Virus record (IMG/VR): IMGVR_UViG_3300047539_000055
Direction: 5' to 3' (one strand)
DNA from: a virus
Lineage: Duplodnaviria; Caudoviricetes
DNA length: 64,000 nucleotides
Shown here: in pieces, positions 1 through 64,000 of the stretch
Numbering within the stretch: the stretch's first letter is position 1
Layout: every line of letters starts with the position of its first letter
Notes under the pieces: generated by a model
The model's input: only the letters and a program-made list of their open reading frames with translations
Told to the model about the DNA's origin: nothing
The model's database searches: none
Translations under genes and position numbers: made by a program

Positions 1-1
1 C

Positions 2-268
2 GAAAACGGGAAAGTTCACGACAAAGTTTATTATATCCAAATTGTTGATGGCCCTACGACTGGTAAGTATACTGTCTCTTTCCAATATGGAGCGCGAGGC
101 GGAAAATTGACTTGGGGAAACCGCGATGGTTCGTGGAAAAAAGAAGATGTAAGTCTGTGGGAAGCAGAAACATATTTTTCTAAAAAGAAAAAAGAGCAAA
201 TAGCAAAGGGTTATCATGTTATTCCTGATCCCGAAGATTTGCTTTGCTTGATTGGGTTTACATTCTAA
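2..268 (+). CDS. WGR-domain-like protein, 5'-truncated by the window edge
   Basis: Manual translation DKVYYIQIV...QYGARG...EAETYFSKKKKEQIAKGY resembles the WGR pattern (K.Y.I.....WGR.G.....A...F....EK..KGY). Confidence 0.55.
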   Translation, partial: ENGKVHDKVYYIQIVDGPTTGKYTVSFQYGARGGKLTWGNRDGSWKKEDVSLWEAETYFSKKKKEQIAKGYHVIPDPEDLLCLIGFTF

Positions 269-279
269 TAGAAAGGTTT

Positions 280-465
280 GGGGAGTTGGTGGAACGGCAG
301 ACACGGCCAGCCAAAAGCTGGTGACTGAGATAGGGCGGGAGGCGCGAAGTGACGACTTCATATGCGCTACTTCCTGTTTGGGTTAGAAGCTACATGACGA
401 TGTATTAAAGACCCTTAACTGATAATCAAAGTCAATTGTAGGTTCGAATCCTGCACTCCCCACCA
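280..465 (+). ncRNA. Oversized tRNA-like RNA (Leu-type scaffold, ~115-nt variable-arm insertion)
   Basis: Acceptor GGGGAGT/ACTCCCC+ACCA, Leu/Ser-type D arm GTGGAACGGCAGACAC, T arm GTAGG-TTCGAAT-CCTGC; 186 nt. Confidence 0.8.
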
Positions 466-482
466 TATTTTGAAAGGAATAA

Positions 483-695
483 ATGAAAATTCTGACTGAT
501 GAGCAACTTCAAAATTTGAACACTCAGCGACTTACTGCCCTAAGACAGCGAATCAGAAACACCGTGTCTTTTCTAAAATCAGATTTTGGTGGTTGCAATT
601 TTGATTTGAATGGAAAGAAATTGATTGCTTATAAACCATATCTAAAAGCAATCAACAAACTTTTGAGGACACGAGAACAAAATGACGAAAAGTGA
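483..695 (+). CDS. Hypothetical protein, paralog of 894..1088
   Basis: RBS GAAAGGA; shares QLQNLNTQRLTALR and YLKAINKLLRTREQN with 894..1088. Confidence 0.75.
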   Translation: MKILTDEQLQNLNTQRLTALRQRIRNTVSFLKSDFGGCNFDLNGKKLIAYKPYLKAINKLLRTREQNDEK

Positions 696-897
696 CGAAT
701 ACGAATTTTTAGCTAAGCTACTTTCGCCTGAGCCACTTTTGTTATATAGAAATATTGAGTATTATGTATTAACAAAGTCTGATGAGGCGATATTACAAAG
801 TGAAATTTACACAACTGTACCTTCATATGTATCAAGGGCGTACACTAAAAAGGGTGTTTGGAAACGGGCGTGTGAAAATCTCGAAAGGAATAAATGA
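682..897 (+). CDS. Hypothetical protein, paralog of 13759..14019
   Basis: YEFLAKLLSPEPL...TKKGVWKRAC vs YEVLARLLSVDPL...TVRGVWKKAC. Confidence 0.7.
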   Translation: MTKSDEYEFLAKLLSPEPLLLYRNIEYYVLTKSDEAILQSEIYTTVPSYVSRAYTKKGVWKRACENLERNK

Positions 898-1088
898 AAA
901 TTCCGATTGATTATCAACTTCAAAATTTGAACACTCAGCGACTTACTGCTTTGAGGGAATCCGTAAAAAATGGTATTGGATTTAGAAATTTCTACACAAA
1001 ACAACCTCCAGAAGCATTATTTCTGAAAAATTATCTGAAAGCAATCAACAAACTTTTGAGGACACGAGAACAAAATGAAAAGGTCTGA
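894..1088 (+). CDS. Hypothetical protein, paralog of 483..695
   Basis: Same RBS/start context and shared terminal blocks. Confidence 0.75.
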   Translation: MKIPIDYQLQNLNTQRLTALRESVKNGIGFRNFYTKQPPEALFLKNYLKAINKLLRTREQNEKV

Positions 1089-1389
1089 ACGCAGAAAATT
1101 CGTTAATGATCTATTGAGTTATTTGGCGTGGATGAAGTCCAAAGAAAATGCTGATAGACTTGAAGACAAAGGTATGATGAAAAGTGGTATTGTCCACGAT
1201 GCTCTTGTTATGACTTTTGACTTTGCTGAAAAAGAAGGAATATCGCTAATTCAAATATTAGATTGGCTCGTGCTTAGTATTTCAAATCAAAGAACTGGGA
1301 AGGTTAAAGAAGATTTTTACAAAATTTGGCAGATAGTTGAAATTCTTGCAGAAAAAGATTTTGAAAAACGGAAAGGTGTGTCAGTATAA
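1075..1389 (+). CDS. Hypothetical protein
   Basis: Overlapping ORF in a tightly packed + strand run. Confidence 0.65.
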   Translation: MKRSERRKFVNDLLSYLAWMKSKENADRLEDKGMMKSGIVHDALVMTFDFAEKEGISLIQILDWLVLSISNQRTGKVKEDFYKIWQIVEILAEKDFEKRKGVSV

Positions 1390-1824
1390 ATGAGCATTCT
1401 CACATTTGACAAACCGAAAAAGCTTCTCTCTCCTTCCGACCCAAGGGCTGGACAACCATATGCTCTAAATATGTCCACCAAGGATATGAACAAGTGGAAG
1501 GCTAAGAAAATTGGCGGTAACGATCCGCGAATTGAGATTCGTAAAAGCATTCACGGTCACGATCCTGCCATTGAAAAGATTCGCAAAACTCGTGGATACA
1601 GTGATGGCAAGAGCAAAGAACCAAATGCATCAGCACAAATTTTGCTTATTGTCCGACCAAACGGGGATACAGTAATGTCTGCAAATGGCCGTATGACATT
1701 TGATGGAAAAACCTGGCACGAGTTGGAAGTCGCACGAAAAGAAGCGTTTATGGAATTGATGCAAGATGAATATCTCGCGACACATCCTAGTGTAAAATGG
1801 AATCCATATTGCACTAATATGTAA
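1390..1824 (+). CDS. Hypothetical protein
   Basis: 144-aa ORF abutting the upstream stop. Confidence 0.7.
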   Translation: MSILTFDKPKKLLSPSDPRAGQPYALNMSTKDMNKWKAKKIGGNDPRIEIRKSIHGHDPAIEKIRKTRGYSDGKSKEPNASAQILLIVRPNGDTVMSANGRMTFDGKTWHELEVARKEAFMELMQDEYLATHPSVKWNPYCTNM

Positions 1825-1844
1825 GCTAAAAGGATGAACACTAA

Positions 1845-2045
1845 ATGAAACAGTTAAAACCAATTTTACGAAAAGGGCCACGATTCTTAATACTTTTTGA
1901 ATTTGATTTGGATAATGCTTCATTTCATCTTGATATCAACCGTGGACGTTGGAGAATTTGTCTTTGGTATGTAGCCCTTAATCTTTTTTGGGGCAAATAC
2001 AGAGATGACATAATTGATATATTTAAAGCTGGCTTGAAGGTATAA
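1845..2045 (+). CDS. Hypothetical protein
   Basis: AAGGA upstream; operon context. Confidence 0.55.
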   Translation: MKQLKPILRKGPRFLILFEFDLDNASFHLDINRGRWRICLWYVALNLFWGKYRDDIIDIFKAGLKV

Positions 2046-2047
2046 CT

Positions 2048-2224
2048 ATGATTGCTCTCGCGTTACACATTACGTTTGATTTTTTGATAATTGCAGTTGG
2101 ATTTTATATCTTTGCGGCAACTCGTGGATCACGCAATTTCTATCCACTAGTAGCAGGAATGATTGTTGCTTTTGGAATTATGCGCCTCTATGTTTTGCTG
2201 CAGATTTTTTTCTGGTTTCTATGA
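2048..2224 (+). CDS. Small membrane protein (two hydrophobic segments)
   Basis: Manual translation MIALALHITFDFLIIAVGFYIFAA...VAGMIVAFGIMRLYVLLQIFFWFL; fills the gap between neighbours. Confidence 0.6.
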   Translation: MIALALHITFDFLIIAVGFYIFAATRGSRNFYPLVAGMIVAFGIMRLYVLLQIFFWFL

Positions 2225-2451
2225 CAATCGCTGATGCTGTTGATAAGAACGAAACAAGCATTCAAATTGGAGATTATGTAAAATTTGAATTGTTATATCA
2301 TCAAATTGTTGCTGGCGTAATCATTGATATTACTGTCAAAAGGATTCTTACAGTTGTTATTCTTCGCCTAGATAAACAGTATTTCCGAAGAAATTATTTG
2401 GTTGAAAAAATAACTGACGCCGAGTATATGTTGTTCATGCTGGAGCAATAA
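2221..2451 (+). CDS. Small SH3/KOW-like paralog-family protein
   Basis: DKN..I.IGD.V N-terminus; C-terminal ITDAEYMLFMLE motif. Confidence 0.65.
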   Translation: MTIADAVDKNETSIQIGDYVKFELLYHQIVAGVIIDITVKRILTVVILRLDKQYFRRNYLVEKITDAEYMLFMLEQ

Positions 2452-2711
2452 TGAAGCAAAAATATTACGACAAGAATAGCAGGGAACTGAAAATTGGTCA
2501 ACTTGTTGCGACTAGATATAATAATGCTATCGGAAAACTCATTAGAATTTCTCCAGATGATGGAGAAATTTATTGTTATCTTAAATATTACGCGGTCGCT
2601 CAGCGGCCCCACTGGAAGTCCAAGTATAAAGATAATATTGATGGTTGGTATCCAGATGGCTTGACCATTATAACAGATGAAGAGGCAATGTTATGGATGT
2701 TGGAGAACTAA
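2451..2711 (+). CDS. Small SH3/KOW-like paralog-family protein
   Basis: DKNSRELKIGQLV...ITDEEAMLWMLEN. Confidence 0.65.
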   Translation: MKQKYYDKNSRELKIGQLVATRYNNAIGKLIRISPDDGEIYCYLKYYAVAQRPHWKSKYKDNIDGWYPDGLTIITDEEAMLWMLEN

Positions 2712-3118
2712 TGATAAAAGAAATGAAAGGATTTTGCTTCTTGTTTAGCGAAACCGGAACCGAAGGTGGTTGGTGGGCAATGCAAGAAGATGGCTTCATG
2801 GATAAAGATGGAATCCACTGTAGTTATGATGGATTGCGTGAACTTCAAGAGAACGATGATTTTACCGTGTATACTGAAGACGGAAGTATATTATGGCAAG
2901 GTATCATTCATCAAGATAAGAAAACTAATCTAATTCCACGACAAGTGCTTAACAAAAAAGGTAAGATAGTAAATAGTCGAAAGTGGAAACAACAAATGGT
3001 GTCCTATATGTGGGTACATTGGTTACAAGCCAAGGTTGACCCTGAAGTTTGGAATGAATTATTTGCTGGTAATAAACGATGCTTACTCAAAAGGGAAAAC
3101 GATGAAACAGTATCCTGA
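2711..3118 (+). CDS. Hypothetical protein
   Basis: GGAG RBS before MIKEMKG; FSETGTEGGWWAMQ motif. Confidence 0.7.
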   Translation: MIKEMKGFCFLFSETGTEGGWWAMQEDGFMDKDGIHCSYDGLRELQENDDFTVYTEDGSILWQGIIHQDKKTNLIPRQVLNKKGKIVNSRKWKQQMVSYMWVHWLQAKVDPEVWNELFAGNKRCLLKRENDETVS

Positions 3119-3701
3119 AATCGACGGCAGTAACAAAGCACCAATTGGTGCCTCTTGCTTGGCATTTGTCAAGTATGATGGTAGCAATTTGCGATGGGAA
3201 TGGTCGTCTAAAAAGGGATGGTATAAATTTGGGACTAGAACTCGACTTTTTGATCATACTGATGAAATTTTTGCAGAAGCGATCCCGCTATTTCAGGACA
3301 CACTTGGGCCAGAACTTGAAAGACGAATCAAGGAGATTGAACGTGGTATACAGAATGCAATTGTTTTTACTGAATTTTTTGGTCAAAATAGTTTTACAGG
3401 CATCCACAATCCAACCGATACAAAAGAGTTGAGATTGTTTGACGTAAATCTCTACAAGCGTGGTATAATGAAGCCACGACAGTTTTTGAAGAATTTTGAT
3501 GATTTACCATTTTCCGCACAAGTAGTTTACGATGGAACACTCAACCAGGATTTCATTAGCGATGTTCGTAATGGTGTTTATTCTGTGGTTGAGGGAGTCG
3601 TTGCCAAGGGCGATGATTTTATGTGCAAAATCAAAACAAATACATACTTGACCAAATTGAAGGAGACTTATCATGACGGATGGAAAAATTACTGGGAATA
3701 A
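3102..3701 (+). CDS. RNA ligase 2-like adenylyltransferase (compact)
   Basis: Motif I KYDGSN, then FGTR, FTEFFG, LFDV, EGVV and KIK in canonical ligase order. Confidence 0.7.
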   Translation: MKQYPEIDGSNKAPIGASCLAFVKYDGSNLRWEWSSKKGWYKFGTRTRLFDHTDEIFAEAIPLFQDTLGPELERRIKEIERGIQNAIVFTEFFGQNSFTGIHNPTDTKELRLFDVNLYKRGIMKPRQFLKNFDDLPFSAQVVYDGTLNQDFISDVRNGVYSVVEGVVAKGDDFMCKIKTNTYLTKLKETYHDGWKNYWE

Positions 3702-3939
3702 AGTTAACCCAAAAATTTTGAATCAAATGAATGATTTGATCGTAGAAGTATTGACACTCAAGCAATTGTATTTAGATGGCGATCTAACCTCTGCGTATGA
3801 GCAACTTACAAAAATTGCGGATACTGGCGGTGATATTTGTGATAAACTTGGAGATGAGCAAGACGATGATTTTGATTATGAAGCGTTTAAAAATTTGCCT
3901 CCAAAGAATCCTGATCTACAATTGAAAAGGAAATCATGA
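3673..3939 (+). CDS. Hypothetical protein
   Basis: GGAG RBS; overlapping operon ORF. Confidence 0.55.
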   Translation: MTDGKITGNKVNPKILNQMNDLIVEVLTLKQLYLDGDLTSAYEQLTKIADTGGDICDKLGDEQDDDFDYEAFKNLPPKNPDLQLKRKS

Positions 3940-4169
3940 TTATTAATTTTGAAAGAATTAAAAAAGCCTCAAACGCAATACATCCAAGACAAAAACATCA
4001 TTACGAAATATCGTTTGAATATTGGACGCTTGCACGAACCGAAAGCCGTACATTAGCATTTATTGTTTGGTGGTTGCTTAAAATATGGAGATTCGGCAAC
4101 GGATGTTGCTTGGCAATATTTCTTGACAAACATTATGTTGAAACGATAAGACCAAAAAGAGAATTTTGA
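3936..4169 (+). CDS. Hypothetical protein
   Basis: AAGGA RBS; ATGA overlap. Confidence 0.55.
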   Translation: MIINFERIKKASNAIHPRQKHHYEISFEYWTLARTESRTLAFIVWWLLKIWRFGNGCCLAIFLDKHYVETIRPKREF

Positions 4170-4179
4170 AAGGATAATT

Positions 4180-4452
4180 ATGAAATTGTTAAGTACCCTA
4201 TTACTCATTTTTATATGTGCTTGCGGGAGTTCAAAATCATGGAATCCCGAAGTTAAAAAGGCTGTATATATCCGTCAATATTGTGTTGCGGTTAAAACTG
4301 TAAAAGCAGGAAAAAATTGGAGTGAGTATTCTAACGGCGAGGTTTTTCACGAAGCAGGAAAGTTCTATCAATGTCCAAATATAGATAATCAGATATTTTT
4401 AGGTGATGATGAAATTCAACCAACTGATCCACAAGTAATTTACAATCAATAA
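4180..4452 (+). CDS. Putative lipoprotein
   Basis: MKLLSTLLLIFICAC signal with lipobox-like Cys. Confidence 0.6.
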   Translation: MKLLSTLLLIFICACGSSKSWNPEVKKAVYIRQYCVAVKTVKAGKNWSEYSNGEVFHEAGKFYQCPNIDNQIFLGDDEIQPTDPQVIYNQ

Positions 4453-4462
4453 GGATCAAAAT

Positions 4463-4828
4463 ATGACCACGGAACAAAAAGAGAAATCAACGCAATGTCG
4501 CAGTATGAAATGTGTAAATTGTGGAGATTTGCGAAGTGTCCACATCCTCTACTTCAAGATGATACTGGCGATTATTTTGCACACAAGTTATTTCAAGACT
4601 ATGGCGGATTTACACCTGAAATCAGTAAAAGTATTGGATGGAATCGTGAAAAATAAACTAATCAAATTTTGGCAAGCATGTTGCACTTTTATAAAGGCAT
4701 TTCAAGGTCCAGTTATGTGTGATATTGAACGAGATATGGCTGAAGATCGTAGGAAATGTCTAAAAGACGAAAATTTTAACAACTTTTTGCCATTATTGAC
4801 AAAAAACCCCTTGACAAATGATAAATAA
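4463..4828 (+). CDS. Hypothetical protein (frame uncertain)
   Basis: AAGGA RBS; ORF runs into the downstream promoter. Confidence 0.4.
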   Translation: MTTEQKEKSTQCRSMKCVNCGDLRSVHILYFKMILAIILHTSYFKTMADLHLKSVKVLDGIVKNKLIKFWQACCTFIKAFQGPVMCDIERDMAEDRRKCLKDENFNNFLPLLTKNPLTNDK

Positions 4829-4839
4829 CTGTGTATACT
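4811..4839 (+). promoter_or_regulatory. Sigma70-type promoter for the leader and tRNA array
   Basis: TTGACA (4811-16), 17-nt spacer, TATACT (4834-39). Confidence 0.85.
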
Positions 4840-4860
4840 AATAATTGAAGGTTAGGAAAA

Positions 4861-4947
4861 ATGACGCTATTTAGTACATCTCGCCCCACACTTGCAAACT
4901 ACCGCTCATGCGCTAGTCAATTTGCACCATTTGGTGGAGGCATGTAA
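4861..4947 (+). CDS. 28-aa leader peptide MTLFSTSRPTLANYRSCASQFAPFGGGM of a putative attenuator
   Basis: AGGTTAGGA RBS ~20 nt after the -10 box; stop codon abuts the antiterminator arm. Confidence 0.75.
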   Translation: MTLFSTSRPTLANYRSCASQFAPFGGGM

Positions 4948-4979
4948 GAGGTTTGGATAGTAGTATTTTTCCAGCCTCT
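4947..4979 (+). promoter_or_regulatory. Putative antiterminator hairpin
   Basis: AGAGGTTTGGA (4947-57) pairs with TCCAGCCTCT (4970-79) and sequesters the 5' arm of the terminator. Confidence 0.65.
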
Positions 4980-5008
4980 AGCCAAAAGTTAGAGGCTTTT
5001 GAGTTTTT
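4973..5008 (+). terminator. Intrinsic terminator (attenuator) just before the first tRNA
   Basis: AGCCTCTAGC-CAAAA-GTTAGAGGCT followed by TTTGAGTTTTT. Confidence 0.75.
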
Positions 5009-5022
5009 GGAGTAAAAATTTT

Positions 5023-5100
5023 GGGTCATGGGACTGCTTGGCGTGGTCGTCTCACTTGCAATGAGAAATTCGAAGGGTTCAAATCCCTTATGATCCACCA
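5023..5100 (+). tRNA. tRNA-Ala(TGC)
   Basis: Cloverleaf, G3:U70, loop CTTGCAA, encoded CCA. Confidence 0.92.
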
Positions 5101-5115
5101 AAATTTTGTTGTAAT

Positions 5116-5203
5116 GCAAGTATGGGTGAGTGGCTAAAACCGTTTGTCTGTAAAACAAATGCCCCCTGGGGCTACGAAAGTTCGAATCTTTCTGCTTGCA
5201 CCA
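5116..5203 (+). tRNA. tRNA-Tyr(GTA)
   Basis: Type II cloverleaf, loop CTGTAAA, CCA. Confidence 0.93.
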
Positions 5204-5210
5204 AGTTTTG

Positions 5211-5310
5211 TAGCATGTTCGTCTAAGGCGCTGAATTTCTCGTAAGCCTTGAGAATTCGAGGACATTTATCTCAGGATAAATAATGCAACTTCGCCAACT
5301 GCACATGCTG
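5211..5310 (+). ncRNA. Unassigned structured spacer RNA
   Basis: Closing stem TAGCATGT/ACATGCTG with internal hairpins GAATTTCTC/GAGAATTC and ATTTATC/GATAAAT. Confidence 0.5.
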
Positions 5311-5324
5311 TGAAGAGAATTTAT

Positions 5325-5399
5325 GGGTCGGTAGCTTAATTGGGAAAGCAGTTCTTTCGCAAAGAACAAGATGGAGTTCAACTCTCCCCGTATCCACCA
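5325..5399 (+). tRNA. tRNA-Ala(CGC), irregular acceptor/T stem
   Basis: Loop TTCGCAA, G3:U70, CCA; bulge in the acceptor stem. Confidence 0.8.
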
Positions 5400-5474
5400 A
5401 TTTGCTGGGCGTAAGCAAGTAGGCCACAAATTTATTTGAGTCGATTCGGTGTTCAGCAAAATATTAGAGGTACA

Positions 5475-5654
5475 ATGCGAAGAGAAACAGAAGATGGTTA
5501 TCGCAGAACGAATAGAGAAATGGTGCAAGAACCAAAAGGGTCTGGAATTTGTCCCTGTGACCGATTTTGGGTAAGAAGTGGTTCTAAATGTCCTTTCTGT
5601 GGTTGTAGAATGGATTTGAAGAAGACTATGAAAAAGATTGTTGTAAAAGATTAA
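5475..5654 (+). CDS. Small Cys-rich (zinc-ribbon-like) protein
   Basis: AGAGG RBS; CPC...CPFCGC. Confidence 0.55.
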   Translation: MRRETEDGYRRTNREMVQEPKGSGICPCDRFWVRSGSKCPFCGCRMDLKKTMKKIVVKD

Positions 5655-5658
5655 ATAT

Positions 5659-5733
5659 GGTCCCATAGCTCAATGGACAGAGTACCGGTTTACGAAACCG
5701 ATGATACAGATTCGACTTCTGTTGGGATCACCA
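5659..5733 (+). tRNA. tRNA-Arg(ACG)
   Basis: Loop TTACGAA, CCA. Confidence 0.9.
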
Positions 5734-5760
5734 AGTTTAGAATGAGGATACACTATTACA

Positions 5761-6327
5761 ATGATAAAAATAAGACAATGTAAACATTGTAATGTTCAAA
5801 TAGAAAGTGGAGTTTCAGATTTTGCCAATCATACTAGATGGTGTGCTAAAAATCCAAAGGTTGCAGATTATAAAAAAGATAATGCAACACGAGGACAAAA
5901 AATAATTGCATCAAGATTTGGTACATTTCAAAATTATGATGTAAAATGCAACGTATGTTCTAAATGTTTTCAAGTCAATGAACGAGAAAAAATTTTTCCA
6001 AGTAAGAAAAAATATTTCTGTTCTAAAATATGTGCTTGCTCTGTTGGTGGAAAGGCAAGAGCAATCAAACATTACTTGGCAGACTCAGATGTAAGTTATT
6101 TAGTGGTGGCTTGGAGATATCATGAAAGAAAATGTGTTGTTTGTAAAGAAGTAAATGTTGTTGCTGTTCATCATTTAAATGGAAATCATGATGATAATGA
6201 TCCAAAAAATTTAGTTCCGTTATGTCCTACGCATCATACATATATGCATAGCAGACATAAAACAAAGATTATCAATATAGTCAATGACTATGTTGTAAAG
6301 AAATGGAGTTTGAAATATGGGTCGTAG
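5761..6327 (+). CDS. HNH homing endonuclease
   Basis: CVVC...VHHLNGNHDDNDPKNLVPLCPTHH; N-terminal zinc fingers. Confidence 0.85.
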   Translation: MIKIRQCKHCNVQIESGVSDFANHTRWCAKNPKVADYKKDNATRGQKIIASRFGTFQNYDVKCNVCSKCFQVNEREKIFPSKKKYFCSKICACSVGGKARAIKHYLADSDVSYLVVAWRYHERKCVVCKEVNVVAVHHLNGNHDDNDPKNLVPLCPTHHTYMHSRHKTKIINIVNDYVVKKWSLKYGS

Positions 6328-6398
6328 GACTACTTGGGGTGGTCGCTTTCATGGCATGAAAGATACTCAGGTGGGTTCAATTCCCACACGATCCACCA
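6319..6398 (+). tRNA. tRNA-Ala(GGC)
   Basis: Loop ATGGCAT, G3:U70, CCA. Confidence 0.88.
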
Positions 6399-6400
6399 AG

Positions 6401-6498
6401 TTTGTACGATGATGTGGAAACACATTGACGGTGGTAATCAATTCGGAATGTGAGGGAGGACACCACCCGATAGCACATAAAACGAATCGTCGTACAAA
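6401..6498 (+). ncRNA. Unassigned structured spacer RNA
   Basis: 13-bp closing stem TTTGTACGATGAT/ATCGTCGTACAAA, GAAA-tetraloop hairpin, GTGGT/ACCAC stem. Confidence 0.55.
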
Positions 6499-6502
6499 AA
6501 TT

Positions 6503-6585
6503 TTAGCTCCGAATACTACCTTACGCTTCTGGCCTCTCACACAGTCATGCCATTGAAAGTTGAAGTATTGGAAAATCGGAACTAA
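6503..6585 (+). ncRNA. Unassigned structured spacer RNA
   Basis: TTAGCTCCGA/TCGGAACTAA and AATACT/AGTATT stems. Confidence 0.4.
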
Positions 6586-6590
6586 GTTTT

Positions 6591-6668
6591 AAGCAATTGT
6601 TATGACAAGCAAACCTAGACTTTGAATCTATGGTAATACCAAAAAGTTTTACAGTCATAAAATTGTTT
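6591..6668 (+). ncRNA. Stem element presenting a Gln(TTG)-like anticodon hairpin
   Basis: AAGCAATT/AATTGTTT and TTATGAC/GTCATAA enclose TAGA-CTTTGAA-TCTA. Confidence 0.45.
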
Positions 6669-6675
6669 GTAATAC

Positions 6676-6748
6676 GTCCCAGATTGTTGGGTCATGAGTT
6701 GGATTTGAAGCCAAACATGGACAGGTTCAATTCCTGTTAGGGACGCCA
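6676..6748 (+). tRNA. Degenerate tRNA-like gene (Gln TTG-like, 8-nt loop)
   Basis: Intact T arm ACAGG-TTCAATT-CCTGT, GTCCC/GGGAC acceptor, G73-CCA; TTGG/CCAA stem with loop ATTTGAAG; poor D arm. Confidence 0.55.
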
Positions 6749-6762
6749 AATTTAGTAGTTTT

Positions 6763-6846
6763 GCCCGAATGGTGGAATGGCAGACATAATGCGCTTAGAA
6801 CGCATCGCCGCAAGGCATGGGGGTTCAAATCCCTCTTCGGGTACCA
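6763..6846 (+). tRNA. tRNA-Leu(TAG)
   Basis: Type II, loop CTTAGAA, CCA. Confidence 0.93.
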
Positions 6847-6862
6847 AATTTGAAGGAGTGTT

Positions 6863-7078
6863 ATGAAACTAATTCAGGCACTAATCAAGCAAGGAAATAG
6901 CCATATGATTACTTGGCTACCAGCAGATCGAAGATTGAAACTCGGCTGTGAAATTGAACTTGATAAAGATGTAAACGATAGATGGAAGATTAGTGAATTG
7001 TATATGACCACGGATTCAGAAAATATTCAACGTGGTTGGGGTTTGAATCTTCCAAAGAGTGTAAGAACTGAGTTATAA
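6863..7078 (+). CDS. Hypothetical protein
   Basis: AAGGAG RBS. Confidence 0.7.
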   Translation: MKLIQALIKQGNSHMITWLPADRRLKLGCEIELDKDVNDRWKISELYMTTDSENIQRGWGLNLPKSVRTEL

Positions 7079-7222
7079 AATCTCAGTAGGGGTCGGGCAC
7101 GTAAATCCTCTAGCATTTGGCAGTGATCCGTTCCGTTGTATAATTGGCTGGCCACCTTTGATATGATGCAGGGATTTGAGTAAGTCCTATAAATGTTCCG
7201 TCTAGCGACGGCTTAGTTTTAT

Positions 7223-7296
7223 CAGGGGGTAGTGTAGAGGCAGCATCCAAGTTCTGGAAACTTGTGGCGGAATATCGTAATTTCCTTCCCTGACCA
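7223..7296 (+). tRNA. tRNA-Pro(TGG), atypical
   Basis: C1:G72, A73, loop TCTGGAA (C33, A37), T loop ATCGTAA. Confidence 0.72.
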
Positions 7297-7388
7297 ATTT
7301 TACTGTTGTATGCCGTATCTTTATACTGACTTGGGTAATACGCCTTGTGATCGGTTCAAGACTAACATATGACGGTGGCGCTATAAAC

Positions 7389-7463
7389 GGACTTGTAGCT
7401 CCAAGGTAGAGCGCTTCCCTGAAGAGGAAGGCGGTGCTGGTTCAAGTCCAGTCAAGTCCACCA
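7389..7463 (+). tRNA. tRNA-Phe(GAA)
   Basis: Loop CTGAAGA, CCA. Confidence 0.93.
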
Positions 7464-7482
7464 ATTTTAAGAGGAAAGGAAA

Positions 7483-7629
7483 ATGAAATTGTTCAATCAT
7501 GACGAAGATATACAGTATTTCAGAGAGGTAGCGAATACTGTGCCGAAAAAGAAAGAATATTGTGAAAAAACAATTAAGTTGCTTGAAGAAGCACACGCAA
7601 TTGTAACAGCAAAGAAAAAGTATTGCTAA
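7483..7629 (+). CDS. Small hypothetical protein (48 aa)
   Basis: GAGGAAAGGA RBS; MKLFNHDEDIQYFREV... Confidence 0.55.
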   Translation: MKLFNHDEDIQYFREVANTVPKKKEYCEKTIKLLEEAHAIVTAKKKYC

Positions 7630-7650
7630 ATATCTGTAAATAAATTTTAT

Positions 7651-7727
7651 CCGGGTGTAGCGCAGCCTGGTAGCGCGTTCCGTTTGGGGCGGAAAAGTCG
7701 CAAGTTCGAATCTTGCCACCTGGACCA
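7651..7727 (+). tRNA. tRNA-Pro(TGG)
   Basis: Canonical cloverleaf, loop TTTGGGG. Confidence 0.95.
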
Positions 7728-7776
7728 TTTTGAATCAGTACATTCGAGTTTTTCATCTCCGAGCATAAATACTTGC

Positions 7777-8388
7777 ATGAAAAACAATATGAAAGAAACA
7801 GAATACTATAAAAGTGGGAGACAATTAATAAGTGTTGTAAACGCTGGAAAAATCGGTAATTCTGTTAGTTCGCAAGGAGCAAAAAAATTTAGGGAAGAAT
7901 ATGATACAAACCCAAATATTTGCGCTAACTGTTCAACCGCTTTGAATTTTTACAAACGAACATATAAATTTTGTTCGTCATCATGTGCGGCAACATTTAA
8001 TAACACGCATAAAACAACAGGAACGCGCAGATCAAAACTTGAAACTTTTCTGGAGGAACAAATTCGTAATACCTATCCAAATTTGGAACTACTTTGTAAC
8101 GATAAAACAGCAATCAATTCAGAATTGGATTTTTATTTTCCTGAATTGAATCTTGCCATAGAACTTAATGGTATATTACATTTTGAACCAATTTATGGAT
8201 CAAAAAAATTAGAACAGATTCAAAGTAATGATACTAAAAAATACTTTCTCTGTTCACAAAAGCAAATTAATTTGGCAATTATTGATTCTTCGACCTGTAA
8301 GTATTTGAACCAAAGTTCTAAAGACAAATATTGGAAGTTGATTGAAAATATTATTCAAAAAGCAAAGTTATATCGGGGTATAGTGTAG
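7777..8388 (+). CDS. PD-(D/E)xK/Vsr-like putative homing endonuclease
   Basis: [20 protein letters not shown]; CxxC...FCSSSC; start reassigned downstream of the tRNA. Confidence 0.75.
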
Positions 8389-8447
8389 TGGTCGCACCCA
8401 AATTTCGGGAATTTGTAGAGAGGTTTCGATTACCTCTACCCCGACCA
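8374..8447 (+). tRNA. tRNA-Pro(CGG)
   Basis: Loop TTCGGGA, C1:G72, CCA. Confidence 0.88.
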
Positions 8448-8459
8448 AAATTTAGAAAT

Positions 8460-8535
8460 GCCGTGATAGCTCAGTTGGTAGAGCATTGGTTTTGTAAACC
8501 AAATGTCGCAGGTTCGATCCCTGTTCGCGGCTCCA
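8460..8535 (+). tRNA. tRNA-Thr(TGT)
   Basis: Canonical cloverleaf, loop TTTGTAA. Confidence 0.95.
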
Positions 8536-8539
8536 AAGT

Positions 8540-8701
8540 TTCCGTCGCATTGTGGATGTGACACAAGTGGCTTGGCAGGTGTTCGGGTCATAAGCTCATC
8601 GAAGATTGTTGTGGACACGATAACAATTGGGCGCTCAGGAAGCCAATGAGATAATGATTTCACTGTAATCTTAGCGGATCACAGAATAATCATCGACGGA
8701 A
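8540..8701 (+). ncRNA. Unassigned ~160-nt multibranch spacer RNA
   Basis: Closing stem TTCCGTCG/CGACGGAA; TGGCTT/AAGCCA; ATTGTT/AACAAT. Confidence 0.55.
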
Positions 8702-8709
8702 TTGATTTA

Positions 8710-8783
8710 GCGGGTATATATCAATGGTAGATTAGAACTTTGCCTAAGTTCAGATATGGATTCGAGTTCCGTTACCCGCTCCA
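8710..8783 (+). tRNA. tRNA-Gly(GCC)
   Basis: GCGGGTA/TACCCGC, U73, loop TTGCCTA. Confidence 0.88.
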
Positions 8784-8797
8784 AAGTTTAGATTCAC

Positions 8798-8872
8798 GGC
8801 GCTGTAGCAAAATGGTAATGCAAGGGCCTGCAAAGCCTTTACTCGGTGGTTCGATTCCACTCAGCGCCTCCA
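8798..8872 (+). tRNA. tRNA-Cys(GCA)
   Basis: Loop CTGCAAA, U73. Confidence 0.93.
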
Positions 8873-9092
8873 ATTTGGGCAGAGGAATGATAACGACTGC
8901 CATAGACGACAGCTAAAAAGTGAAGTTTGGAACATCTGAGTAGGCCCACCGAAAAGCCAAATGATGTACTAAGTAAGTTGCGCGGATAATCAAAGCGTTA
9001 TCTTACTGCCATGCATTTTTATTGCAATTATGCATGGCAGGACATAAAATTTAAGGGAATTACGCAGTTAACTCCCTTGGAGAAATGAACCC

Positions 9093-9635
9093 ATGAAACT
9101 CCGGTTTTCCATAGACGAAGCCGAGGCCGCACGTGATGAGTGGGGTTTTAACTGCGGACCCGCAGCGGTTGCCTCTATCTGCGGACTTTCGCTGGCTGAG
9201 TTGCGTCCACATCTGGGTGATTTTGAACTGAAGGGGTATACAAATCCTACCCTCATGGCTCAGATTCTCAAGAGCGTCGGCGCTAAGGTGATCGAGTTTG
9301 GCAGGCTTAACTGGCGGTTTGAGATGGAGCGCACAGGGAGAGCGCCGTGGCCCAGATATGGCCTTGCGCGGGTTCAATGGGAAGGACCGTGGACGAAAGA
9401 CGGTGTGCCGATGGCCGCCCGTTACCGAGCAACGCATTGGGTCGGAGCGAGCTATGTAAACCTAGACAACATTGGCATCTGGGATGTGAACTGTTTGAAC
9501 AACGGGACCGGATGGGTTGGGCTTGGTGAGTGGACTAACACGCTGGTTCCGTGGCTATTGAAGGAACTTTATCCACGCGCAAGTGGCAAGTGGCACTTGA
9601 CGCACATCGTCGAAATCGAACAGCCAAGGGACTGA
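9093..9635 (+). CDS. Papain-fold (C39-like) peptidase, GC-rich insert
   Basis: NCGPAAVA...THWV...WD Cys/His/Asp arrangement; GC visibly higher than flanks. Confidence 0.6.
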   Translation: MKLRFSIDEAEAARDEWGFNCGPAAVASICGLSLAELRPHLGDFELKGYTNPTLMAQILKSVGAKVIEFGRLNWRFEMERTGRAPWPRYGLARVQWEGPWTKDGVPMAARYRATHWVGASYVNLDNIGIWDVNCLNNGTGWVGLGEWTNTLVPWLLKELYPRASGKWHLTHIVEIEQPRD

Positions 9636-9660
9636 AGTATATAAGTCCCAAATTTAATAC

Positions 9661-9734
9661 GCGGTTATGGTGTAGTGGTAACATTTTTGGCTTCCACCCA
9701 AACGTCGTCGGTTCAAATCCGACTAGCCGCTCCA
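9661..9734 (+). tRNA. tRNA-Gly(TCC)
   Basis: Loop CTTCCAC, U73. Confidence 0.93.
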
Positions 9735-9748
9735 AAGTTTAGATTTAT

Positions 9749-9841
9749 GTTGGGGAACTCTAAGTAGATTGAGCGCGGTCTGCAAAACCGTTGAGAACCG
9801 TAAAATCGGTCTAGTGGGCGCAAGTCCCATCCCCAACTCCA
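9749..9841 (+). tRNA. tRNA-Cys(GCA) with long variable arm
   Basis: GTTGGGG/CCCCAAC, U73-CCA, loop CTGCAAA, V arm ACCG/CGGT, T loop CGCAAGT. Confidence 0.78.
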
Positions 9842-9851
9842 TTTTAGAAAT

Positions 9852-9937
9852 GCGTTTGTGGTGGAACGGCATACACGATGGTCTAAGAAGCCATTTCCAG
9901 TAATGGATTGAAGGTTCAAATCCTTTCAGACGCACCA
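9852..9937 (+). tRNA. tRNA-Leu(AAG)
   Basis: Type II, loop CTAAGAA. Confidence 0.9.
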
Positions 9938-9956
9938 AGATTTAGAAAGAAATACA

Positions 9957-10181
9957 ATGGGATATTATGAAGACAATTCGGGTATTGATGATGATGCCAA
10001 ATATCAATGCATGAAACGTGATTGTCTACAAGAAATGTTTGGGTATCAACTATTACCCATTGTTCACGAAGTGCTAAAAGACGATCCAACACACCCATAT
10101 GGTGTAAGTGGAACTGGGAAATTTAAATGTAACATACGAAGATGTTGCTATTGTAGAGGAACGGTGAAGAAAATTGAATAA
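9957..10181 (+). CDS. Small Cys-rich hypothetical protein
   Basis: ORF between tRNAs. Confidence 0.55.
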   Translation: MGYYEDNSGIDDDAKYQCMKRDCLQEMFGYQLLPIVHEVLKDDPTHPYGVSGTGKFKCNIRRCCYCRGTVKKIE

Positions 10182-10356
10182 AGAAAATCTAGTTGCATTT
10201 TTGTATATGTTGATGCGTGATTCACTACCGACAGGAGAAGTTGCAAGATTGGTAGTGGAAGTTGAAAAAACAAAGGGTCAAGAAATAGCATTTACTAGCA
10301 AAGGTTTAGAAGCATACGCAAGAGAATTATCGGATAGATTGCTTTCTGATAAATAG
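10174..10356 (+). CDS. Hypothetical protein
   Basis: LVAFLYMLMRD.LP.G.V pattern typical of small phage proteins. Confidence 0.65.
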   Translation: MNKENLVAFLYMLMRDSLPTGEVARLVVEVEKTKGQEIAFTSKGLEAYARELSDRLLSDK

Positions 10357-10362
10357 TTTTAT

Positions 10363-10452
10363 GGAGAGTTGGGTGAGTGGTTTATACCAAGACTTTGCTA
10401 AAGTCTCGAACCTGAAAGGGTTCCACAGGTTCAAATCCTGTACTCTCCTCCA
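10363..10452 (+). tRNA. tRNA-Ser(GCT)
   Basis: Type II, loop TTGCTAA. Confidence 0.93.
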
Positions 10453-10472
10453 TTTTGAAAAGGAGAAATTTA

Positions 10473-10673
10473 ATGGACAACAGAGAATATTTGAATTATG
10501 AAAATATTGATATTCCAGAATTAACTGATTATCGAGGCACTTTAAAAGAATTCGCTACAATTGTATTAGCGTTAATGAAGGAATATGGTCCTAATGCCAA
10601 CATAAGCATTCACCCAACAATTGACGAAACAGCGGAAGTGTCAATTAGAATTGACAAAAGGCTGAAGAGGTAA
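10473..10673 (+). CDS. Hypothetical protein
   Basis: AGGAG RBS before MDNREY. Confidence 0.65.
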   Translation: MDNREYLNYENIDIPELTDYRGTLKEFATIVLALMKEYGPNANISIHPTIDETAEVSIRIDKRLKR

Positions 10674-10853
10674 ATGAAAGAAGTATGGCAAGTTGATGTT
10701 GGTTATTTTTGTGCAGGAATTATAACTGAAAATGAAAAAGTAACAGTTGCCGCACCGATACTAAATTGGGCTATAGGTAAATCAGTTACTTCTGTTGAAA
10801 CTTGGATAAGAAACAAAAAAGGTAAGATTGTAAAAAGCAAGATGGAAGAGTGA
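10674..10853 (+). CDS. Hypothetical protein (59 aa)
   Basis: GAGG RBS; YFCAGI...AAPILNWAIGK; stop lies inside tRNA-Ser(GGA). Confidence 0.65.
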   Translation: MKEVWQVDVGYFCAGIITENEKVTVAAPILNWAIGKSVTSVETWIRNKKGKIVKSKMEE

Positions 10854-10939
10854 GCGGAATGGCATCGCACCTGCTTGGAAAGCAGACTCACGTTGGATAA
10901 AACCATCGTGTGCAGGTTCAAGTCCTGTCTCTTCCGCCA
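10844..10939 (+). tRNA. tRNA-Ser(GGA)
   Basis: Type II, loop TTGGAAA, G73. Confidence 0.9.
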
Positions 10940-10945
10940 AATATT

Positions 10946-11251
10946 ATGAACATAACACCCAATGCGTGGAAGCATATTGAAGAAATTGTAAATGATAAAT
11001 GCCTCAGAGTTGGTATTAGAGGCGGCGGGTGTTCAGGCTTATCTTATGTATTTCAGCTTGATACTCCAAGAACAAGGGATTTAATTTTTGAACTGAATAA
11101 TATTAAGGTTTTGGTTGATCCAAAATCGAATGTGTATTTGAAAGATGTGACACTTGATTATGAAGAGACGTTGATGCGTCAAGGTTTCAATATTATCAAT
11201 CCACGAGCAACAAAAAGTTGTGGATGCGGATCAAGTTTTTCAATTGGGTAG
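10946..11251 (+). CDS. iscA: Iron-sulfur cluster A-type carrier (IscA/HesB family)
   Basis: GGGCSGLSY and C-terminal SCGCGSSF signatures. Confidence 0.92.
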   Translation: MNITPNAWKHIEEIVNDKCLRVGIRGGGCSGLSYVFQLDTPRTRDLIFELNNIKVLVDPKSNVYLKDVTLDYEETLMRQGFNIINPRATKSCGCGSSFSIG

Positions 11252-11333
11252 TTAATTGTAGCGGTTCTACAACCTTGTTTCGAAAACAAGCGGTACCGAA
11301 AGGTATGGAAGTCGGCATTTCAGCTACCCGCCA
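11246..11333 (+). tRNA. tRNA-Ser(CGA) with 8/4 cloverleaf
   Basis: 8-bp acceptor GGGTAGTT/AGCTACCC, 4-bp T stem, 6-bp D stem, loop TTCGAAA, G73. Confidence 0.82.
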
Positions 11334-11396
11334 TTTTAGGACTTATCAAATTCGATTCCTCGTCTTGCATAAATACATATAGGAGAATAATTTTAT

Positions 11397-12098
11397 ATGT
11401 ATTATTTGATTTACGAAACAACAAATTTGATAAATGGAAATTTTTATGTTGGTGCTCATCAAACTAAAAATTTGAATGATGGTTACTTAGGGTCAGGTAA
11501 ATATTTTCGTCATGCATTAAAGAAATATGGAGACTCAAACTTTTCTCGTAAAATATTATTTGAATTTGATAATCAACACGATATGTTCGTCAAAGAGAAT
11601 GAAATTGTTGATGAAGAGTTTGTATCTCGTAAAGATACTTACAATATTAAACTGGGCGGAAGTGGAGGATTTGATCATCTAAATTATGGGACGGCGAAAT
11701 CAAAAAATCTAAGATTTGATCCAGAATATCAAAAAAATATTTCTTGGCTTTCACATCCAGAGAAATATGGAGTTGCTGATGTTCAAGAATGGAGAAGAAG
11801 AGGACAAAAGAAAATACAAGAATTAATTGATATAGGTAAATTTAATCCTACAAAATGGTTTGATGAACATCCTAAAATACGGCAAAAAGGATTAGACAAA
11901 ATGAACTCGCCAGAGGCGATGACAAAAAGAATTAAAACCTTTCACGCAATGGGGCATCAACAAGGAAGCAAAAATTCACAATATGGAACTTGTTGGATAA
12001 CTAATGAAATAGAAAATAAAAAGATCAAAAAAGAAAATATTTCAGAATGGTTTAATAAAGGTTGGAAATTTGGTCGAATAAAAACGGAGAAGTGCTAG
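11397..12098 (+). CDS. GIY-YIG (Seg-like) homing endonuclease
   Basis: YLIYETTNLINGNFYVGAH...YLGSG...YNIKLGG. Confidence 0.88.
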   Translation: MYYLIYETTNLINGNFYVGAHQTKNLNDGYLGSGKYFRHALKKYGDSNFSRKILFEFDNQHDMFVKENEIVDEEFVSRKDTYNIKLGGSGGFDHLNYGTAKSKNLRFDPEYQKNISWLSHPEKYGVADVQEWRRRGQKKIQELIDIGKFNPTKWFDEHPKIRQKGLDKMNSPEAMTKRIKTFHAMGHQQGSKNSQYGTCWITNEIENKKIKKENISEWFNKGWKFGRIKTEKC

Positions 12099-12180
12099 AG
12101 TGGCTGAATAGACTGGTCCTGAAAACCAGCGAACCTGTGAATAACAGGTTCCGTGGGTTCAAATCCCACCTTCTCCTCCA
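12086..12180 (+). tRNA. tRNA-Ser(TGA)
   Basis: Type II, loop CCTGAAA (C33). Confidence 0.88.
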
Positions 12181-12192
12181 ATACCAAAATGT

Positions 12193-12459
12193 ATGAAAAA
12201 GAAATTAGCTGACACTTTCGATAAAAACGGAACACCAATCAACAAGGGCGATCTTGTGTTTTTTAATCTTTGGTCTGTGCGTTCTTCTACATGCGAAAAA
12301 ATAGTTTTAGGCAAAATTAAAAGGATTGATGGCGCGTACATATTTGTTCAAAATGTAAAAAATAAAAAAGATATTTCAGAGTTGTACTCAACTGAAATTG
12401 AAAAAGCCAGTGATGAAAAGGCAATGTTATGGATGTTTGAGAATGTTATGGATGTTTGA
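12193..12459 (+). CDS. Small SH3/KOW-like paralog-family protein
   Basis: DKNGTPINKGDLV...SDEKAMLWMFEN. Confidence 0.7.
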   Translation: MKKKLADTFDKNGTPINKGDLVFFNLWSVRSSTCEKIVLGKIKRIDGAYIFVQNVKNKKDISELYSTEIEKASDEKAMLWMFENVMDV

Positions 12460-12505
12460 GAATAAATAAGTCCTTTAGAATGAGAAAATAAATTTTGGTT
12501 TTTAC

Positions 12506-12534
12506 TTGCTTTTTAGACCGATCTGCTGTATACT
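12506..12534 (+). promoter_or_regulatory. Sigma70-type promoter before the two CAT tRNAs
   Basis: TTGCTT, 17-nt spacer, TATACT. Confidence 0.65.
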
Positions 12535-12574
12535 ATATATAGTTCTATTGAATGCAAGGAAGCATAAATATTAT

Positions 12575-12650
12575 AGCGGGGTGGTAGCGTAGGTCATACA
12601 CTAGGCTCATAACCTCAGAGACAAGGGTGCAAATCCCTTCCCCGCAACCA
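12575..12650 (+). tRNA. tRNA-Met(CAT), initiator-like
   Basis: AGCGGGG/CCCCGCA with unpaired 1:72, loop CTCATAA. Confidence 0.8.
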
Positions 12651-12656
12651 ACTTTT

Positions 12657-12732
12657 GCCAGTGAGGACGAAGTGGATAGTCGCAGCCCTCATAAAGCTGT
12701 CGTAGTTGATTCGAGTTCAACCACTGGCACCA
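12657..12732 (+). tRNA. tRNA-Met/Ile2(CAT)
   Basis: GCCAGTG/CACTGGC, loop CTCATAA. Confidence 0.82.
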
Positions 12733-12747
12733 ATTTAGAAAGGCAAT

Positions 12748-12963
12748 ATGTATAACGTACAACAAGCAATAGACGAATCCAATAAAATGCGATCATCTGG
12801 TTGTATATGTGATCCTCTTAGTTGTTCTAGTGCGATACCTCCAAAATGTCCAGTGCATTGTTCTTGCATGAAAAATGGACGAGCAATTCCAAATAGCAAA
12901 AAGATAGATGGTCAATGCAAAATTTGTGGTAATTGGCCTCTCTATAACGAAAGCGACTTATGA
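12748..12963 (+). CDS. Small Cys-rich hypothetical protein
   Basis: CIC...CPVHC...CKICG. Confidence 0.6.
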   Translation: MYNVQQAIDESNKMRSSGCICDPLSCSSAIPPKCPVHCSCMKNGRAIPNSKKIDGQCKICGNWPLYNESDL

Positions 12964-13208
12964 TCCTCTTCAAAGGTTCTCCCAAACCAAAAGATGGCGA
13001 AGTAAAAATCACAGAAAAATTTGCGTTTTTGCCAAAGCAACTCAAAATTGCCTACAGCGTATATGATCATGACGGCTGGCACTATCAAGCTATTATATGG
13101 CTGGAACGCTATGTTGAAACTAAACTATACCATCGTGATGGACAATATTGGCATTTGATGAAACGTGAAAGATACAATGACGCTGTTCTAAATAAGTTTG
13201 CGAGTTGA
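12960..13208 (+). CDS. Hypothetical protein
   Basis: KFAFLP...IIWLERY pattern; ATGA overlap. Confidence 0.65.
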   Translation: MILFKGSPKPKDGEVKITEKFAFLPKQLKIAYSVYDHDGWHYQAIIWLERYVETKLYHRDGQYWHLMKRERYNDAVLNKFAS

Positions 13209-13372
13209 AAGGGCTGTATGATACTTATCAAAAAGAGGAAGAAATCTCAGTCGGGCGAAATCATCTCATAGACCAACGGCTTCCGCCTATGTAGATACCC
13301 CTCGGTATTTTGCGGGTAAAGTGTGTGCACACCATGCGGCCAATGGGCTGATCGTGCAGCAGAGCGCCGTTT

Positions 13373-13771
13373 GTGAATATAACACTTGATATGCACGATC
13401 ACATGTGCTATGTTATCGTGCATATTCATTGTGACGGAGCCGCAGATTGCGAGGCAGCGGAAGTTGCTTATGAATTAGGATTTACTATCATCGCACATCC
13501 TGGTTATCTTCCAAAAAATCCATCATGGAAAGGTTCTCGCGGAAGTTTTGACAAGAATAATATTACTCACCCCGAAAAACCATTTCTAATTCGTGATCAC
13601 GATATTGTTGATGCCTCTGAAGTGTTGATTGCTACTCCTGCCCAAAAGAATGAAATTCTAAGGTCTGGAACGTGGGCTACTATCCGTTATGGTGAAAAAA
13701 GTAAACCTGTTATTATCATTTTTCCTGATGGAGAATGTGAAGTTAGAGGTAAAAGTCTATGCAAAAAGTAA
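13373..13771 (+). CDS. SLOG/DprA-Smf-like protein, N-terminus apparently missing
   Basis: RDHDIVDASEVLIA.P....RSGTWATIRY...KPVIIIFPDG; lacks the usual N-terminal GFTG strand. Confidence 0.6.
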   Translation: MNITLDMHDHMCYVIVHIHCDGAADCEAAEVAYELGFTIIAHPGYLPKNPSWKGSRGSFDKNNITHPEKPFLIRDHDIVDASEVLIATPAQKNEILRSGTWATIRYGEKSKPVIIIFPDGECEVRGKSLCKK

Positions 13772-14019
13772 CGACACAAGGTTACGAAGTTCTGGCGCGA
13801 TTGCTAAGTGTTGATCCATTATATCAAATAAAAATTGCTGAAACATATTACATTACTACTACACTAATTGAACCTCATAGTTTTATATGGGATATGCTAA
13901 AAATTCGTGGAAAGAATAACCATTTAAAATCATTCGCTATTATTGCATCATCCCACACAGTAAGAGGCGTATGGAAGAAAGCCTGTAAAGTTTTGAATGG
14001 CAAGGTTAACAATGTTTGA
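13759..14019 (+). CDS. Hypothetical protein, paralog of 682..897
   Basis: Shared motifs with 682..897. Confidence 0.65.
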   Translation: MQKVTTQGYEVLARLLSVDPLYQIKIAETYYITTTLIEPHSFIWDMLKIRGKNNHLKSFAIIASSHTVRGVWKKACKVLNGKVNNV

Positions 14020-14758
14020 ACCTAAAGCACTAACAGAAAATCAAATCAACTTGTGTGAACAGACAATGAGTTCCAACACCTTTTATATGTTGGTTGGTAA
14101 TGCATTAGTCAATTCAAAACCACTCTCTGTTGTTCGTATGGGAGATGGAGAGCGACAATTATTGCACGCCGCAATGCAAAGTCCTATACATAATCAAGCA
14201 ACTATTGAAGAACAGGCTGATCCTATTGGCTGGCTAAAAAGAATGGGTTGCTATGGCATTTCAAATTCAGAACTTATTAATCGGTTGGGATGGGCCGCTG
14301 ACGAATGTTCTTATTTCGCCCCATCAATTTCTGGTATTCAATTAGATAATTTCAATCTGTACGATTTATTTCAACCTCGCACCAAATATGTAGACAATTT
14401 CTTTTGTAATGCTTGGACTGAAGAAATGAAGATTCAACTATTTAACACAGCTAAGCATGTTTTGTTTATTCATAGAAATACATCAGCGGCAGATGCTATG
14501 CAAATTCGTGCAAAATATGCATTGGATGTAAAGGTTACATATATCAAGCTGGAATCGTGGACACAATCAGAAGAAGTAATTGAAAAAGGTTCAAAAATTG
14601 AAGCCCCATTGGTTCTATTCAGTGCAGGGCCAGCATCCAAATACATTGGTCACAGAATAGCAACTTCTGGAATATCAAAGGTATCTCTTGATATTGGGAA
14701 CGCGGCTGATTATTGGTTGTTGAATGGTTTAAAGGATATTCCAAATGGTCGCAGATAA
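14012..14758 (+). CDS. GT-D-fold (DUF1792-like) glycosyltransferase
   Basis: SVVRMGDGE, SAGPASK and LDIG motifs. Confidence 0.7.
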   Translation: MFEPKALTENQINLCEQTMSSNTFYMLVGNALVNSKPLSVVRMGDGERQLLHAAMQSPIHNQATIEEQADPIGWLKRMGCYGISNSELINRLGWAADECSYFAPSISGIQLDNFNLYDLFQPRTKYVDNFFCNAWTEEMKIQLFNTAKHVLFIHRNTSAADAMQIRAKYALDVKVTYIKLESWTQSEEVIEKGSKIEAPLVLFSAGPASKYIGHRIATSGISKVSLDIGNAADYWLLNGLKDIPNGRR

Positions 14759-14766
14759 ATATTGAT

Positions 14767-15210
14767 ATGAAGCTTAATGAAATTCAATCAAAAATATTCT
14801 ATCATGGAAGTGAAATAGAACTTCCGGTTGGCACAATTTTAAAAGCCAGTAATGACTATGAAAATAGATGGCAAGATAACAATTTCTATCAAATCCTTGA
14901 AAAATTCAGACCATCAAATCAACTTTCTCACAAGCAATGTGTATTTATGTGTGATAATCCTGATGATCTTGACGCGGCTGGAGGTGGAACAGAATGGGTA
15001 TTTACTTTAAAACCACTTGGAATAGTACAAAAACATGATATGAATTGGGGTAGCGAAATTGATTGTTTAGTAAGTGATGGTTTTTCCGTGGACTCTCCAG
15101 CAGTGCAAAAAGCCGCCGAAAATTATTGGAATAGTATTCCTCATACCAATGAAAGTCTGTGGGAATATCTTACACTAAAGGCGCAAATTTTGAAGGTGGA
15201 ACCGTTTTAA
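14767..15210 (+). CDS. Putative ADP-ribosyltransferase (Arr-like) with head-cargo-type N-terminus
   Basis: MKLNEI...FYHGS..LPVG..L, VFMC, C-terminal WEYL; ATAAATA upstream. Confidence 0.5.
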   Translation: MKLNEIQSKIFYHGSEIELPVGTILKASNDYENRWQDNNFYQILEKFRPSNQLSHKQCVFMCDNPDDLDAAGGGTEWVFTLKPLGIVQKHDMNWGSEIDCLVSDGFSVDSPAVQKAAENYWNSIPHTNESLWEYLTLKAQILKVEPF

Positions 15211-15211
15211 T

Positions 15212-16504
15212 TTATTTCCTACCTTTCTTCCATCCCTGTTGCAAATAGTCTTCTAATTGTATTGGATAGATTCTTATTGCCTTGTGTTTTTTGACAATCC
15301 AAATCATTCCAAAACTTGGGCTTTTCTCTCCAGCAGGACGACGAAACCCTTTATGTGATTTACTTAAATTCAATATATGCTCCGCTGAAAAAATTCTTCC
15401 TAAATTTGCTTCACTCATCTTTTTTCGTTGTGATAATGGCTTTGGTTTTCCTTTGTGGAATTCGCTAATTTTCCTTCTGCCCGCTTCGGTAGGAATAATA
15501 TAACCGCAAGCATTTTGATTGAACCATCTATCGTCTCCAACTACTTTACAACGCTTCAGCACATTTTGTTCCCAATAATATGCTTGTGTAAGGGTATCAA
15601 AAGTCCGTCGAATTTCCCATTCAAATGCTGAAATTCCATGATCTTCTAATAATGCCAAAATTTGTTCACTACTTGTTTTATAGTGGATCATAAAATCCTG
15701 CATCGGTGTCAACCCTAGCGGAACATTTCCTGCACGAACCCCATAATAAACTTGCCCTGTTGGTTTAAATCTTATCAAATAAGTGTACGGTCTAATCTCA
15801 TTGATCAGTCGTTGATAACTTGAACTCAATTGTCGTCTTGTTTGAATTCTATTGGCAATTACTTCTTTTTCATATTCTTCTTTCTTTTGCTTCAAAATAA
15901 TTGCGGAGGCATCGCGAGCCTCTTGCATATTTGGAGCATATCCATGTGAACCAATATATGATTGAATTGCCTTATCACGAAGTTTTTTGGATTGGAATGG
16001 TCGTTCAACTCCATATTTTTCCTGCATAGTTTTTTTACATTTGTCTTGTACTATTGGATTATCTAATGGAGAAGCGTATCCAGTTTTTTCAAGCATTTTA
16101 CAACGAATTTCTTCAAGTTTTTCTGGGTTTTGCATTGCGTTTGGAGCGCCATATTTTTCCAAACAAGTATTACGTTGGTTAATCAACATAGTTTTTTTGA
16201 TTTCTGGATTATTTTGCCAAAATTGAGATAATTTGGTTGCCTGACTTTTAGCCTTGCAATCCTTATTACCACAAGTCGGCCAATATCCTTTTACATAGGT
16301 TTTGAATAATCGTTTCTTCCCACAAATACAAGTAGGTGGCTCAATATTGTAATGAATACAGAAAAACTGTTCTCCAATAGTGGGACAATTTCGTGTTTCA
16401 TTCCATTGTTGCAGAAAAATTTTCAAATTTGGTCTACAAGTGGCGAGGCGACCAAAACTTTTTGGACCATATTGTGTAATTAGTTTGTTTATTTCGTTTA
16501 TCAT
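15212..16504 (-). CDS. GIY-YIG homing endonuclease with EKYG repeats and NUMOD3-like tail
   Basis: YTYLIRFKPTGQVYYGVR; repeated LEKYG; RKKMSEANLGR. Confidence 0.75.
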   Translation of the reverse strand: MINEINKLITQYGPKSFGRLATCRPNLKIFLQQWNETRNCPTIGEQFFCIHYNIEPPTCICGKKRLFKTYVKGYWPTCGNKDCKAKSQATKLSQFWQNNPEIKKTMLINQRNTCLEKYGAPNAMQNPEKLEEIRCKMLEKTGYASPLDNPIVQDKCKKTMQEKYGVERPFQSKKLRDKAIQSYIGSHGYAPNMQEARDASAIILKQKKEEYEKEVIANRIQTRRQLSSSYQRLINEIRPYTYLIRFKPTGQVYYGVRAGNVPLGLTPMQDFMIHYKTSSEQILALLEDHGISAFEWEIRRTFDTLTQAYYWEQNVLKRCKVVGDDRWFNQNACGYIIPTEAGRRKISEFHKGKPKPLSQRKKMSEANLGRIFSAEHILNLSKSHKGFRRPAGEKSPSFGMIWIVKKHKAIRIYPIQLEDYLQQGWKKGRK

Positions 16505-16521
16505 AATAACATCCTAACATC

Positions 16522-16529
16522 TATTTATA
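16522..16529 (-). promoter_or_regulatory. T4-type late promoter TATAAATA
   Basis: Exact octamer 18 nt upstream of the ATG. Confidence 0.65.
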
Positions 16530-16596
16530 TAGAAGTCAAGAAATACTTTTGATAAGGACGACAGTTGATATATTGTTGAGGATAGGTAGACCAAAC

Positions 16597-16624
16597 AAAA
16601 AGCCCTTGATTTTCATCAAGGGCT
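16597..16624 (-). terminator. Intrinsic terminator after the major capsid gene
   Basis: AGCCCTTGAT-GAAA-ATCAAGGGCT-TTTT. Confidence 0.85.
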
Positions 16625-16651
16625 GATTGGTTATAACTTGTTTGTTTTGTA

Positions 16652-17836
16652 TTAGCTGAAGCTCAAGTTCGCGACGGCAATCGAGCTGAGATAATCGCCA
16701 GCATTACCAAGTGAGGAACTGGAGTTTGTAAGTTCTACATATCCATAACGGGTCAAGAAACTCGTTACTGGTTCGAAGGTAACTGGGTCAAGTACGACAC
16801 CAGAACTCATCAAAGGAATGTATGGGCAGTAGAAGGCGGCTGCATCAGATTCCGAAGAACCCTTATAACCAACCAACACTGGAACTGCATCGTTTGCATA
16901 ACCATTGACGTAAACCTTCAATGAGCCATTCAAAGTTCCGACAAACTTGGTGTTTGTTGGTGCTTCAAAGGTACCTTCAGTTGTACGAGCAAATGCAGAA
17001 GTTGTTGCGCTCTGCAAAACGGTAAGAGCAATTGGACTAACAACAGCCCAGTTACCTGCACCACGACGAGTGCGCTGTGCGATCAAGTTGCTTGCGCGAT
17101 TGATCATGATTGCCAAAGCTGCGTGTTCGTCACCAACATATGTTGCGGTACCGCTAACCAAAGACTGATCAAATGTCTGATCTGTACCGGAAAGCGAGTA
17201 GAGCGAACCAAGAATTTCCTGGTCGATTTCTGCTGTGATTTCCTGTGCCAAAGCAGCCATGATTTCGGCTTCGATGTCGATTCCGTGCATTGCTTGTGCG
17301 TCTTGCGCGGCTTCAAATGTCCAACGGGCAGAAAGCTTACGGCTCTTGGCTTCAACTGTCTGACGAAGAATCTGAACATTGATCTTGTTACCTGCTACGC
17401 CTTCCAAGTTTGCTGTCCAATCTGCCTGACCAGTAGTTGCACTACCAGAATAAGCTGTTGCAATCTTGAATGGTGACAAAGCTTCATCACCGGCATTTAC
17501 GCTTGTGTTCCATGGATATGGAGCAGAAACGTTGTCAGTCTGACCATAACGGACACGAAGTGTCTGAATCTGGCCTACTGGACCTGTCATTGGCTGAACA
17601 CCAACCAACTCGTTAGCAATAACGGTTGGCATTACACGTCGAATGACTGGTAGAATAACGCGGTTAAGGGTTGCAATGTTACCAGCAGATGTAGAACCTG
17701 TGGTAGCACTTTCACGCAATTGCTTGCGCGTGTTCTCTAGGACTACACTCATAACCGTTTTGCGATTTCCTGTTAGTCCTTCGAGCAGGGCGTTCTTGGT
17801 ATCGGCCCAACGATTTTCCAATAATGGTGTTGACAT
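16652..17836 (-). CDS. gp23: Major capsid protein (T4 gp23-like)
   Basis: VIRRVMPT.IANELVGVQPMTGPVGQI, AKSRKLSARWT.EAAQD, FYCPYIPL, TRYG; AAGGAG RBS. Confidence 0.97.
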   Translation of the reverse strand: MSTPLLENRWADTKNALLEGLTGNRKTVMSVVLENTRKQLRESATTGSTSAGNIATLNRVILPVIRRVMPTVIANELVGVQPMTGPVGQIQTLRVRYGQTDNVSAPYPWNTSVNAGDEALSPFKIATAYSGSATTGQADWTANLEGVAGNKINVQILRQTVEAKSRKLSARWTFEAAQDAQAMHGIDIEAEIMAALAQEITAEIDQEILGSLYSLSGTDQTFDQSLVSGTATYVGDEHAALAIMINRASNLIAQRTRRGAGNWAVVSPIALTVLQSATTSAFARTTEGTFEAPTNTKFVGTLNGSLKVYVNGYANDAVPVLVGYKGSSESDAAAFYCPYIPLMSSGVVLDPVTFEPVTSFLTRYGYVELTNSSSSLGNAGDYLSSIAVANLSFS

Positions 17837-17869
17837 TGTTTTCTCCTTTAATTTGTTACAGCAAATCAA

Positions 17870-18964
17870 TTAATTTGCTGTTAGCCCTGCCAAACGTTTG
17901 ATTTCGCTTAGTTCGGTTTCGTCCATTACGACAACTTTGTTAGTTTTATCCCCAGTTGATTCGTGCAACATATCCTTACCAATTTTTACAACTGGCTTCT
18001 CTCTGTTGTTGAGAACTGCTGGAAGATATTTGTTATAGGCGGTGCGCAATCTATCTGTCTGCGTACTTTCTAATAGTTGACTCATTACATCACGCTTTTC
18101 TTTCCCAAGAGGACTTAGTAATTCGGAAAGAAGTTGCTCTCTCTTGGTACGATCCTCAAGCTTTTTCAAATCCTGATTCTTTGATTCAACTAATTTGTTC
18201 TTGGCTACAATCTCTTTACGAGATTCAGCAAGATTCTTTTCGGCTACTACCTTTGCTGCCTTTAGCTTCTTGACTTCAACATTTTCGTTGAGGTAAGTGC
18301 CAGTAAATTCTGTTGCAAAGGCTTCAAAAATCTTTCGGCCAAAATTATTTTCACGAGCCACTTTAATATCATCATGAAGCTGAGTAATTTCGTGATTGAG
18401 AGTCTCAGAAACGATCTTAGTAACTGCTTCACCGCTACGTGCTACAAACTTCTTCTTCAATTCTGAAAGTTGAATCTTTGCTTCTGCAATCAACTTGACA
18501 CGAGTTTCACGAAGTGCTTGCTTATCTTCTGAGAATTCATTAATCTCTTCTGCAAGAGCGCTCATAACAAAACGCTCCAACTTATCTTGATGTGCTGAAC
18601 CCTTCTTACGATCTGTAGCAAACTCTGCTAATTCTTCTGCCAAAGCGCGAGTTGCAAAAGCGTTGAACTTCTTGGCTGCGTTTCGTGTTTCCTTGACTGT
18701 GCCAATCTTCAACTTTGCTAATTCGTTTCGTTCTGTTTTGACTTTTGTGATTTCGGTATTGAGCGTTTCATTAACCATCTTGTCAAGAGTCTTGATCATA
18801 ACCTCTTTATCGTGTTCGTAACGGCCGGCAAATTCTTCGCGAATTTCAGTTCTTACAGAAGTCTGAAGTTCCTTGAGTTTTGCTTCCCACGCTTCTTCGA
18901 TGGCACCACGAGTGGATTCATTTATTAATCCGCTTTCTAGCAATGGCTGTAGGGCATCCAACAT
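17870..18964 (-). CDS. gp22: Prohead core scaffold protein (gp22-like)
   Basis: Coiled-coil, many LxES sites, directly upstream of gp23. Confidence 0.85.
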   Translation of the reverse strand: MLDALQPLLESGLINESTRGAIEEAWEAKLKELQTSVRTEIREEFAGRYEHDKEVMIKTLDKMVNETLNTEITKVKTERNELAKLKIGTVKETRNAAKKFNAFATRALAEELAEFATDRKKGSAHQDKLERFVMSALAEEINEFSEDKQALRETRVKLIAEAKIQLSELKKKFVARSGEAVTKIVSETLNHEITQLHDDIKVARENNFGRKIFEAFATEFTGTYLNENVEVKKLKAAKVVAEKNLAESRKEIVAKNKLVESKNQDLKKLEDRTKREQLLSELLSPLGKEKRDVMSQLLESTQTDRLRTAYNKYLPAVLNNREKPVVKIGKDMLHESTGDKTNKVVVMDETELSEIKRLAGLTAN

Positions 18965-19096
18965 AATGTGTCTCCTAATTGAATATATTTACTGTGTTTA
19001 CTAATTATTAGAGCTATAATGCACATTTTTGATGGTTTTTGTATAATATAGCTCACTTTTACCAAATTATTATATATGCATCCTATAAATTAATGA

Positions 19097-19846
19097 TTAT
19101 TTCTTATCCTTTCTCCCGAAACAATCCTTACAAAAAATTTTCTTTCCTTTAGCAGTGGAAGTTTTATAAGGAATTGGTCCACCACAGCCAGAACAATTTT
19201 CACCATGTACTATTTTTGTCTTTTTGTCTTTCTTATCCTTACCTTCGGCTAATTTCTTAGCGAATGAACCATGCTTTGAAAATGGACCCGGAGTTGATTC
19301 TTTTACATTCTTTTTCTTTGAATCTTTGCCTCCATGAATACTACAATTTGGGTTAACTTTTTTACTGGTTGGACATTTACATCCTTTCAATCTTTCATTT
19401 TTCCAATCAGAAGATTTACCTTCAAGGAAGGGGCCAGGAATAGTAGCGTTATCACTCTCAATACTACCTATACGATCATCTGTTGATGCCACTTCATCTT
19501 GAGGAAGTAAACCTTCTTTTCCCAAATAATCCATAAGATGTTCTTCTATCCACTGATCAGGATCGCCAGTTCTTGCTTTTGCTGTTCCATAAGGCATATC
19601 AGGTGAATAATATTCATATAGAGCATATTGAAATTCTTTACTAAGGTTAAATAATTGCTCACCTTCAATAAATTGATCAACATCCGGTGAATACTGCTGA
19701 AGGATAGCTTCCAACTTGTGATGAACGCTTTCTTTAAGAGTTGACTCTTTTACGTTCTTTTTATCTTTTGCTTTCTCATCTTTTTTCTTGCCTTCATTAA
19801 GCAAGGTGTTACGATATTTTGCCATTGTTTCTGTTAAAGTTGTCAT
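19097..19846 (-). CDS. Basic putative internal head protein with repeated VKES/LxEG sites
   Basis: LNE|GK, VKE|ST x2, LKE|SV, FLE|GK, LAE|GK; YYSPDMPYGTAKARTGDPDQW block. Confidence 0.65.
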   Translation of the reverse strand: MTTLTETMAKYRNTLLNEGKKKDEKAKDKKNVKESTLKESVHHKLEAILQQYSPDVDQFIEGEQLFNLSKEFQYALYEYYSPDMPYGTAKARTGDPDQWIEEHLMDYLGKEGLLPQDEVASTDDRIGSIESDNATIPGPFLEGKSSDWKNERLKGCKCPTSKKVNPNCSIHGGKDSKKKNVKESTPGPFSKHGSFAKKLAEGKDKKDKKTKIVHGENCSGCGGPIPYKTSTAKGKKIFCKDCFGRKDKK

Positions 19847-19872
19847 TTTGATCCCTCGATACTCCTTACTAT

Positions 19873-20136
19873 TTACCAATTATTTCTGAATTGATCCGGA
19901 TCCATTTGTCTATTGTATTCCGCTTGCCAACCAGCATCAGAATTTTGCTGTTTCAAATCAAAAATTTGTTTTTCAAGATATGCGATATATTTGTCCATTT
20001 GATAAGCATCATAAAATTTATCATCTGTTTCAAAAGCGCCATTTTGTGCTACGGGTTTTTTTGGTGGGAATCCTAATGGAGTTACGGCTTCTTTAAAAAT
20101 GGCGAGATATTTTTCTAATTCTTCTCTAAGTTCCAT
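19873..20136 (-). CDS. Putative internal head protein
   Basis: MELREELEKY N-terminus shared with the neighbour. Confidence 0.6.
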   Translation of the reverse strand: MELREELEKYLAIFKEAVTPLGFPPKKPVAQNGAFETDDKFYDAYQMDKYIAYLEKQIFDLKQQNSDAGWQAEYNRQMDPDQFRNNW

Positions 20137-20150
20137 TATTATCTCCTTTA

Positions 20151-20570
20151 TTATCTCCTTGGATATTTCTGTTCGTCACCTAATTCTATATTGTGAAGCG
20201 ATCCCTTTATGGCTGGTTTTCTTGCGACATCGTTTCCAACAGACTTGAACACTACATTCTTTCCAAACACGGCGGCGAGTGCCTTATCAGAGATTGGAAA
20301 TCTACCTTGCATTTGACCGCACGCTAAACAAAGGTCGCCCTGAACATAATCTCCGTAACCATCATTCTGATCAATGCCGATTCCAGCAGGAACATAGCCA
20401 TCTAATTCTATACCCTTGAATGATGTGTAGCATAAATCACTACATTTGCCACTGAAAGTAAGGATTTTATCTGAACCACATTTTTGACATTTACCTTGAC
20501 CTTCCAACAAAGGCTTTTTATCTTCACTAAAAATGTCGCGGTACTTCTCAAGTTCTTCTCGGAGTTCCAT
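20151..20570 (-). CDS. Putative internal head protein, Cys-rich
   Basis: MELREELEKY...LLE|G then CQKCG..KCSD..GYVP...GDY...CLACGQ. Confidence 0.65.
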   Translation of the reverse strand: MELREELEKYRDIFSEDKKPLLEGQGKCQKCGSDKILTFSGKCSDLCYTSFKGIELDGYVPAGIGIDQNDGYGDYVQGDLCLACGQMQGRFPISDKALAAVFGKNVVFKSVGNDVARKPAIKGSLHNIELGDEQKYPRR

Positions 20571-21235
20571 TACTGCTCCTTAACGAATACACCAATTACA
20601 TCACGTTTTCTATTTTTTAATTTTTCTCTACGACTAATTGCGCGTTCTAAACCATATATTTCTTCCCAAGTTTGTTTTTGCTTTGTCAGGTTATTTGCCT
20701 TCTTAGTTACACTAATTTTCTCACATACTTCTTTTGGTCGAGTTTTACCTCGCAATAACGCTGCCCGTTTTTCTACCACCGCTGGCGACTGTGGGCCAAA
20801 TTTTCTTCCTTTATTTAAACTAATACATCCCGTTTTAGCAATACTTTCTAACTTCGCTGAACGTGCCACAATCAAACTCGTTTCTTTTGTTAATCCTTTA
20901 TTCCAAGGTTCTTTTCCTTTTCTATTACCCACTTTTCCAACAAATGACCATTTACCATTACCGTTATGTAGATTATAACACATTGGATCGTGCTTAGCAT
21001 CCAAACCAATCAGTACTTGGGTTTCATATGGTAATGCATCTATTGGATCAACCATTAATAAAATAGTTCTATTCCAGTTCGCGGGATTCTCTCGTATCAA
21101 AGTTTTAACTAACTTACTGGAGCAAATATATCTATCATTAGGATGACATCCTTTACTTGCATGAGAACCAATATACCATTTTCCAGTTGAAAGCTCTGTC
21201 CATTTATATACAAATGCTTGTGTTTTCTTTTCCAT
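20570..21235 (-). CDS. GIY-YIG homing endonuclease
   Basis: FVYKWTELSTGKWYIGSH; PWNKGLTKET. Confidence 0.8.
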   Translation of the reverse strand: MEKKTQAFVYKWTELSTGKWYIGSHASKGCHPNDRYICSSKLVKTLIRENPANWNRTILLMVDPIDALPYETQVLIGLDAKHDPMCYNLHNGNGKWSFVGKVGNRKGKEPWNKGLTKETSLIVARSAKLESIAKTGCISLNKGRKFGPQSPAVVEKRAALLRGKTRPKEVCEKISVTKKANNLTKQKQTWEEIYGLERAISRREKLKNRKRDVIGVFVKEQ

Positions 21236-21879
21236 TACCTCTTTAGTTCCTTGATAAACCTTGTAAGCTGTTCAGTTAAATATTTTTGAACGCGGGGATT
21301 ATGATTAATTTCTTCTGCTATTTCAAAAGCTTTATATCCGCCGCGAGAATTAAGCAACGATTCATATACGGGTTTTGGCCATGCATTCATCGCACTTGGC
21401 TGGGCAACTACATCTACTGTAATAATTTCAAACTCGCTTACCTGACCAGTACTTTCATTGACATTACCACTACCACGACTACTAACGCCAAGTTTTGCGC
21501 CACTTTCAATGATTGAACGAATAATATTTCCCATTGGAGTAGAAAGAACTTTCAACTTACCAAGTCCATTGGCCCCTTCCATCCACATTCCAGTAATTAT
21601 ATGACTTACACGATCCAAACTAATTTTTAGATCATCCGGATGATCTAATTGTCCATACACAGGTATATCAGTTTCAATCAATGTATTCAATGATGTAACA
21701 GCATTTTGAATTTCTGAAACTGGATAAACTCGCTGATTATGATTGCGAATATCTCCCTGAATAAATATTCCCTTCATGTATAAATCTTTCTTTTTTTGTC
21801 CCAAAGCGTCAACTGATTCTAAAATTTCCGTGGACATTGACGAAGGATTTTGATATTCCATTAACATCTGTTTGTTCAT
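21235..21879 (-). CDS. gp21: Prohead protease (gp21-like)
   Basis: GIFIQ..RNHNQRVYP, LDHP, VSH, GVSSRGSG, DVVAQPSA. Confidence 0.95.
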   Translation of the reverse strand: MNKQMLMEYQNPSSMSTEILESVDALGQKKKDLYMKGIFIQGDIRNHNQRVYPVSEIQNAVTSLNTLIETDIPVYGQLDHPDDLKISLDRVSHIITGMWMEGANGLGKLKVLSTPMGNIIRSIIESGAKLGVSSRGSGNVNESTGQVSEFEIITVDVVAQPSAMNAWPKPVYESLLNSRGGYKAFEIAEEINHNPRVQKYLTEQLTRFIKELKR

Positions 21880-21903
21880 AGGTTAACCTCATAGTATCTG
21901 TTG

Positions 21904-21911
21904 TATTTATA
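21904..21911 (-). promoter_or_regulatory. T4-type late promoter TATAAATA
   Basis: Exact octamer upstream of gp21. Confidence 0.65.
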
Positions 21912-21917
21912 TACAAA

Positions 21918-21946
21918 CTAAAATTCGGCTGAATACTCAGCCGAAT
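21918..21946 (-). terminator. Intrinsic terminator
   Basis: ATTCGGCTGA-GTAT-TCAGCCGAAT followed by TTTAG. Confidence 0.7.
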
Positions 21947-21975
21947 CTTGGTCATAAATGAACTAAGTTATGAAT

Positions 21976-22875
21976 TTATGCTTCAACACTCTTCTTGTTG
22001 ACGGTTGGTTCTTCCTTAGTAACTGGCTTTGGTGCTGCTGTGAGTGACTTGACACCTGCCTTTCCACCTGGACGATTCTGAATCTTATCAGTTGTCAATT
22101 CTTTTGATGTTGGATTTGGACGACCCTGTGAAGTTCCGCCTTTGTTCAAATTCTTGGCAGAAACACCGGATGCAAGACTTGGCTGAGCCTTGATTGGGCT
22201 AGTCTTTTGAACAAAGCCTTCTTCTGTCTCATTAGAAAGACCAGCAGTTACACGATCAACATATTCACGAATTACAGATTCGTCAACTGGCTCTTCTTTT
22301 TCTTCTTCGTCTTCTTCCTTCTCTTCCTTTTCTTCGCCTTCGTCGTCGCCACCGAATTCACCTTCGGTTTCGTCTTCGCCTTCTACATCTTCTTCGCCAC
22401 CTTCATCATCAACTGCGGAATCAAGTCCTTCCAGACCTTCTTCCTCTTCAAAACCACCTTCTTCTTCACCTTCTGCTCCACCTTCTTCAGCGTGTAGAAG
22501 TTCTTCGAATTCGGCCTTGAGTGTATCAAATTCAGATTCAAGATCGGCAACACGATCATCAAGCTCTGGGTTTAGTTCGGCTTCATCGCCTTCTTCGCCA
22601 AGACCTTCATCACCAAAACCTGCGCCTTCATCATCGGCAAAAACATCCGTTTCAAGATCATCGGATTCGTCTCCACCAAGTTCATCTTCACTTTCCCCGG
22701 CGGCTGTGTGATCGGCTTCAACATCGTCAAATGCGCGTTCGGTATCATCAATATCCAACGCTTCATAGATTTTACGGCTCTTGTCAACGACAATTTGGTG
22801 AAATAGGCTGCGAGCCTTTTCTGTATCGTCAGCAATAACGTATTCAATAAGTTTATCAAACTTTGTTTTCGACAT
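21976..22875 (-). CDS. Acidic prohead core protein
   Basis: Extremely D/E-rich; lies between portal and protease. Confidence 0.65.
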   Translation of the reverse strand: MSKTKFDKLIEYVIADDTEKARSLFHQIVVDKSRKIYEALDIDDTERAFDDVEADHTAAGESEDELGGDESDDLETDVFADDEGAGFGDEGLGEEGDEAELNPELDDRVADLESEFDTLKAEFEELLHAEEGGAEGEEEGGFEEEEGLEGLDSAVDDEGGEEDVEGEDETEGEFGGDDEGEEKEEKEEDEEEKEEPVDESVIREYVDRVTAGLSNETEEGFVQKTSPIKAQPSLASGVSAKNLNKGGTSQGRPNPTSKELTTDKIQNRPGGKAGVKSLTAAPKPVTKEEPTVNKKSVEA

Positions 22876-22922
22876 ATTATAATCTCCTCGATTTCTAAAT
22901 TTCTGTAGTATTTACTTTCTTT

Positions 22923-23642
22923 TCAAAAATTATGACTATTAGCCACGAATTCCTTCAAAAACTCATTAACTTTGGCTACCTCTTCATAAGAAACTACCAA
23001 TAAAGGAATGTTATGTATCTTGCAATACTCCTTTTTAATTTGATCCCGATGATGCATTTTTTGCTGTTTTGCTTTTGAAGAATTATCATTTATTTCATGT
23101 TCGCCATCGTACTCAATCAATCCAACTAATTTAGTTTGATCAAAGATAGCAAAATCAAAAAGCAACGATCTTTCATTTTTACATCCAAAAATTGTAAATT
23201 GGCTATCAAACTCAATTTTATTTTTTACTAACCAACTTCTGATCAATCTTTCTCCCTTTGATCCTTTACATTTTGGACAACCTTGCCCGGCCAAATGATT
23301 ATTTGGTCGTTGAGGGAATTTTCCATGAACAGGGCAAATAATTTCTATCTTGGTTGCACTATTCACATAATCTACTAACGAATAATTATATTTTGATTGA
23401 TGAATACAGTTTGCTTTGATTATGAATGTCTGTTTATCCAATTTTTGATTATTCGAACACTTGGCGCATCCTTGCCCATTTAGATGATTTTTCGGTCGTT
23501 GCAAAAATTCTCCATGCACAGGACAAACGATGATTCCTTTGGTTTGATTATCGAAATAAATGAATCTGCTATAATCGTATACCTGATTAAAAATCTGATT
23601 GGCTTTTTCAGCAAATTCATCTCGTGTATTTTTTCGTCTCAT
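22923..23642 (-). CDS. Putative homing endonuclease (CPxHGxF repeats plus Vsr-like domain)
   Basis: CPVHGEF.QRP.NHL.GQGC x2; FDFAIF...LIEYDGEH. Confidence 0.8.
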   Translation of the reverse strand: MRRKNTRDEFAEKANQIFNQVYDYSRFIYFDNQTKGIIVCPVHGEFLQRPKNHLNGQGCAKCSNNQKLDKQTFIIKANCIHQSKYNYSLVDYVNSATKIEIICPVHGKFPQRPNNHLAGQGCPKCKGSKGERLIRSWLVKNKIEFDSQFTIFGCKNERSLLFDFAIFDQTKLVGLIEYDGEHEINDNSSKAKQQKMHHRDQIKKEYCKIHNIPLLVVSYEEVAKVNEFLKEFVANSHNF

Positions 23643-23645
23643 AAA

Positions 23646-24749
23646 TTAGCGACTTTTCTTAAAGTAATCACACCATACATCTTTTGAATCTTTACAATAA
23701 TCAATTAATTTTCTGTAATTTATCTCAGTGAAAATGTGTTTAGTTATTGGATTCAACACTCTATGAATCACAGTATCAATTGAATTGATATCAGTTGGAT
23801 CAGCATGACTAAACGGTGAACACCAATTAATTTCTTTGGATGCAACTAATGGAACTCGCTCATTGACGGAATCAGCCGCCACGATACAAAAGGTTTCTGA
23901 AAAAGAAACACACATTGAAAGGTCCATCTGACGAACTAATTTTAGAAAATCATAATGTGGCATCCAAGGATGAGCAACAAGAACATTTTTTGTTCCAACA
24001 AACAAGGCTGCAATATTTTTGAAATTATTATTACCACCTTGCTCAAGACGTGAACCATTCATATGAAAGTGCAATACACGATTATGCTTTGTGGCATAAT
24101 TGATTGCTGCCATCGCTTGAATAAGTTGATTTTTTAGTGGGCGAACCGCACCAAAACAGCCAAAATGTAATGGGCTGTTGCGTTTTTCTCTTTCCTTTTC
24201 TTCTGGCTCATCAGTTGTTGGATAATAATTTGGCAAGAACCAAACTTTTTCTTCCAATGTAAAATCACTCCAATTTTCATGATTCGCTTTTACTAATTGT
24301 CGCAAATTTCCAACTGCATGTGATGAATTACAAGCCACTAATACATTGTGATGAAGAACATATCTCAATATCCATTCAATAGCAATTCCTTCCATAGCCA
24401 AAAATGGAATTTCTGAATGTAAACGAACAATCCATTTCACGTATGGATGCAATTTTGTGAGAATTTCAAATTTCTCAGGAACAACCCAAAGACCTTCGAT
24501 GATTACATGAGTTGGTTTAAAATGATAAACCTCTCTGTCAATATCATTATTGTCAGTTACTTCAACCAATTTACAATGTATTCCCGAATTCAACAACATT
24601 TTTTCAACAAACAAGGCACTGTTATACAAACCACTTGTGAGTCGTGGAATGTCTGGATTTTCTGAATCGCATGGTGCATCTGGATAATCATAATCACCAT
24701 AATGACGGCGCTTTAGAATGAATAGAATTTTAGCGTTGTTGATTATCAT
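23646..24749 (-). CDS. GT-B (GT4-like) glycosyltransferase
   Basis: FGAVRPLKNQ...SFSETFCIVAAD. Confidence 0.7.
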   Translation of the reverse strand: MIINNAKILFILKRRHYGDYDYPDAPCDSENPDIPRLTSGLYNSALFVEKMLLNSGIHCKLVEVTDNNDIDREVYHFKPTHVIIEGLWVVPEKFEILTKLHPYVKWIVRLHSEIPFLAMEGIAIEWILRYVLHHNVLVACNSSHAVGNLRQLVKANHENWSDFTLEEKVWFLPNYYPTTDEPEEKEREKRNSPLHFGCFGAVRPLKNQLIQAMAAINYATKHNRVLHFHMNGSRLEQGGNNNFKNIAALFVGTKNVLVAHPWMPHYDFLKLVRQMDLSMCVSFSETFCIVAADSVNERVPLVASKEINWCSPFSHADPTDINSIDTVIHRVLNPITKHIFTEINYRKLIDYCKDSKDVWCDYFKKSR

Positions 24750-24760
24750 GTTACCTCTGG

Positions 24761-25000
24761 TTACATCGGTTGTTCTGTTTCGGCGGGACGACCATACTGC
24801 TTTCTAATATTTTCAAGATTACTTTTCAATTCAAAATTTCTAACATCACGAATAAGGCGCATACGATTGATCTGACCCAAGGTTAGTTTGGTCTTACGAA
24901 GATCATTGAGTTTTGGAACCTCATTGTCTTCTCCTGGGTCCATATACTCATTTTCTCTTTCTTGTTCATCATCGGATTGAAACATTTCTGTAATGTTCAT
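24761..25000 (-). CDS. Small head-module protein
   Basis: RKTKLTLGQINRMR; follows the portal; ATAAATA upstream. Confidence 0.65.
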   Translation of the reverse strand: MNITEMFQSDDEQERENEYMDPGEDNEVPKLNDLRKTKLTLGQINRMRLIRDVRNFELKSNLENIRKQYGRPAETEQPM

Positions 25001-25050
25001 TGATAGTATCACCAACTATATTTATCTAAACTGTACTAAATTGCTCTAAA

Positions 25051-26814
25051 TTAGAATTCAGGTTGTGGACCACCAGCAGGAGCCTTTCCGCCACCACCTT
25101 GACCGCCAGCGGCCTCACCTTCGGTTCCGCCTTGGGCTTCTGCTCCTCCTGGACCTTCAACCTCGCCTTCTGGCAATTCATTTGCATTGAAAGTATCAAG
25201 ATCGGATTGAATACCGCCTGGTGTAATTCCAAGATTACGAGAAGAAATTGGCTCACCATCAATAGCCGTAGCCTCTTCATTTTCTTCACGCCACAACTTC
25301 TGATTTTCCTGCATTTCATCTTGCGTAACGCCAAGATAACGCTGCATCAACCAACGCTTACTGAAATATGGGAAACTTTCAAGTTGTGTAAAGCTTCCAA
25401 TCTTAGCTGAATCAAGTTCTGCTTGACGATAATGAGCAAAATTTTGTGGTGGTTTGAATGTAAGTAGGAACATGCTGGAATCAATATTGACTCCGCACCA
25501 TTTCAAATATGCCTTAAATTCCAAATCAAGCGGGGCGCAAATAAGTCTCTGCAATCTTTGACAATACTGATTGAAACGATATTCCTGAATCAATGCTGTT
25601 CCAACATGACCATCATTCATTGTTGCTGGAGATGCTTCTGGTCCAGATGACGTAATCGACGGTAGATAACTACTTGGAATACGAAGCGCTCGTGTCATTT
25701 TATTATTGAAATAAAGCAAGTCAGCAATTTGATCTAAGTTCTGACCACCCGGCAATTGTTCAACCTTTGAACCACGGCCGGTTGCAGTTGTTGGAAAAAA
25801 GAAGTCGGCATTAGGAGCCAACGAAAAATAAGTTGAATCCATAAAATGTTGATTTTCACCAAACGATGGAATACGGCGTTGGTGAATTTCATTCTTGACT
25901 TTTTCAATGAACGCCATAGCAAGATGGCTTGGCATTTCACCAACATCAATAGTGAATACGCGACGTTCAGGTGCGCGTTGCACACGATAGATTACAATAC
26001 TGTCTTCAAGCAATTCCTTTTGTTTGAAAACTTTGAAAACCATTTCCAAAATGCTTGTTCCAAAAGGCCAGTTAGGGTCTAACCCTTCGGTAAGAGACAA
26101 ATGTAATACATGCTGGGCTTCAATGGCATGTTCGTTCTGACCATGAGTGAATCGGCTGTTGCTACTATTTGGAGAGTTTGCCGTATTGTATCCACCAGCG
26201 GGAGCAACACCGGGTCCACTAGGAACAACATTATACATATTTTGAGATGAAACTTGGGTGACTGTCAGGTTTTGAAAATTTGGGTTTATGTTTCTAATGA
26301 TGTATTGCTCTGGCTTCTTACCCTTGCTTTCGTTTACAATAACCTTGATTACATTGTCCATTTCAACATAGAACAATTGAAAGGTTTCTGGATCACGCAA
26401 AAATACTTGATCGCCATATTTCAATACATTACGAAACATCTTGAAGGCACGTTTGCTGAACTCATTGAGATAATACCAATTTGAAAGACGCTCTTTGATA
26501 ATTTTAGATTCTGTTTCTGTTGGAGGTTCCTTATATTGAACATCAAAACAAACTTGATCATCTTCGCCACTTTGCGTGCTAAACTCTGCAAGGATATCCA
26601 ATGCTGAATTGATTTCACTATCTTGATCCATGCTTTCAAAATTTTGGTATCGCTCAATTCTATTTGGGCAACCCATATAACTCTCTTGAAGCAGATTTGG
26701 GTAGTTCATTACACCTTGACCAGCATCCGTGCTAGAGGAATGACCCCCTCGACGAGATAATGGACTCATGTTACCTTGATTTTTTGCAGACCGGAAATAC
26801 TTTTTCCACGCCAA
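25051..26814 (-). CDS. gp20: Portal vertex protein (gp20-like)
   Basis: LEDSIVIYRVQRAPERRVFTIDVG.MP, LPGGQNL, LRIPSSYL. Confidence 0.95.
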   Translation of the reverse strand: MAWKKYFRSAKNQGNMSPLSRRGGHSSSTDAGQGVMNYPNLLQESYMGCPNRIERYQNFESMDQDSEINSALDILAEFSTQSGEDDQVCFDVQYKEPPTETESKIIKERLSNWYYLNEFSKRAFKMFRNVLKYGDQVFLRDPETFQLFYVEMDNVIKVIVNESKGKKPEQYIIRNINPNFQNLTVTQVSSQNMYNVVPSGPGVAPAGGYNTANSPNSSNSRFTHGQNEHAIEAQHVLHLSLTEGLDPNWPFGTSILEMVFKVFKQKELLEDSIVIYRVQRAPERRVFTIDVGEMPSHLAMAFIEKVKNEIHQRRIPSFGENQHFMDSTYFSLAPNADFFFPTTATGRGSKVEQLPGGQNLDQIADLLYFNNKMTRALRIPSSYLPSITSSGPEASPATMNDGHVGTALIQEYRFNQYCQRLQRLICAPLDLEFKAYLKWCGVNIDSSMFLLTFKPPQNFAHYRQAELDSAKIGSFTQLESFPYFSKRWLMQRYLGVTQDEMQENQKLWREENEEATAIDGEPISSRNLGITPGGIQSDLDTFNANELPEGEVEGPGGAEAQGGTEGEAAGGQGGGGKAPAGGPQPEF

Positions 26815-26856
26815 AATACACCCCTTTTCAACTACTACTCTATTTACTTCTTCTTA

Positions 26857-29205
26857 TTATACATTGTTCGCTATCAATCTTAATGGTTTTACACTTGCAC
26901 CAGTATTTTCCTTTACTGAGGACAAAATATCAGTGTTATTCTTAAAAGTCTCCAACATACTTTTTAATGTATCATGAACATCGCCCAAAGAAGCAGTATT
27001 TTCTGTGGGGGCCGCAGCATTCTTACTATTAAGTTCCGCAGCAAGTTTATCTTCTTTTTTGTTTTTGAAATGATTAGTCAAATCATTGGATGGAGTTGCG
27101 GTAGTTGTTGGTGAATTTCCGAGCATTTCTCCAGTACTTCCTGAAAGAGACACGTCCGGCATTGTAATATGAAACCAACTAGCAATTCTTCGAATACCTT
27201 GATAGATATCATAAAATGCCATAACTATAATACCAAACACAACACCAAGTGCTATAGCTGCACCAGTCAAAGCAAAAGAAATTGCAGCAAAAATCACACC
27301 AATTGCTATAAAACCTGGTAACAATAGAGCAGCAATAACTACTGCTATATCTTTTACTGTTTGCCAATTTTTCATGGTCCATGCAACAATTTCTCCGAGA
27401 ACTTGGACAATCTTGATAGAGAATTTTACAGTATCAACAATGGTTTGTATAAATGCCATAATGTCTTTTTTGAAATCAACGCCTTTTACCCACGATGTAA
27501 ATTCTCCAACTATTCCCATTAACATAGTAACAATCTCATTTAATGGTGTCGCACTACCTCTCAAACTTCTAGTAATCTGATCAATAACTGGAGAAACCGC
27601 TTCTATCAAAGGTCCGATAACTTTTTCGGTCAATGCGTCAACCAATTTAGTCATTATGTTACTAAAATCCAGCATACTCTTAGAAGTTTTTTCTGTTGAC
27701 TGCGCGTGTTCTCTGGATGCTGCCATCGCTTTCTTCAACATATTTTCATCAAATTGTCCATTTGTAAAAAAGGCTTGAGTATTTTTCAACAACTCTTTTT
27801 GTGCTGCGGCGATATCTGCACCGACTGGCAAACCGGCTGAAGTAGCTGAAATCAAAGTTTCAAATGATTGACCAGCGGCTAATCCAGTTTTTACCATATC
27901 CGCTGTAATAGCATCCAATTTTGATCCGAGTGCTGGTCCTCCTGCTTTAACAGCAGCAGTCATTCTTTCAAATTCACTTGATAATCCAGGGGTTGTGGCT
28001 ATAATAGTTTGTAACTCTTTGGTCAATGGCGGGATTCCCAACACACTCAATTTATATAACTGAGCATATACCCCACCAGCAGCACTGTTTACTTCGCCTA
28101 ATGCCATCGCATAATTCTTGGATTCTTCCCCACTCATATGGGTCATCTTTTGTTGCCAAGCGGCATCTTCAGTAAGTTTAGCTAAATCTGCTTCTTGCGA
28201 ATCACGAGATTTTCCAGTCAAATCAGCCATAGCTTGAAATTGTGTAATAAGTTCAATTGTACTTTTTGTTAAATCTCTTTCAGATGCTCCATGAGCCTTT
28301 GCGGAAGCTCCAAATAAAGGGAAAATTTTCAAACTTTCTTCGCTAAATTGAGCAAAAGAAATACCCAAATCAGATAATTGTCCAGAAAGTGCATCTGATT
28401 CCATAACCATTTTAGTAATATGCTTATGTACGTCCACTCCTGCCATTACTGAACCAAAAGTTGCTAACCCACTAACATTTTCTTTAATTACTCGCGAATA
28501 TTCGGATACTGATAATCCAGCATCAGCCGCACTTTCAACCAAATTCATTATACTACCATTAAAATATGCACCACTCTTTGATAAATCAATCAATGATTTA
28601 TTCCACGAATCAAGAATAGTTATTCCTTCTGCTAACAATTTTGTAAAAAATCCAAGGATTGGAATAGATTCAGTTCCTCTCGCAAGAGCATTCACATAAT
28701 CGGTCATGGCAGTTTTACCAGAAAAAAGCGCTCCTGTAAAATTGCCAGCTACACTAAAAAGTGAAGTAATTGTTCTGGAAATCAAATTCAAACCAGCTTG
28801 AAATACTGCCAAAACTGCCGTGATTGCTTTAAACGCTGCATATACCAAAATAAGTTCTGGTGTTAATTCCACAAGGTCTATCAGCATATCGCCAAATGGA
28901 AGAAGGGCTTTCAATGTCGGACCCACAATACCGGCCGCCACACTAGCTGCCTTTCCACCAGCTACCACTTCGCCACCAGCGACACCACCAACGGCACCCC
29001 CAAACAAATTTTGCATCCATTTTTCAAGTTTGGTTTGATGTTTTTCGGTTTTCTTGTCAAGATTATCAGCAGAAACTCTTGTTCCAGTAGAAAAAGTTTT
29101 AATCAAGTCAAGAATAGCAAGCAACGTTGTTTCGGTGGAGAAATTCTCAGCCGTAATATCTCCAACGGTACTATTCTGTATTTTGATACGAACTGTTTCC
29201 GCCAT
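26857..29205 (-). CDS. Tape-measure-like tail protein
   Basis: Long Ala-rich helical protein with hydrophobic segments, divergent from baseplate hub genes. Confidence 0.65.
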   Translation of the reverse strand: MAETVRIKIQNSTVGDITAENFSTETTLLAILDLIKTFSTGTRVSADNLDKKTEKHQTKLEKWMQNLFGGAVGGVAGGEVVAGGKAASVAAGIVGPTLKALLPFGDMLIDLVELTPELILVYAAFKAITAVLAVFQAGLNLISRTITSLFSVAGNFTGALFSGKTAMTDYVNALARGTESIPILGFFTKLLAEGITILDSWNKSLIDLSKSGAYFNGSIMNLVESAADAGLSVSEYSRVIKENVSGLATFGSVMAGVDVHKHITKMVMESDALSGQLSDLGISFAQFSEESLKIFPLFGASAKAHGASERDLTKSTIELITQFQAMADLTGKSRDSQEADLAKLTEDAAWQQKMTHMSGEESKNYAMALGEVNSAAGGVYAQLYKLSVLGIPPLTKELQTIIATTPGLSSEFERMTAAVKAGGPALGSKLDAITADMVKTGLAAGQSFETLISATSAGLPVGADIAAAQKELLKNTQAFFTNGQFDENMLKKAMAASREHAQSTEKTSKSMLDFSNIMTKLVDALTEKVIGPLIEAVSPVIDQITRSLRGSATPLNEIVTMLMGIVGEFTSWVKGVDFKKDIMAFIQTIVDTVKFSIKIVQVLGEIVAWTMKNWQTVKDIAVVIAALLLPGFIAIGVIFAAISFALTGAAIALGVVFGIIVMAFYDIYQGIRRIASWFHITMPDVSLSGSTGEMLGNSPTTTATPSNDLTNHFKNKKEDKLAAELNSKNAAAPTENTASLGDVHDTLKSMLETFKNNTDILSSVKENTGASVKPLRLIANNV

Positions 29206-29275
29206 TATTTCACCGTAGACATCTTTTCTGTATTTAGCATAGTTTTATACAGATAAATATTAGTAGGAGTAACAT

Positions 29276-30292
29276 ATGACAACTCGTTCCAAGCAGTTTC
29301 CAGCACCACAATCGGCATCTACAATTCCAACTGGGCCACTTAAGCAATATCATCAAAAAGAAGAACCTCAAACACAAGCTAATCCCCTAAGTGCTTTCTT
29401 TAGAAAGAGTAAACTATCATTGACCTTACCAAGCCATGGAAATTGGTATCCAAAAAATAGTGTAAACTATGATACAGTGGGTAAATTGTCTGTTTTTGCC
29501 ATGACCGCCTCAGACGATATCAAGTTTCGTACTGGTGATGCCACAATGACTGGCAAAAATATTTATGAAGTTGTTCAAAGTTGTGTTCCAGGAATTACAA
29601 TTCCAAATCAAATTCCACACATCGACATTGATGCCATCTTGTTAGCCATTCGTGTTGCAAGCTATGGATCAAATTTCAATTTTACCGTAAGCGTTCCACA
29701 AACAACTCTCACTCGGTCTATGGAAATAGACGCCAACGCACTTCTTGATGAACTTACACATCGCACAGATCATTGGGAAGAAGATTTGAATGTTGTAGAT
29801 GAAACTGGTCAAACTTTATCACTAGTAATCACACCAATTCCAATGGCAAACTTATTTGCAACATCGAAAAATATCTTTCAACTACGCAAGGCATTGACCA
29901 AAAATTTTGATGCTGATGAAAATATCAAAAACGAAAGCGAATTCAACATTAGCATGTCTACATTGACTCTTAGTGCCATTGATTTGTTGAGTACCAGCAT
30001 CAGACGATTAAGTATCACCGATCCTGCAAACAAAGTATTACTAACACTAGATGCAGAACTTCCACAAGACTCGGCACAAATCAAGCAAACCATTCATCAA
30101 TTGGATATTGCTTATTTCAATGCGATTCGCGATCATATTGATGCTCAACGAAAGAAATATGTTTTCTATTCTCCAGAACAAATCAGCACCGAGAAAGAAA
30201 TCAACGCGGGTGCCCCAGCTACATGGACAACAGAATTGACCTTCATGGGAAGCGACTTCTTGCCGGAGAATACCACAAAAGAGCTAATCTAA
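29276..30292 (+). CDS. Baseplate hub subunit (gp26-like)
   Basis: NPL..FFR...LTLPS.G.WY, AMT..DDI, SCVP, DIDAILLAIR.ASYG. Confidence 0.7.
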   Translation: MTTRSKQFPAPQSASTIPTGPLKQYHQKEEPQTQANPLSAFFRKSKLSLTLPSHGNWYPKNSVNYDTVGKLSVFAMTASDDIKFRTGDATMTGKNIYEVVQSCVPGITIPNQIPHIDIDAILLAIRVASYGSNFNFTVSVPQTTLTRSMEIDANALLDELTHRTDHWEEDLNVVDETGQTLSLVITPIPMANLFATSKNIFQLRKALTKNFDADENIKNESEFNISMSTLTLSAIDLLSTSIRRLSITDPANKVLLTLDAELPQDSAQIKQTIHQLDIAYFNAIRDHIDAQRKKYVFYSPEQISTEKEINAGAPATWTTELTFMGSDFLPENTTKELI

Positions 30293-30293
30293 T

Positions 30294-31310
30294 ATGAACA
30301 AGCCAGTTTTCAATCGGCCAGTCTTATACACATCATTGCTCAGCGAACAAATAATGGATGTAAATGGAAATCATGCCATCTATTCATCTGTTGTAGCCGA
30401 CGAGTTTACAATTCGAACGCCAGATGCCTTACTGAATGGCTTGGCAACTCAGTTGTATATTCAAAATTGTGTTCCGGATCTTATCAACCCAGGAAAGATA
30501 CAATTATGTGATATTCAACAATTGCTTGCCAGCATAAAAATAGCCTCACAAGGGGCCAATTTAGAGGTGCTTTTGAGGTGTCCACACTGCAAAGCAAATG
30601 ATCCTTATGAAATCAACTTACAACAAAGCACTCCGTTTTTGAGCGCTAAAAAATGGTTCTCTCCACTAACCATTGACAATTTTGTGATAACCTTTCGCTC
30701 TCCAACATACGAAGAGTTCACTCACTTCTCCATTGAAGAGTTCAAAATATCCAAACAACTATACCAAATATCCATAATGGAAACTCCAGATGATTACAAT
30801 GATGCAATTGCGTCATTGCTGTCCCAAAAGATAAAATTAAATTTGGATTTTGAAACTCTTTGTATTAGTAGCGTTGCCATAGATGAAAATACAACTGTAA
30901 TCAACCATAACCATATCGTAGAATGGTTTAGTCAATGCGAAATATTCATTCAAAAACAAATACTTGAGTATCTTGATGCAGCCAAGAAAGAAGGATGGTT
31001 GACTGATTTTTCAATTGATTGCTCTGAATGTAAGAAAAATTTTAAAGTACCGATTGACCTTGATCCTTGTGTTCAATTCAGAAATCAACTTATTTCTGCA
31101 AGCGAAAGTGAAGTGATTGACATTATCAAGCGCTATGGAGAGGAAACCAAAGCATTATCCAACGACCTCTTGAAAATGTGTCGCTATATGCATGGCAGCA
31201 TTTCTTATTCAGAAGCATATGCCCTAACCACGCACGAGCGCGAATGCATAGCCAAAATTATCGAAGACAATATTGAACTAACTAAGGAATCTGGAATGTC
31301 GTTCATGTAA
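30294..31310 (+). CDS. Baseplate hub protein (gp26-like fused to gp51-like tail)
   Basis: TPDALLNG, CPHC, C-terminal YMHGSISYSEAY.LT..ER. Confidence 0.65.
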   Translation: MNKPVFNRPVLYTSLLSEQIMDVNGNHAIYSSVVADEFTIRTPDALLNGLATQLYIQNCVPDLINPGKIQLCDIQQLLASIKIASQGANLEVLLRCPHCKANDPYEINLQQSTPFLSAKKWFSPLTIDNFVITFRSPTYEEFTHFSIEEFKISKQLYQISIMETPDDYNDAIASLLSQKIKLNLDFETLCISSVAIDENTTVINHNHIVEWFSQCEIFIQKQILEYLDAAKKEGWLTDFSIDCSECKKNFKVPIDLDPCVQFRNQLISASESEVIDIIKRYGEETKALSNDLLKMCRYMHGSISYSEAYALTTHERECIAKIIEDNIELTKESGMSFM

Positions 31311-31317
31311 AACACTA

Positions 31318-31342
31318 AACCCGACCTTTGCAGGCCGGGTTC
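31318..31342. terminator. Hairpin between convergent genes
   Basis: AACCCGACC-TTTGCA-GGCCGGGTT. Confidence 0.5.
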
Positions 31343-31347
31343 ATTGA

Positions 31348-32091
31348 TTACTTGGTTTGTAACTTTTTCAAACCAGTTCCCTTTGGACGACCTGGACCAC
31401 GTTGTAGCAAACTTGGATAAAGCTGATCTGCTTTCTTAGCCAAAAGTTTTGCTTGTTCCAATAACTGAGAAGCGACTGCACGAAGATTTTCACCTTGTGC
31501 GCGTAAGTCAGCACTTGCAATCTGTGGTTCAACTGCAAATTTATGTGTTTCTTTTCTAAGGTCTTCCACATTATCAAAATGAGGAATTGGTTGTTTGACT
31601 GGGTATGAAGGACTGCCACGCTGTTCAACGGCTTCTGCAACTGGAGGGGTTGTTGCTCTGGCTGTTGCAGACTTGGTTTTGCGATTCAATCCCTTGTTTT
31701 CCTCAAAGTCTTCGAGTTTTTTCAAAGCATCGCCGCCATTCTCAATTTTTGTGAGATACTCGTTGAGTTCATTGAGTCTGATTTTATTGCTGGATTCGTA
31801 ACCAAATGGAGTTGCGAACACTTGGTTCGCAGGAACTTTCTTCAAATGTCCCTCAGAATGAAGAACAAAACCCAAATTTCTATGATCTTCCAAAAATACA
31901 TTTTCAAGAACAGTTGCAAATTCCTTTGCTTCCTGACCTTCGGGAGTATCAAGAGCCGCCTTTAGTGCCTGATAATAGCGGGGTGGAAGTTTATCATCGT
32001 AAACCACAAGTGCCATATGATCTTCATTTGGCATTTTGTTCAAAATAATTGTAATTTTTTGGGCATTAAATAGCCCTACGTGTTTCTTCAT
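31348..32091 (-). CDS. Hypothetical protein
   Basis: AGGAG RBS before MKKHVG; LH.EG.LKKVP...TP...IRLNELN; AT-hook-like GRPK tail. Confidence 0.7.
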   Translation of the reverse strand: MKKHVGLFNAQKITIILNKMPNEDHMALVVYDDKLPPRYYQALKAALDTPEGQEAKEFATVLENVFLEDHRNLGFVLHSEGHLKKVPANQVFATPFGYESSNKIRLNELNEYLTKIENGGDALKKLEDFEENKGLNRKTKSATARATTPPVAEAVEQRGSPSYPVKQPIPHFDNVEDLRKETHKFAVEPQIASADLRAQGENLRAVASQLLEQAKLLAKKADQLYPSLLQRGPGRPKGTGLKKLQTK

Positions 32092-32186
32092 TGTAAATCT
32101 CCTGGCGTATTTTCCTACGCGCAAGTATTTAGCATCGGAAACAAAAATTAGGCAATTATAATTCATAATTATTTGGTTTTTGACAC

Positions 32187-32219
32187 AAAAAAGTTGACCC
32201 ACTCGTAAAAGTGGGTCAA
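32187..32219 (-). terminator. Intrinsic terminator after the vWA gene
   Basis: TTGACCCACT/AGTGGGTCAA followed by CTTTTTT. Confidence 0.75.
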
Positions 32220-32253
32220 AAGTCGGACAAGTAAAACAAATTAATGGAGAAAC

Positions 32254-33615
32254 TTATTCATCGGCAGTGGTGTTATCGTCAAAGTAAGCGTGCATTCCAA
32301 ACGGAGGAACCACATTTGAACCCTTGAGAATCCAAACTGTTGGGCAATAATTTTCATCGCCAAAGTCGCCAACATAACCATCTGTGAAGATTACAAGCCT
32401 TTCAGGAACAAAACCTTCATCCTTCATATAGCGGAAGATTGCTCCACCATCTGTACCGCCGCCACCTAGTGGAATGTAAGAGCAAATATTTTCGCCATTT
32501 TCACTGGTAAAAGTTTGATCTGCATAACACTTGGTATCAAAACAGAAAACGCGAATCTCATACATTGGATATTGTTGCATGATTCCAGCAACTTCTGAAA
32601 GAAATTCCTGAACCATTTTCGGTGTAATACTTCCAGACATATCCAAAGCACATGCAATCTTCAGCATTGGCATTTCAGTCATACCAGGAAGTATGCAATC
32701 CAAATCCCATCCCTTACGATTGACGCGAAGAAAACTGTAATCGGCAGGAACGATGCTGTTAAGCTGGCACTGAAGTAATTCTTTCCAGTTCATCTTTGGT
32801 GCAAGCAAATCATTGACGAGTCGCTGAACACCCGCTGGAAGATTACCAATTCCAGTAAGATTTGCTGAATTGATGATATTCTGCTTGAGTTCGGCCTTGA
32901 GTTGCTTACGCTCCTCTTCAGTCATCTTTGCAGGGCCACTAGGACTAGGGCCGTTGCCTTCCTTACCATCTTTACTTTTGCTGGAATTATTACCGTTGAG
33001 ATGCTCATCCAAAAGTTTGTCAAGCATATCGTCAAGAGATTTTCCAGCGTTCGGATCATTCTTCTGCTTTTTCAGAAGATCGTCATAAACCTTTTCACTA
33101 CTCCAGCCACGATATTTAAGATCGTGCAATCCTGGAACTGTCGTGGGGAATGTGCCAACCTTGGCAAGAATCAATTCATCATTGACAATGTAATCTTGCG
33201 CACAATTTGCAAGCTGATGATCCATGCCATAATCAGTTGTACGGCAAATGTGATCGTAAACCATATGCAAAACTTCATGCGCAAGAACGAAAACCAATTC
33301 ATCCATTTCAAGCGCATTCACAAAAGCGTGATTGTAATACATATATTTGCCGTCAACGGCCATTGTAGAAAGCCAAGAATCGGCAGGAAAAATTTGGAGA
33401 CGAGAAATAAGCGTACCAAAAAACGGCTGTTGGAAAAGCATCTTCACACGAGCCCTGATAATCTTGGTTTCTACTATCTTATGAAAATCTTTGGGAATTG
33501 GTTCATCGGTAAGACGGCAAGCCTTCTGAGCCTTCAAGTCTTCTGCACTAGCAGTCGCCATTGTCAACATATTGATTTGGTCTGCTGTGATTACGGGAGT
33601 GATGCTATTTCTCAT
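32254..33615 (-). CDS. Metallopeptidase (HExxH) plus vWA protein (DUF2201-like)
   Basis: AHEVLH; MIDAS DMSGS, GGGGTD, FTDG. Confidence 0.9.
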   Translation of the reverse strand: MRNSITPVITADQINMLTMATASAEDLKAQKACRLTDEPIPKDFHKIVETKIIRARVKMLFQQPFFGTLISRLQIFPADSWLSTMAVDGKYMYYNHAFVNALEMDELVFVLAHEVLHMVYDHICRTTDYGMDHQLANCAQDYIVNDELILAKVGTFPTTVPGLHDLKYRGWSSEKVYDDLLKKQKNDPNAGKSLDDMLDKLLDEHLNGNNSSKSKDGKEGNGPSPSGPAKMTEEERKQLKAELKQNIINSANLTGIGNLPAGVQRLVNDLLAPKMNWKELLQCQLNSIVPADYSFLRVNRKGWDLDCILPGMTEMPMLKIACALDMSGSITPKMVQEFLSEVAGIMQQYPMYEIRVFCFDTKCYADQTFTSENGENICSYIPLGGGGTDGGAIFRYMKDEGFVPERLVIFTDGYVGDFGDENYCPTVWILKGSNVVPPFGMHAYFDDNTTADE

Positions 33616-33621
33616 ATTCTT

Positions 33622-33649
33622 ATTATACCACTTTCATAGGAAAAAGCAA
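33622..33649 (-). promoter_or_regulatory. Sigma70-type promoter, probably giving a leaderless mRNA
   Basis: TTGCTT, 16-nt spacer, TATAAT; ATG begins 7 nt after the -10 box. Confidence 0.5.
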
Positions 33650-33873
33650 CTGTTTTTACAACTGATCTAAATGCCGTTTTAAGGGGTTTCTAACTCAAAA
33701 CCATGCTAGGACACGTCCAAACCCCTTAGAGCCTCAAATACGTCGAATTCCACTTTTTTGACCCTTTAGAATCAGTAAGTTGGAAATGCTAATTTACAGG
33801 TCAGATAGCTAAAATATAAGAGTGGCACCGTAACCAAGAATTCAGTCAAAACCATTGTTACGGCGGTCTAGGC

Positions 33874-33969
33874 CACCCCTAAACTGTTGAAAAGGGTTGG
33901 GTTAGGGGTAGTCCATAGCGGCCAATTATGAACATCGCTAAGTCATTACGACTACCCCTAAACTGTTGA
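33874..33969. repeat. Direct repeat ACCCCTAAACTGTTGA x2 with an intervening complementary TTAGGGG
   Basis: Copies at ~33875-33890 and ~33954-33969. Confidence 0.6.
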
Positions 33970-33974
33970 TTCTA

Positions 33975-35192
33975 TTATGCTTCCTTCATATACGGGAAGT
34001 AGCACTCGGCCATTTTCGGCCACGTCTTCAACTTCGTCATATCAGTACTAGACGAAAAGTTGTAGTTTGAAACTGCCATTCTCATTGCCATAATTCCGAT
34101 TTCCAAAGAAATCTGACCAATGATGAAGGTGTTGAAAGTATCAAACATACGCACCCACTCAGTCTCCAACTTTGGAGAGTTCCACTTTCTCTGCGGAACC
34201 TTCTTGTTGTTGCCGACGACAGTAAACGAATCAAGCAAAGTCGTATTGCTATGCCAGTAATCGCGCATCTCATACAGCATGTTGATGATCAGTTGATAGT
34301 GAGCGGAAATCTCCTTTGTCTTGATTTCCTTCACCTTGCCGCTCAGAATATCGCAAGCCTTCGGCAAATTCTTGCCAACCTTGAGAAAATTCATATACTT
34401 TACTGCGGAACCATCGCCAACGGCAGAACCAACCAAACTACGAATTTCACTGTCTGACATTGGATCTTCGGGTGTATCCGTGGAAAGCAACTTGCTTACA
34501 AACTCCCAAGAACGGGGAGTTGGAAAACTCTTGCTTGCGCTGTTCGGATCAAAATCGTACAATTCACCCTTATTAGTTGTGATATATGCGATAACATCAG
34601 AATGGATGTTGGACGCAAGCGCCCAGTCAAGCCAGCTAAAAAAATCAACCTTTAGATCAAAGTGAAGCAGACGGTTTGCAAGCGGAGCGGCGAGGCGGTA
34701 AGTAACGCCACGGTCACTATCACGGTTTCCAGCCGCAAAAACTACGCAATTGTCAGGGAGAACATAATCGCCGCAACGACGATCAAGGACGAGTTCATAC
34801 GCAGCCGCCTGAACTGCTGGCGGTGCAGAATTCATTTCGTCAAGAAAGAGAACAACAGTCTTATACTTCTTTGCAGTTGCTTCAGAAGGAAGACGAGACG
34901 GAGGCGCAAACTTCATGGTACGGCTTGTCTCAAAGCCAGTAACAGGATCAAAAGTCTTGTCAAGATAAGGAATGCCGATAATGTCAGTAGGAGACATTTG
35001 GCTGAGACGCATATCAAAACAGATACCGCCCTCTTCCTTGGCTAAAGCCTGAATAATAGACGACTTACCAACACCTGGTCCAGCCCATAGAAAGGCAGGA
35101 AGTTTAACTCTCATACAACGCTTCAAACGCGGGATGAGTTCGTTGATAGTTAATTCTTCTCTCGTGTTTACGGCTTCTGAACGGGTTGCCAT
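33975..35192 (-). CDS. MoxR-like AAA+ ATPase
   Basis: Walker A GPGVGKS, Walker B LFLDEMN, AAGN, LANR, TPRSW. Confidence 0.92.
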   Translation of the reverse strand: MATRSEAVNTREELTINELIPRLKRCMRVKLPAFLWAGPGVGKSSIIQALAKEEGGICFDMRLSQMSPTDIIGIPYLDKTFDPVTGFETSRTMKFAPPSRLPSEATAKKYKTVVLFLDEMNSAPPAVQAAAYELVLDRRCGDYVLPDNCVVFAAGNRDSDRGVTYRLAAPLANRLLHFDLKVDFFSWLDWALASNIHSDVIAYITTNKGELYDFDPNSASKSFPTPRSWEFVSKLLSTDTPEDPMSDSEIRSLVGSAVGDGSAVKYMNFLKVGKNLPKACDILSGKVKEIKTKEISAHYQLIINMLYEMRDYWHSNTTLLDSFTVVGNNKKVPQRKWNSPKLETEWVRMFDTFNTFIIGQISLEIGIMAMRMAVSNYNFSSSTDMTKLKTWPKMAECYFPYMKEA

Positions 35193-35229
35193 TATGTTTA
35201 ATTTCCTTTCGGTTTCTTGCTACTGTTTT

Positions 35230-35258
35230 ATAATAGCAAGGTTTGGTATATTTGTCAA
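35230..35258 (-). promoter_or_regulatory. Sigma70-type promoter
   Basis: TTGACA, 17-nt spacer, TATTAT with TG extension. Confidence 0.75.
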
Positions 35259-35278
35259 TAGCAAATCTGTGGAAAACT

Positions 35279-35386
35279 TTACTTTCTTGTAGAAATCTTT
35301 GCCAGTACAAGACGATACTTGTATTGCAAAAGCAAAATCGGAGTCATTACAACAGTTGCAATGCTCAATCCAAGCAGAACGGTCAT
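35279..35386 (-). CDS. Small hydrophobic peptide (35 aa)
   Basis: GAGG RBS; MTVLLGLSIATVVMTPILLLQYKYRLVLAKISTRK. Confidence 0.45.
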   Translation of the reverse strand: MTVLLGLSIATVVMTPILLLQYKYRLVLAKISTRK

Positions 35387-35530
35387 GTTTTCCTCTCATT
35401 TACAAATCAAAACAAATTGCCCCGTTACAATCTCATAATCTACCTGAACCCCATACACCAAACGATTCAGTTAAGTGCTATCCATCATGAAGCGGGTTTA
35501 CTTGTGTTGATTCTTCTCAACTACAAATAT

Positions 35531-35559
35531 AGTATAGCAAATCCCAAACCAAAAGTCAA
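35531..35559 (-). promoter_or_regulatory. Sigma70-type promoter
   Basis: TTGACT, 17-nt spacer, TATACT with TG extension. Confidence 0.75.
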
Positions 35560-35591
35560 GATAAAAATAAACCCTTTGTTTTCATATACAT

Positions 35592-35615
35592 AAAGAGGTC
35601 CAAACGGACCTCTTT
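35592..35615. terminator. Hairpin terminator
   Basis: AAAGAGGTCC-AAAC-GGACCTCTTT. Confidence 0.65.
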
Positions 35616-35645
35616 CTATGCGAATCGTCAAATTTTATTACATTC

Positions 35646-36134
35646 TTATTTATCGTCGCTATATGAAAAATCCTCGTCAATCGTGCCAACCTTGAATTTG
35701 ACAAATTCAATTTCAAAATCAGGAACTTCTTTGGGCACTTCGCCTCTATACCTGAGAGCCAATGTAATATGTGGAACATACTCTGGATAATCAGATACCG
35801 CACCAAGTTTGATGGTTTTATCAAATAATTTTTGCGCTCTCGGTGCAGTCAAGACAAGCACAAGCATTTTATCATCACCAAAAACTTTCCACTCTTTACA
35901 AGTTGCCTTGATCGGCAACGCAACAGGAATATCTGCCACTGCTGGAACAGATTTTGTTGAATATACTATTGTACAATGATAATCCTCAACATCAACCAGA
36001 CGAGCAATACTCTGTTCTTCCATCCATTTATATAATTTTTCTCTACATTCTTTTGTTGGCAATAAAGCCGCATAAGTTCCATGGTCTTTTGTTTTAGCCA
36101 CTTCTTCTACTAAAAATTCACTGAATAATTTCAT
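35646..36134 (-). CDS. acb1: 2H phosphoesterase, T4 gp57B/Acb1 (anti-CBASS nuclease)-like
   Basis: GTYAAL, YHCTIVYS and YVPHITL (two HxT motifs). Confidence 0.8.
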   Translation of the reverse strand: MKLFSEFLVEEVAKTKDHGTYAALLPTKECREKLYKWMEEQSIARLVDVEDYHCTIVYSTKSVPAVADIPVALPIKATCKEWKVFGDDKMLVLVLTAPRAQKLFDKTIKLGAVSDYPEYVPHITLALRYRGEVPKEVPDFEIEFVKFKVGTIDEDFSYSDDK

Positions 36135-36541
36135 CTCAAAAATCCTTTTGCAAACTGAATAAGATCATTGTTCAAAAACATCAACATCATTGCATACTCT
36201 TCATCTGGAATGCAAAAAGTAAAATGTTCATCAAAATTGCCAAGTTTACTACTACTTTCAATAAAATATGGACACGGCATACGACTCAATCCCAAAAGTA
36301 ACGCCCCGTTCCAAGCTGGAACACTACATTCATATTTATGAAACACTATTCCGGCTTTGGTAAACCAATTATATCCCATCTCAGTGAGTCTCATACCACT
36401 TACAGTATTGACAGGAGATACCCACCACATCACTTTCATATCCTTATCTGTAAATTCCTTCACATCCGTATTTTCAAAGAAATCAATAATCTTTTCCTTG
36501 ATCTTTTGCTCCCACTCGGATTTAGACAGTCTTTCGGCCAT
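36131..36541 (-). CDS. Hypothetical protein
   Basis: WW..P....GMRLT..G, CPYFI. Confidence 0.7.
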   Translation of the reverse strand: MAERLSKSEWEQKIKEKIIDFFENTDVKEFTDKDMKVMWWVSPVNTVSGMRLTEMGYNWFTKAGIVFHKYECSVPAWNGALLLGLSRMPCPYFIESSSKLGNFDEHFTFCIPDEEYAMMLMFLNNDLIQFAKGFLR

Positions 36542-37526
36542 GATTTGGATACGCAGCGCTCAGTAATTGCGAAAATGTGTTGGCTTGATCACTAAGCCTT
36601 GTTAGCTCGTATTTACCACAGAATTTCAAAAAATATAACCCAATCTGTGGTCTATTCAATGGCACACAAGATTTATCAATGGTTTCAAAAATTGCTGTTT
36701 TGATTCTATCAGGTTGGGCTGTCAAATCCACAAGTATTTTGTTTCTTTGATAATCATCAAATACCTTATGCTCTGTACCTTGTGGGTCAGTCCAATGATG
36801 ATGCATCACTGAACTCCAATCAAATCCTTGTTTATGGCGATCTTCAAATGCGTCTTCCAATCCAAGTTTCTTTTTAGTTCCCTTTTCACGAATACCAGGA
36901 TATGCACTGAAAATATTATCTGAAGAACAACCACGCATACATTTTTCAAACACACTCCATTCTGGATTTGGAGCAGCCTTCATCAACCCTGTACGCTTTT
37001 CAATTACTGGTTTTCCCTTGTAATCAAAAACGCCAGCCATAGTAGTTGTAGTATCTGCAATTCCATTGTAAATGACAACATTAGGTGCCATCAATTGTTC
37101 AAAATCTCCATCACGGCTAACAATCACATGCTCATCAAATGGATGCGATTGTATGAAACCAGCAATCAAATCATCAGCCTCAAGAATGCTGTCTTCAAGA
37201 ACAGTACAATTGGTTCTGGTTTTGATAAAATCTTGAAAGATATCAAACGCTTCAAAAAATAGTTTTCCTTCGGCAACTTGGGCAGGTGTTTCTTTGGCTC
37301 GTTTTGCAGAGCGATTGGCCTTATATGGTTTGTATTCATCTTTTCTCCAAGAATGGCCATCAAAAGCAAACACAATATGATTTGTTTTTTGAGTTCTCCA
37401 AGATTTGCTCAGACTGGTAAACAAAATATGCAACGCCATACCAATCTTTTCATCGGCAGTTCCGCGAACCGCATATCTGGCCCTGTAGAAAAGATGTGAC
37501 GCATCAACTATTAAAAATTTGTTCAT
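36522..37526 (-). CDS. rnh: RNase H / 5'-3' flap exonuclease
   Basis: LIVD, SWRK...YKANR, EADDLIA, S.DGDF.QL, SDNI. Confidence 0.9.
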   Translation of the reverse strand: MNKFLIVDASHLFYRARYAVRGTADEKIGMALHILFTSLSKSWRTQKTNHIVFAFDGHSWRKDEYKPYKANRSAKRAKETPAQVAEGKLFFEAFDIFQDFIKTRTNCTVLEDSILEADDLIAGFIQSHPFDEHVIVSRDGDFEQLMAPNVVIYNGIADTTTTMAGVFDYKGKPVIEKRTGLMKAAPNPEWSVFEKCMRGCSSDNIFSAYPGIREKGTKKKLGLEDAFEDRHKQGFDWSSVMHHHWTDPQGTEHKVFDDYQRNKILVDLTAQPDRIKTAIFETIDKSCVPLNRPQIGLYFLKFCGKYELTRLSDQANTFSQLLSAAYPNHGRKTV

Positions 37527-37537
37527 ACCTAATTATA

Positions 37538-37945
37538 TCATGATAGAACGGGAGAGTCAAGTTTCAAATATCTTGATATAGAAACCAAATATTCATTTAT
37601 TTGGTGAGTGATTCTGGATAGATGAACAATTTCTTTTGTTTGCATTATAATAAAATCTTCTCGTAATCGAGAATCAATATAAACCGAATCTCCCAATTGT
37701 TCAGTGACAGCAATTTGATAACTTTCCAGCAAAACTAAATCCAATTTGGTTTGACGAACTTCTTCAATTCTGTTTTCAGTAAATTCTCTGGCGGCTGCAA
37801 GACACTTCTCTTTATTGCCTTCCACAGTGAATTGTTCCAGCCCAAAATTTACCGCCCATTTTTCTGGGCCGCGATAACTTGATCCATACAATTGATAGCA
37901 AGTGACAAGTTGCCACTTATTGCGAAGATATTCTTCATCGTTCAT
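37538..37945 (-). CDS. Hypothetical protein
   Basis: Packed operon ORF. Confidence 0.6.
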   Translation of the reverse strand: MNDEEYLRNKWQLVTCYQLYGSSYRGPEKWAVNFGLEQFTVEGNKEKCLAAAREFTENRIEEVRQTKLDLVLLESYQIAVTEQLGDSVYIDSRLREDFIIMQTKEIVHLSRITHQINEYLVSISRYLKLDSPVLS

Positions 37946-38247
37946 TATGGTTTCTTGATGCCCCTACTCTTTATTCCACTTTTGCTGGTTCTCAATATTT
38001 TCAGTTCATCATTCGCAGCAATAATAGTTTTCAAATCATTCAAAACACTATTCTCTATTTTATATGCCGCACTAGCCCAAAGCAATGGTTCATCCAAATC
38101 ACTAAGAAGTGAATCCTGAACTGCTGTAAGTCTTCCTATAACTCGTGTCTTCAATCTATCCAAACTTACTGTTCCTGCACCACCCAAAATCAATACATCT
38201 GGATTATTTGGGTCTTCTGTATTCAAATTAAATAATACACCCATCAC
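37945..38247 (-). CDS. Hypothetical protein
   Basis: GGAG RBS; DPNNPDVLI.G. Confidence 0.65.
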   Translation of the reverse strand: MMGVLFNLNTEDPNNPDVLILGGAGTVSLDRLKTRVIGRLTAVQDSLLSDLDEPLLWASAAYKIENSVLNDLKTIIAANDELKILRTSKSGIKSRGIKKP

Positions 38248-38252
38248 ATCTC

Positions 38253-38654
38253 CTATGACATCTCCGAAAAATCATCAGTAATTTGCTTACGTTGAATTCG
38301 TTTTCTTTTTTCTGGATCAGCAATTTCCTGCTCATAAGTTCCAGCAACAACATTTTCACAAATTCTATTGAACCATTGATCAACGATTGCTTGATCATCG
38401 CGACCAGAATATCCAGCCTTCACTAAACGGGCAACAAAAATAGGATTCCAATCAAGTTCAAATGCACCATTGGCAAGATCGGATGGATCAACATCCATAC
38501 GCAAAATACCAACCCACGGTTCGCCTCTAGCAGTAAATTCTTCCTTTTCTGCTTGTAGTTCATTTGGAATTTTCTTTTTATTGAACTGCGCCTTCCACTT
38601 TTCTTCTTCTTTTGCTGTCTTCCAAGCATTGATAAAATTTTTCCAAAATCCCAT
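38253..38654 (-). CDS. Hypothetical protein
   Basis: EPWV......G.FELDWN..FV..L..AGY.G..D..IVDQWF. Confidence 0.75.
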   Translation of the reverse strand: MGFWKNFINAWKTAKEEEKWKAQFNKKKIPNELQAEKEEFTARGEPWVGILRMDVDPSDLANGAFELDWNPIFVARLVKAGYSGRDDQAIVDQWFNRICENVVAGTYEQEIADPEKRKRIQRKQITDDFSEMS

Positions 38655-38725
38655 GATTACCTCTCTAACATTGCTAACACATTCTTATTTACATAGTCAC
38701 CGATTTTTGGTTCTGAGGTCATTTA

Positions 38726-39460
38726 TTACACAGATGCCAGAATAGTGTATTGATGAACTGCCTGACCAGTAGTAACTGTAATCTGCATAGCACCAGCGTC
38801 AGTAATTTCCAATACCTTATCACCCGTCAATCCAAGAATTCCTTGAATGTGAACCAACGGCCATTCACGAGGATTTTTCAACGCACCAGCTACATCGCTA
38901 TGAAAAACAAATTCTCCACTATGTGTGCTGTAATCACCAAGAGAAAAAATAAGATTTCGATTTTCTACTTTTGCAGAAAATGTACTTGTTGCTGATCCTG
39001 CGGCTTGCGCTTGATACTTCAATCGTTGGATTGCAGCGGTAGTTGGTTGAATTGAAATATTCCACTTAATATCTTTTCTTGGTCTATCAGGAAGTTGCAT
39101 TTCAACAACATCACGACTCATAAAACGATATTCGTTTTTGAAATCCTTCTTGGCGTTTGAAAAAGCAATACCTGTTGGCATACTTGTTCCATTTACATCC
39201 AAGGTAGTTACCGTGATGGAAGCACCTTCCTTATATTCAGGAATATTCAAAATAGTATTCAATTTACCAAGGTCATGCAAACCAAAAACACCTTCCAATT
39301 CCTTCACCGGTTGAACAAAAGTTGAATTTAGTACAACAGTCTTATCAGCGGCCATTGCATTCAATTCAGTTGTTTCATCTGTACCTGTTACCTTGACAAG
39401 TTCCAAAAATCCCAAGGCGTGAGTGTATCCAATTATTTCTTTTAATGCATCTAAAATCAT
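38726..39460 (-). CDS. gp45: Sliding clamp (gp45-like)
   Basis: Size, beta-rich pattern, FG..DL.KL..IL, YRFM; next to the polymerase. Confidence 0.7.
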   Translation of the reverse strand: MILDALKEIIGYTHALGFLELVKVTGTDETTELNAMAADKTVVLNSTFVQPVKELEGVFGLHDLGKLNTILNIPEYKEGASITVTTLDVNGTSMPTGIAFSNAKKDFKNEYRFMSRDVVEMQLPDRPRKDIKWNISIQPTTAAIQRLKYQAQAAGSATSTFSAKVENRNLIFSLGDYSTHSGEFVFHSDVAGALKNPREWPLVHIQGILGLTGDKVLEITDAGAMQITVTTGQAVHQYTILASV

Positions 39461-39590
39461 AATAATATCCTTTTACTACAAATATATTATCACAAACATC
39501 TACAAAAAGCAAGAAAAATATACTAAATACAAATGCGATTCGCGGTGCAGAAAACACCCAATCGCTCTATCGCCATCCGAGGCAACAGCT

Positions 39591-40337
39591 ATGCGTATTT
39601 ACACCAACAAAACATTCATTCAAAAAGCCAATACCATTCATAATTACATATGGTCATACGAAAACATAGAGTATAAAGGCATTCATATTAAACTTTGTAT
39701 TACTTGTAAAATACACGGTTACTTTTGGCAACAACCAAATGCCCATCTACGAGGCCAAGGTTGTCCAATTTGTGGTCACCAAAAGAAAAGTATTAGTAAA
39801 ACAAATAATACAATGTCATTTATAGCTGCCGCGAAGCTAGTACATAAAGAACAATATCAATATAAAAACACTATATACATTCATAACAAAAAGAAAATTA
39901 AAATCACTTGTAATATACACGGCGATTTTAATCAAACTCCTAATTCACATTTAAGTGGTCAAGGTTGCCCAAAATGTTCATTATCAAAAAATGAGATAAG
40001 AATTCGCGAAATTTTGGAAAGCTTACCTTGTAAATATCAAACACAATATAAAATTTCAACTTGTTGTGATAAACGACCACTTCCATTTGATTTTGCTATA
40101 TTTAATAATTTAACTCTAATTGGATTGATTGAATTTCAAGGAAAACAACATTATGTTCCGTGTTCTTTTGGCAGTAAACACAAATCAGCAATTGAACTTT
40201 TTAATGAATGTAAACTGCGAGATATTATCAAAAAAGAATATTGCATCAAGACCAATATACCATTATTAGAAATTCCCTATTGGGAAAAATCAAATATACC
40301 CAAGTTAATCAAAAAATTTATTCAGTATACAAAATAA
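39591..40337 (+). CDS. Putative homing endonuclease (CxxHGxF repeats plus Vsr-like domain)
   Basis: CKIHGYF.QQP..HL.GQGCP; LPFDFAI...LIEFQGKQH. Confidence 0.8.
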   Translation: MRIYTNKTFIQKANTIHNYIWSYENIEYKGIHIKLCITCKIHGYFWQQPNAHLRGQGCPICGHQKKSISKTNNTMSFIAAAKLVHKEQYQYKNTIYIHNKKKIKITCNIHGDFNQTPNSHLSGQGCPKCSLSKNEIRIREILESLPCKYQTQYKISTCCDKRPLPFDFAIFNNLTLIGLIEFQGKQHYVPCSFGSKHKSAIELFNECKLRDIIKKEYCIKTNIPLLEIPYWEKSNIPKLIKKFIQYTK

Positions 40338-40345
40338 TATATCAA

Positions 40346-40564
40346 TCATGTTTTGTATCCTTTGCTTAAAAAATATAGAGTCAAATCTTCTTCAGAAATT
40401 CTTACATATTGACGGGGAGCTACTGAGTATTCTACGGTACGACCTAATTCAACCACTTGCATTTTTGCCAATTCATCAACTGCTGTCACCTTATAAAGAC
40501 AGTATCCCGATCCACCAAAAACATAATCTCCGACATTTATTTGATTTCCTAAATAATCCTGCAT
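40346..40564 (-). CDS. Small SH3/KOW-like paralog-family protein
   Basis: DYLGNQINVGDYV...ISEEDLTLYFL. Confidence 0.6.
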   Translation of the reverse strand: MQDYLGNQINVGDYVFGGSGYCLYKVTAVDELAKMQVVELGRTVEYSVAPRQYVRISEEDLTLYFLSKGYKT

Positions 40565-40611
40565 ATTTCTATACTATCACAGTAATATGATAATGTAAAT
40601 AAATTTTATGG

Positions 40612-41112
40612 TTACTTGCCCCAACCATAAGCTACTCCAATAATTGGTTGATATCCAGACCCACCTGACACTGATGATTTTACAAATCGTACTGTTGGAA
40701 CGAGATATGAACCAGCCTTCAAATGAACTGTTACTGCTACTCCACCAGTCCATTGCCATCCAGTATTTGCTCCAGACCAACTTATACCAGCAGCAGTTGG
40801 CATAAATATATTCACTTTTCCAACTGAAAACATTTTTTGTGCAAGACCCATCCCGATATTACTAGTCACCGAAAATGGTTTTATTGTATTTGGCAAAACA
40901 TCAATTACAGCAAAAGTATATGTTCCTGGACTAACAATATAATGAGCATACATAGCTGTACCTGCAATACTTGGCTGTCCATTTATATTATATGAAACTC
41001 CCGCTGCATATAAATTGATTATTGGAGGCGTAGGTGGAGTTGGAGTTTGTGCCATAACAGTGTTACAGAACATGACACATAAAATGAGTGCAAAAACAAT
41101 TTTTAATTTCAT
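40612..41112 (-). CDS. Secreted or outer-membrane beta-rich protein
   Basis: Signal peptide ...VMA|Q, amphipathic strands, C-terminal GVAYGW. Confidence 0.6.
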   Translation of the reverse strand: MKLKIVFALILCVMFCNTVMAQTPTPPTPPIINLYAAGVSYNINGQPSIAGTAMYAHYIVSPGTYTFAVIDVLPNTIKPFSVTSNIGMGLAQKMFSVGKVNIFMPTAAGISWSGANTGWQWTGGVAVTVHLKAGSYLVPTVRFVKSSVSGGSGYQPIIGVAYGWGK

Positions 41113-41124
41113 AAAATATCCTTT

Positions 41125-43785
41125 TTAGACCTCTGCGAAGAAGTCATCAAATGTGTTTACCTTTCGTGTTGAACTTGAAATGGATTTCCAATTTTTTAGC
41201 TTACCAAATAGATTTTCAATCTTCTTGTCTACAACAGCCGCCATCATACTTTCGTTGTCAAATGGCAAACTCTTAAACCAGTTTGGAAGATAAATTTCAT
41301 CAATTGGATATGCTATAGAAGTCATATTCATTGTGTTGGCTTTGAGTGGACAGATAACGCACTTCATACCGTCCACTATACGAGTATGAACTTTATCGTG
41401 ATTGATTTCACGAAGAACATTCCAATTAATTGCCGCCCGAACATGACCTGGTACACGATTGCCTTTACCCTTGGCAATCATCTCTGTATAATTTGTAATC
41501 TTGTTTACTCGCTTAGGAGTGCCTTGCTCTGGCAACGGCAACTCACTAAATGTTTTCTTGAAATCATTGATCATAGTGACAATGGTTTTTTCTGTGCCAT
41601 TCGTCAGTAATTCCATCAAAATTGATTTGAGAAATTTCTGACATACAACTGGAGTGTCGGCTCGTCTTAAATCCAAACCCATTGCCTTGAGTTTTGGTTC
41701 CTTGAGATACTTTACATCATCTTTCCAATAATTTAGAATTGCATATCTTTTCTTAGTAATGTATAACGCTTTCGTTCCAACACTTTCACATGAACCACGA
41801 ATCAGACTGCCAAAATTTTCTGGGCAGTTGAAATTCTTTTTCATAAATTCTGGAAATGATTCATTGACTTTATCACCAATTGCAGTATACAATGCCACAG
41901 CCGTTTCCTTATTCCATTCGGTTTCTTTGGCTTCAACAAGTGGTTTCATCATCGGCCAAGCAGAAAATTGACTTGAATCTGTATCAATGGCAATAATAGC
42001 ATCACCTTCAATTTCATACTTTCCTGTAATACACTCATTGACAGATGAATTCATATGCTTACAAATAAGTTTCCCAGTCAACGTAATGGATTGTCCAACT
42101 CTTTTATCGTTGAATCTTGAGGCTGGGTTCGTCAGCGCTCCGTATCCAGAATTTTGCAAAATCTTTTGAACTTGCTGTCTCTGATCGTAAAACTTTCTCA
42201 GTTCTACATCAGTTGTTTCACCAAGTTTTTTCTGATATTCTTTTCTAACTCTATACCATTCTGCAAATACACTTGGAACCAACGCATCACGACCATAAGT
42301 AAAAATTGTGCCATTACCACTTATCATCCATGGTTGACCACTTTCAAAAATCAATTCATAGCATTGACTTGCTGTAAGTGTGTCGCTCTTACCAGAAGTT
42401 TCCCAATCAATAACTAAATCAATACCTTCGCGACGATCCATTACTGCCTGATATTCAATGGAACCAAACACACCTTCCCAAGCTTGAGCAAAAGTATTTC
42501 CACTGGCTATCTTTTCAGAAATAAATTGATCTGTCAATTCTGGACGTAATTGACCAACGATTGTTTCCACTCCCATATTCAAAGCACGAAGAGAACTTGG
42601 ATACAGGCCGTTGATATCAATTACTCCAACCCAATCATGAATACCAGCTTTTGGTTGAGCAACGTGGGCACCAGCGATTCCATCTTCAGAATCCGCACCA
42701 TAATTCTTGCTTTTATTTGGAACGATCAAACCTAAATCATGCGCTCTATTGATTACTGCTTGATCAAATACCGCAACTGTGCCGAGACAATTGGGCAACA
42801 GAGTGGTTGTATTATGAGCGATTTCATTCATCAAAGAGAGAAGTTTGAGTTTGTCTTCCAACAAATGTAAAAGCGTTACATCTTGTCTGCTATACTCCAA
42901 AAACTTTTCAAAATCTTCATTGTATAATTTGTCTAAACTTCCGGCGTAAGGTGTTTTACTTTGCTTCAATTCATATTCCGCAATTGAATTCAAAGCATAA
43001 CTATGTCGTTCTTCATATGTAAATTTTCTATAAGCATCCATCAAATCAATATGAGTGCGCCCAATTAGTTCATAAGTTTTGAAAACTTTTCCATACTTTT
43101 CAACTTCTTTTTCTTTTGGCTTCTCACCCCATAAGCAAAGTTTACGAGTGTCATCTTTACTCATAATACGAGCGATACGATTTACCAAATATGGAATATC
43201 AAATCCTTCGCTGTTCCATCCAGAAACAACATCAACATCTTCAAGTAAATCCAAGGTTGTGCTAATCAATTCCACTTCGTTATCAAATACCATCGTATTT
43301 TCAAACTTTGCGGCTATTGTATTTGCTTTCTCCATAGTAAGCGTGTGGGGGCGCAGAGACAGAGTGATCAATTCTTGTGTCCATTGATGATAAATTGTAA
43401 TTGCAGTAATTGATGAAAATGGATCGTCAATGGGAGCGTAGCCTTTATCAGTATTGAAATCAACTTCAATATCAAAAAATGCTATATGTAATTCAGGCGG
43501 TTCTTGGTGACGATAATACTGTGCCAAACATTTGAAAACAGGATTCAAATCTGATTCCCATATTCGTTTGTTGTTGACACTGTTTAGCTCTTTATGAAAC
43601 TCGGCTGTTGATCTTGGTTCAATTTTAGAGACAGGAGTATTATAGATTGAATAGTATTTTCCATTCGCATCATCAATGTAAAATGAGTGATCAATGGGAA
43701 AACTGTTATATACCCTTTTACCATTTACTCTTTCAACTACATCAATTTTTTCGGTTTTTTTATTACTCCGCGCAGAAGTGTACAT
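41125..43785 (-). CDS. gp43: Family B DNA polymerase (gp43-like)
   Basis: Exo FDIE and GWNSEGFDIPY; pol DINGLYPS, KILQNSGYG, DTDS, KKRY. Confidence 0.96.
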   Translation of the reverse strand: MYTSARSNKKTEKIDVVERVNGKRVYNSFPIDHSFYIDDANGKYYSIYNTPVSKIEPRSTAEFHKELNSVNNKRIWESDLNPVFKCLAQYYRHQEPPELHIAFFDIEVDFNTDKGYAPIDDPFSSITAITIYHQWTQELITLSLRPHTLTMEKANTIAAKFENTMVFDNEVELISTTLDLLEDVDVVSGWNSEGFDIPYLVNRIARIMSKDDTRKLCLWGEKPKEKEVEKYGKVFKTYELIGRTHIDLMDAYRKFTYEERHSYALNSIAEYELKQSKTPYAGSLDKLYNEDFEKFLEYSRQDVTLLHLLEDKLKLLSLMNEIAHNTTTLLPNCLGTVAVFDQAVINRAHDLGLIVPNKSKNYGADSEDGIAGAHVAQPKAGIHDWVGVIDINGLYPSSLRALNMGVETIVGQLRPELTDQFISEKIASGNTFAQAWEGVFGSIEYQAVMDRREGIDLVIDWETSGKSDTLTASQCYELIFESGQPWMISGNGTIFTYGRDALVPSVFAEWYRVRKEYQKKLGETTDVELRKFYDQRQQVQKILQNSGYGALTNPASRFNDKRVGQSITLTGKLICKHMNSSVNECITGKYEIEGDAIIAIDTDSSQFSAWPMMKPLVEAKETEWNKETAVALYTAIGDKVNESFPEFMKKNFNCPENFGSLIRGSCESVGTKALYITKKRYAILNYWKDDVKYLKEPKLKAMGLDLRRADTPVVCQKFLKSILMELLTNGTEKTIVTMINDFKKTFSELPLPEQGTPKRVNKITNYTEMIAKGKGNRVPGHVRAAINWNVLREINHDKVHTRIVDGMKCVICPLKANTMNMTSIAYPIDEIYLPNWFKSLPFDNESMMAAVVDKKIENLFGKLKNWKSISSSTRKVNTFDDFFAEV

Positions 43786-43947
43786 CTATATCCTATGATA
43801 TCCTAATCAAACCAATCCAATTCACAATGCTACTTGCATTGTAAATGATTCCCAGTGCTATTTTACAAAATAAATATCCACACAAAGCACCGATGGGTGC
43901 AGCAATACCAAGATAACCAATTAGATTATCTTTGATTGGTGGGAAAA

Positions 43948-44208
43948 TCACTTACGTCCAACAGCTTTTAGAATCTGTTCCAAATCACCCAATTCTGATT
44001 CGAGTTCAGAAAAATTTCCTTTGGCTGCGGTATTGATTGCTTTTTTGAGTAGACCTGCGGGGATTTGAAGTTCCTCTGAAATAGCTTTCACCGTATCGTT
44101 CATTCCTTCGGTCAGTGAAGTAATTTCTTCTTTGGTTTTTACACCATCATAAATCAAATCTTTTAGTCTGGTAATTTCGGCTGGTCCTAATTTAGTTTGT
44201 AGTGCCAT
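43948..44208 (-). CDS. dsDNA-binding protein (T4 DsbA-like)
   Basis: LK.LI..G......I..L.E...D.VK.I.EEL.I....L.KAI pattern. Confidence 0.65.
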   Translation of the reverse strand: MALQTKLGPAEITRLKDLIYDGVKTKEEITSLTEGMNDTVKAISEELQIPAGLLKKAINTAAKGNFSELESELGDLEQILKAVGRK

Positions 44209-44230
44209 AATATATTTCTCCTCAATTCTT

Positions 44231-44259
44231 AGTTTACTATTTTATTTTTCAATTGTCAA
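44231..44259 (-). promoter_or_regulatory. Sigma70-type promoter
   Basis: TTGACA, 17-nt spacer, TAAACT. Confidence 0.6.
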
Positions 44260-44277
44260 TCATTAAAATTTCTCTAA

Positions 44278-44838
44278 TCAAATTATTTCTTTTATTGGTT
44301 GCTTATACGGTCTTCGTTTCATATATTCTATTGCATTAATACTTGCTTCTTCGGGAAATTTATCAAGTGATGCGAGCAATATATTGTGATCGTAACATAT
44401 CTCTCCCCGATAATTATTTGGATTAATTTTCTGTCCATCATGATAGTGATCTGAGTTAAGGCTATTTGATTGAATCAAGCAATTAGGAAATTGACAAATC
44501 TTTATTGATCCTATTTCTTTGAGTTGATTTATTGTAAAACTTCCTTTTAGAAAATGTCTAGTTGAAAACCCACATTCCTTACACTTAGATTTTATTCTTC
44601 TATGTTCACACATCTGAGAACCACCGCATTCTTTACAATAACTTTTTATTCTTTTATGTTCACATATAGATTTACCGCCGCATTCCTTACAATAATTTTT
44701 TTGTCTTCCGTGTTCACATATCTGAGAACCACCACACTCTTTACAACTGGATTTTCGTCTTCCATGTTCACATATCTGAGAACCACCGCATTCTTTACAT
44801 TGGGATTTTAGTCTTTCATGTTTACATTTTTTATTCAT
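44278..44838 (-). CDS. Endonuclease VII-like nuclease with tandem CEH-R-K-CKECGG repeats
   Basis: Five 17-aa repeats; DHYHDG...RG.IC..HN. Confidence 0.7.
   Translation of the reverse strand: MNKKCKHERLKSQCKECGGSQICEHGRRKSSCKECGGSQICEHGRQKNYCKECGGKSICEHKRIKSYCKECGGSQMCEHRRIKSKCKECGFSTRHFLKGSFTINQLKEIGSIKICQFPNCLIQSNSLNSDHYHDGQKINPNNYRGEICYDHNILLASLDKFPEEASINAIEYMKRRPYKQPIKEII
44570..44826. repeat. 51-bp tandem repeat (~5 copies)
   Basis: Recurring TGTTCACATATCTGAGAACCACC...CTTTACA. Confidence 0.85.
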
Positions 44839-44924
44839 ATAATACCTCATAAAATAATTTGGGCTACCCGCTCCGTTAGGAAGTAAGGTAGCCCTTTTCT
44901 AATTTACGGCAATTACAATTAATT

Positions 44925-45272
44925 TCAATAGTAACGAAGCCAATTTGATGCCTTATACTCTGCACCAAGACCAACCAAAATCCGATTATAAATTTCCTTC
45001 TTTTCCATCTGATGGTCATAATCACGATCACCGAGATGAAAATTGTTCCACTGATTCATCTGAGCATTTGTAATAATATCGTCACGCAAACTCTCAGTAG
45101 AGTAATAATTAATGAATCCGTAGCGATTATAGTGTGCAATAAAACCACACGACAAATAAAGGAAATGGTAGCCAATGTTATTCAGCTTGTTAATGTCTGT
45201 TACAGCGGCGAGAACATTGTTGACGATTAGAGTCTTTTGTCTCTCAGTCAATAGCGTATACGGCTTATTCAT
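44925..45272 (-). CDS. Hypothetical early protein
   Basis: Y.FLYL..GFIAHYN..GF motif. Confidence 0.7.
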   Translation of the reverse strand: MNKPYTLLTERQKTLIVNNVLAAVTDINKLNNIGYHFLYLSCGFIAHYNRYGFINYYSTESLRDDIITNAQMNQWNNFHLGDRDYDHQMEKKEIYNRILVGLGAEYKASNWLRYY

Positions 45273-45301
45273 TCGTTTACCCTTTCTCTGACTACAAGAT
45301 A

Positions 45302-45330
45302 AGTATATCACTTTGGTTGGCAAAAGTCAA
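45302..45330 (-). promoter_or_regulatory. Sigma70-type promoter
   Basis: TTGACT, 17-nt spacer, TATACT with TG extension. Confidence 0.75.
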
Positions 45331-45352
45331 GAACTTTCTAAGTCCTTTATTT

Positions 45353-46204
45353 TCAATCGTCTGCATCTCGCTCTTGTTTCATATCGGCGGCGGTCCATAA
45401 TGGCACTTTTCCTAGCAATGTCAAATGGTCAGATTTGAACCACGCAGTGCTTTCGCAATCATAACCATAGGTAAAATCTGAAAATCCATCGTATGAAGAA
45501 CGACCAAAATTATAATGATGAACGCAATCAAAATGACGAGCGATATGTTGCCACGGAAAATCTTTCTGTAACAAATAACCAGAATCAAATCCTATCTCCC
45601 TTATCCTTTTCCATTCTTCGGGATCAGCATACGCCGTATTTTCCCTTCCAAGAGTAGCAAACATTTCATACATACATTTGGCATCATTTGTGGAATCAAT
45701 TTCACATACTGTAGTGCCTGGCTTTACATCATAAAGATAGCCAAGTTGTCCTTGACCTTTCATTTTATCTGGTAATCCTCCCTCTTGAACAAAATCATTC
45801 CAAGAACTTGTCCATTTTCCATTTGATTTTTCTTTTGCTGTGCTTGTCCATAAGGCAGAATTAGTAGGTTTTTGTCCACCGACATTTGGAGTAGTGTTAA
45901 CCAAAATTGGAGCGCCTTCAAACATAATACTTTCGTTGGCTAAATCAATCATTCGTTGATATTCTGGTTTAAGATTTCCTTCATCGTCATACGCATATTG
46001 AGCGCGGTTTTGAAAAATATAATCAGAAAATTCTTTTTTAGTGTGATAACTTTCTACTTTTCTTGGAACAAAAAGTTGCTTCGTTCCATTTGGCATTTTT
46101 GTCATCCCTTGCTCTTTATAATATTCAAGCATCTCTCGTTCGCGTTCCACAGGATCATATGGAGCCACAACTTTCTTTCGTCTTGTCAATTCTGTAAGTC
46201 TCAT
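45353..46204 (-). CDS. Putative head-cargo protein
   Basis: MRLTEL N-terminus; ANE|SIMFE|G linker; KP...LWTS and YGYDCES..WF block. Confidence 0.6.
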   Translation of the reverse strand: MRLTELTRRKKVVAPYDPVEREREMLEYYKEQGMTKMPNGTKQLFVPRKVESYHTKKEFSDYIFQNRAQYAYDDEGNLKPEYQRMIDLANESIMFEGAPILVNTTPNVGGQKPTNSALWTSTAKEKSNGKWTSSWNDFVQEGGLPDKMKGQGQLGYLYDVKPGTTVCEIDSTNDAKCMYEMFATLGRENTAYADPEEWKRIREIGFDSGYLLQKDFPWQHIARHFDCVHHYNFGRSSYDGFSDFTYGYDCESTAWFKSDHLTLLGKVPLWTAADMKQERDADD

Positions 46205-47547
46205 AATTCTACGCTATTAACTCTATGTACTTTCTTGTGACAGGGTTCACAAAGAGTAAGTCCATTATCAATATCAAATCTAAGTTCTGGATATTTAGCA
46301 AATTCTTTAATATGATGAGCATGGAGGAATCCAGTTGCTTTACAATCCATACATTTATATTCATCCCGCTTAAAAACAGATTTTCTCCAATTTTGATATT
46401 CTTCACTTTTTCTTATAAGAGCATTGGCACTTGCTTTAAAGCCATCCCATTCACTTTCTGTAATTCCTTGTAAAGTACAACTTATCTTTTTACGAGTTGC
46501 TTCTCGTTTTGTTTGTTCTCCTGGCAAATAACAACTTTCCAATCCTAATTTAATTGCCTTCAGTCTAATGGCATCATGTGTTTTCCCCAATATTTCTGAT
46601 ATCTCTTTAAAAGTTTTGGTTTCTGATAATTCGATAAGATTTTCTATTTCACTATTTGTCCAAATACGATCTCTTCTTTTAATATTTCTATATCGCATTG
46701 ATCTTATAATATTTGCGCCTGTGCAACCAAGTTCTTTTCCAATCTGTTCTGATCCTTTCTTTTTCCCCCAATATTCACAATATAACCATGATCTATTACT
46801 AATTGGTTTTTCATCTTCTTTTAAACTTTGACCAGCCATAAGAACTTGTTCTAAAATATTCTTTCCAACAGACTGACCAATTGATTCGTGTAAAATCATC
46901 GCATTATTTTGTATACAGTGACCGCCGATTCCACCAGGATAATCTTTCAACACCGGCCGTTGAACATTTTTCATACCAAGAGATGCATATCCAGAATTAT
47001 AGCTTTTATTTGCTTGCGTGTAAACCAAATCAAAATCTAAACCAAGTTGATCACAATACGCTTTGACCGCTTTTTCAAAAACTATATTCCAACCATAATA
47101 AGTGGTATCCCACAACTTCATCGCTTCTGTGGTTTCTGATTTTGGAGTGGTTACACAATCAATACCAAGCTTTCTAAAAACAACAGCCGCTTCTTCTGCT
47201 CTTGCTCCACCAAAATATTTGGTGAAGGTATAAATTCCACTAACCAAATGTGGATGAACTCCACGAATCGGAGAATGCACAGCATTGAAATAAGATGAAG
47301 TGCTAACATCCACAGTGGAATGGATAATTACCAATCCATCCTTGGTAAGATATTTATCAAGATATTTTTGAACTGCGTCTACAAATTCATCATTGAAAGG
47401 AATACAGATATGAATAATGCTGAATTTAGCTGATATTGGTAATACCCCAATATCCAGCCCTTCAACTTTTAGAAATTGTCCTTCGGATAGCACAGTTATT
47501 AATGCCTTACCAACTTGACCTTTACTACCAATTACGAGATGGCTCAT
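46201..47547 (-). CDS. Nucleotide-sugar dehydrogenase-like domain fused to HTH and HNH endonuclease
   Basis: GSKGQVG, IHSTV, GIGGHC; then W...VFKRD.YKC..C.....AHH...NGLTLC..CH. Confidence 0.8.
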   Translation of the reverse strand: MSHLVIGSKGQVGKALITVLSEGQFLKVEGLDIGVLPISAKFSIIHICIPFNDEFVDAVQKYLDKYLTKDGLVIIHSTVDVSTSSYFNAVHSPIRGVHPHLVSGIYTFTKYFGGARAEEAAVVFRKLGIDCVTTPKSETTEAMKLWDTTYYGWNIVFEKAVKAYCDQLGLDFDLVYTQANKSYNSGYASLGMKNVQRPVLKDYPGGIGGHCIQNNAMILHESIGQSVGKNILEQVLMAGQSLKEDEKPISNRSWLYCEYWGKKKGSEQIGKELGCTGANIIRSMRYRNIKRRDRIWTNSEIENLIELSETKTFKEISEILGKTHDAIRLKAIKLGLESCYLPGEQTKREATRKKISCTLQGITESEWDGFKASANALIRKSEEYQNWRKSVFKRDEYKCMDCKATGFLHAHHIKEFAKYPELRFDIDNGLTLCEPCHKKVHRVNSVEL

Positions 47548-47556
47548 ATAATATCC

Positions 47557-48351
47557 TTATACAAATTTGCTAAATGCTTCTTGTAATGCAGAAGTTAGTC
47601 CACCATCCTTTTCACATGGTAATGAACAAAATTGTTGATCTACACTATGTACATTTTTGAAAGTATTCTGACAAGATGGACACACTTTTTTAGTGGCGTG
47701 ACTTGCATTTTGAAATTCCTTATATGATAGCACCTTTCTTGTCTTTTCATTTTTTGACTCACGCCAAAACGCCATAGCTGGACTATAGGAACGAACGGGT
47801 TCTGGTTCTGCCATTGTTGCCCAATTTTGTATTTCTTCTTTTACTTCATCTTTTTTTCCCTCCCAACTTGGATATAATGGTGGAACTGAATATTCCACAG
47901 TAAACCAATCACCGGGGGTTCTAATTTCCAATGCGGCAAAAACTCTTTGTAAAGTTGCTTCATCCTTATTAGCAAATTCAATTACTGTATGAGCATATCC
48001 AACTGTTCCTGCAAAACGAACTCTAACAGTTCCACTTAAAAGACTAGGATCATCATGCATTCGTGCAACTACATCACGCAACTCATAATGCATTCTACCA
48101 ACATAAACATGATTTTTGGGAGTAATCAAAGCGGCAGGGTGATCTATGTTAACTTTTTTAAGTTTTGCAAATTGGTTACGTGTGGCTTCATCCAAAACTT
48201 CTCTATCGCCAATTTCTGGCGTAATGCCACAGCCAAAAAATTTCTTACTCAGAGTTCCTTTCTTTGGATTCCCACCAAGCACAGGGCCGACAGATGCAAC
48301 TTTATCAGTTGCTCTTAGTGTTCCAGGTTTAGATGACTTTTTCTTTTTCAT
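47557..48351 (-). CDS. Hypothetical putative head-cargo protein
   Basis: VLDE|A and LQE|A sites; C-terminal CPSC...FCSLPC. Confidence 0.55.
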   Translation of the reverse strand: MKKKKSSKPGTLRATDKVASVGPVLGGNPKKGTLSKKFFGCGITPEIGDREVLDEATRNQFAKLKKVNIDHPAALITPKNHVYVGRMHYELRDVVARMHDDPSLLSGTVRVRFAGTVGYAHTVIEFANKDEATLQRVFAALEIRTPGDWFTVEYSVPPLYPSWEGKKDEVKEEIQNWATMAEPEPVRSYSPAMAFWRESKNEKTRKVLSYKEFQNASHATKKVCPSCQNTFKNVHSVDQQFCSLPCEKDGGLTSALQEAFSKFV

Positions 48352-49742
48352 TAGTTTGACACCACGCTTATTTTGAAATCTTTAACTGTAAGTCTTGGTC
48401 TGAGTGAAAGTGGTAATTCTATTTTATATCTCTCAAAACTTCCCACCGCATAAACTACATCATCTCTAGTTTCCACATCTGCAACAATATATCTACGCTC
48501 CAACGTATAATTTATTTTTCTAACCAAGACATATAATGCGGCTCCTCTTTCTTCACTTTTACGATTAAAATAATTATATCCGATTGTTTTTGCCGCTAAA
48601 CGAATCCCTTCCTTTACTGCATCAAGAAGTTTCGTACCTGGTTTGAAATCGTATCGTTGCTTATCAAAAGTTTCAATATGCCAATTTGGAAATTCTTTTT
48701 CAAATGCTTCTTTCACATCATAAGTAAAATGTTCTCGTACATCTGTTGGCATAACATACATTGATTTGGTCTTCGGATCAAGTTTCAAATACCCGCGATC
48801 ATAACTATCAAAATGGGGTGCAAATCCACCTGTCATTCGTCTCTTATTTATAATGTCATGAAATCGAGTGGTATGCATTGCATAATGTCCTTTACGAATT
48901 GTCAATCCATATGTTGGATAATAAATCCATAGATATGTTCCAAACCTTGTTGTATCTTCTACACCCTCGACTACTCGCTTCGCTGGACTCCTCTTTGCAG
49001 TCCAAGGAACCACCACAAAGTTATTGCTTCTAATTCCTGGTCGCAAATTTTCTGGCGGCGTAACCACATACTTTTCGTATGTTCCTTTTACCAAAAGAGA
49101 GTTACCAAGTCGTGTTATCTTTGCCACAATATATCTACCAGCCAATCTTTGCGCAATTTCCTTCTTCAATAGTTCCAAACGCTCAAGAGAATCACTTTTT
49201 TCGAAAGTACCACCTGGCGGATCAAATCTTATAGACATACGAGCCAAATCAATGTATTCATCAATTCCATCTATAATTGCCTCTTTTACCGCCCCCATTG
49301 GTTTCCAATTATCTCCTTTATAGGAATCAAACTTGACAATCTCCCAATTTGGAAATGTTTTTTTGAATATCTTCTCCATTGGATGTGCAAAAAATTCGTG
49401 AACATCTGTTGGATAGAAATACAATACATGATTATCTACATCGGTTTGAGCATATCCTCTATCAAAATCATCATAATCAGTATCAGACTGATTCATTATG
49501 TTACCAAAAACTCTGCCGTGGGCCGCGTAATTTCCTTCACCAATGAGCAATCCTACAGTTGGATCATAAATCCATACATACTTTCCAGTAAATCTTGGAT
49601 TACTAATATCTGCATTACGCCATTTAGCAAGCGCTTCGTTCTTGGCAGGTTCATATAAACCTCGTGTATGGACAGGTTCATTAGTCTCTATCCATTCATC
49701 ATCACCAGACGAGTTAGATTGCCAAAATTCTTGTAACAGCAT
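48351..49742 (-). CDS. Putative head-cargo polyprotein with A-B-A-B domain duplication
   Basis: Two copies of Y.WIY.PT.GL...H...DRGY...PTDV.E and two of RYIVA......G..E.Y....P..LRP. Confidence 0.7.
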   Translation of the reverse strand: MLLQEFWQSNSSGDDEWIETNEPVHTRGLYEPAKNEALAKWRNADISNPRFTGKYVWIYDPTVGLLIGEGNYAAHGRVFGNIMNQSDTDYDDFDRGYAQTDVDNHVLYFYPTDVHEFFAHPMEKIFKKTFPNWEIVKFDSYKGDNWKPMGAVKEAIIDGIDEYIDLARMSIRFDPPGGTFEKSDSLERLELLKKEIAQRLAGRYIVAKITRLGNSLLVKGTYEKYVVTPPENLRPGIRSNNFVVVPWTAKRSPAKRVVEGVEDTTRFGTYLWIYYPTYGLTIRKGHYAMHTTRFHDIINKRRMTGGFAPHFDSYDRGYLKLDPKTKSMYVMPTDVREHFTYDVKEAFEKEFPNWHIETFDKQRYDFKPGTKLLDAVKEGIRLAAKTIGYNYFNRKSEERGAALYVLVRKINYTLERRYIVADVETRDDVVYAVGSFERYKIELPLSLRPRLTVKDFKISVVSN

Positions 49743-49754
49743 TTCAATTCCTCT

Positions 49755-49955
49755 TTATGTTCTTTTGATCAACGTAGGACTAACGGTTTTACGATCTTTT
49801 CTATTCTTTTTGATTGTGCTATATATTGAAGAGGCTGGATCACCGCCAAAAAATTGACCTTTTGGTGGGGTTCCGCCAGCAATCGTGGTTCCCATATTTC
49901 CGGCCGAAGTTGACCCTCCAGATGATGTTTCTTGAATGATTTCAGAAATTCTCAT
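49755..49955 (-). CDS. Small putative head protein
   Basis: MRISEIIQE|TSSGGSTSAG; TAAATA upstream. Confidence 0.6.
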   Translation of the reverse strand: MRISEIIQETSSGGSTSAGNMGTTIAGGTPPKGQFFGGDPASSIYSTIKKNRKDRKTVSPTLIKRT

Positions 49956-49997
49956 AGTTCACCTTCAGTATTTACCAATCTTTTGAGATTTCCAAGA

Positions 49998-51758
49998 TTA
50001 TTTTCCTTGTAAATCAATTCTGAAATAACTATCACCGTCAGAATCTTTCAATTTTTTCACTGAATATCTTTTAGCCAATTTTTCCCACGCCGATTTAGCA
50101 TACAGTGATCTTGTAAAATCACTAACAATATAAGAATATCCAGCTTTTTTGGCTTCATGAATCATTCTATCGTATAGCATTTGACCAAGACCAGTATTAT
50201 GCCAGTTACCTCTTTCTGTTAATTTACTTGTAGTTATTTGAATGCCATTGAGTTCTATACACGAAATGTCTCCACAACTATCAGATTTCATTGGGCGAGC
50301 TATTATTACCCCTTCACTAAAACCAGAAATATTATTTTTATCAATTGCTCTAATTTCTATACCATTTTCGTCACTTTTTACTTTCCACGTCAACTTTGAA
50401 ATCTCGGCATCACGATCATTGTAATGACGATAACCGAAATCTGGAGACTCAGCCACTTTTATTCTGCTCAAGACAATATAAAAATATGAATGAGGAATGT
50501 ATGTATGTGAATCTCTATATCGGACTGGATATCTCTTTCTCAACTTTTCCCATGCCTGATCAGCGTCATAACTTCGTGTAGTATCCGAACGAAATTCTCT
50601 ACAACCTTTTGACTTTGCCAAATCAATAGCCTTGTCATATAACATTTGTCCAAGACCAGTTCCTTTCCATTCCTTTACAATTTCGCTTCTCAAAACATTC
50701 ATACTTGATGATGAGAATATAAAACTAAGAACCATTTTTCCAATTTCATTATTTTCATTTATTGCTTCTATTATAAATGATTGATGATCTACATTCTTGG
50801 GGCCACTTCTTATATTAAACTTTACTGATGACAATTCTTTATCACGATCATTGAATCGTGAATACCCAAAATCTGGAGACTCCTTCAATGGAATTTTTGT
50901 CAGGTCAATTCGATAAACTGTTTTCAATGCGTTTGCTGGGCCTTTCTTATTTGGAACTTTTTCAACTGAATATCGTTGTCTCAATCTATCCCATGCACTT
51001 TCGGCATCACTTGTTCTGAAAAATCCAGACTCAAAATAATGATAACCCATTTTCTTTGAGAGTTGAATTGCTTTATCATACAATATTTGACCAACGCCAG
51101 TTCCTTGCCATTCGCGAGTTATTTGAATTCGTGTAACTTCTATAACATCATTATTTCCAAATGAAAAACAACGAATTTTTGTCCATGGATCATTTTGAAT
51201 GTTAATCTCAAATCCAGGAGCATTTGGTGGTTCTCTTTCCACAACGAATTTGATTTTCTTTATGTCCTTATCTCTGTTGTTGAATTGAGAGTAGCCAAAA
51301 TCTGGAGACTCTCTCATAAAAAATTTCTTGACATTCATTGGATTATATCGTTTTCTCGCTTCCCACGGAGCCTTCAAAAACATTTTGGATGACTTATAGA
51401 TAAAAATATCTCGCGGAGTAAAAATTACATTTGAAACTTTGAAAAATTGTTCACGCTTTTCACTCCATCGTTCATATTTTCCAAACGGAATATCAATATC
51501 GTAACATTCTTTACCCATCCACGCTCTAACCCAATAATGATCGTTATCCTTATCAATAATAGATGTTTTTACGCCGAAAATATCATATTTAATACAGTTT
51601 GCCATGACTTTCGCAACATCATTACATAATCCATAAGAACCTCCCCAATTATCATATTCCCATTGAACTTTTTGAACCACATAAGGCTTCAAGGCCATCA
51701 GCGCAGCCTTCAATGGTCGTTCAATAACGGATTCAGAAATCAAATCATCAACAAACAT
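49998..51758 (-). CDS. Polyprotein with three tandem GNAT acetyltransferase domains
   Basis: GTGVGQILY, GTGLGQMLY, NTGLGQMLY, each preceded by ESPDFGY. Confidence 0.8.
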   Translation of the reverse strand: MFVDDLISESVIERPLKAALMALKPYVVQKVQWEYDNWGGSYGLCNDVAKVMANCIKYDIFGVKTSIIDKDNDHYWVRAWMGKECYDIDIPFGKYERWSEKREQFFKVSNVIFTPRDIFIYKSSKMFLKAPWEARKRYNPMNVKKFFMRESPDFGYSQFNNRDKDIKKIKFVVEREPPNAPGFEINIQNDPWTKIRCFSFGNNDVIEVTRIQITREWQGTGVGQILYDKAIQLSKKMGYHYFESGFFRTSDAESAWDRLRQRYSVEKVPNKKGPANALKTVYRIDLTKIPLKESPDFGYSRFNDRDKELSSVKFNIRSGPKNVDHQSFIIEAINENNEIGKMVLSFIFSSSSMNVLRSEIVKEWKGTGLGQMLYDKAIDLAKSKGCREFRSDTTRSYDADQAWEKLRKRYPVRYRDSHTYIPHSYFYIVLSRIKVAESPDFGYRHYNDRDAEISKLTWKVKSDENGIEIRAIDKNNISGFSEGVIIARPMKSDSCGDISCIELNGIQITTSKLTERGNWHNTGLGQMLYDRMIHEAKKAGYSYIVSDFTRSLYAKSAWEKLAKRYSVKKLKDSDGDSYFRIDLQGK

Positions 51759-51759
51759 T

Positions 51760-52641
51760 TTACCACATACCCCTTCTTAGTTTTAGTTGTTTTCCATCCC
51801 ATTGAAATGCTTGATAGTATTCGGTTCCAGAACCAGTCTTCAATTCAAAATCTACTAAGTCTGATATTCTCTTCATCTCCCTAATAGTAAAACTTTCCAG
51901 TTTTGGAGACATTTTTTGTATAGTTTCAAAATAAGAAAACCCCTCATGAACAACTACACGAAGCAACCCTGCTTTATACGCATCCTCATAATCATGAAAG
52001 AAACCCATCATCTTAGCAGTTCCTAAATGTGTTCTTTCATATCCATTTGGAACAAATCTACCACTTGGAAATAACCAACCATGACCATTGATCGGCGCAG
52101 TTTTACTACCAACCCTTTTTATAAACTCGGAAGATCGCCATTTTTCAATGGCCCATTTGTCAACTGCTTTCTTTGCGGGTGAATTGAAATCTTCATAAAC
52201 GTTACGTTGTCGTCTTTGTGGAACTAACTGTCTTCCATCCCAATCAAATCTTTTTTGAAAGCCAGTTCCAGAGCCACTCACAAATTCTAATCCATAACCT
52301 TTAGGAAACCTTTTTATGGCCTTCAAAACAATCTTTTCCAATTCTGGAGACATACGTTTGTCGGTTTCTAAATAAGCTTCGCCGTCGCCGCCTCTACCAA
52401 ATCCCATAAATGCTACACGAAGTAATCCAGCAGTAAAGGCTTCATCATACCCACGACCATATCCCATTTTGTCGGCCATCGCTACATGACTTCTTCCTCC
52501 ATTTGAAATAAATGTTCCATCTGGAAATAACCATCCTTGATCAGTAATCGGCACAGTTTTACTTCCATACTTCTTCTTATACTCAAGAGGAGTAGGAGGT
52601 TTCTGCCGATAAACTTCGGGAATGAAATCTTCAATCAGCAT
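51760..52641 (-). CDS. Two-domain repeat protein (GWLFPxGxF...H...G..R domain x2)
   Basis: Internal duplication joined by VYE|DFNSPAKKA. Confidence 0.7.
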   Translation of the reverse strand: MLIEDFIPEVYRQKPPTPLEYKKKYGSKTVPITDQGWLFPDGTFISNGGRSHVAMADKMGYGRGYDEAFTAGLLRVAFMGFGRGGDGEAYLETDKRMSPELEKIVLKAIKRFPKGYGLEFVSGSGTGFQKRFDWDGRQLVPQRRQRNVYEDFNSPAKKAVDKWAIEKWRSSEFIKRVGSKTAPINGHGWLFPSGRFVPNGYERTHLGTAKMMGFFHDYEDAYKAGLLRVVVHEGFSYFETIQKMSPKLESFTIREMKRISDLVDFELKTGSGTEYYQAFQWDGKQLKLRRGMW

Positions 52642-52642
52642 T

Positions 52643-55600
52643 TTACCACGCCCTTCGGTTCTGTGAAACTAATTGTTTACCATCCCAATTAAATCTTTTA
52701 TAAAATGGAGAACCTGAACCGCTAATAAGAGTTGCATCTTGGGAACTGCGCATTCTTTTGATTGCTTTTATGACAAGATTTTCCAATCTTGGTGACATTT
52801 GTTGTGACGTTTCAAATTGATGAATATATATTGACAAACGAATCAAACCTGCTTCATACGCCGCATCATATCCATATTTGAATCCCATTTTAAGGGCTGT
52901 CGTTACATGACCTCTTGTTATTCCATTTGGAACAAAAGTTCCATTTGGCAATAACCAACCATCATCATCAATCGGGGATGTTTTACTACCATTTCTTTTT
53001 ATAAAGGCTACGCCACTTGCTTTCGTAGCGGGTGTATCGTAGGATTCAAATATATGATTTGCGGCGAATCTTCCACCACGCGGCGGAATCAAAGAATCTT
53101 CAACCGGAACGTAAGCCATGATATCTTTGTCACCACGTAGATAGGCAGCATAGGCGCGATGATGCCCATCTACAATTGGGCTATCATCATCCCAATAATC
53201 GCGAGGCTGAAGAATAACCGGAGGAAGTGGTGTTAATCGACTCCCATACTCTTTGGCTTGCTCTTCACTGAAACAACCCTCTTCAGCCCGAATCAAATCA
53301 AGAGGTACCTTCTTAAGCTCGTACCAATCAGCTTGGAGAAGATGATTAACTTGCTCAGGTGTGACTGAGTGATGCCACAGAGACGCCAGATGCTTTGCTA
53401 CGTCATCACGGCTAATTAGGGATGATGCCGTATGAACGAAAAAACTGTGTCTTGCTTTCGTAGCGGGTGAACCGTAGGATTCATACATATTACGTCGTTT
53501 TGCGTTCCGAACAAATTCTTTACCAGTCCATTCATATTCATCATTTCCAAAACTTTCACCACATAAAAGAAAAATATTTGGAAACGAAGACTGAATATCT
53601 GTGGCTATCTTTTCTGATCTTTTGCAAACCCGTTCATATGGTAAAATAGTTTGAATAACACATTCTCCTCTCCCTTGACAAGAAACATGAAGCCATCCTT
53701 TGCGCCAAGCAGATGTATAAGTTTTAATACCAGCCTTTTTCAAAGTATTCCAATGTCCTTCCCCTGGCGCATTTGGAATAAACTTTCCTGTTGGCAATAA
53801 CCAACCATCCTGACCAACTTGTTGTACGGAGATGCCTTCATTTATGGACTCATCCCTTCGTCTATAAGTATCAAAATATCTACCATTCCATTCAAGTGTC
53901 TTCTTTTTGAAACCTGACTCTCCCCATATTGACAATATAATGCTTGGATACTTTTGTGCCAAGCGTGTACGAACTACATTCATTAATTTTTTACTATTTT
54001 CTGTTCCAACTGTTGTAGTATCTAACTCAACAGTAGTTCTATTCAGGATATATAAATGAATCCATCCCTCCTTATATGCTTCTTTATAAGAATCCATACC
54101 ATGATCACGAAGTATCATAAGATGATTAGATAATCTAAAATTGAGTGGTATAAACTTTCCACTGGGTAGTATCCAACCATCATCGTTGATTTGATTATCA
54201 ACGGCTTCCGTCACTGGTTCTTTTGGAATATATAATTTTCCTGTTTTTATATTTCCTACTAGAGAATATTTGAATCTATCGCCAGTATATATTGTAATAA
54301 AGTTGTTTCCATAAATCCCATTAATACGATTAGCAATTTGTAGCCACTTTGGGCCGTGACCGTCTATATCTACTTCTTCTGTACCTGATCCATCATCGTC
54401 ATCATCATTTTTAGACCAATTCGGTTCAGACTCCTCATCTTCTATATCTGGTTTCTCATTGTCAAGCCAACGCGGGAATATATTATTTAAAAAATCTTCA
54501 ACATGGCACAATTCATGAGCCAAAACAGATTTATAAATAAACGCATCTCTTGCCGCATCTGGATTGATTCCTACATACAAGGTATGATTAATTGCCCAAT
54601 AAGTAACACCCAAACAATACTTTTTCATTTTTACTGAATGTATCCCTATTGGTGGAACTTTACTAATTTTGAAATGTGATAACAATTCATGAAGAATGTC
54701 ATCTCTTTCTGCTTGAGAAAGAATAGCCTTACGAAACATTCCAGCGTTGGCTCTATATCCATCTTCCGTTATTGAGTGTCCTTCAAAAATTTGGTTCAAA
54801 TTTTCTTTAACTTCTACAAGTTCAGAAAAATTATATATATCATTTGCCTCTTGAATCGGAACCCCAAGTCTTTTAGCAGCCTTCTTCATAAGAATCATAA
54901 CATCCTTATCGCTAATAGAAGAATTCATCGCTGATCGCCATATTTGAATTTTTTGCTGGACGGTTGCTTGTGGATCACGAAGAATATCTCTCATTGGTGT
55001 AGCTCGTGGTCCTGCCTCGGTACTACTTGGGTCACCAGTTTCTTGGCGGCTAATGACATCAATCTTGTCAAATGAAAAGGGAATTTCCCCTTTGTTATTT
55101 GATACTCCGTTATATTTTTTTACGTAACTCAATGCGTTAACTTGATCTTCACCAACTACTACCGTTAATTGGGTATATCCCATTTCTTGTAATTTACGAA
55201 GAACGCGAGTTAAATCTGGCATTTCGTCTGTTGCTGCAAAAAATATTTTCTTTTGGGACGGAAAAACCTTACGATAGATGGCAAGTTTTTCTCTGGGAGT
55301 AATTGGATCATCCTTCCCCATGGTACGACTTACTACGAAGTACGGATCGCCTCCCATTTTCTTCGCTTGAGTAAGAACACTGCTGGCAAGAAACATATGT
55401 CCTTTATGTCCCATACCTCTTCCCCATCCAAGCACAGCAATTTTGCTATTACCAGTTCGTTGCAAATCCTCTTGAAGACGATCAGCCTTCATTTTTGGAT
55501 TCCAATTTTTTTGATCAATAGCTTTAATGAATTGACCGGGAAGATCATACTTAAATTTTTTATCAGAATGAGCTTGAACATATCCCTCTGGATTTGTTTG

Positions 55601-57337
55601 ACGAATACCGCCATGAGTTCCTTGTGCCAAAACACTAAGCAACTTATATTTTTCTGCCGTAAGCATTTCCATAGCAGCAAAAATTGCTTTCAATCCTGGA
55701 TGATCCAACATTTTTTTAGTTTTTTCAGCACTAAGATTTTTAGCAGCCCAAGCTATAAATTGTTTAGTAACTTGTTCTACACGAAAATTTTGATTGAAAA
55801 ATTTGTATAATATATCGCCGGGACGAGACAACCCCGGCTGACCAGCAACAAAAGAATCAATGATTTTAGCGTTCTTACTGATAAAAGCTGCAACTTTATC
55901 CAATCCCTTTATATCAATTTTAGGAATTGATTCTACATATGTTGTTCCCACGACGAGAACATCATCTGATGATAATTTTGAAACATTTGGATATCTTTCT
56001 TCATCTGCTCCAATATATTTGTAATAGCCAGTAGCGGCGATCATTACTTTTGCTTTTGAAATCCGTTGACCAAGTTCAGAGTCAGCAGGAACATGAAATT
56101 CTGTAACATTTGGCTTAAAATCCCACTCATTCGTTTTAGGATTTAATGTTGCAGGATCACCGGGCCAAAATAACAATCCACCTTCAATAAATCCTTTCTT
56201 TGGACTTATCTTTTCAAAATAGCTCCATAATTTAGATAAATTTTGAGCGTATTTTTGACGAAGTAATTCTTGACCTTGTTCAACATTTCCAGTAGTAGCA
56301 ATAAATTTTTCTACATCTTTTGAACTACCCAGCAAAGTTTGAACTCCACCCTTAGTAGTTTGAACTCCTCTTTTGAGATATTCCACCGCATTCTTAGGTA
56401 ACATATGAAACTTGCCAGTATCATCACGGCCCCAATATAAAACTGGGCTTCCATCCATTTTTAATTCTATACCCTTTCCTTCACTACTCATCTCCTTCAA
56501 TCGTTCAACAGCATGAAGTCCACCAATGCTACCATTGGTAAAAACTAAATCTTCAATATGTTGATATTTGCGACCCACCTGGGGGGCAGCCGCCTCTGTA
56601 ATCGGACGAACAGCATCCCATCGTTCATAACTGTAAGCCAAATCAACCATCGCTCGTTTTTGTGCTGGATCGGGTATAGCAGCAATAATACTTTCAACAC
56701 TACCAAGATCAGATGCTTTAGCGTTTGAACCGATTAAATAGTGAGCAATTTCGTTTAAGTCGTCGGTAATGAAACTTGATTTCTTTCCATCGGAATCTCG
56801 CATAAAAAGACCTTCATCAGAACTCCAAACGAAACCTTGGCTTGTTGCCAATGCATTAATAAGTAATTGCTTATGTAAACCTTTAAACGGACTATTTTTA
56901 GGAAGGATATGTGTATGAAACAATCTGATGCGTTCTGCATTTTTTACAGGCTTAATATCAACTTGATAAAATTTACCTTTAAATGGAAGCAAAATATGAA
57001 CTGTAATTCCAGTTTTTCTGGTCTTTAATCCCTTTTGTTGAAGATATTGCTCAAATTTTTGACGAATTATTTTTGAATCAGAAATTTTGAAAGTATTTTC
57101 CAAGTGAGTTAGATCAACTAAAACATCTAAATCTCCGCTCATTTTTCCGCTGGTGGGTGTGGCTGCACTACCAATTACGTAAGCTTGTAAACCAATATCA
57201 TGAAGATACCTATCAGTTTCAGCTACCAATTGAGAAGCAATGACTTGATCAAAATGACTACTTTCTGGCCAAATATTACCGCCTTCAAATAGTGTTGTAC
57301 TTCTCCAAGCATGATTATACAAGTCATTTAATAGCAT
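52643..57337 (-). CDS. Polyvalent protein: Pol-beta NTase, KxDG ligase-like, HxGH nucleotidyltransferase, SprT-like protease, ParB-like and 3x GWxLPxG domain
   Basis: GSAA...SGDLDV; ELKMDGSP; GRGMGHKGH; AHELCH...GHG..W; VDGHHR. Confidence 0.8.
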   Translation of the reverse strand: MLLNDLYNHAWRSTTLFEGGNIWPESSHFDQVIASQLVAETDRYLHDIGLQAYVIGSAATPTSGKMSGDLDVLVDLTHLENTFKISDSKIIRQKFEQYLQQKGLKTRKTGITVHILLPFKGKFYQVDIKPVKNAERIRLFHTHILPKNSPFKGLHKQLLINALATSQGFVWSSDEGLFMRDSDGKKSSFITDDLNEIAHYLIGSNAKASDLGSVESIIAAIPDPAQKRAMVDLAYSYERWDAVRPITEAAAPQVGRKYQHIEDLVFTNGSIGGLHAVERLKEMSSEGKGIELKMDGSPVLYWGRDDTGKFHMLPKNAVEYLKRGVQTTKGGVQTLLGSSKDVEKFIATTGNVEQGQELLRQKYAQNLSKLWSYFEKISPKKGFIEGGLLFWPGDPATLNPKTNEWDFKPNVTEFHVPADSELGQRISKAKVMIAATGYYKYIGADEERYPNVSKLSSDDVLVVGTTYVESIPKIDIKGLDKVAAFISKNAKIIDSFVAGQPGLSRPGDILYKFFNQNFRVEQVTKQFIAWAAKNLSAEKTKKMLDHPGLKAIFAAMEMLTAEKYKLLSVLAQGTHGGIRQTNPEGYVQAHSDKKFKYDLPGQFIKAIDQKNWNPKMKADRLQEDLQRTGNSKIAVLGWGRGMGHKGHMFLASSVLTQAKKMGGDPYFVVSRTMGKDDPITPREKLAIYRKVFPSQKKIFFAATDEMPDLTRVLRKLQEMGYTQLTVVVGEDQVNALSYVKKYNGVSNNKGEIPFSFDKIDVISRQETGDPSSTEAGPRATPMRDILRDPQATVQQKIQIWRSAMNSSISDKDVMILMKKAAKRLGVPIQEANDIYNFSELVEVKENLNQIFEGHSITEDGYRANAGMFRKAILSQAERDDILHELLSHFKISKVPPIGIHSVKMKKYCLGVTYWAINHTLYVGINPDAARDAFIYKSVLAHELCHVEDFLNNIFPRWLDNEKPDIEDEESEPNWSKNDDDDDGSGTEEVDIDGHGPKWLQIANRINGIYGNNFITIYTGDRFKYSLVGNIKTGKLYIPKEPVTEAVDNQINDDGWILPSGKFIPLNFRLSNHLMILRDHGMDSYKEAYKEGWIHLYILNRTTVELDTTTVGTENSKKLMNVVRTRLAQKYPSIILSIWGESGFKKKTLEWNGRYFDTYRRRDESINEGISVQQVGQDGWLLPTGKFIPNAPGEGHWNTLKKAGIKTYTSAWRKGWLHVSCQGRGECVIQTILPYERVCKRSEKIATDIQSSFPNIFLLCGESFGNDEYEWTGKEFVRNAKRRNMYESYGSPATKARHSFFVHTASSLISRDDVAKHLASLWHHSVTPEQVNHLLQADWYELKKVPLDLIRAEEGCFSEEQAKEYGSRLTPLPPVILQPRDYWDDDSPIVDGHHRAYAAYLRGDKDIMAYVPVEDSLIPPRGGRFAANHIFESYDTPATKASGVAFIKRNGSKTSPIDDDGWLLPNGTFVPNGITRGHVTTALKMGFKYGYDAAYEAGLIRLSIYIHQFETSQQMSPRLENLVIKAIKRMRSSQDATLISGSGSPFYKRFNWDGKQLVSQNRRAW
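53016..53483. repeat. 33-nt direct repeat (31/33 identical) flanking the ParB-like module
   Basis: 53016-53048 and 53451-53483, encoding ESYxxPATKA. Confidence 0.9.
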
Positions 57338-57357
57338 AGTATGAGTATTTATTCAAA

Positions 57358-57933
57358 CTACTCTATATGTTGTTCCCTTTGATCTAACGACACATCGGAA
57401 GCCTTGACAGCTTCAATTTTTTTGATTATTGCAGGGTTAAAAATCACAACGATGGTTTCAGCCCTTCCAGCAAAACCACGAGATATTTCATAATCGGCAC
57501 CGTGATTTACAATAAACTTTCTCAATTCAACCGTATTTTTTGGTGACAAACATTGATAATTTACACAAAGGTTAACCAACACTTCAAGAAATAGCTTTCC
57601 AAGTCTGTTGATATTGTTCGTCAAATCTTCAATCATTGGCTTGCGATACTGACCAATTACATATCGTTTAACAAAATCAATTGCTTCTTGTAACTCAATA
57701 GTGACTTTAGAAATATCTGTTCCCTTTTCAATTGTGAGTTTAAAAGTTGTTCCGCCGCCTTTGGCGTACTTTCTGGCAGTTTCATAATGAGTAGTGAGAT
57801 ATAAACCTGGGCCGTATTCCCATCGGCCTTTCTTAGCGGGAATCATATTCATCTGATTGAATTGAAGATTTCTTCCACCATGCCAAAGGGTCATGGTTTG
57901 CGACACATCTTCAATTACTTCGTTTATCTTCAT
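57358..57933 (-). CDS. ADP-ribosyltransferase (polyvalent-protein H-Y-E type)
   Basis: LWHG...YGPGLYLT....A..YA...E.IVVIF; MKINEVIE N-terminus. Confidence 0.7.
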   Translation of the reverse strand: MKINEVIEDVSQTMTLWHGGRNLQFNQMNMIPAKKGRWEYGPGLYLTTHYETARKYAKGGGTTFKLTIEKGTDISKVTIELQEAIDFVKRYVIGQYRKPMIEDLTNNINRLGKLFLEVLVNLCVNYQCLSPKNTVELRKFIVNHGADYEISRGFAGRAETIVVIFNPAIIKKIEAVKASDVSLDQREQHIE

Positions 57934-58463
57934 GTGATTCCATATATCTTGTTAAGTTTGGAAATAACCTCTGGAAACCAAGCATTTTTGTAGAGTATTC
58001 CAATTCCGCCAGCCGCGTTCCATTTATTAATATTGTCAGGATGATCATCAATCAAAATATTTGGTCTGCCTTTTGTAGTGGCGTATTTTTCTTTATCAAA
58101 TTCATAAATTACTGGAATAACAGATACTCCATGCCGATGTAACCAAATATTTTTTCCAGCAATACAATCTTTTGTACCCGGTTCTCGTACAGGTCGGCTC
58201 AAAAAAGTAACTGGAATATACTGAGATAATATCCATCCCAACATACTCTTGCCATTACTTTCCCATTCCGCATTAGCAAAAAAGTCCTTAAGATTAGCTG
58301 TATTTAACACATTTGTCCAATACTTATTGTTGAATCCCAACAAATCATATTCTGCCAAGGATACATTATTGTATTCAGCGATAGCTTTATCAAGCCATAC
58401 AACAACACCATCTAAATCCAAATATATTTTAGCGGGGTGATGTTCGATTTCTTCTATTCTCAT
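57930..58463 (-). CDS. HAD-family 5'(3')-nucleotidase
   Basis: IYLDLDGV, GK..W, ILIDD...N...W...GG.GI. Confidence 0.85.
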   Translation of the reverse strand: MRIEEIEHHPAKIYLDLDGVVVWLDKAIAEYNNVSLAEYDLLGFNNKYWTNVLNTANLKDFFANAEWESNGKSMLGWILSQYIPVTFLSRPVREPGTKDCIAGKNIWLHRHGVSVIPVIYEFDKEKYATTKGRPNILIDDHPDNINKWNAAGGIGILYKNAWFPEVISKLNKIYGIT

Positions 58464-58552
58464 ATTCATATTTATTCCTTTGTGTTATAATAGAATTATA
58501 TACTAATTACGCAGAATCTTCTGAAAAAAGATAAATAAAGAGGAGACAACTT

Positions 58553-59494
58553 ATGAGCCAACAATCAACAACTCAAATTTTTATTAATAAAGCCAAAATT
58601 AAACATCACCATTTTTACGATTATACCTTGGTGGAATACAGCAACAATTTCACCAAAGTCAGAATTATTTGCCCTATACATGGAGAATTTCAACAGCGAC
58701 CAAACCAGCATTTAAATGGTAATGGTTGTTACGAATGTGGCAGAATCAAAACAATTCAAAAGCAAACCGGTTTGCTATCAGACTTTATCAATAGAGCAAA
58801 TATCATTCATAGCAAATTTTATAGTTATGAAAATGCTAAGTATCAAACCGCAAGGATCAAATTACTTGTTACCTGTCCAATACATGGAGATTTTTCAATT
58901 ACACCAGATAATCATTTACGTGACAAAGGATGTCATAAATGTGCCAAAATGATTATAAATCGCCATCGAACCGCCAAATCTAAGAATTTTAAAGAGAAAG
59001 CAAGATTGTATCATAATAATTTTTACACTTATGAAAATTCTATCTTTAATGGAGTACGAGAAAAATTACTGGTTACTTGTCCAATACACAGAGATTTTTC
59101 TGTTACTCCAGATAATCATTTGCGTGGTAGAGGCTGTCCCTCGTGTAACAACAGCCGAGGAGAAACTAAAATTGAAAACATACTTATAAAATTAGGTGTG
59201 CCATTTTCAAAGCAAATCAGATTCAATGATTGTAAATTTAAAAGAGCACTTCCATTTGATTTTGGTGTGTACAACAATAATCAAAAACTCAATGGGTTAA
59301 TCGAATTTCAAGGAAAACAACATTTCAAACCAGTTTTCATTTGGAATGGAAATGATGGTCTTAAAACTATTCAAGAGCGAGACAAAATTAAAATGGAATA
59401 CTGTATGTCGCACAGAATTCCCTTGTTAGAGTTAAATTACAATGAATCAAAAACGATGGAAAAGAAAATTTTATCCTTTATTTTTCTTCTTTGA
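58553..59494 (+). CDS. Putative homing endonuclease (3x CPIHGxF plus Vsr-like domain)
   Basis: Repeats plus LPFDFGV...LIEFQGKQH. Confidence 0.8.
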   Translation: MSQQSTTQIFINKAKIKHHHFYDYTLVEYSNNFTKVRIICPIHGEFQQRPNQHLNGNGCYECGRIKTIQKQTGLLSDFINRANIIHSKFYSYENAKYQTARIKLLVTCPIHGDFSITPDNHLRDKGCHKCAKMIINRHRTAKSKNFKEKARLYHNNFYTYENSIFNGVREKLLVTCPIHRDFSVTPDNHLRGRGCPSCNNSRGETKIENILIKLGVPFSKQIRFNDCKFKRALPFDFGVYNNNQKLNGLIEFQGKQHFKPVFIWNGNDGLKTIQERDKIKMEYCMSHRIPLLELNYNESKTMEKKILSFIFLL

Positions 59495-60466
59495 CAAAAC
59501 TACTCTGGAAGTTTGTGGTATTGAAACATTAGGTATTGAAACATCTGTTGAAGAAATTGAAATATTCCCTGTTGTCATAGCCAATAATTCAGCTTCTTGC
59601 TTTTTCTTTTCAATATATTTGTTTAATGCTTCCATATCGGGTTGTACGCAGAGTTTGGCAGATTCATCTGCTATCTCGTCCTTCCTCATAGCAATTCTTG
59701 GAGTAAGGTGAGGAACATCTTCCAACTTCAATCCCATGCTGGTATACAATGCGGTAGGATCGCCAGGAAATACAAAAGTTCCACTATGATTGAGACGAAC
59801 TGTTGGGTCTGCATATGCTTGAATACCAATTACTCGACTCTTGACAATAAATCCCCAATCTTCTGACAAATATTCACGATTTGCGTCTTGACTAATCCAA
59901 CAATCAAAGAAAGTGTAGCAAAATGGATTGAACTTTGGATCAAGTCCAATGTTATTTGTAAATTTGGTATTTGGATATGCGGCCATATGCTTTTCAAAAA
60001 CATTGCGTTTGATAAGCATAAACCCAGTTCCCAAACGGCTTACAGGAATTAAAGTGTCCAGATTTTTTATTTGACCCTCTTCACTAACTGCATCTGGACT
60101 GACATTGACTACATAATCAGGAGGGAGAGCCTTTTTGGGATATAAACCACCAACAATATCCTTGTCATGCAACAACAATTTGAAAATATGTTCTGGTTCA
60201 AAACCGATATCACTATCAATAAACATTAGATGGGTTGCAACACCATTTTCTAAAAACTTCGCTGCCAAATGGTTTCTTGCTCGTTGAATCAAACTTTCAT
60301 TGATCATTGTGTCGAGGGAAAATGGCATTCCCATTCGTTGAGCATAAATTACAAATTTGATAAGAGAAGTCATGACACACTCATGAACCATTCCTGCGTA
60401 GCAAGGTAGTCCAAATTGCACATGCTGTTTTCTAAGATATTCTACTTGTTCTGCGGTTATATTCAT
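59471..60466 (-). CDS. GT-A-fold glycosyltransferase-like protein
   Basis: ESLIQRARN, THLMFIDSDI, GTGFMLI, YLSEDW. Confidence 0.75.
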   Translation of the reverse strand: MNITAEQVEYLRKQHVQFGLPCYAGMVHECVMTSLIKFVIYAQRMGMPFSLDTMINESLIQRARNHLAAKFLENGVATHLMFIDSDIGFEPEHIFKLLLHDKDIVGGLYPKKALPPDYVVNVSPDAVSEEGQIKNLDTLIPVSRLGTGFMLIKRNVFEKHMAAYPNTKFTNNIGLDPKFNPFCYTFFDCWISQDANREYLSEDWGFIVKSRVIGIQAYADPTVRLNHSGTFVFPGDPTALYTSMGLKLEDVPHLTPRIAMRKDEIADESAKLCVQPDMEALNKYIEKKKQEAELLAMTTGNISISSTDVSIPNVSIPQTSRVVLSKKKNKG

Positions 60467-60619
60467 TGGATTCCTTATGGTATATATTACAACTATAGAG
60501 GATTGTTTTGTAAATGTCAAGAAAAATCTAAAGTCACATACCGTACATTCAAAACATTTTATCCCATTTTGATAAATATTATTGAACTTTGTTTTATTGT
60601 AATATTTTTGGAGAAAACT

Positions 60620-61132
60620 ATGATTGACTTAGAACACTTAGCAAAAGAGTTTGAAAAACTTCATGATGCATTACCCACACTTCGCGAACGAGTATCGAAA
60701 ATGGAAGAATGGCAACGCGCTCATCCAGATATTCACCGACTTGAAAAAGAAGGTGTTGCTACTGCATTTACAGCGGCAAATATCGCACTTTCCACTGCAA
60801 AAGAAGAGATTGAACGGCGTTTACTGGCTGGAAATAAATTAAGAGAACAGATTGAGAGTGAACGCGGCAGTTTTGTCGCAAGAGAATTGTATGATAGAGA
60901 ACACGACGCTTTAGGTCAAGAAATCGTTGATGTCCGAAATCAATTCGTTGAAGAACGAAATCTTTATGTCACGCGAGAAATGCATGACAAAGAACATGAA
61001 CAACTACGCATGGATATCAGTGACCTACGCAAAAGTCGTGATACAGGGTCGGGTGAAAGAACTATTTTAGAAAAACTATGGCCGTTTATAATGGCTGGAC
61101 TAACAGGAATAATTGGACATTTTTGGCGCTAA
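60620..61132 (+). CDS. Coiled-coil protein with C-terminal membrane anchor
   Basis: GGAG RBS; internal duplication ER..[FY]V.RE..D.EH; hydrophobic tail. Confidence 0.6.
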   Translation: MIDLEHLAKEFEKLHDALPTLRERVSKMEEWQRAHPDIHRLEKEGVATAFTAANIALSTAKEEIERRLLAGNKLREQIESERGSFVARELYDREHDALGQEIVDVRNQFVEERNLYVTREMHDKEHEQLRMDISDLRKSRDTGSGERTILEKLWPFIMAGLTGIIGHFWR

Positions 61133-61569
61133 AAAGACAGCTTGATTGAATCCACAATACCATTTGAAATATTACTGATATTTGCTCTCAACCAAGCGTA
61201 TTGACCAGTCGCAATGAAAAATTGATTAAGTTCAATTGTTTTTCCAGAGTATGGCACACCAGGAACTGGAATGGTATAAGTATATCCCAAATCGGTGGCA
61301 ACATTACCCGTCATTGTATTTGTCAATTGAACAGGGAGCCACGCCCCGGTATTTGAATATCGGTCAAGAGTGCCTTCAATTGAAATATTTCCGTTGAAAT
61401 TAATTGTGTGGACTTGAATCGTGTGTTGACCGCTGGCGCGATGAACAAGTCCATCACCTTTGCATGATGGACTAACAAAACTGGTCTGCTTAGTGTGCTG
61501 ATTTTCTACGCTTCCGTAGTAATTTAACCCCGACACCATCACTTCGCCAAAATCAGTTTTTCCTTTCAT
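61129..61569 (-). CDS. Hypothetical beta-rich protein
   Basis: KGDG......HT, FNG.I.IEGTL, G.YAWLRA. Confidence 0.65.
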   Translation of the reverse strand: MKGKTDFGEVMVSGLNYYGSVENQHTKQTSFVSPSCKGDGLVHRASGQHTIQVHTINFNGNISIEGTLDRYSNTGAWLPVQLTNTMTGNVATDLGYTYTIPVPGVPYSGKTIELNQFFIATGQYAWLRANISNISNGIVDSIKLSF

Positions 61570-61582
61570 ACTACTCCATTAC

Positions 61583-61744
61583 TTAAATGATTTCAACAAC
61601 AATGGTTTCATCATCAACTAATTGTTCTACTGCTGATTGAATTGTTTCCAATTCTTCATCAGTTAATGCAATTTCATCTTGATTATCGTTTTTAACCAAC
61701 TTACTTAACTGAATTACCCACTTCCCTTCAATAATTTTTGCCAT
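61583..61744 (-). CDS. Small hypothetical protein (53 aa)
   Basis: AAGGA RBS; MAKII...IQLSKLVK...VEQLV....VVE. Confidence 0.6.
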   Translation of the reverse strand: MAKIIEGKWVIQLSKLVKNDNQDEIALTDEELETIQSAVEQLVDDETIVVEII

Positions 61745-61758
61745 ATCATTTCCTTTCT

Positions 61759-64000
61759 TTAAATTTCCTTTTTAATTTTGATTGATTCCTTGACTGCAAC
61801 CTTAATCTTTTTTGCTTCAATCACCAATACATCAGTGACCCAATCAAGATGAATTGTGCTGTTATTCTTAATCTTTCCCTTCAACAATTGAATGCTGAGA
61901 GGATAGTTGATAATATCATCCACAGTTCCAGCTATCTTTCTTGCGCCATACTCACTGTTCTTATTTAGTTTCAGAATATGAGTAATGAGCGCTTCACTCG
62001 CCACGATACGAAGATTACGAGAAGTAAGCATCTTACCAATTTCAGTAATTCTTTCAGCCACAATCCTGCGATAGCTGAGTTCGTCCAAATCAACAAACTC
62101 AACAATACTAGTCATACGGCCACGCATTTCAGTCAGGAAGAAATCATTGACTGCCTTAGCAGATGCAGATTTTCCTGTTTTATTTGTGTCAAAACCCAAC
62201 TGAGCCTTTGCGCCCTCACGAGTTCCAAGATTGCTTGTCATGATGATAATGCAATTCTTGGCACTGGCAACCTTACCAGTAGTGCCAGTAATTTCACCAT
62301 CATCAAGCAAACTCAAAAATACATTGAATGTATCAGGATGTGCCTTTTCAACTTCATCAAAAAGAATAACACTGTTTGGATGCTTCAACAAATCATTGAC
62401 AAGCTGACCTTCACCAGTTTTACCGTCACCAAAACCAACATATCCAGGAGGCGCACCAATCAATCTAGCAACGGCATGTTTCTCCTGAAATTCACTCATA
62501 TCATACTTGGTAAAATGCATATTCAAGTTTTCTGCTAACTGACGAGCCAAATATGTCTTACCAACACCACTCGGCCCAACAAATAGAAAACTACCAATTG
62601 GTTTCTTTGGATTCTTGAGTCCTGCTTGACTAATAATCAAGCATTGTGACACACGATCAACTGCCTTATTTTGATGGAAAACGCTGTTATTGAGTCTATC
62701 ACCCAGAGTTAGAATAAACTTGGCAGCATCCCCGCTTGTGGCTTCACTCTTTACAGTAATTCCAGTCATATCAGTAATTTCACGAATGATGCTTGCTCTA
62801 TCAACCTTGTTCCCTTCAGTTTCAAGAACCTTCTTACGAGCGCAAGCACTGTCCAAAATATCAACTGCCTTATCTGGCAACTTTTTGTCTGGTTGATACT
62901 TGACGGTCAATTCAATGGCGGCATCAAGAGCCGTATCATTGATTTTTACCTTATGAAATTCTTCAATTGTAGAACGAGTTCCCTTCAAAATTTCAAGAGT
63001 TTCTGCAAGAGATGGTTCATCAACTGCCGTTACACGAAAACGGCGCATAAGAGCAGTATTTTTTTCAAAAGTTTGGCGGAATCCTTCCCAAGTTGTTGAC
63101 GCAATTACCTTGATTGTTCCACGACTCAATTCGGGCATGAGCATTGAAGCCAAGCCAAGGCCCATTTGTCCTTTGCCATCGCCCGTATCAATCTGGTGGG
63201 CTTCGTCAATAAACAAAATGGCATTTGGTTTGGTGGCAAGTTCTTTCAAAATATCTGTGACCTTCTCTTCAAAGTCACCACGGAATTTGCTTCCAGAAAT
63301 TAGCGTGCCAACATCAAGGCTGAAAATTTCTTTGCCCTTGAGTGAGGATGGAACCTTACCATCATTGATACGCTGTGCCAAGCCTTCAACAATCATAGAC
63401 TTGCCAACACCAGGATCACCAATAAGCAACACATTGCATTTCTTGCGCTTGCTAAGAGTATGGGCAATTGTAAAAATTTCCTTATCCCTACCAATTAGCG
63501 GATCGGCAACCTTATCTTTTGCTTTTTCGTTTAGATTCTGGCAATACTGCGTAAGTGCGCTTTCAGAGGAACCTCCCATATTATGTACGATATCCACGGT
63601 AGCAGTTATATCCTTTCTGAGTTGAATAATCATTTCCTCGGTTATGCCGTACTTACTGAGAAAGTAAGAGGCGTGAGTTTCACGAGCATTGAGCAAAGTA
63701 AGCAACATATCGGAAATATCAACTTCCCGTTTTTCTGCTTTTGCCAAATCTTGGATAGTGCGGATTATGCTTGCAACTTCGGATGTTAGTTGACCTTCCA
63801 TAACATTAGGGTCAGGGTTTTTCATTTGATTCTTTAGCAGATGGGAATTTTCCTGAATATGCTCAAGTATTTCAACGCTCAACATATTCATTTCAATACC
63901 TTTGGCAGTGAAATATCGTCTAATCAAATTGCTTTGAATTAACGCACATAGCATATGCTCGGTAGTAATTGTAGTTTGCTCCATACTCATTGCTATAGCA
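61759..64000 (-). CDS. clpA: ClpA/ClpB-family Hsp100 ATPase (5' end beyond the window)
   Basis: Two AAA modules GDPGVGKS and GPSGVGKT; LPDKAVD, DMSEF.EKH, LIGAPPGYVG. Confidence 0.92.
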   Translation of the reverse strand, partial: AIAMSMEQTTITTEHMLCALIQSNLIRRYFTAKGIEMNMLSVEILEHIQENSHLLKNQMKNPDPNVMEGQLTSEVASIIRTIQDLAKAEKREVDISDMLLTLLNARETHASYFLSKYGITEEMIIQLRKDITATVDIVHNMGGSSESALTQYCQNLNEKAKDKVADPLIGRDKEIFTIAHTLSKRKKCNVLLIGDPGVGKSMIVEGLAQRINDGKVPSSLKGKEIFSLDVGTLISGSKFRGDFEEKVTDILKELATKPNAILFIDEAHQIDTGDGKGQMGLGLASMLMPELSRGTIKVIASTTWEGFRQTFEKNTALMRRFRVTAVDEPSLAETLEILKGTRSTIEEFHKVKINDTALDAAIELTVKYQPDKKLPDKAVDILDSACARKKVLETEGNKVDRASIIREITDMTGITVKSEATSGDAAKFILTLGDRLNNSVFHQNKAVDRVSQCLIISQAGLKNPKKPIGSFLFVGPSGVGKTYLARQLAENLNMHFTKYDMSEFQEKHAVARLIGAPPGYVGFGDGKTGEGQLVNDLLKHPNSVILFDEVEKAHPDTFNVFLSLLDDGEITGTTGKVASAKNCIIIMTSNLGTREGAKAQLGFDTNKTGKSASAKAVNDFFLTEMRGRMTSIVEFVDLDELSYRRIVAERITEIGKMLTSRNLRIVASEALITHILKLNKNSEYGARKIAGTVDDIINYPLSIQLLKGKIKNNSTIHLDWVTDVLVIEAKKIKVAVKESIKIKKEI

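Follow-up and report, generated by a model that had tools for sequence, protein, structure and literature searches.

A 186-nt gene of a T4-type jumbo phage with a tRNA-Leu-like frame and a twin-hairpin domain at the variable-arm position

Phage tRNA genes are now regarded as a means of countering host defences that cleave or inactivate tRNAs (PMC10264068, PMC11555353), and the tRNA-like stable RNAs of phage T4 have been unexplained for decades (PMC3014915). A locus in a ~353-kb T4-type jumbo phage offers a clean case, a perfect tRNA body with a large ordered extra domain, and raises the question of whether such a gene decodes, decays, or carries an RNA module on a tRNA chassis. The features that a first-pass annotation had described in the window (the whole 64,000-nt stretch of DNA analyzed), namely a tRNA frame at 280-465, an insert and twin hairpins, are all present where it had placed them. 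The frame is composed as follows:

280-465, + strand: whole element, a 186-nt tRNA-like RNA gene, with a complete tRNA frame read from the sequence
280-286, + strand: 5' strand of the acceptor stem, GGGGAGT, forming 7 Watson-Crick pairs with ACTCCCC at 455-461
287-305, + strand: U8 G9, D arm (proper, 289-304) and G26
306-322, + strand: hairpin at the anticodon position, GCCAG-CCAAAAG-CTGGT, pairing probability 0.87
323-437, + strand: 115-nt insert between the anticodon and T stems
434-437, + strand: linker AAUU, whose last U is read from the sequence as U48, the Levitt partner of A15
438-454, + strand: T arm, GTAGG-TTCGAAT-CCTGC, with G53:C61, T54, T55, C56 and A58
455-465, + strand: acceptor 3' strand ACTCCCC (455-461), discriminator A73 (462) and encoded CCA (463-465)

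This 186-base gene has every structural hallmark of a leucine tRNA. It possesses the 7-bp acceptor stem, the discriminator, the 3' CCA, and D and T arms with the conserved core nucleotides of a canonical tRNA. The acceptor stem pairs with a probability of 0.95 in the unconstrained fold, and the D arm combines the stem GTG/CAC, a G13 opposite A22 and the loop A14 A15 C16 G18 G19 C20 A20a G21. All nucleotides of the core tertiary contacts are kept (U8, A14, A15:U48, G18, G19, A20a, G53:C61, T54:A58, T55, C56), and no damage was seen in the acceptor, D, T or core tertiary positions; the earlier description of an intact acceptor stem, CCA, Leu-type D arm and T arm was borne out. The element departs from a canonical tRNA in having neither U33 in a 7-nt anticodon loop nor an anticodon suited to its identity, and in its variable region, which is a 115-nt three-way junction as opposed to 4-5 nt or an unbranched class-II arm (class II being defined by more than 10 nt; PMC7609411). 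It also falls below the detection thresholds of ARAGORN and of the Rfam tRNA model (RF00005). A scan of 16 kb for the combination of acceptor stem and T arm returned the element and ordinary tRNAs only, apart from a few spurious pairings. The annotation had further argued against a tmRNA from the lack of G3:U70, and we agree: G and C form the third acceptor pair (G3:C70), ARAGORN does not call a tmRNA, and 186 nt falls short of the ~260-400 nt of tmRNAs, which are marked by the alanine identity pair G3:U70, a tag reading frame and pseudoknots.

The identity of the element, as judged from sequence comparison, is Leu-like but mosaic. Its 287-305 region is identical to the window's own tRNA-Leu(AAG) at 18/19 positions and to tRNA-Leu(UAG) at 16/17. 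Covariance model R1, applied to the window, 31 loci and three IMG/VR records of relatives, detected only ordinary type-II tRNAs besides the element, and ranked the same two tRNA-Leu genes directly behind the element itself. The T arm, acceptor 3' strand and CCA (439-465), on the other side of the mosaic, match the window's tRNA-Ser(GCU) at 22 of 26 positions, and the first 10 nt are identical to tRNA-Ser(GCU) of a relative (G001); the second acceptor pair is G2:C71, as in tRNA-Ser, whereas tRNA-Leu has C2:G71. The Leu-type label given earlier thus fits the D arm and the LeuRS determinants, and does not extend to the Ser(GCU)-like acceptor stem and T arm. The determinants used by E. coli LeuRS comprise A73, A15-U48 (essential), G18G19, A20a and D/T-loop contacts, while the anticodon and the variable arm are dispensable for that enzyme (PMC9976931). 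Since the element holds all of them (A73, A15:U48, G18 G19, A20a, U8:A14, G18:U55, G19:C56, U54:A58), and since the enzyme ignores the two parts that are abnormal here, we predict that it is probably chargeable by LeuRS, the set being that of E. coli, from which the host enzyme may differ.

The anticodon-like hairpin can be read either as 5 bp with a 7-nt loop (C32 C33 A34 A35 A36 A37 G38) or as 6 bp with a 5-nt loop, CAAAA. With the insert removed, ARAGORN accepts the remaining frame as a tRNA, and in silico it reads the anticodon AAA in 603 of the 978 accepted deletion variants. The same deletion scans proposed an alternative anticodon arm inside the insert (loop CTGATAA, read as Ile(GAU)), which we rejected, its flanking stem pairing at only 3/5 positions. 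The non-canonical loop without U33 noted in the first-pass annotation is present, but as a sign of non-function it is weaker evidence than had been held, because the phage's tRNA-Ser(UGA) (12086-12180; loop CCUGAAA; 51 bits against the Rfam tRNA model) also has C33.

The greater part of the insert is a domain with two arms:

323-433, + strand: 111-nt three-way-junction domain at the variable-arm position, closed by GACT/AGTC
333-379, + strand: arm 1, helices 333-340/372-379 and 341-345/364-368, apical hairpin GAAGT-GACG-ACTTC at 346-359
380-414, + strand: arm 2, helix 380-384/410-414, apical hairpin TACAT-GACG-ATGTA at 391-404

The insert exits exactly where the variable arm of a type-II tRNA leaves the core, and the helix that closes it allows the L-shape to survive. 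When the tRNA frame is imposed, the predicted fold of the insert is a Y-shaped junction whose helices have probabilities of 0.63-0.95, the closing helices (323-326/430-433 and 329-331/425-427) having 0.63-0.76 in this constrained fold. The two inner helices of arm 1 reach 0.91-0.98 even without constraint. Arm 2 pairs with a probability of 0.89-0.93 in the enforced frame and of ~0 otherwise, because of competing pairing with the T stem: in the unconstrained alternative, which breaks the T arm and is favored by 3 kcal/mol, the 5' strands of hairpin 2 and of the T stem pair with each other. Compared with dinucleotide shuffles, the whole RNA has a fold z of -4.1; the insert by itself is modestly more stable than its shuffles, about 2 sd better, with 9/200 shuffled inserts folding as well.

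Both 5-bp apical hairpins display UGACGA, that is, the loop and its closing pair. Their stems differ at 4 of 5 pairs, each change being two-sided so that Watson-Crick pairing is kept. Among 100,000 shuffles of the insert, none contained two Watson-Crick 5-bp tetraloop hairpins with the same loop and closing pair, a result that applies to Watson-Crick stems, as such a coincidence is not unusual when G-U pairs are admitted. On the + strand of the window, a hexamer is shared in 1 of 13 neighboring hairpin pairs, which is this pair, where ~0.013 would be expected. A chance origin of the repeated loop, a feature that the annotation had pointed out, is unlikely. Arms 1 and 2 could not be treated as tandem duplicates, since aligning them gave no significant match (p = 0.19). 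We also dismissed a kissing interaction between the loops, and their pairing elsewhere in the RNA: GACG is not self-complementary, and CGTC is absent from the element. Nor does the insert behave as a mobile element, as it has no second copy in 69.5 kb of the phage and no target duplication; no repeat family and no inverted-repeat termini beyond the closing helix were seen for it.

Searches for known families returned no relative of the element. ARAGORN called no tRNA on it, and RF00005 failed to match it, whether at the gathering score or with E relaxed to 10. Rfam (4227 families), searched with the whole window at the gathering score and with 200-560 at E up to 10, yielded only noise of ≤15 bits, and models of group I and group II introns, small ribozymes and tmRNA did not match at E up to 10; the check proposed in the first-pass annotation thus turned up no RNA family, intron or ribozyme. 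Copies of the element, which recurs at peat or soil sites, were found on five metagenome contigs, 100% identical over up to 7.6 kb and belonging to one strain, and a covariation test is impossible because these five copies are identical throughout. In 50,697 phage records, the sole blastn matches were to T-arm segments of ordinary tRNAs. IMG/VR, scanned for exact 25-mers and 17-mers, returned either no match or chance matches in coding regions, and a structure-aware pattern (two TGACGA and a T loop) gave 13 matches there, none of which had the motifs in hairpins. The same pattern in 185,579 prokaryote genomes produced at least 121 matches, mostly haloarchaeal tRNA-Trp introns; among the matches listed, one had both motifs in G-U-tolerant stems, without a tRNA-like context. 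The insert sequence is unique within 69.5 kb of the phage, and no homolog of it turned up in the phage and IMG/VR collections searched or among the prokaryote-genome matches listed.

A second route was synteny, for which homologs of the upstream protein were collected and their contigs read; none of these contigs contained the insert. The closest relative, with a neighboring protein 86% identical, has no such RNA beside that gene, and in the closest relatives the same slot is empty or holds unrelated tRNA-like or structured RNAs. Conservation of the insert, on which the annotation had made its reading depend, was not seen in the sequences reached, all copies being those of the one strain.

The element lies between two protein-coding genes:

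2-268, + strand: upstream gene, cut by the window start; 101 aa in full (full gene L011:5481-5786)
483-695, + strand: downstream 70-aa gene, start codon 17 nt and ribosome-binding site 8 nt past the CCA

The stop codon of the upstream gene precedes the RNA by 11 nt. Its product is predicted to be a small WGR-fold protein: the AlphaFold model (pLDDT 79) has as Foldseek leaders in the PDB almost exclusively the WGR domains of PARP1/2/3 (TMq 0.51-0.61, with weak E-values of 0.03-0.3), while the sequence has no Pfam or PDB match, the assignment coming from the fold search. The sole homolog of the downstream protein is its own paralog at 894-1088. No terminator-like site was found on the + strand around the RNA, which would place the RNA inside an operon. 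Its 3' trailer, TATTTTGAAAGG, like its leader, belongs to the type found with the ordinary tRNAs of the phage.

Taken together, these findings lead us to regard the element as a probable carrier RNA in the shape of a tRNA, and not as a functioning decoder. In our preferred account, to which we give a probability of roughly 40%, it is a tRNA-Leu-derived stable RNA, cut by RNase P and probably chargeable by LeuRS, which displays a twin-hairpin module and is akin to the T4 species 1 RNA. Counted in favor of this account are the complete frame with its LeuRS determinants and Leu-like D arm, the leader and trailer, the position and closure of the insert, the twin loops, the negative intron, ribozyme and tmRNA searches, the tight packing between genes described above, the precedent of T4 rnaC, and the relatives, which have other tRNA-like or structured RNAs in the slot and encode an RNase P RNA; counted against it are the uniformity of the five copies, the failure to find the insert in any other phage or genome, the lack of the RNA in the closest relative, the modest stability of the insert, the better competing fold and the non-significant alignment of the two arms.

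The same absence from relatives is what a young pseudogene would lead one to expect, and this explanation, though unlikely on the whole, is the strongest of the rivals. The locus would then be a type-II tRNA gene, part of a phage tRNA set with fast turnover, that received a 111-nt insertion and anticodon-loop mutations; it would have no RNA function of its own and would at most let RNase P cut there and so part the messages on either side. The restriction of the insert to one strain, the empty or differently occupied slot in relatives and an insert fold only ~2 sd above shuffles all suit this explanation, and recombination between tRNA genes is suggested by the mosaic frame, in which a Leu-type D arm is combined with an acceptor stem and T arm of Ser type. 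Degenerate tRNA-like genes lie in the same window at 6676-6748, 7223-7296 and 9749-9841, the last being a tRNA-Cys-like gene of the 8/4 type with a long arm; the birth and loss of tRNA genes are thus active there. A decaying gene would not, however, be expected to have its acceptor, D, T and core tertiary positions all undamaged, an insertion point and closing helix that exactly preserve the L-shape, or twin identical loops on compensated stems. The insert also lacks the marks of mobile DNA noted above, and phage genomes quickly shed useless DNA; this gene is closely flanked by two others. The earlier preference for a functional tRNA-scaffolded RNA over decay is upheld as far as the intact frame and the non-chance loops go, whereas the function itself is putative.

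A working decoder is improbable. It would be a huge-arm tRNA with the anticodon AAA (or inosine 34), charged by LeuRS, SerRS or PheRS, that reads or recodes UUU/UUY; C33 does not disqualify it, given tRNA-Ser(UGA), A34 anticodons are in use by the phage in Arg(ACG) and Leu(AAG), the frame without its insert satisfies ARAGORN, the LeuRS determinants are intact, and the relatives' amber-suppressor tRNA(CUA) genes indicate that decoding is manipulated in this phage group. Yet the phage already has tRNA-Phe(GAA), missense would follow from joining a Leu identity to a Phe anticodon, and the stem can be extended to 6 bp, leaving a 5-nt loop. To our knowledge, AAA anticodons are almost absent in nature. 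The ~110-nt branched arm is moreover far above the class-II arms in PMC7609411 and would probably clash with neighboring tRNAs on the ribosome. More improbable still, and by a good way, is an interrupted tRNA gene, in which the 111-nt domain would be an undescribed type of intron at the variable loop, excised to leave a ~75-nt class-I-like tRNA. That deletion of the domain yields a sequence accepted by ARAGORN speaks for it, as does the abundance of homing endonuclease genes in the phage; so does the haloarchaeal tRNA-Trp intron of ~105 nt, whose box C and C' sequences, GUGACGA and AUGACGA, equal the heptamers of both loops here. The boxes nevertheless run CUGA, C, C', CUGA here versus C, D', C', D there, no bulge-helix-bulge flanks the domain, and the host type is bacterial (the phage has a T4-type capsid and polymerase, and its relatives encode their own RNase P RNA, of bacterial type); the first and last of these points led us to reject a box C/D reading. 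We know of no splicing endonuclease and no box C/D proteins in bacteria. Besides the negative group I, group II and small-ribozyme searches, a group I core needs more than 111 nt, the insertion lies at the variable arm and not in the anticodon loop, and the odd CCAAAAG loop would remain in the spliced product.

Under the preferred reading as a stable carrier RNA, the element would be transcribed inside a + strand operon of small genes, as suggested by how the genes are spaced, by a promoter-like site lying ~650 nt upstream and by the lack of a terminator-like site. RNase P would cut at G1 and 3' trimming would end at the encoded CCA, as in the phage's other tRNAs, because the leader and trailer are of the same type as theirs. 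The tRNA core would then confer stability and probably LeuRS charging, and the bulk of the arm, together with the unusual anticodon loop (C33, AAA), would exclude the element from normal decoding. We speculate that the twin-hairpin module does the work, its likeliest role being to bind two copies of a protein or a dimer; alternatively, the module may act as a decoy for a tRNA-targeting factor. The net effect would be a natural 'tRNA scaffold', like the T4 species 1 RNA (rnaC). A narrower version is rather doubtful: in it, the foldable, RNase P-processed, LeuRS-chargeable Leu-type body would be kept only as a chassis, showing its UGACGA tips to a dimeric partner. Such a partner could be a host tRNA-targeting factor that is soaked up, or a phage protein, e.g., the upstream WGR-fold protein.

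Among known systems, the closest in architecture and setting are rnaC and rnaD of T4 (species 1 and species 2 RNA), the role of which is still unknown (PMC3014915, PMC12685909). They too are stable-RNA genes of a T4-type phage amid tRNA genes and small ORFs. In the rnaC RNA, of 139 nt, a canonical T arm (CCGGG-TTCGAAT-CCCGG) stacks on an acceptor-like stem, and ~105 nt of additional hairpins lie in between. It shares no sequence similarity with the element by blastn, the likeness being one of architecture and setting only. As we read it, its acceptor-like stem has two U-U mismatches, and it has no encoded CCA and no recognizable D arm or anticodon arm, whereas in the element the whole cloverleaf is kept and the variable arm holds all that is extra. 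Bacterial type-II tRNA-Leu (RF00005) is alike in the acceptor stem, A73, CCA, T arm, A15:U48 and a helix at the variable position, as well as in the 3-bp D stem, G13 opposite A22 and A20a, and in sequence the element is nearest to the tRNA-Leu genes of the same phage; it differs in its branched arm of 111-115 nt, in the loop CCAAAAG with C33 and no Leu anticodon, and in G2:C71.

The irregular tRNAs of soil and peat bacteria and of their phages (allo-tRNAs, selC* tRNA-Cys, 8/4 tRNAs; Mukai et al. 2017, PMC5389517) resemble the element in their long variable arms and their occurrence in phage tRNA clusters, and some were proposed to be regulatory and not decoding. They have an 8/4 or 9/3 branch and unbranched 'long' arms, whereas the element has a standard 7/5 branch and a far larger, branched arm. 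Y RNAs of the YrlA type (Chen et al. 2014, PMC4201824) likewise join a tRNA-like module to an extra structured, protein-holding module, the Ro60/Rsr-binding helix. The element had no Rfam match to this type, and no Ro60-like gene was found among the window ORFs tested. In YrlA, whose gene adjoins rsr, the two ends form the Ro-binding helix and not an acceptor stem with CCA; the ends of the element, in contrast, are a true acceptor stem with CCA. The engineered 'tRNA scaffold' (Ponchon and Dardel; used in PMC3753655) places a foreign RNA on a tRNA body, where tRNA processing stabilizes it. The same logic is proposed here. In that man-made construct the anticodon arm is replaced, whereas the element keeps its anticodon arm and bears the cargo on the variable arm.

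If expressed, the element would raise the upper size known for a variable arm in a tRNA frame that otherwise has the standard 7/5 build, would test how much cargo LeuRS, RNase P and the CCA-end machinery tolerate, and would provide a simple handle on such RNAs, in that the body can be kept while the twin hairpins are mutated or used as bait. If it is a decaying gene, it shows how a phage tRNA set turns over by recombination and insertion.

The TGACGA motif itself occurs four times within 350-698, two of the copies lying at the stop/start overlap at 683-698. Antisense pairing among the copies was excluded, as all have the same strand sense; a protein site common to the four is possible.

By sequence reading, the element at window 280-465 is a full tRNA cloverleaf in which one part, the variable arm, is oversized. 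Its parts, with those of the insert as folded at RNA level, are as follows.

Parts of the element and its insert
280-465, + strand: giant tRNA-like gene, 186 nt
Acceptor stem: GGGGAGT/ACTCCCC, 7 Watson-Crick pairs, then A73 and an encoded CCA
D arm, after U8 and G9: 3-bp stem, G13 opposite A22, loop with A14, A15, G18, G19 and A20a
Anticodon-position hairpin, after G26: GCCAG-CCAAAAG-CTGGT
323-437, + strand: 115-nt segment between the anticodon-position hairpin and the T arm
Insert closing helices: GACU/AGUC and GAU/AUC
Insert arm 1: long, with the tip GAAGU-GACG-ACUUC
Insert arm 2: shorter than arm 1, with the tip UACAU-GACG-AUGUA
T arm: GTAGG-TTCGAAT-CCTGC

ARAGORN called 17 tRNAs in the window, the element not among them, and Rfam returned no match to it at gathering scores, nor at E up to 10. 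A frame scan written for the purpose looked for a T stem of 5 bp carrying a T-loop-like loop and, after it, 7 nt complementary to a 7-mer further upstream; over the first 16 kb of the window, its output comprised the element and the ordinary tRNAs, plus a few spurious pairings. Across all sequence compared, a canonical T loop and a perfect acceptor stem came together in just one further frame of more than 95 nt. This is a 121-nt RNA of the relative L026 (1978-2102; acceptor GCGGCTT/AAGCCGC, T loop TTCAAAT), which lacks CCA and in which an arm of ~65 nt with two TTGTAAACAA repeats stands in for the anticodon arm. The open-access literature yielded no account of a variable arm as large as the element's on a 7/5 tRNA frame, which is not proof of absence. 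The nearest described RNA is species 1 RNA (rnaC) of phage T4, a 139-nt RNA within the T4 tRNA cluster that carries a canonical T arm beside an imperfect acceptor-like stem, with ~105 nt of hairpins between, and whose role is still unknown (PMC3014915; PMC12685909). In contrast to rnaC, the element is more complete as a tRNA, and the two have no sequence in common.

We consider the element most likely to be a tRNA-derived stable RNA, in which the tRNA body would serve processing and stability and the working part would be borne by the variable arm. When the four tRNA helices are imposed, the rest of the RNA takes a three-way junction as its minimum-energy structure (helix probabilities 0.63-0.95). 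Unconstrained folding yields a competing structure 3 kcal/mol more stable than the cloverleaf fold, with the 5' strand of hairpin 2 paired to the 5' strand of the T stem, and the stability of the insert is only ~2 sd above that of shuffled inserts. The twin loops are better evidence than this folding stability: two Watson-Crick 5-bp stems with the same loop and closing pair (UGACGA) arose in none of 100,000 shuffles, and among 13 neighbouring hairpin pairs on the + strand of the window, the element's pair alone has the hexamer in common. Such coincidences become common once G-U pairs are permitted in the stems, and the argument therefore depends on clean Watson-Crick stems. Four of the five stem pairs differ between the hairpins, each by a two-sided change, leaving only the closing U-A in common; alignment of the two whole arms gives no support for an origin by duplication (p = 0.19). 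The 64-kb window has 45 copies of the motif TGACGA, 24 being expected; four of them fall within 350 nt (window 350-698). Two of these four form the hairpin loops; the remaining pair is found where the stop and start codons of the next two genes overlap (683-698), and there AAGTGACGA repeats the 9-mer of hairpin 1. The simplest guess is that the twin hairpins bind a dimeric protein.

The window is part of a 353-kb metagenomic contig of a T4-type jumbo phage. The phage encodes a Gp23 capsid protein and a portal of the T4 type; its family B polymerase shares ~40% identity with the polymerases of Agrobacterium phage Atu_ph07 and Klebsiella phage RaK2. Small genes in a + strand run surround the element, which begins 11 nt past the stop codon of the gene for a 101-aa protein; the next start codon is 17 nt past the element's end. 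A promoter-like site lies ~650 nt upstream, and no terminator-like site was found after the element on the + strand. A dense tRNA array is located 4.5 kb downstream, and the element has flanks that resemble those of the array tRNAs, with TTT ahead of G1 in the leader and CCA followed by TATTTTGAAAGG in the trailer. The two small genes after the element (483-695 and 894-1088) are paralogs, with stretches 94-98% identical (472-538 vs 883-949; 639-685 vs 1032-1078); the ribosome-binding site and the start region lie within these.

The 101-aa upstream protein (window 2-268; full gene, which the window start cuts, at L011:5481-5786) has a predicted WGR-domain fold. By sequence it matched nothing in Pfam or PDB; a Foldseek search of PDB gave leading matches that are nearly all PARP1/2/3 WGR domains, at TMq 0.51-0.61 and with weak E-values. 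WGR is a nucleic-acid-binding domain, and the predicted fold makes the protein a candidate partner of the twin hairpins, which is a lead, not evidence. The protein has 16 homologs at 61-77% identity, and a metagenome scan gave 25 loci with homologs (best identity 86%). Several relatives carry a structured RNA directly after its gene.

Content of the slot after the upstream-protein gene in relatives
Type 1: ~90-nt tRNA-like RNA, in L022-L024, L019 and probably L034 (L022:621-712, L019:755-848, contig end of L034)
Type 2: 90-nt RNA closed by a long stem, in L009 and L028-L030
Type 3: plain spacer, or a different gene

The type 1 RNAs have an acceptor stem of 8 or 7 bp and, as T loop, either TGTAAGT or TGCAATT; they lack both CCA and a real anticodon arm. 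With a common CTAATAACAT stretch after the D arm, they look like a small family of their own. No relationship between these tRNA-like RNAs and the element was detectable, and the relative with the 86% identical upstream protein has no RNA in the slot. The insert did not turn up a second time when the window, 31 loci and three IMG/VR records were searched with R1, a covariance model of the element, and pattern scans of IMG/VR and, among the matches listed, of prokaryote genomes gave no copy either. Five samples each yielded one contig with the element itself, and these contigs match the window at 100% identity across all overlap (up to 7.6 kb); the copies are uninformative because all are identical and represent one strain. 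The first-pass annotation had held that an unconserved insertion would count against a functional RNA; no diverged copy was found, which weakens the finding, with only one strain's copies to compare. The main rival, that the element is a recently disrupted tRNA gene, would suit a phage whose tRNA set clearly turns over fast; we regard it as possible, if doubtful.

The same annotation described the D arm as Leu-type, which holds for that arm (18/19 identical to the window's tRNA-Leu(AAG), 16/17 to tRNA-Leu(UAG)) but not for the frame as a whole, which reads as a Leu/Ser mosaic. Within the window, the acceptor stem and T arm are nearest to tRNA-Ser(GCU) (9/10 and 22/26), and the first 10 nt are identical to tRNA-Ser(GCU) of G001, the IMG/VR record of a relative. 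The G2:C71 pair is likewise Ser-tRNA-like, whereas the phage's own Leu tRNAs have C2:G71. Model R1 ranked the two tRNA-Leu genes directly behind the element itself. The determinants of E. coli LeuRS comprise A73, A15-U48, G18G19, A20a and D/T-loop contacts, the anticodon and variable arms being dispensable (review, PMC9976931). Since all of these are present in the element, charging with leucine is plausible; charging by SerRS is possible as well.

The lack of U33 had been taken to mark a non-decoding RNA, an argument that is weaker in this phage. In the same window, tRNA-Ser(UGA) (12086-12180; called by ARAGORN and by Rfam at 51 bits) has the loop CCUGAAA, with C33 but otherwise canonical, and a weaker tRNA-Pro(UGG)-like gene (7223-7296, loop UCUGGAA) has C33 too; C33 alone therefore says little here. 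Given tRNA-Ser(UGA), the element is not disqualified as a real decoding tRNA by C33, but this reading is improbable in view of the AAA anticodon on a body of Leu/Ser type, the possible sixth stem pair, with which the loop would shrink to 5 nt, and most of all the arm's size. Elsewhere in the window, a tRNA-Cys(GCA)-like gene (9749-9841) lies beside a normal tRNA-Cys; its acceptor stem of 8 bp, its T stem of 4 bp with the loop CGCAAGT and its long variable arm give it a likeness to the 8/4 irregular tRNAs of Mukai et al. 2017 (PMC5389517). The tRNA clusters of relatives hold two or three genes with anticodon CUA, i.e., amber suppressors (L017:1290-1544, L018:753-1354), which hints that some phages of the group may recode TAG.

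The matches listed in the prokaryote genome scan included dozens of haloarchaeal tRNA-Trp genes with a ~105-nt intron containing a box C/D RNA. Boxes C and C' of these introns read GUGACGA and AUGACGA, the same heptamers as at the element's two loops, and the insert holds two CUGA motifs. The order in the insert is CUGA, C, C', CUGA, not C, D', C', D; no bulge-helix-bulge lies beside it; and the phage is bacterial-type, its relatives even encoding a bacterial type-A RNase P RNA. The heptamer match is therefore treated as chance. In the haloarchaeal introns (L067, L070, L071 and many other loci), GUGACGA with A/UUGACGA as box C and C' is a variant of the RUGAUGA consensus conserved over many genera. 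No RNase P RNA gene was found within the 64-kb window; the relatives' copies lie at L025:2808-3140 and L018:5603-6252 (183 and 118 bits; gathering score 100), and the L018 copy is ~280 nt longer, with an ORF inside it at 5725-6096.

Follow-up and report, generated by a model that had tools for sequence, protein, structure and literature searches.

What controls the transcription of a phage tRNA array is the question raised by a stretch of viral DNA of 64,000 nucleotides (IMG/VR record IMGVR_UViG_3300047539_000055; the whole stretch is referred to here as the window), in which a candidate promoter, a small reading frame and a hairpin precede a long series of tRNA genes. To our knowledge, the regulation of phage tRNA genes is essentially unstudied. 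A literature search found no description of attenuation control of tRNA genes and, as the original prediction for this locus had also supposed, no attenuator for phage tRNA arrays. The current debate is about why phages carry tRNAs, with codon compensation set against escape from tRNA-targeting defences (PMC10264068, PMC11555353, PMC11464382). From sequence comparison and RNA folding we consider it likely that a ribosome-mediated (leader-peptide) transcription attenuator heads this tRNA operon, and that the phage probably makes the tRNAs of the array only when ribosomes decode the leader codons slowly.

The tRNA array and the elements that precede it

The major elements of the locus, all on the plus strand, are as follows:

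4811–4839, + strand: sigma-70-type promoter, TTGACA-17-TATACT (-35 hexamer at 4811–4816, 17-nt spacer, -10 hexamer at 4834–4839)
4847–4860, + strand: purine-rich predicted ribosome-binding region in a short 5' UTR (GAAGG at 4847–4851, AGGA at 4854–4857)
4861–4947, + strand: leader ORF (uORF) of 28 codons, from the ATG at 4861 to the stop at 4947, with the frame kept in relatives
4973–4997, + strand: predicted intrinsic terminator hairpin (regions 3 and 4) of 10 bp, 5 of them G-C
4998–5007, + strand: T tract of the terminator, TTTGAGTTTT after the stem, kept in relatives
5023–12180, + strand: the tRNA array proposed to be controlled, with 17 tRNAs called by ARAGORN and confirmed by Rfam

The original prediction had described a promoter, a ribosome-binding site, a 28-codon ORF and a 10-bp terminator hairpin with its T tract 15 nt before the first tRNA, and each of these elements was recovered in silico at these positions. 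The promoter is the top sigma-70 match within 3500–13000, with 11 of the 12 consensus positions, and an alignment of the six homologous cassettes shows no variation in its -35 hexamer, spacer core or spacing. It is important to note that sites resembling promoters are in general about as numerous in 3500–13000 as chance predicts (29 found versus 28 expected), and the site at 4811–4839 is therefore credible only because it is conserved. A phage-wide promoter type was considered and rejected, the motif being without convincing recurrence in the window. Within the promoter spacer, at 4820–4829, there are stop codons in two of the three frames that end an upstream small gene, and the promoter therefore overlaps the end of that gene; the frames of these stops vary between relatives. 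The purine-rich GAAGG/AGGA segment before the ATG at 4861 forms a modest predicted ribosome-binding site that is poorly conserved in the relative L001, and its AAGG motif is kept in five of six relatives. The terminator (dG -14.6, z -5.1) is the strongest terminator-like site in 3500–13000, and the gap between the end of its T tract and the first tRNA, which begins at 5023, is 15 nt.

The 17 tRNAs of the array are those for Ala (three), Tyr, Arg, Leu (two), Phe, Pro (two), Thr, Gly (two), Cys and Ser (three), with small ORFs scattered among them. Two further tRNA-like Rfam matches, at 9749–9837 and 12578–12643, are without an ARAGORN call; one is to the tRNA-Sec model at 40.5 bits, which is below the cut-off of 47, and the other is to the tRNA model at 30.3 bits. 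Because of these two matches, the array may total 18–19 tRNAs. A second near-consensus promoter-like site (11/12) is located within the array at 7117–7144, upstream of tRNA-Phe (7389) and near a short hairpin at 7198–7211; no convincing leader ORF was seen at 7117–7211, and the site may be an internal promoter of the array. Three ORFs that sit between tRNAs (5761–6327 and 7684–8388 in the window and 11907–12455 in the relative L008) probably encode homing endonucleases: the L008 ORF has HNH domains on record, and the ORF at 5761–6327 has an HNH-like His/Asn motif and gave no match in Pfam.

The window comes from an uncultured jumbo phage, and its MCP region resembles that of Rak2/121Q/PBECO4-type and other jumbo phages. 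Pfam searches with nine neighbouring proteins gave no match. One neighbouring gene (3102–3701) encodes a 199-aa protein that many jumbo and huge phages keep beside their tRNA arrays; it has 609 homologues at E <1e-30. One relative carries PF09414 and a JGI record names one "RNA ligase"; the window's own 199-aa protein had no match in Pfam, and it may be related to tRNA repair.

Homologous cassettes and the match between leader codons and tRNAs

With the 199-aa protein, which lies ~1.1 kb upstream, as an anchor, five relatives that share the cassette were found (L001, L071, L072, L073 and L074), and all six cassettes, including that of the window, have a promoter, an in-frame leader of 28–40 codons and a terminator. 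A uORF with predicted alternative hairpins upstream of tRNA arrays, which the original prediction had proposed should be looked for in related phages, is present in all five, and the 28-codon ORF that it had described has an in-frame counterpart in each of them. Differences in leader length among the relatives are multiples of three, the conserved Tyr, Cys, Ala and Phe positions of the leader show synonymous third-base changes, and in a consensus fold of the six the terminator stem has compensatory changes on both sides at three positions. The spacing from stop codon to stem is 21–25 nt in the window, L001 and L072, 24 nt in L014 and 28 nt in L008. An exact-pattern scan of viral contigs for the terminator of the window gave no match, and a degenerate pattern matched only the L001 contig.

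Many other tRNA arrays are without such a cassette. There is none at the other arrays of L001, which lie upstream of the homologous one, and none was found in XacN1 and LR745208. The scanner found no cassette in the cultured jumbo phages Phosso, XbC2, Kaldavass and PBECO4, and among the cultured phages checked there was none with a cassette.

Several unusual tRNA calls were observed in the related arrays. Just past the terminator of L071, the sequence at 5572–5645 looks like a tRNA with an insertion that was missed by ARAGORN, the first called tRNA being located 160 nt beyond it. The upstream array of L001 (2956–3883) has the anticodons tta and cta (twice), which are of suppressor type and could read stop codons. 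ARAGORN also called four-base anticodons (cacg, accg, ctgg) at 13973–14050 in L001, 7236–7313 in L074 and 1207–1284 in L023, and these may be frameshift-suppressor-like tRNAs, intron-containing tRNAs or artefacts. In L076, a His-tRNA-synthetase-like gene (10991–11527; PF13393, PF00587) is present in the later part of the tRNA array.

The strongest argument for an attenuator, and one that was absent from the original prediction, is the match in silico between the codons of the leader and the tRNAs encoded downstream. Under standard wobble pairing, the 17 tRNAs of the array can read 23 of the 27 leader codons that follow the start codon, relative to a background of 42% of codons in the long ORFs of the window. 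Fifteen of the 17 tRNA species are sampled, including every isoacceptor for Ser (three), Leu (two) and Gly (two); the two unsampled tRNAs are Ala cgc and Pro cgg, and the four codons that have no strict-wobble reader in the array are CCC, AAC, CAA and the last ATG. When compared with all 27-codon gene segments, the count of readable codons has P = 1.2e-3 and the species coverage P = 1.2e-4, and the leader tops both measures among the 368 small ATG ORFs of the window. Given the peptide, readable codons are also preferred over their synonyms (8 of 9 informative codons versus 4.8 expected, P = 0.03). The leaders of the relatives match less well than that of the window, with 16–28 cognate codons per leader, and sample 12 of 13 species in L001, 12 of 14 in L074 and 13 of 16 in L073.

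Leaders in other lineages differ in composition along with their arrays. L008, a 65% relative, has the cassette in front of Trp, His, Arg, Gln, Asn and Lys tRNAs; Lys, Arg, Asn, Gln, Trp and His are abundant in its 28-codon leader, the middle of which consists of exactly those residues. A marine AT-rich phage (L014/L036) has a Lys/Phe/Ser/Trp-rich leader before Lys, Phe, Ser and Trp tRNAs. The huge phages LR756502, LR745206 and LR756511 have many sub-arrays, each with its own uORF and a 10–17-bp terminator. Among these, a leader that contains seven consecutive Gln codons precedes four Gln tRNAs, Pro/Asp/Gln leaders precede Pro, Asp and Gln tRNAs, Ser/Arg leaders precede Arg and Ser tRNAs, Glu/Tyr leaders precede Glu and Tyr tRNAs, Ile/Gly/Ala leaders precede Ile, Gly and Ala tRNAs, and Ser/Leu/Tyr leaders precede Ser, Leu and Tyr tRNAs. 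When the leaders and arrays of 16 scanner-defined cassettes were compared, 15 of the 16 arrays had their own leader in first or second place among the 16, with every second-place rank resulting from the homologue in a sister phage, and this diagonal was reached by 0 of 100,000 permutations (P at most 1e-5). The sole exception in the ranking, the scanner cassette L058 with its 6-bp stem, was rejected as a false positive. Such covariation of leader and array would be predicted by a decoding sensor and not by a peptide function or by RNA structure. Nested cassettes were also observed in LR756502 and LR745206 (L047, L048 and L050–L053), where a Pro/Asp/Gln leader would gate a block whose Gln part carries its own Gln-only attenuator, an arrangement that suggests hierarchical control.

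These data bear on what the leader would sense. The switch could be real and yet report global translation capacity or the timing of infection, responding to any ribosome slowing or to amino-acid starvation and not to the supply of specific tRNAs. The leader of the window is indeed multivalent, since apart from its two Met it contains 12 amino acids, and the whiB7 uORF attenuator is reported to answer many translation stresses (PMC10274678). However, huge phages place leaders of one and two amino acids before matching sub-arrays, and the leader prefers readable synonymous codons, and on balance we regard a global sensor as improbable.

The tracking of downstream tRNA sets by non-homologous leaders, including a homopolymeric Gln run, is also not predicted under the view that the small ORF forms a transcription unit of its own, with promoter and terminator, for a micro-protein, and that leak-through or other promoters supply the tRNAs with no sensing involved. 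We consider this view very improbable. The peptide is in-frame with synonymous changes, as for any coding gene, and the second promoter-like site at 7117–7144 could serve the array, but the stop codon of the ORF is part of the strand whose pairing competes with terminator formation.

Competing pairings and the proposed switch

The folding analyses involved three further predicted elements:

4866–4882, + strand: region 1, predicted anti-antiterminator, formed by early leader codons in MFE folds of the ribosome-free RNA
4947–4957, + strand: region 2, predicted 5' strand of the antiterminator, starting at the last base of the stop codon
4955–4972, + strand: small spacer hairpin between the stop codon and the terminator, the core of the antiterminator in the consensus fold

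According to the original prediction, a strand that begins at the stop codon can pair with one that overlaps the 5' arm of the terminator, and folding identified such a pairing. The strand 4947–4957 pairs with 4971–4980 and extends to a predicted hairpin at 4947–4979 (dG -12.2, z -3.5; equalled in 0 of 200 shuffles). The terminator 5' arm (4973–4982) is common to antiterminator and terminator, and the two pairings are mutually exclusive in silico. The spacer hairpin changes sequence on both sides in L074 and L073, and the whole leader (4845–5022) folds with a z of -4.15 versus shuffles. Pairing of region 1 with region 2, that is, of early codons with the stop-codon region, appears in MFE folds with a weak z of -1.64, and clear covariation was not seen for it; the classical 1:2, 2:3, 3:4 scheme, which would apply if the early codons pair with the stop-codon strand, is thus weakly supported by the modelling.

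In folding of the kind that had been proposed for this locus, the competing stop-region hairpin was predicted, and the terminator of the window remained at equilibrium when the ribosome footprint was masked. In equilibrium folds of the full leader of the window, the terminator was retained with P ~0.98 at nearly every ribosome position, the lowest value (0.69) being near the start codon. Masking a ribosome footprint abolished the terminator only in L008, at codons 11–17, and left it in place in the window, L001 and L014. Since the terminator persists at equilibrium, any read-through would have to be kinetic, as in trp. More informative than masking was to leave the 3' arm out of the fold, which corresponds to the state while the polymerase is still transcribing. 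When folded in this way, the 5' arm pairs with the strand spanning the stop codon in the window, L001, L071, L072 and L074, and in L073 its partner is 7–20 nt upstream of the stop codon. These alternative structures have dG values of -16 to -23 kcal/mol versus -14 to -21 for the terminators, and across the six window-type cassettes their P values against shuffles of the 5' strand are 0.002–0.16. There is a resemblance between the stop-region strand and the 3' arm of the terminator, and both change together across relatives (AGAGG:CCUCU in the window corresponding to CUAAGG:CCUUAG in L071, L072 and L074), with the register of the antiterminator shifting between relatives. In 11 of 15 scanner cassettes, which take only the window from the window-type family, the predicted partner of the 5' arm is no more than ~20 nt from the stop codon (z down to -4).

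An alternative in which the region yields a non-coding leader or small RNA that is structured and stops at a terminator both constitutive and partly leaky, with the ORF incidental, would agree with the leader fold (z -4.15), with the dominance of the terminator at equilibrium and with freed attenuator RNAs that can act in trans elsewhere (PMC6614838), but it is very improbable given that the indels of the relatives are multiples of three, that conserved residues have synonymous third-position changes and that RNA structure leaves the codon-to-tRNA matching unexplained.

The leader-peptide attenuator that we favour has the trp/his-type geometry that was first claimed for it, with promoter, leader, terminator and an antiterminator at the stop codon, and this claim is now backed in silico by conservation and by the codon match. 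In the proposed mechanism, host RNA polymerase would start at 4811–4839 and transcribe the 28-codon leader, and a ribosome would translate this leader, which appears to be written in codons decoded by the tRNAs encoded downstream. With fast decoding, the ribosome would arrive at the stop codon and, with that codon in its A site, would cover the strand 4947–4957, judging from the known size of the ribosome footprint; the terminator at 4973–4997 would then form and transcription would stop before the first tRNA. If cognate charged tRNA were scarce, the ribosome would lag within the leader, leaving the stop-codon region free to pair with the 5' arm of the terminator (hairpin 4947–4979), and the polymerase would enter the array. 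Slow decoding at any represented codon would result in read-through. The new tRNAs would restore decoding and so shut the array off, and the circuit would be self-limiting, since the leader is decoded by the very tRNAs that the circuit produces. Leader translation, its kinetic coupling to transcription, and the direction and size of the response are parts of this scheme that we infer.

Several situations could trigger the switch, including phage codon use that the tRNA supply of the host does not match, a loss of host tRNAs in the course of infection, amino-acid starvation and tRNA-cleaving defences (PMC10264068, PMC11555353, PMC11464382). That the switch serves as an on-demand countermeasure to tRNA-destroying defences, as the original prediction had it, is speculative, such defences being one of several situations to which it would respond. 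A broader view, which we advance tentatively and hold to be possible but doubtful, is that phage tRNA arrays are composed of autonomous demand-sensing modules, in which a sub-array would be on only when the tRNAs that it replaces go missing, for example when they are cut by host anticodon nucleases, by PARIS, or by retron or Cas effectors. In that case the leader would detect tRNA-targeting immunity in real time, and the array would serve as a counter-defence that is inducible and limits itself.

If the proposed attenuator is correct, the phage gauges the speed of decoding for the codons of its own tRNAs and pays for those tRNAs on demand. The purpose of each tRNA block would also become experimentally readable, the leader being a list of the tRNAs expected to run short. 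In addition, the cassette offers annotators a simple signature, and synthetic biology compact, codon-specific sensors.

Comparison with known attenuation systems

Attenuators of this type have long been known from enterobacterial amino-acid operons, and include trpL, hisL, pheL and leuL and the multivalent thrL and ilv leaders. Like these, the phage cassette has a promoter, a short leader with regulatory codons and an intrinsic terminator, its predicted antiterminator uses the 5' arm of the terminator, and a ribosome at the stop codon would lead to termination; multivalent leaders are likewise known among them. Unlike these, the cassette is phage-borne and would control tRNAs instead of biosynthetic enzymes, its leader samples up to 15 tRNA species, and its product would decode the leader and thereby give direct feedback. 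Leader-peptide attenuators have been modelled (PMC1183508) and pheL has been surveyed (PMC3082878). A search of 4000–13000 against Rfam, at E up to 1, identified no amino-acid leader family (His, Trp, Thr, Leu, Phe) and no T-box, and gave, besides tRNAs, only four weak, chance-level matches to unrelated families; the phage cassette thus differs from the Rfam leader families in having no sequence relationship to them.

The pheST operon of E. coli, which encodes phenylalanyl-tRNA synthetase, has an attenuator with the pheM leader. Here, as proposed for the phage, an operon of the translation apparatus is under a codon-rich leader and a terminator, whereas pheST encodes a synthetase, involves a single amino acid and is on a bacterial chromosome. 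T-box riboswitches bind uncharged tRNA directly and do so without a uORF. The phage cassette is like them in that tRNA status would be sensed, with a terminator/antiterminator switch before translation-related genes, and unlike them in having a uORF.

A uORF-based attenuator is also present at whiB7/wblC in Actinobacteria, where stalling in the uORF is believed to cause antitermination, the uORF coding sequence is reported to set which starvations are sensed, and knock-down of tRNAs and synthetases is reported to be activating (PMC10274678). In contrast to the phage cassette, that attenuator controls a transcription factor and is alanine-enriched, and the codons of its uORF are without a match to downstream gene products. 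The proposed mechanism is known trp/his-type attenuation, and its new element is the target, the tRNAs themselves, with a direct feedback loop; if true, it would extend classical attenuation to genes whose products close the loop directly.

Follow-up and report, generated by a model that had tools for sequence, protein, structure and literature searches.

A short leader region (positions 4811–5007) precedes a jumbo-phage tRNA array in the window, the 64-kb stretch of phage DNA (64,000 nucleotides) that was analyzed here, and apart from a single Asn every residue of its open reading frame corresponds to an amino acid served by the array. On the basis of comparative data and modelled RNA structures, we consider this leader to be, quite probably, a ribosome-mediated (leader-peptide) transcription attenuator that controls a phage tRNA array, not a biosynthetic operon. 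The match recurs at about ten other arrays, in the genome of the window and in other phages, and the comparative signal comes from at least five unrelated phage lineages. We therefore suggest, a little less firmly, that many large phages control their tRNA arrays by codon-matched leader attenuators, so that the loss of any sampled tRNA would switch on its replacement.

The window leader and its tRNA array

A leader-peptide attenuator has a promoter-proximal short ORF with a start codon and a ribosome-binding site, leader codons for what the controlled genes supply, an intrinsic terminator between the ORF and the first gene, and a mutually exclusive antiterminator, which competes for the 5' arm of the terminator and cannot form while a ribosome occupies the ORF end. 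The short ORF and the terminator are present in the window (Table 1). The codons correspond to the supplied tRNAs in the window, in within-genome swap tests and in non-homologous leaders, and the antiterminator is predicted by folding in eight modules. The spacer of the window promoter is conserved in relatives, and a 25-nt version of the promoter has a single occurrence in the window and another in L001, against a chance expectation of 0. A promoter of the same type precedes the leaders in L009, L008, L033, and others. The GAAGG of the ribosome-binding region is also conserved in L001, and this region is predicted to pair with 4964–4972 in the untranslated RNA. The start and stop codons of the ORF are aligned with those of L001, the sole in-ORF indel being 3 nt, and a near-identical copy of the ORF is present in L019. 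The window terminator, which ends 15 nt before the first tRNA, is conserved in L001 and L019, and terminators likewise lie between leader and genes in L033, L001, L009, L008, L019, and L021. The terminator always precedes the first tRNA by 15–25 nt on the same strand, or else precedes the opening gene of an operon that contains tRNAs.

Table 1. Positions of the leader, switch and array features, and of leaders at other loci.
Feature	Position	Strand	Remarks
Promoter, near-consensus sigma-70 type (TTGACA, 17 nt, TATACT)	4811–4839	+	11/12 matches
Ribosome-binding region, purine-rich (GAAGG, then AGGA)	4847–4857	+	3–9 nt 5' of ATG
Leader ORF, codon-matched to downstream tRNAs	4861–4947	+	28 codons + TAA
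Segment 1 ("protector"), early ORF	4866–4889	+	predicted pairing with 5' half of antiterminator, untranslated RNA
Antiterminator hairpin	4939–4983	+	predicted by folding with modelled ribosome
Intrinsic terminator	4973–5007	+	10-bp stem, 5-nt loop (4973–4997), then T-rich tract; hairpin alone −14.6 kcal/mol
Array of 17 confident tRNA genes	5023–12180	+	ARAGORN default settings; all above Rfam cut-off
HNH genes inside array	5761–6327 and 7684–8388		
Weak Gln-like tRNA	6676–6748	+	TTG in 8-nt anticodon loop, encoded CCA end; ARAGORN, lowered thresholds only
Long-variable-arm tRNA-like gene	9749–9837	+	GCA (Cys-type) anticodon loop; Rfam tRNA-Sec model
GIY-YIG type gene inside array	11397–12098		
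Two weak CAT-anticodon tRNAs (Met or Ile2), array end	12575–12650 and 12657–12732	+	ARAGORN, lowered thresholds only
L033 promoter	2249–2277		
L033 leader ORF	2292–2360		22 codons
L033 terminator	2382–2405		
L025 leader	2891–2998		array Pro x4, Leu x5; binomial p = 9e-5
L024 leader		−	array Ala x3, Cys, Asp x2, Thr x3; binomial p = 6e-8
L023 leader	2540–2656		17-tRNA array; binomial p = 2e-6
L028 leader	2824–2925		array Lys, Phe, Ser, Trp; binomial p = 6e-5
L027 leader		−	9 tRNAs, all 8 amino-acid types covered; binomial p = 0.02

The confident tRNA genes are, in order, Ala-TGC, Tyr-GTA, Ala-CGC, Arg-ACG, Ala-GGC, Leu-TAG, Phe-GAA, Pro-TGG, Pro-CGG, Thr-TGT, Gly-GCC, Cys-GCA, Gly-TCC, Leu-AAG, Ser-GCT, Ser-GGA, and Ser-TGA (three each for Ala and Ser, two each for Leu, Pro, and Gly, and one each for Tyr, Arg, Phe, Thr, and Cys), and homing-endonuclease genes and other ORFs are interspersed among them. 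The CAT-anticodon and Gln-like tRNAs named in the initial annotation are present, but as weak calls; the first CAT-anticodon tRNA scores 30.3 bits against an Rfam cut-off of 29. The tRNA-like gene with the long variable arm scores 40.5 bits against a cut-off of 47. The annotation was also right that the array lacks tRNAs for Lys, Glu, Asp, Ile, Val, His, and Trp, as ARAGORN found none for these, or for Asn, in the whole 64-kb window. Promoter-like sites also occur inside arrays.

The leader consists of M, T, L, F, S, R, P, A, Y, C, Q, and G, plus one N. Its content thus mirrors the inventory of the array, as had been claimed, with the exception of Asn, and with weak tRNA calls as the only partners of Gln and Met. 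With standard wobble, 24 of the 27 post-start codons are readable by array tRNAs, and 16 of 18 distinct array anticodons are sampled, with one to four codons per array amino acid. The proposed match at the level of isoacceptors holds to this extent; CAA must be added to the AAC and CCC already listed as having no standard-wobble reader, and the Gln-like tRNA is its sole candidate reader.

Taken by itself, the window locus is suggestive of a match between codons and array. Random ORFs with the base composition of the leader reach at least 24/27 in-set residues at p = 0.013, and reach 24/27 together with all 10 amino-acid types at p = 0.003. In a second control, with 1070 GC-matched stop-free 27-codon segments from the six frames of the 64-kb window, 15 reach 24/27 and one covers all types as well. 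The earlier chance estimate of 1e-5 to 1e-6 was too optimistic, since composition-matched controls give p of about 0.003–0.013. The GC-matched permutation proposed in the initial annotation therefore weakens the single-locus case, while the within-genome swaps described below favor the match. The significance of the window match comes from the comparative data, not from the single locus.

Leaders of other arrays

The window matches part of JGI contig Ga0562382_00127, a phage contig of 353,395 bp, at 100% identity. The second array with a complementary leader, for which a search had been recommended, was found in this genome about 15.2 kb upstream of the window start (locus L033). The tRNAs behind it are Lys x3, Asn, Asp, Trp, Glu x2, Gln, and Ile, and the leader is rich in these same amino acids (Lys, Asn, Ile, Gln, Trp, Glu, and Asp), covering 7/7 of them with 17/21 residues in the set. 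This locus carries a three-segment attenuator and a terminator after the ORF. The window leader (T1) has 25 residues exclusive to the set of its own array and 2 exclusive to the other set, while the Lys/Asn leader has 2 exclusive to the window set and 17 to its own (Fisher p = 1.5e-8). Swapping leaders and arrays within a genome controls for composition and gives p = 1.5e-8, 1.6e-6, and 2.8e-4.

Homologous leader/array pairs are present in a 360-kb relative, on whose contig L001 and L021 lie (Fisher p = 1.6e-6). In the window, Thr codons in the leader go with a Thr tRNA in the array, and the leader has no His; in the homologous pair of the relative, His codons go with a His tRNA, and there is neither a Thr codon nor a Thr tRNA. 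Similarly, the Lys/Asn-type leader of the relative has more Ser and Leu codons than that of the window genome, and its array has Ser and Leu tRNAs, which the counterpart lacks. On the 6-kb contig L009, two leaders divide the 20 amino acids 11 + 9, exactly like the two arrays (N, Y, S, D, G, T, L, E, P, A, V vs W, I, K, Q, C, M, R, H, F). The amino acids in a 20-residue run of leader A (981–1067) are the 11 of array A and no others, and those in a 14-residue run of leader B (5065–5136) are the 9 of array B and no others. Across the leader-B variants, Q, K, H, M, and I are permuted at residues 4–12, and residues 12–19, which form a hairpin, are nucleotide-identical in all of them. In-ORF indels between homologous leaders are multiples of 3, and the start and stop codons are aligned. 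Homologous leaders preserve composition rather than order.

The non-homologous leaders of three more distant jumbo phages also mirror their own arrays (Table 1), the leader ORF in distant phages having been picked among up to four candidates per locus. Altogether, about nine non-homologous leaders give p from 2e-2 to 6e-8 each. In a leader-by-array matrix, full coverage of amino-acid types is seen only for a leader's own or a homologous array. These array-matched leaders across phages support the earlier idea that the leader is a multiplexed tRNA sensor.

The mirror is not strict in one family of leaders and in one variant of a matching family. The type C leaders of small phages (L038, L055, L056, and L059) cover all amino-acid types of their arrays, plus many other residues, for a total of 15–17 amino acids, and show no covariation with the arrays. 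At L041, the visible tRNAs are Trp, Cys, Met, and Phe only, and the leader retains Ile, Gln, His, and Arg codons. The expected covariation of leader codons with array anticodons is seen for His/Thr and Ser/Leu in the 360-kb relative, but not in the type C family. Asn has no partner in the sensing parts of the window and L001 leaders, nor do Glu in L001 and Val, Ser, and Ala in L033, and several arrays have no leader at all. Ribosome-binding sites vary among leaders; the ORFs of the Lys/Asn leaders start about 7–9 nt past the predicted transcript start, without a clear Shine-Dalgarno sequence. In the GC-rich, distant G003 and G002 phages the terminator is weak or was not found in the scan, and the hairpins of G005 fall outside the terminator-scan criteria.

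Predicted RNA switch and alternative explanations

Seven modelled leaders share a layout of promoter, short ORF, antiterminator overlapping the stop codon, and terminator. The minimum-energy fold of 4845–5012 (168 nt) has −54.2 kcal/mol, with z = −3.5 vs shuffles, and the terminator is formed. The 5' half of the window antiterminator (4939–4960) runs from the last codons through the stop codon to 13 nt beyond it, and the 3' half (4967–4983) includes the 5' arm of the terminator. With a modelled ribosome at codons 2–24, given an assumed footprint of +14 nt, the antiterminator pairs 9 of the 10 bases of this arm (−13 to −20 kcal/mol); it is weaker with the ribosome at codons 25–28 and is gone at the stop codon. 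Each of the eight modelled leaders (the seven and L033) has a local antiterminator (−13 to −28 kcal/mol) that takes up the 5' arm of the terminator and is lost when the modelled ribosome is at the last 2–8 codons or the stop codon. In most of these leaders its stability equals or exceeds that of the terminator, and it is slightly weaker in L008 and at some window stall positions. Between the B leaders of L009 and L008, the antiterminator halves vary in a compensatory way. In the seven modelled leaders, matched codons are concentrated at positions at which stalling should keep the antiterminator free: 121 of 139 codons in the predicted sensing part are matched, vs 19 of 37 in the non-sensing tails (p = 1e-5). 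For the full-length RNA at equilibrium the terminator is favored in 6/7 modules, so the switch must be kinetic, which is beyond the reach of folding.

We infer the translation of the leader ORF, the direction of the switch, and its physiological trigger as follows. RNA polymerase would begin at the promoter, and a ribosome behind it would translate the ORF. If all codons are read promptly, the ribosome would reach the last codons or the stop and mask the 5' half of the antiterminator, and the terminator hairpin would form and end transcription before the first tRNA. If a sampled tRNA is scarce or uncharged, the ribosome would stall within codons 2 to about 24, allowing the antiterminator to take the 5' arm of the terminator, and transcription would read through into the array that encodes the missing tRNA. 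In untranslated RNA, the early ORF would pair with the 5' half of the antiterminator, and the terminator would form, as in the four-segment logic of the trp leader. Candidate triggers are the loss of host tRNAs, by anticodon nucleases or host shut-off, and a mismatch in codon demand late in infection. A sequence of stall, read-through, and negative feedback fits the modelled structures, and with one to four codons per array amino acid the leader would act as a many-input OR gate with negative feedback. Sensitivity to a mild shortage is doubtful, because most amino acids occur only 1–3 times per leader.

An attenuator could instead report general translation capacity, or the coupling of transcription and translation, with no sensing role for the codon match. 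The type C leaders, the codons that L041 keeps without a visible tRNA, and the occurrence of most codons only once or twice per leader are what such a device would lead one to expect. It would leave unexplained, however, the near-disjoint sets of the leaders in the within-genome swaps, and the Pro/Leu-, Ala/Thr-, and Lys/Phe/Ser/Trp-rich leaders at the corresponding arrays, and we regard it as unlikely. Somewhat more improbable still is that the stretch from promoter to terminator is a small gene of its own (for a structured small RNA or a micropeptide) that does not regulate the array, the latter being served by other promoters. The good fold of the 168-nt transcript, the invariant hairpin of leader B, and the promoter-like sites inside arrays agree with such a gene, which nevertheless does not account for the array-specific codons, the composition-preserving shuffling of residues, the stop-overlapping antiterminator of eight modelled leaders, or the constant placement of the terminator.

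Chance or base composition, whereby GC-richer leaders encode Ala, Gly, Pro, and Arg beside arrays for GC-rich codons, would be compatible with the modest p values and the 15 matching segments obtained for the window alone. Yet the split in L009 is unrelated to GC content and each leader still tracks its own array; the non-homologous leaders match individually, and the sensing part, as defined by structure, is where matched codons accumulate. We consider this explanation very unlikely, and we prefer attenuation that responds to the sampled tRNAs.

Relation to known systems

The role and use of phage-carried tRNAs have been debated for decades, and lately they have been tied to escape from tRNA-cleaving defences. 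If the proposal is true, the leaders would be the first known case of leader-peptide attenuation of tRNA genes and would form a natural tRNA-pool sensor with many inputs. Switching by demand would explain how a phage affords dozens of tRNA genes, why tRNA arrays have the groupings they have, and how a phage could answer a defence that removes a single tRNA. Classical attenuation would gain a new class of target, and the leaders would be compact natural sensors of individual tRNA species, usable as reporters of tRNA availability. Phage tRNA genes have been described as counteracting host defences that target tRNAs (van den Berg et al. 2023, PMC10264068; Burman et al. 2024, PMC11464382), which gives a possible reason for on-demand tRNA replacement; the titles and abstracts of these papers deal with the function of phage tRNAs, not their control. 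Full-text literature searches found no report of a codon-matched leader or attenuator before a phage tRNA array. An Rfam scan of the entire window at the gathering threshold gave tRNAs only, and at E up to 1 the region 4000–14000 gave only tRNA-type matches and three chance-level ones, with no match to the T-box or to the leader families (Trp, His, Leu, Thr, and others).

As in the attenuators of amino-acid operons (trpL, hisL, leuL, pheL, thrL, and ilvL), a promoter-proximal short ORF carries supply-related codons, a terminator precedes the first structural gene, and the antiterminator is set by the position at which the ribosome stops; the window RNA also has the predicted protector pairing of four-segment attenuators. 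Unlike those systems, leaders of the window type are phage-borne and would control tRNAs rather than enzymes. The thrL and ilvL leaders sense two or three amino acids, whereas here 7–11 are sampled, mostly 1–3 times each and without runs, and sampling extends to isoacceptors, with up to 16/18 anticodons. The pheM leader of pheST attenuates an aminoacyl-tRNA synthetase operon, and it is similar in that the target is a component of the translation apparatus and the supply of charged tRNA is read via leader codons. It differs in having one amino-acid specificity, a protein-gene target, and a chromosomal location. T-box riboswitches also convert tRNA status into a choice between terminator and antiterminator upstream of translation-system genes; however, they bind uncharged tRNA directly, by a specifier codon and the T-box sequence and with no ribosome, whereas in the window it is a translatable ORF that carries the codons.

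Codon match between leader and array

The window belongs to a large phage genome and encodes a T4-type DNA polymerase and homing endonucleases. The leader ORF and its tRNA array are listed in the table, together with the elements of a second leader from the same genome.

Elements of the two leader units of the genome. Positions are window coordinates unless prefixed; L033 is the genome's own sequence upstream of the window.
Feature	Position	Details
Promoter	4811-4839	near-consensus; followed by a purine-rich ribosome-binding region
Leader ORF	4861-4947	28 codons
Terminator hairpin	4973-5007	10-bp, with T tract
tRNA array	5023-12180	17 tRNAs: three Ala, Tyr, Arg, two Leu, Phe, two Pro, Thr, two Gly, Cys, three Ser; ARAGORN and Rfam concordant
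Gln-like tRNA	6676-6748	TTG in 8-nt anticodon loop; weak call
tRNA with long variable arm	9749-9837	Cys-type GCA loop; weak call; Sec model match 40.5 bits
Two tRNAs with CAT anticodon	12575-12732	weak calls
Second promoter	L033:2249-2277	same kind as that of the window leader
Second leader ORF	L033:2292-2360	22 codons
11-nt segment	L033:2361-2371	immediately 3' of the stop codon
Complement of the 11-nt segment	L033:2381-2391	
Repeat of the first ten bases of the 11-nt segment	L033:2396-2405	followed by T tract

The initial annotation had noticed that the codons of the window leader mirror the anticodons of the array, and this observation is confirmed. When the weak tRNA calls are counted in, every residue of the leader has a tRNA in the array, with the exception of a single Asn. 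With standard wobble, 24 of the 27 leader codons are readable, and 16 of the 18 distinct array anticodons are sampled. The two CAT tRNAs and the Gln-like tRNA that had been added to the array are real features, but they are weak calls. The window as a whole lacks tRNAs for Lys, Glu, Asp, Ile, Val, His, Trp and Asn.

The chance probability first given for this match was too small. Random ORFs of the leader's base composition reach its in-set count with p = 0.013, or p = 0.003 if all ten amino-acid types are also required, and 15 of 1070 GC-matched six-frame windows attain the same count. By itself, the window locus is no more than suggestive.

Several other features lie within or near the array. 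A 180-aa ORF inside it (9093-9635), with no PHROG match, has about 55% GC compared with 38% window-wide, and looks like a recent foreign insertion. A gene similar to Fe-S biogenesis genes (PF01521, 10910-11251) is flanked by two Ser tRNAs. An RNA-ligase-family gene (3036-3701) is located 1.1 kb upstream of the leader, and the same arrangement is seen in L001, a locus of a 360-kb IMG/VR relative. A tRNA with an 8-nt anticodon loop is also present inside the array of this relative (L001:13973-14050, CACG).

Leaders and arrays in the same genome and in other phages

JGI contig Ga0562382_00127 (353,395 bp) is 100% identical to the window across 11.8 kb. A second leader is located about 15.2 kb ahead of the window start, in L033, and is followed by an array of three Lys, Asn, Asp, Trp, two Glu, Gln and Ile tRNAs. 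The ORF consists mainly of Lys, Asn, Ile, Gln, Trp, Glu and Asp; all seven are covered, and 17 of its 21 residues are in the set. This is the second array with a complementary leader that the initial annotation had predicted. The compositions of the two leaders are nearly disjoint, each tracking its own array. The counts of set-exclusive residues for the own and the other array are 25 versus 2 for the window leader and 17 versus 2 for the L033 leader (Fisher p = 1.5e-8). Since both leaders belong to one genome, this leader-swap comparison controls for genome composition.

The 360-kb relative (L001 and L021) has homologues of both leaders, and its RNA ligase is 80% identical. The homologue of the window leader, at L001:11268-11357, has His codons and a downstream His tRNA and lacks both Thr codons and a Thr tRNA; the reverse is found in the window. 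The Lys/Asn-type leader of L021, on the minus strand, is eight codons longer than the version in the window's own genome and has more Ser and Leu codons; the L021 array has Ser and Leu tRNAs, which are absent from the corresponding array of the own genome. Thus, the leader codons co-vary with the array across phages, as had been anticipated. The swap test with the two leaders of the relative gives p = 1.6e-6.

A promoter-pattern scan of metagenomes retrieved a 6-kb contig (L009) with two leaders and two arrays. In leader A (981-1067), the amino acids of a 20-residue run are precisely the 11 of array A; in leader B (5065-5136), those of a 14-residue run are precisely the 9 of array B. Together, the sets make up all twenty amino acids. 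Because this split is independent of codon GC content, a simple composition effect is ruled out. The variants of leader B in L008, L048 and L053 have Q, K, H, M and I permuted in their variable part, with the residues within the set of the array. In other copies of the leader-B module (L012, L037, L044, L046 and L051), the first tRNA, Trp, diverges mid-gene from that in L009 and L039, and the next tRNA is about 770 nt further off, which points to a mobile element, such as an intron, inserted in or beside the Trp tRNA.

A search of viral contigs for the exact terminator pattern matched only the contig of L001, and in a phage collection, searched for close cultured relatives with the DNA of the array region and of two leaders, no relative bears these leaders. 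With the RNA ligase protein as query, matches were limited to huge phages, all of them distant, and Xanthomonas phage XacN1, whose tRNAs are dispersed among ORFs. The leaders of the distant jumbo phages reached through the ligase were located by reading upstream of arrays; a leader finder based on a perfect stem and an ATG start misses them. With each leader picked from at most four candidate ORFs per locus, a Pro/Leu-rich leader precedes an array of four Pro and five Leu tRNAs (p = 9e-5), an Ala/Thr-rich leader with Asp precedes three Ala, Cys, two Asp and three Thr tRNAs (p = 6e-8), a leader rich in Lys, Phe, Ser and Trp precedes exactly Lys, Phe, Ser and Trp tRNAs (p = 6e-5), and two broader leaders gave p = 2e-6 and 0.02. 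These leaders, which are unrelated, show the same codon-match principle. Terminators could not be defined in the GC-rich distant phages.

There are departures from this pattern. Some leaders are without a clear ribosome-binding site, and several arrays or single tRNAs are leaderless, with a promoter directly ahead or a position behind protein genes. Some residues without a partner tRNA occur in the predicted sensing parts, the codons at which a stalled ribosome would leave the antiterminator free. Type C leaders, a family on small phage contigs, cover all of the array amino-acid types, but non-exclusively and without co-variation. The L041 leader retains codons with no visible tRNA on the readable part of its contig. 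In L038, L055, L056, L059 and L041, the same promoter and a leader-terminator unit are ahead of an operon in which 4-8 tRNAs are mixed with a short ORF and a gene for a metallophosphoesterase (DTHFGH motif), and the last third of the leader is kept as peptide.

Other RNAs and genes are found in these tRNA regions. In the own genome, a complete GOLLD RNA (195 bits, L033:12170-12654) lies about 5 kb ahead of the start of the window and encloses a Lys-TTT tRNA call (L033:12237-12308), and partial GOLLD matches adjoin tRNA arrays at locus ends (L001:1-317, L008:1784-2080). Between the tRNA arrays of the 360-kb relative, an RNase P RNA of bacterial class A (L001:8132-8781; 118 bits, cut-off 100) precedes the RNA ligase by 1.2 kb; the window has no RNase P RNA match at threshold. 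The promoters at window 4811, at L033 2249 and 14707/14839 and at many metagenome loci share a -35/-10 spacer, a 12-nt AT-rich block, that is conserved over many phage contigs unrelated to one another (14 metagenome matches and 27 viral ones). This conservation suggests a shared promoter class or a regulator binding site. In L033:14839-15822, L014 and L001:2956-3883, this type of promoter precedes ATG, CAC, TAG and a long open frame, which thus has an in-frame amber at codon 3. Shortly downstream of these frames are tRNAs whose anticodons are CTA, TTA-like or odd, and the gene could depend on phage-encoded suppressor tRNAs.

Predicted RNA structure and proposed switch

In the folding prediction for the free RNA of the window leader, the early ORF pairs with the stop-codon region and the terminator is formed (z = -3.5). 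Equilibrium folding of full-length leaders with a modelled ribosome retained the terminator in the minimum-energy fold in six of seven modules, and was dropped as a model of a kinetic switch. In the model used, the RNA was cut before the 3' arm of the terminator, mimicking ongoing transcription, and the ribosome footprint was stepped codon by codon; the footprint size and the kinetic behaviour of the switch are assumptions. In each of the eight leaders modelled, the terminator 5' arm is predicted to be captured by a local hairpin (-13 to -28 kcal/mol), and in most of them the stability of this antiterminator equals or exceeds that of the terminator. The hairpin is kept with the modelled ribosome in the body of the ORF, and lost once the ribosome is at the stop codon or within the final two to eight codons.

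In L009, leaders A and B each have a C-terminal tail that is off-mirror and coincides with the antiterminator 5' half. Over seven leaders, 121 of 139 codons are matched in the predicted sensing part, compared with 19 of 37 in the tails (p = 1e-5). When leader B of L009 is compared with that of L008, the antiterminator 5' half and its partner show compensatory changes. The stop codon is 20-30 nt ahead of the terminator stem; therefore, a terminating ribosome can block only the antiterminator.

In the proposed mechanism, a stall within the ORF would result in read-through into the array, and smooth translation of the leader would result in termination. The feedback would be negative, since the transcribed array provides the tRNAs that the leader tests. 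The predictions borne out here support an attenuator that senses the tRNAs encoded downstream, with translation of the leader and termination in vivo as predicted steps.

Comparison with known systems

The curated Rfam leader and T-box models gave no matches, and full-text searches of the literature yielded nothing on attenuators or codon-matched leaders ahead of phage tRNA genes. The nearest context is the published finding that phage tRNAs counteract tRNA-cleaving defences (PMC10264068, PMC11464382). What the present analysis adds is the codon mirror, with its support from comparison across phages. The architecture of the window has the testable defining features of leader-peptide attenuators. 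The proposed phage switch would differ from classical attenuation in that its target is a tRNA array and its inputs are many.
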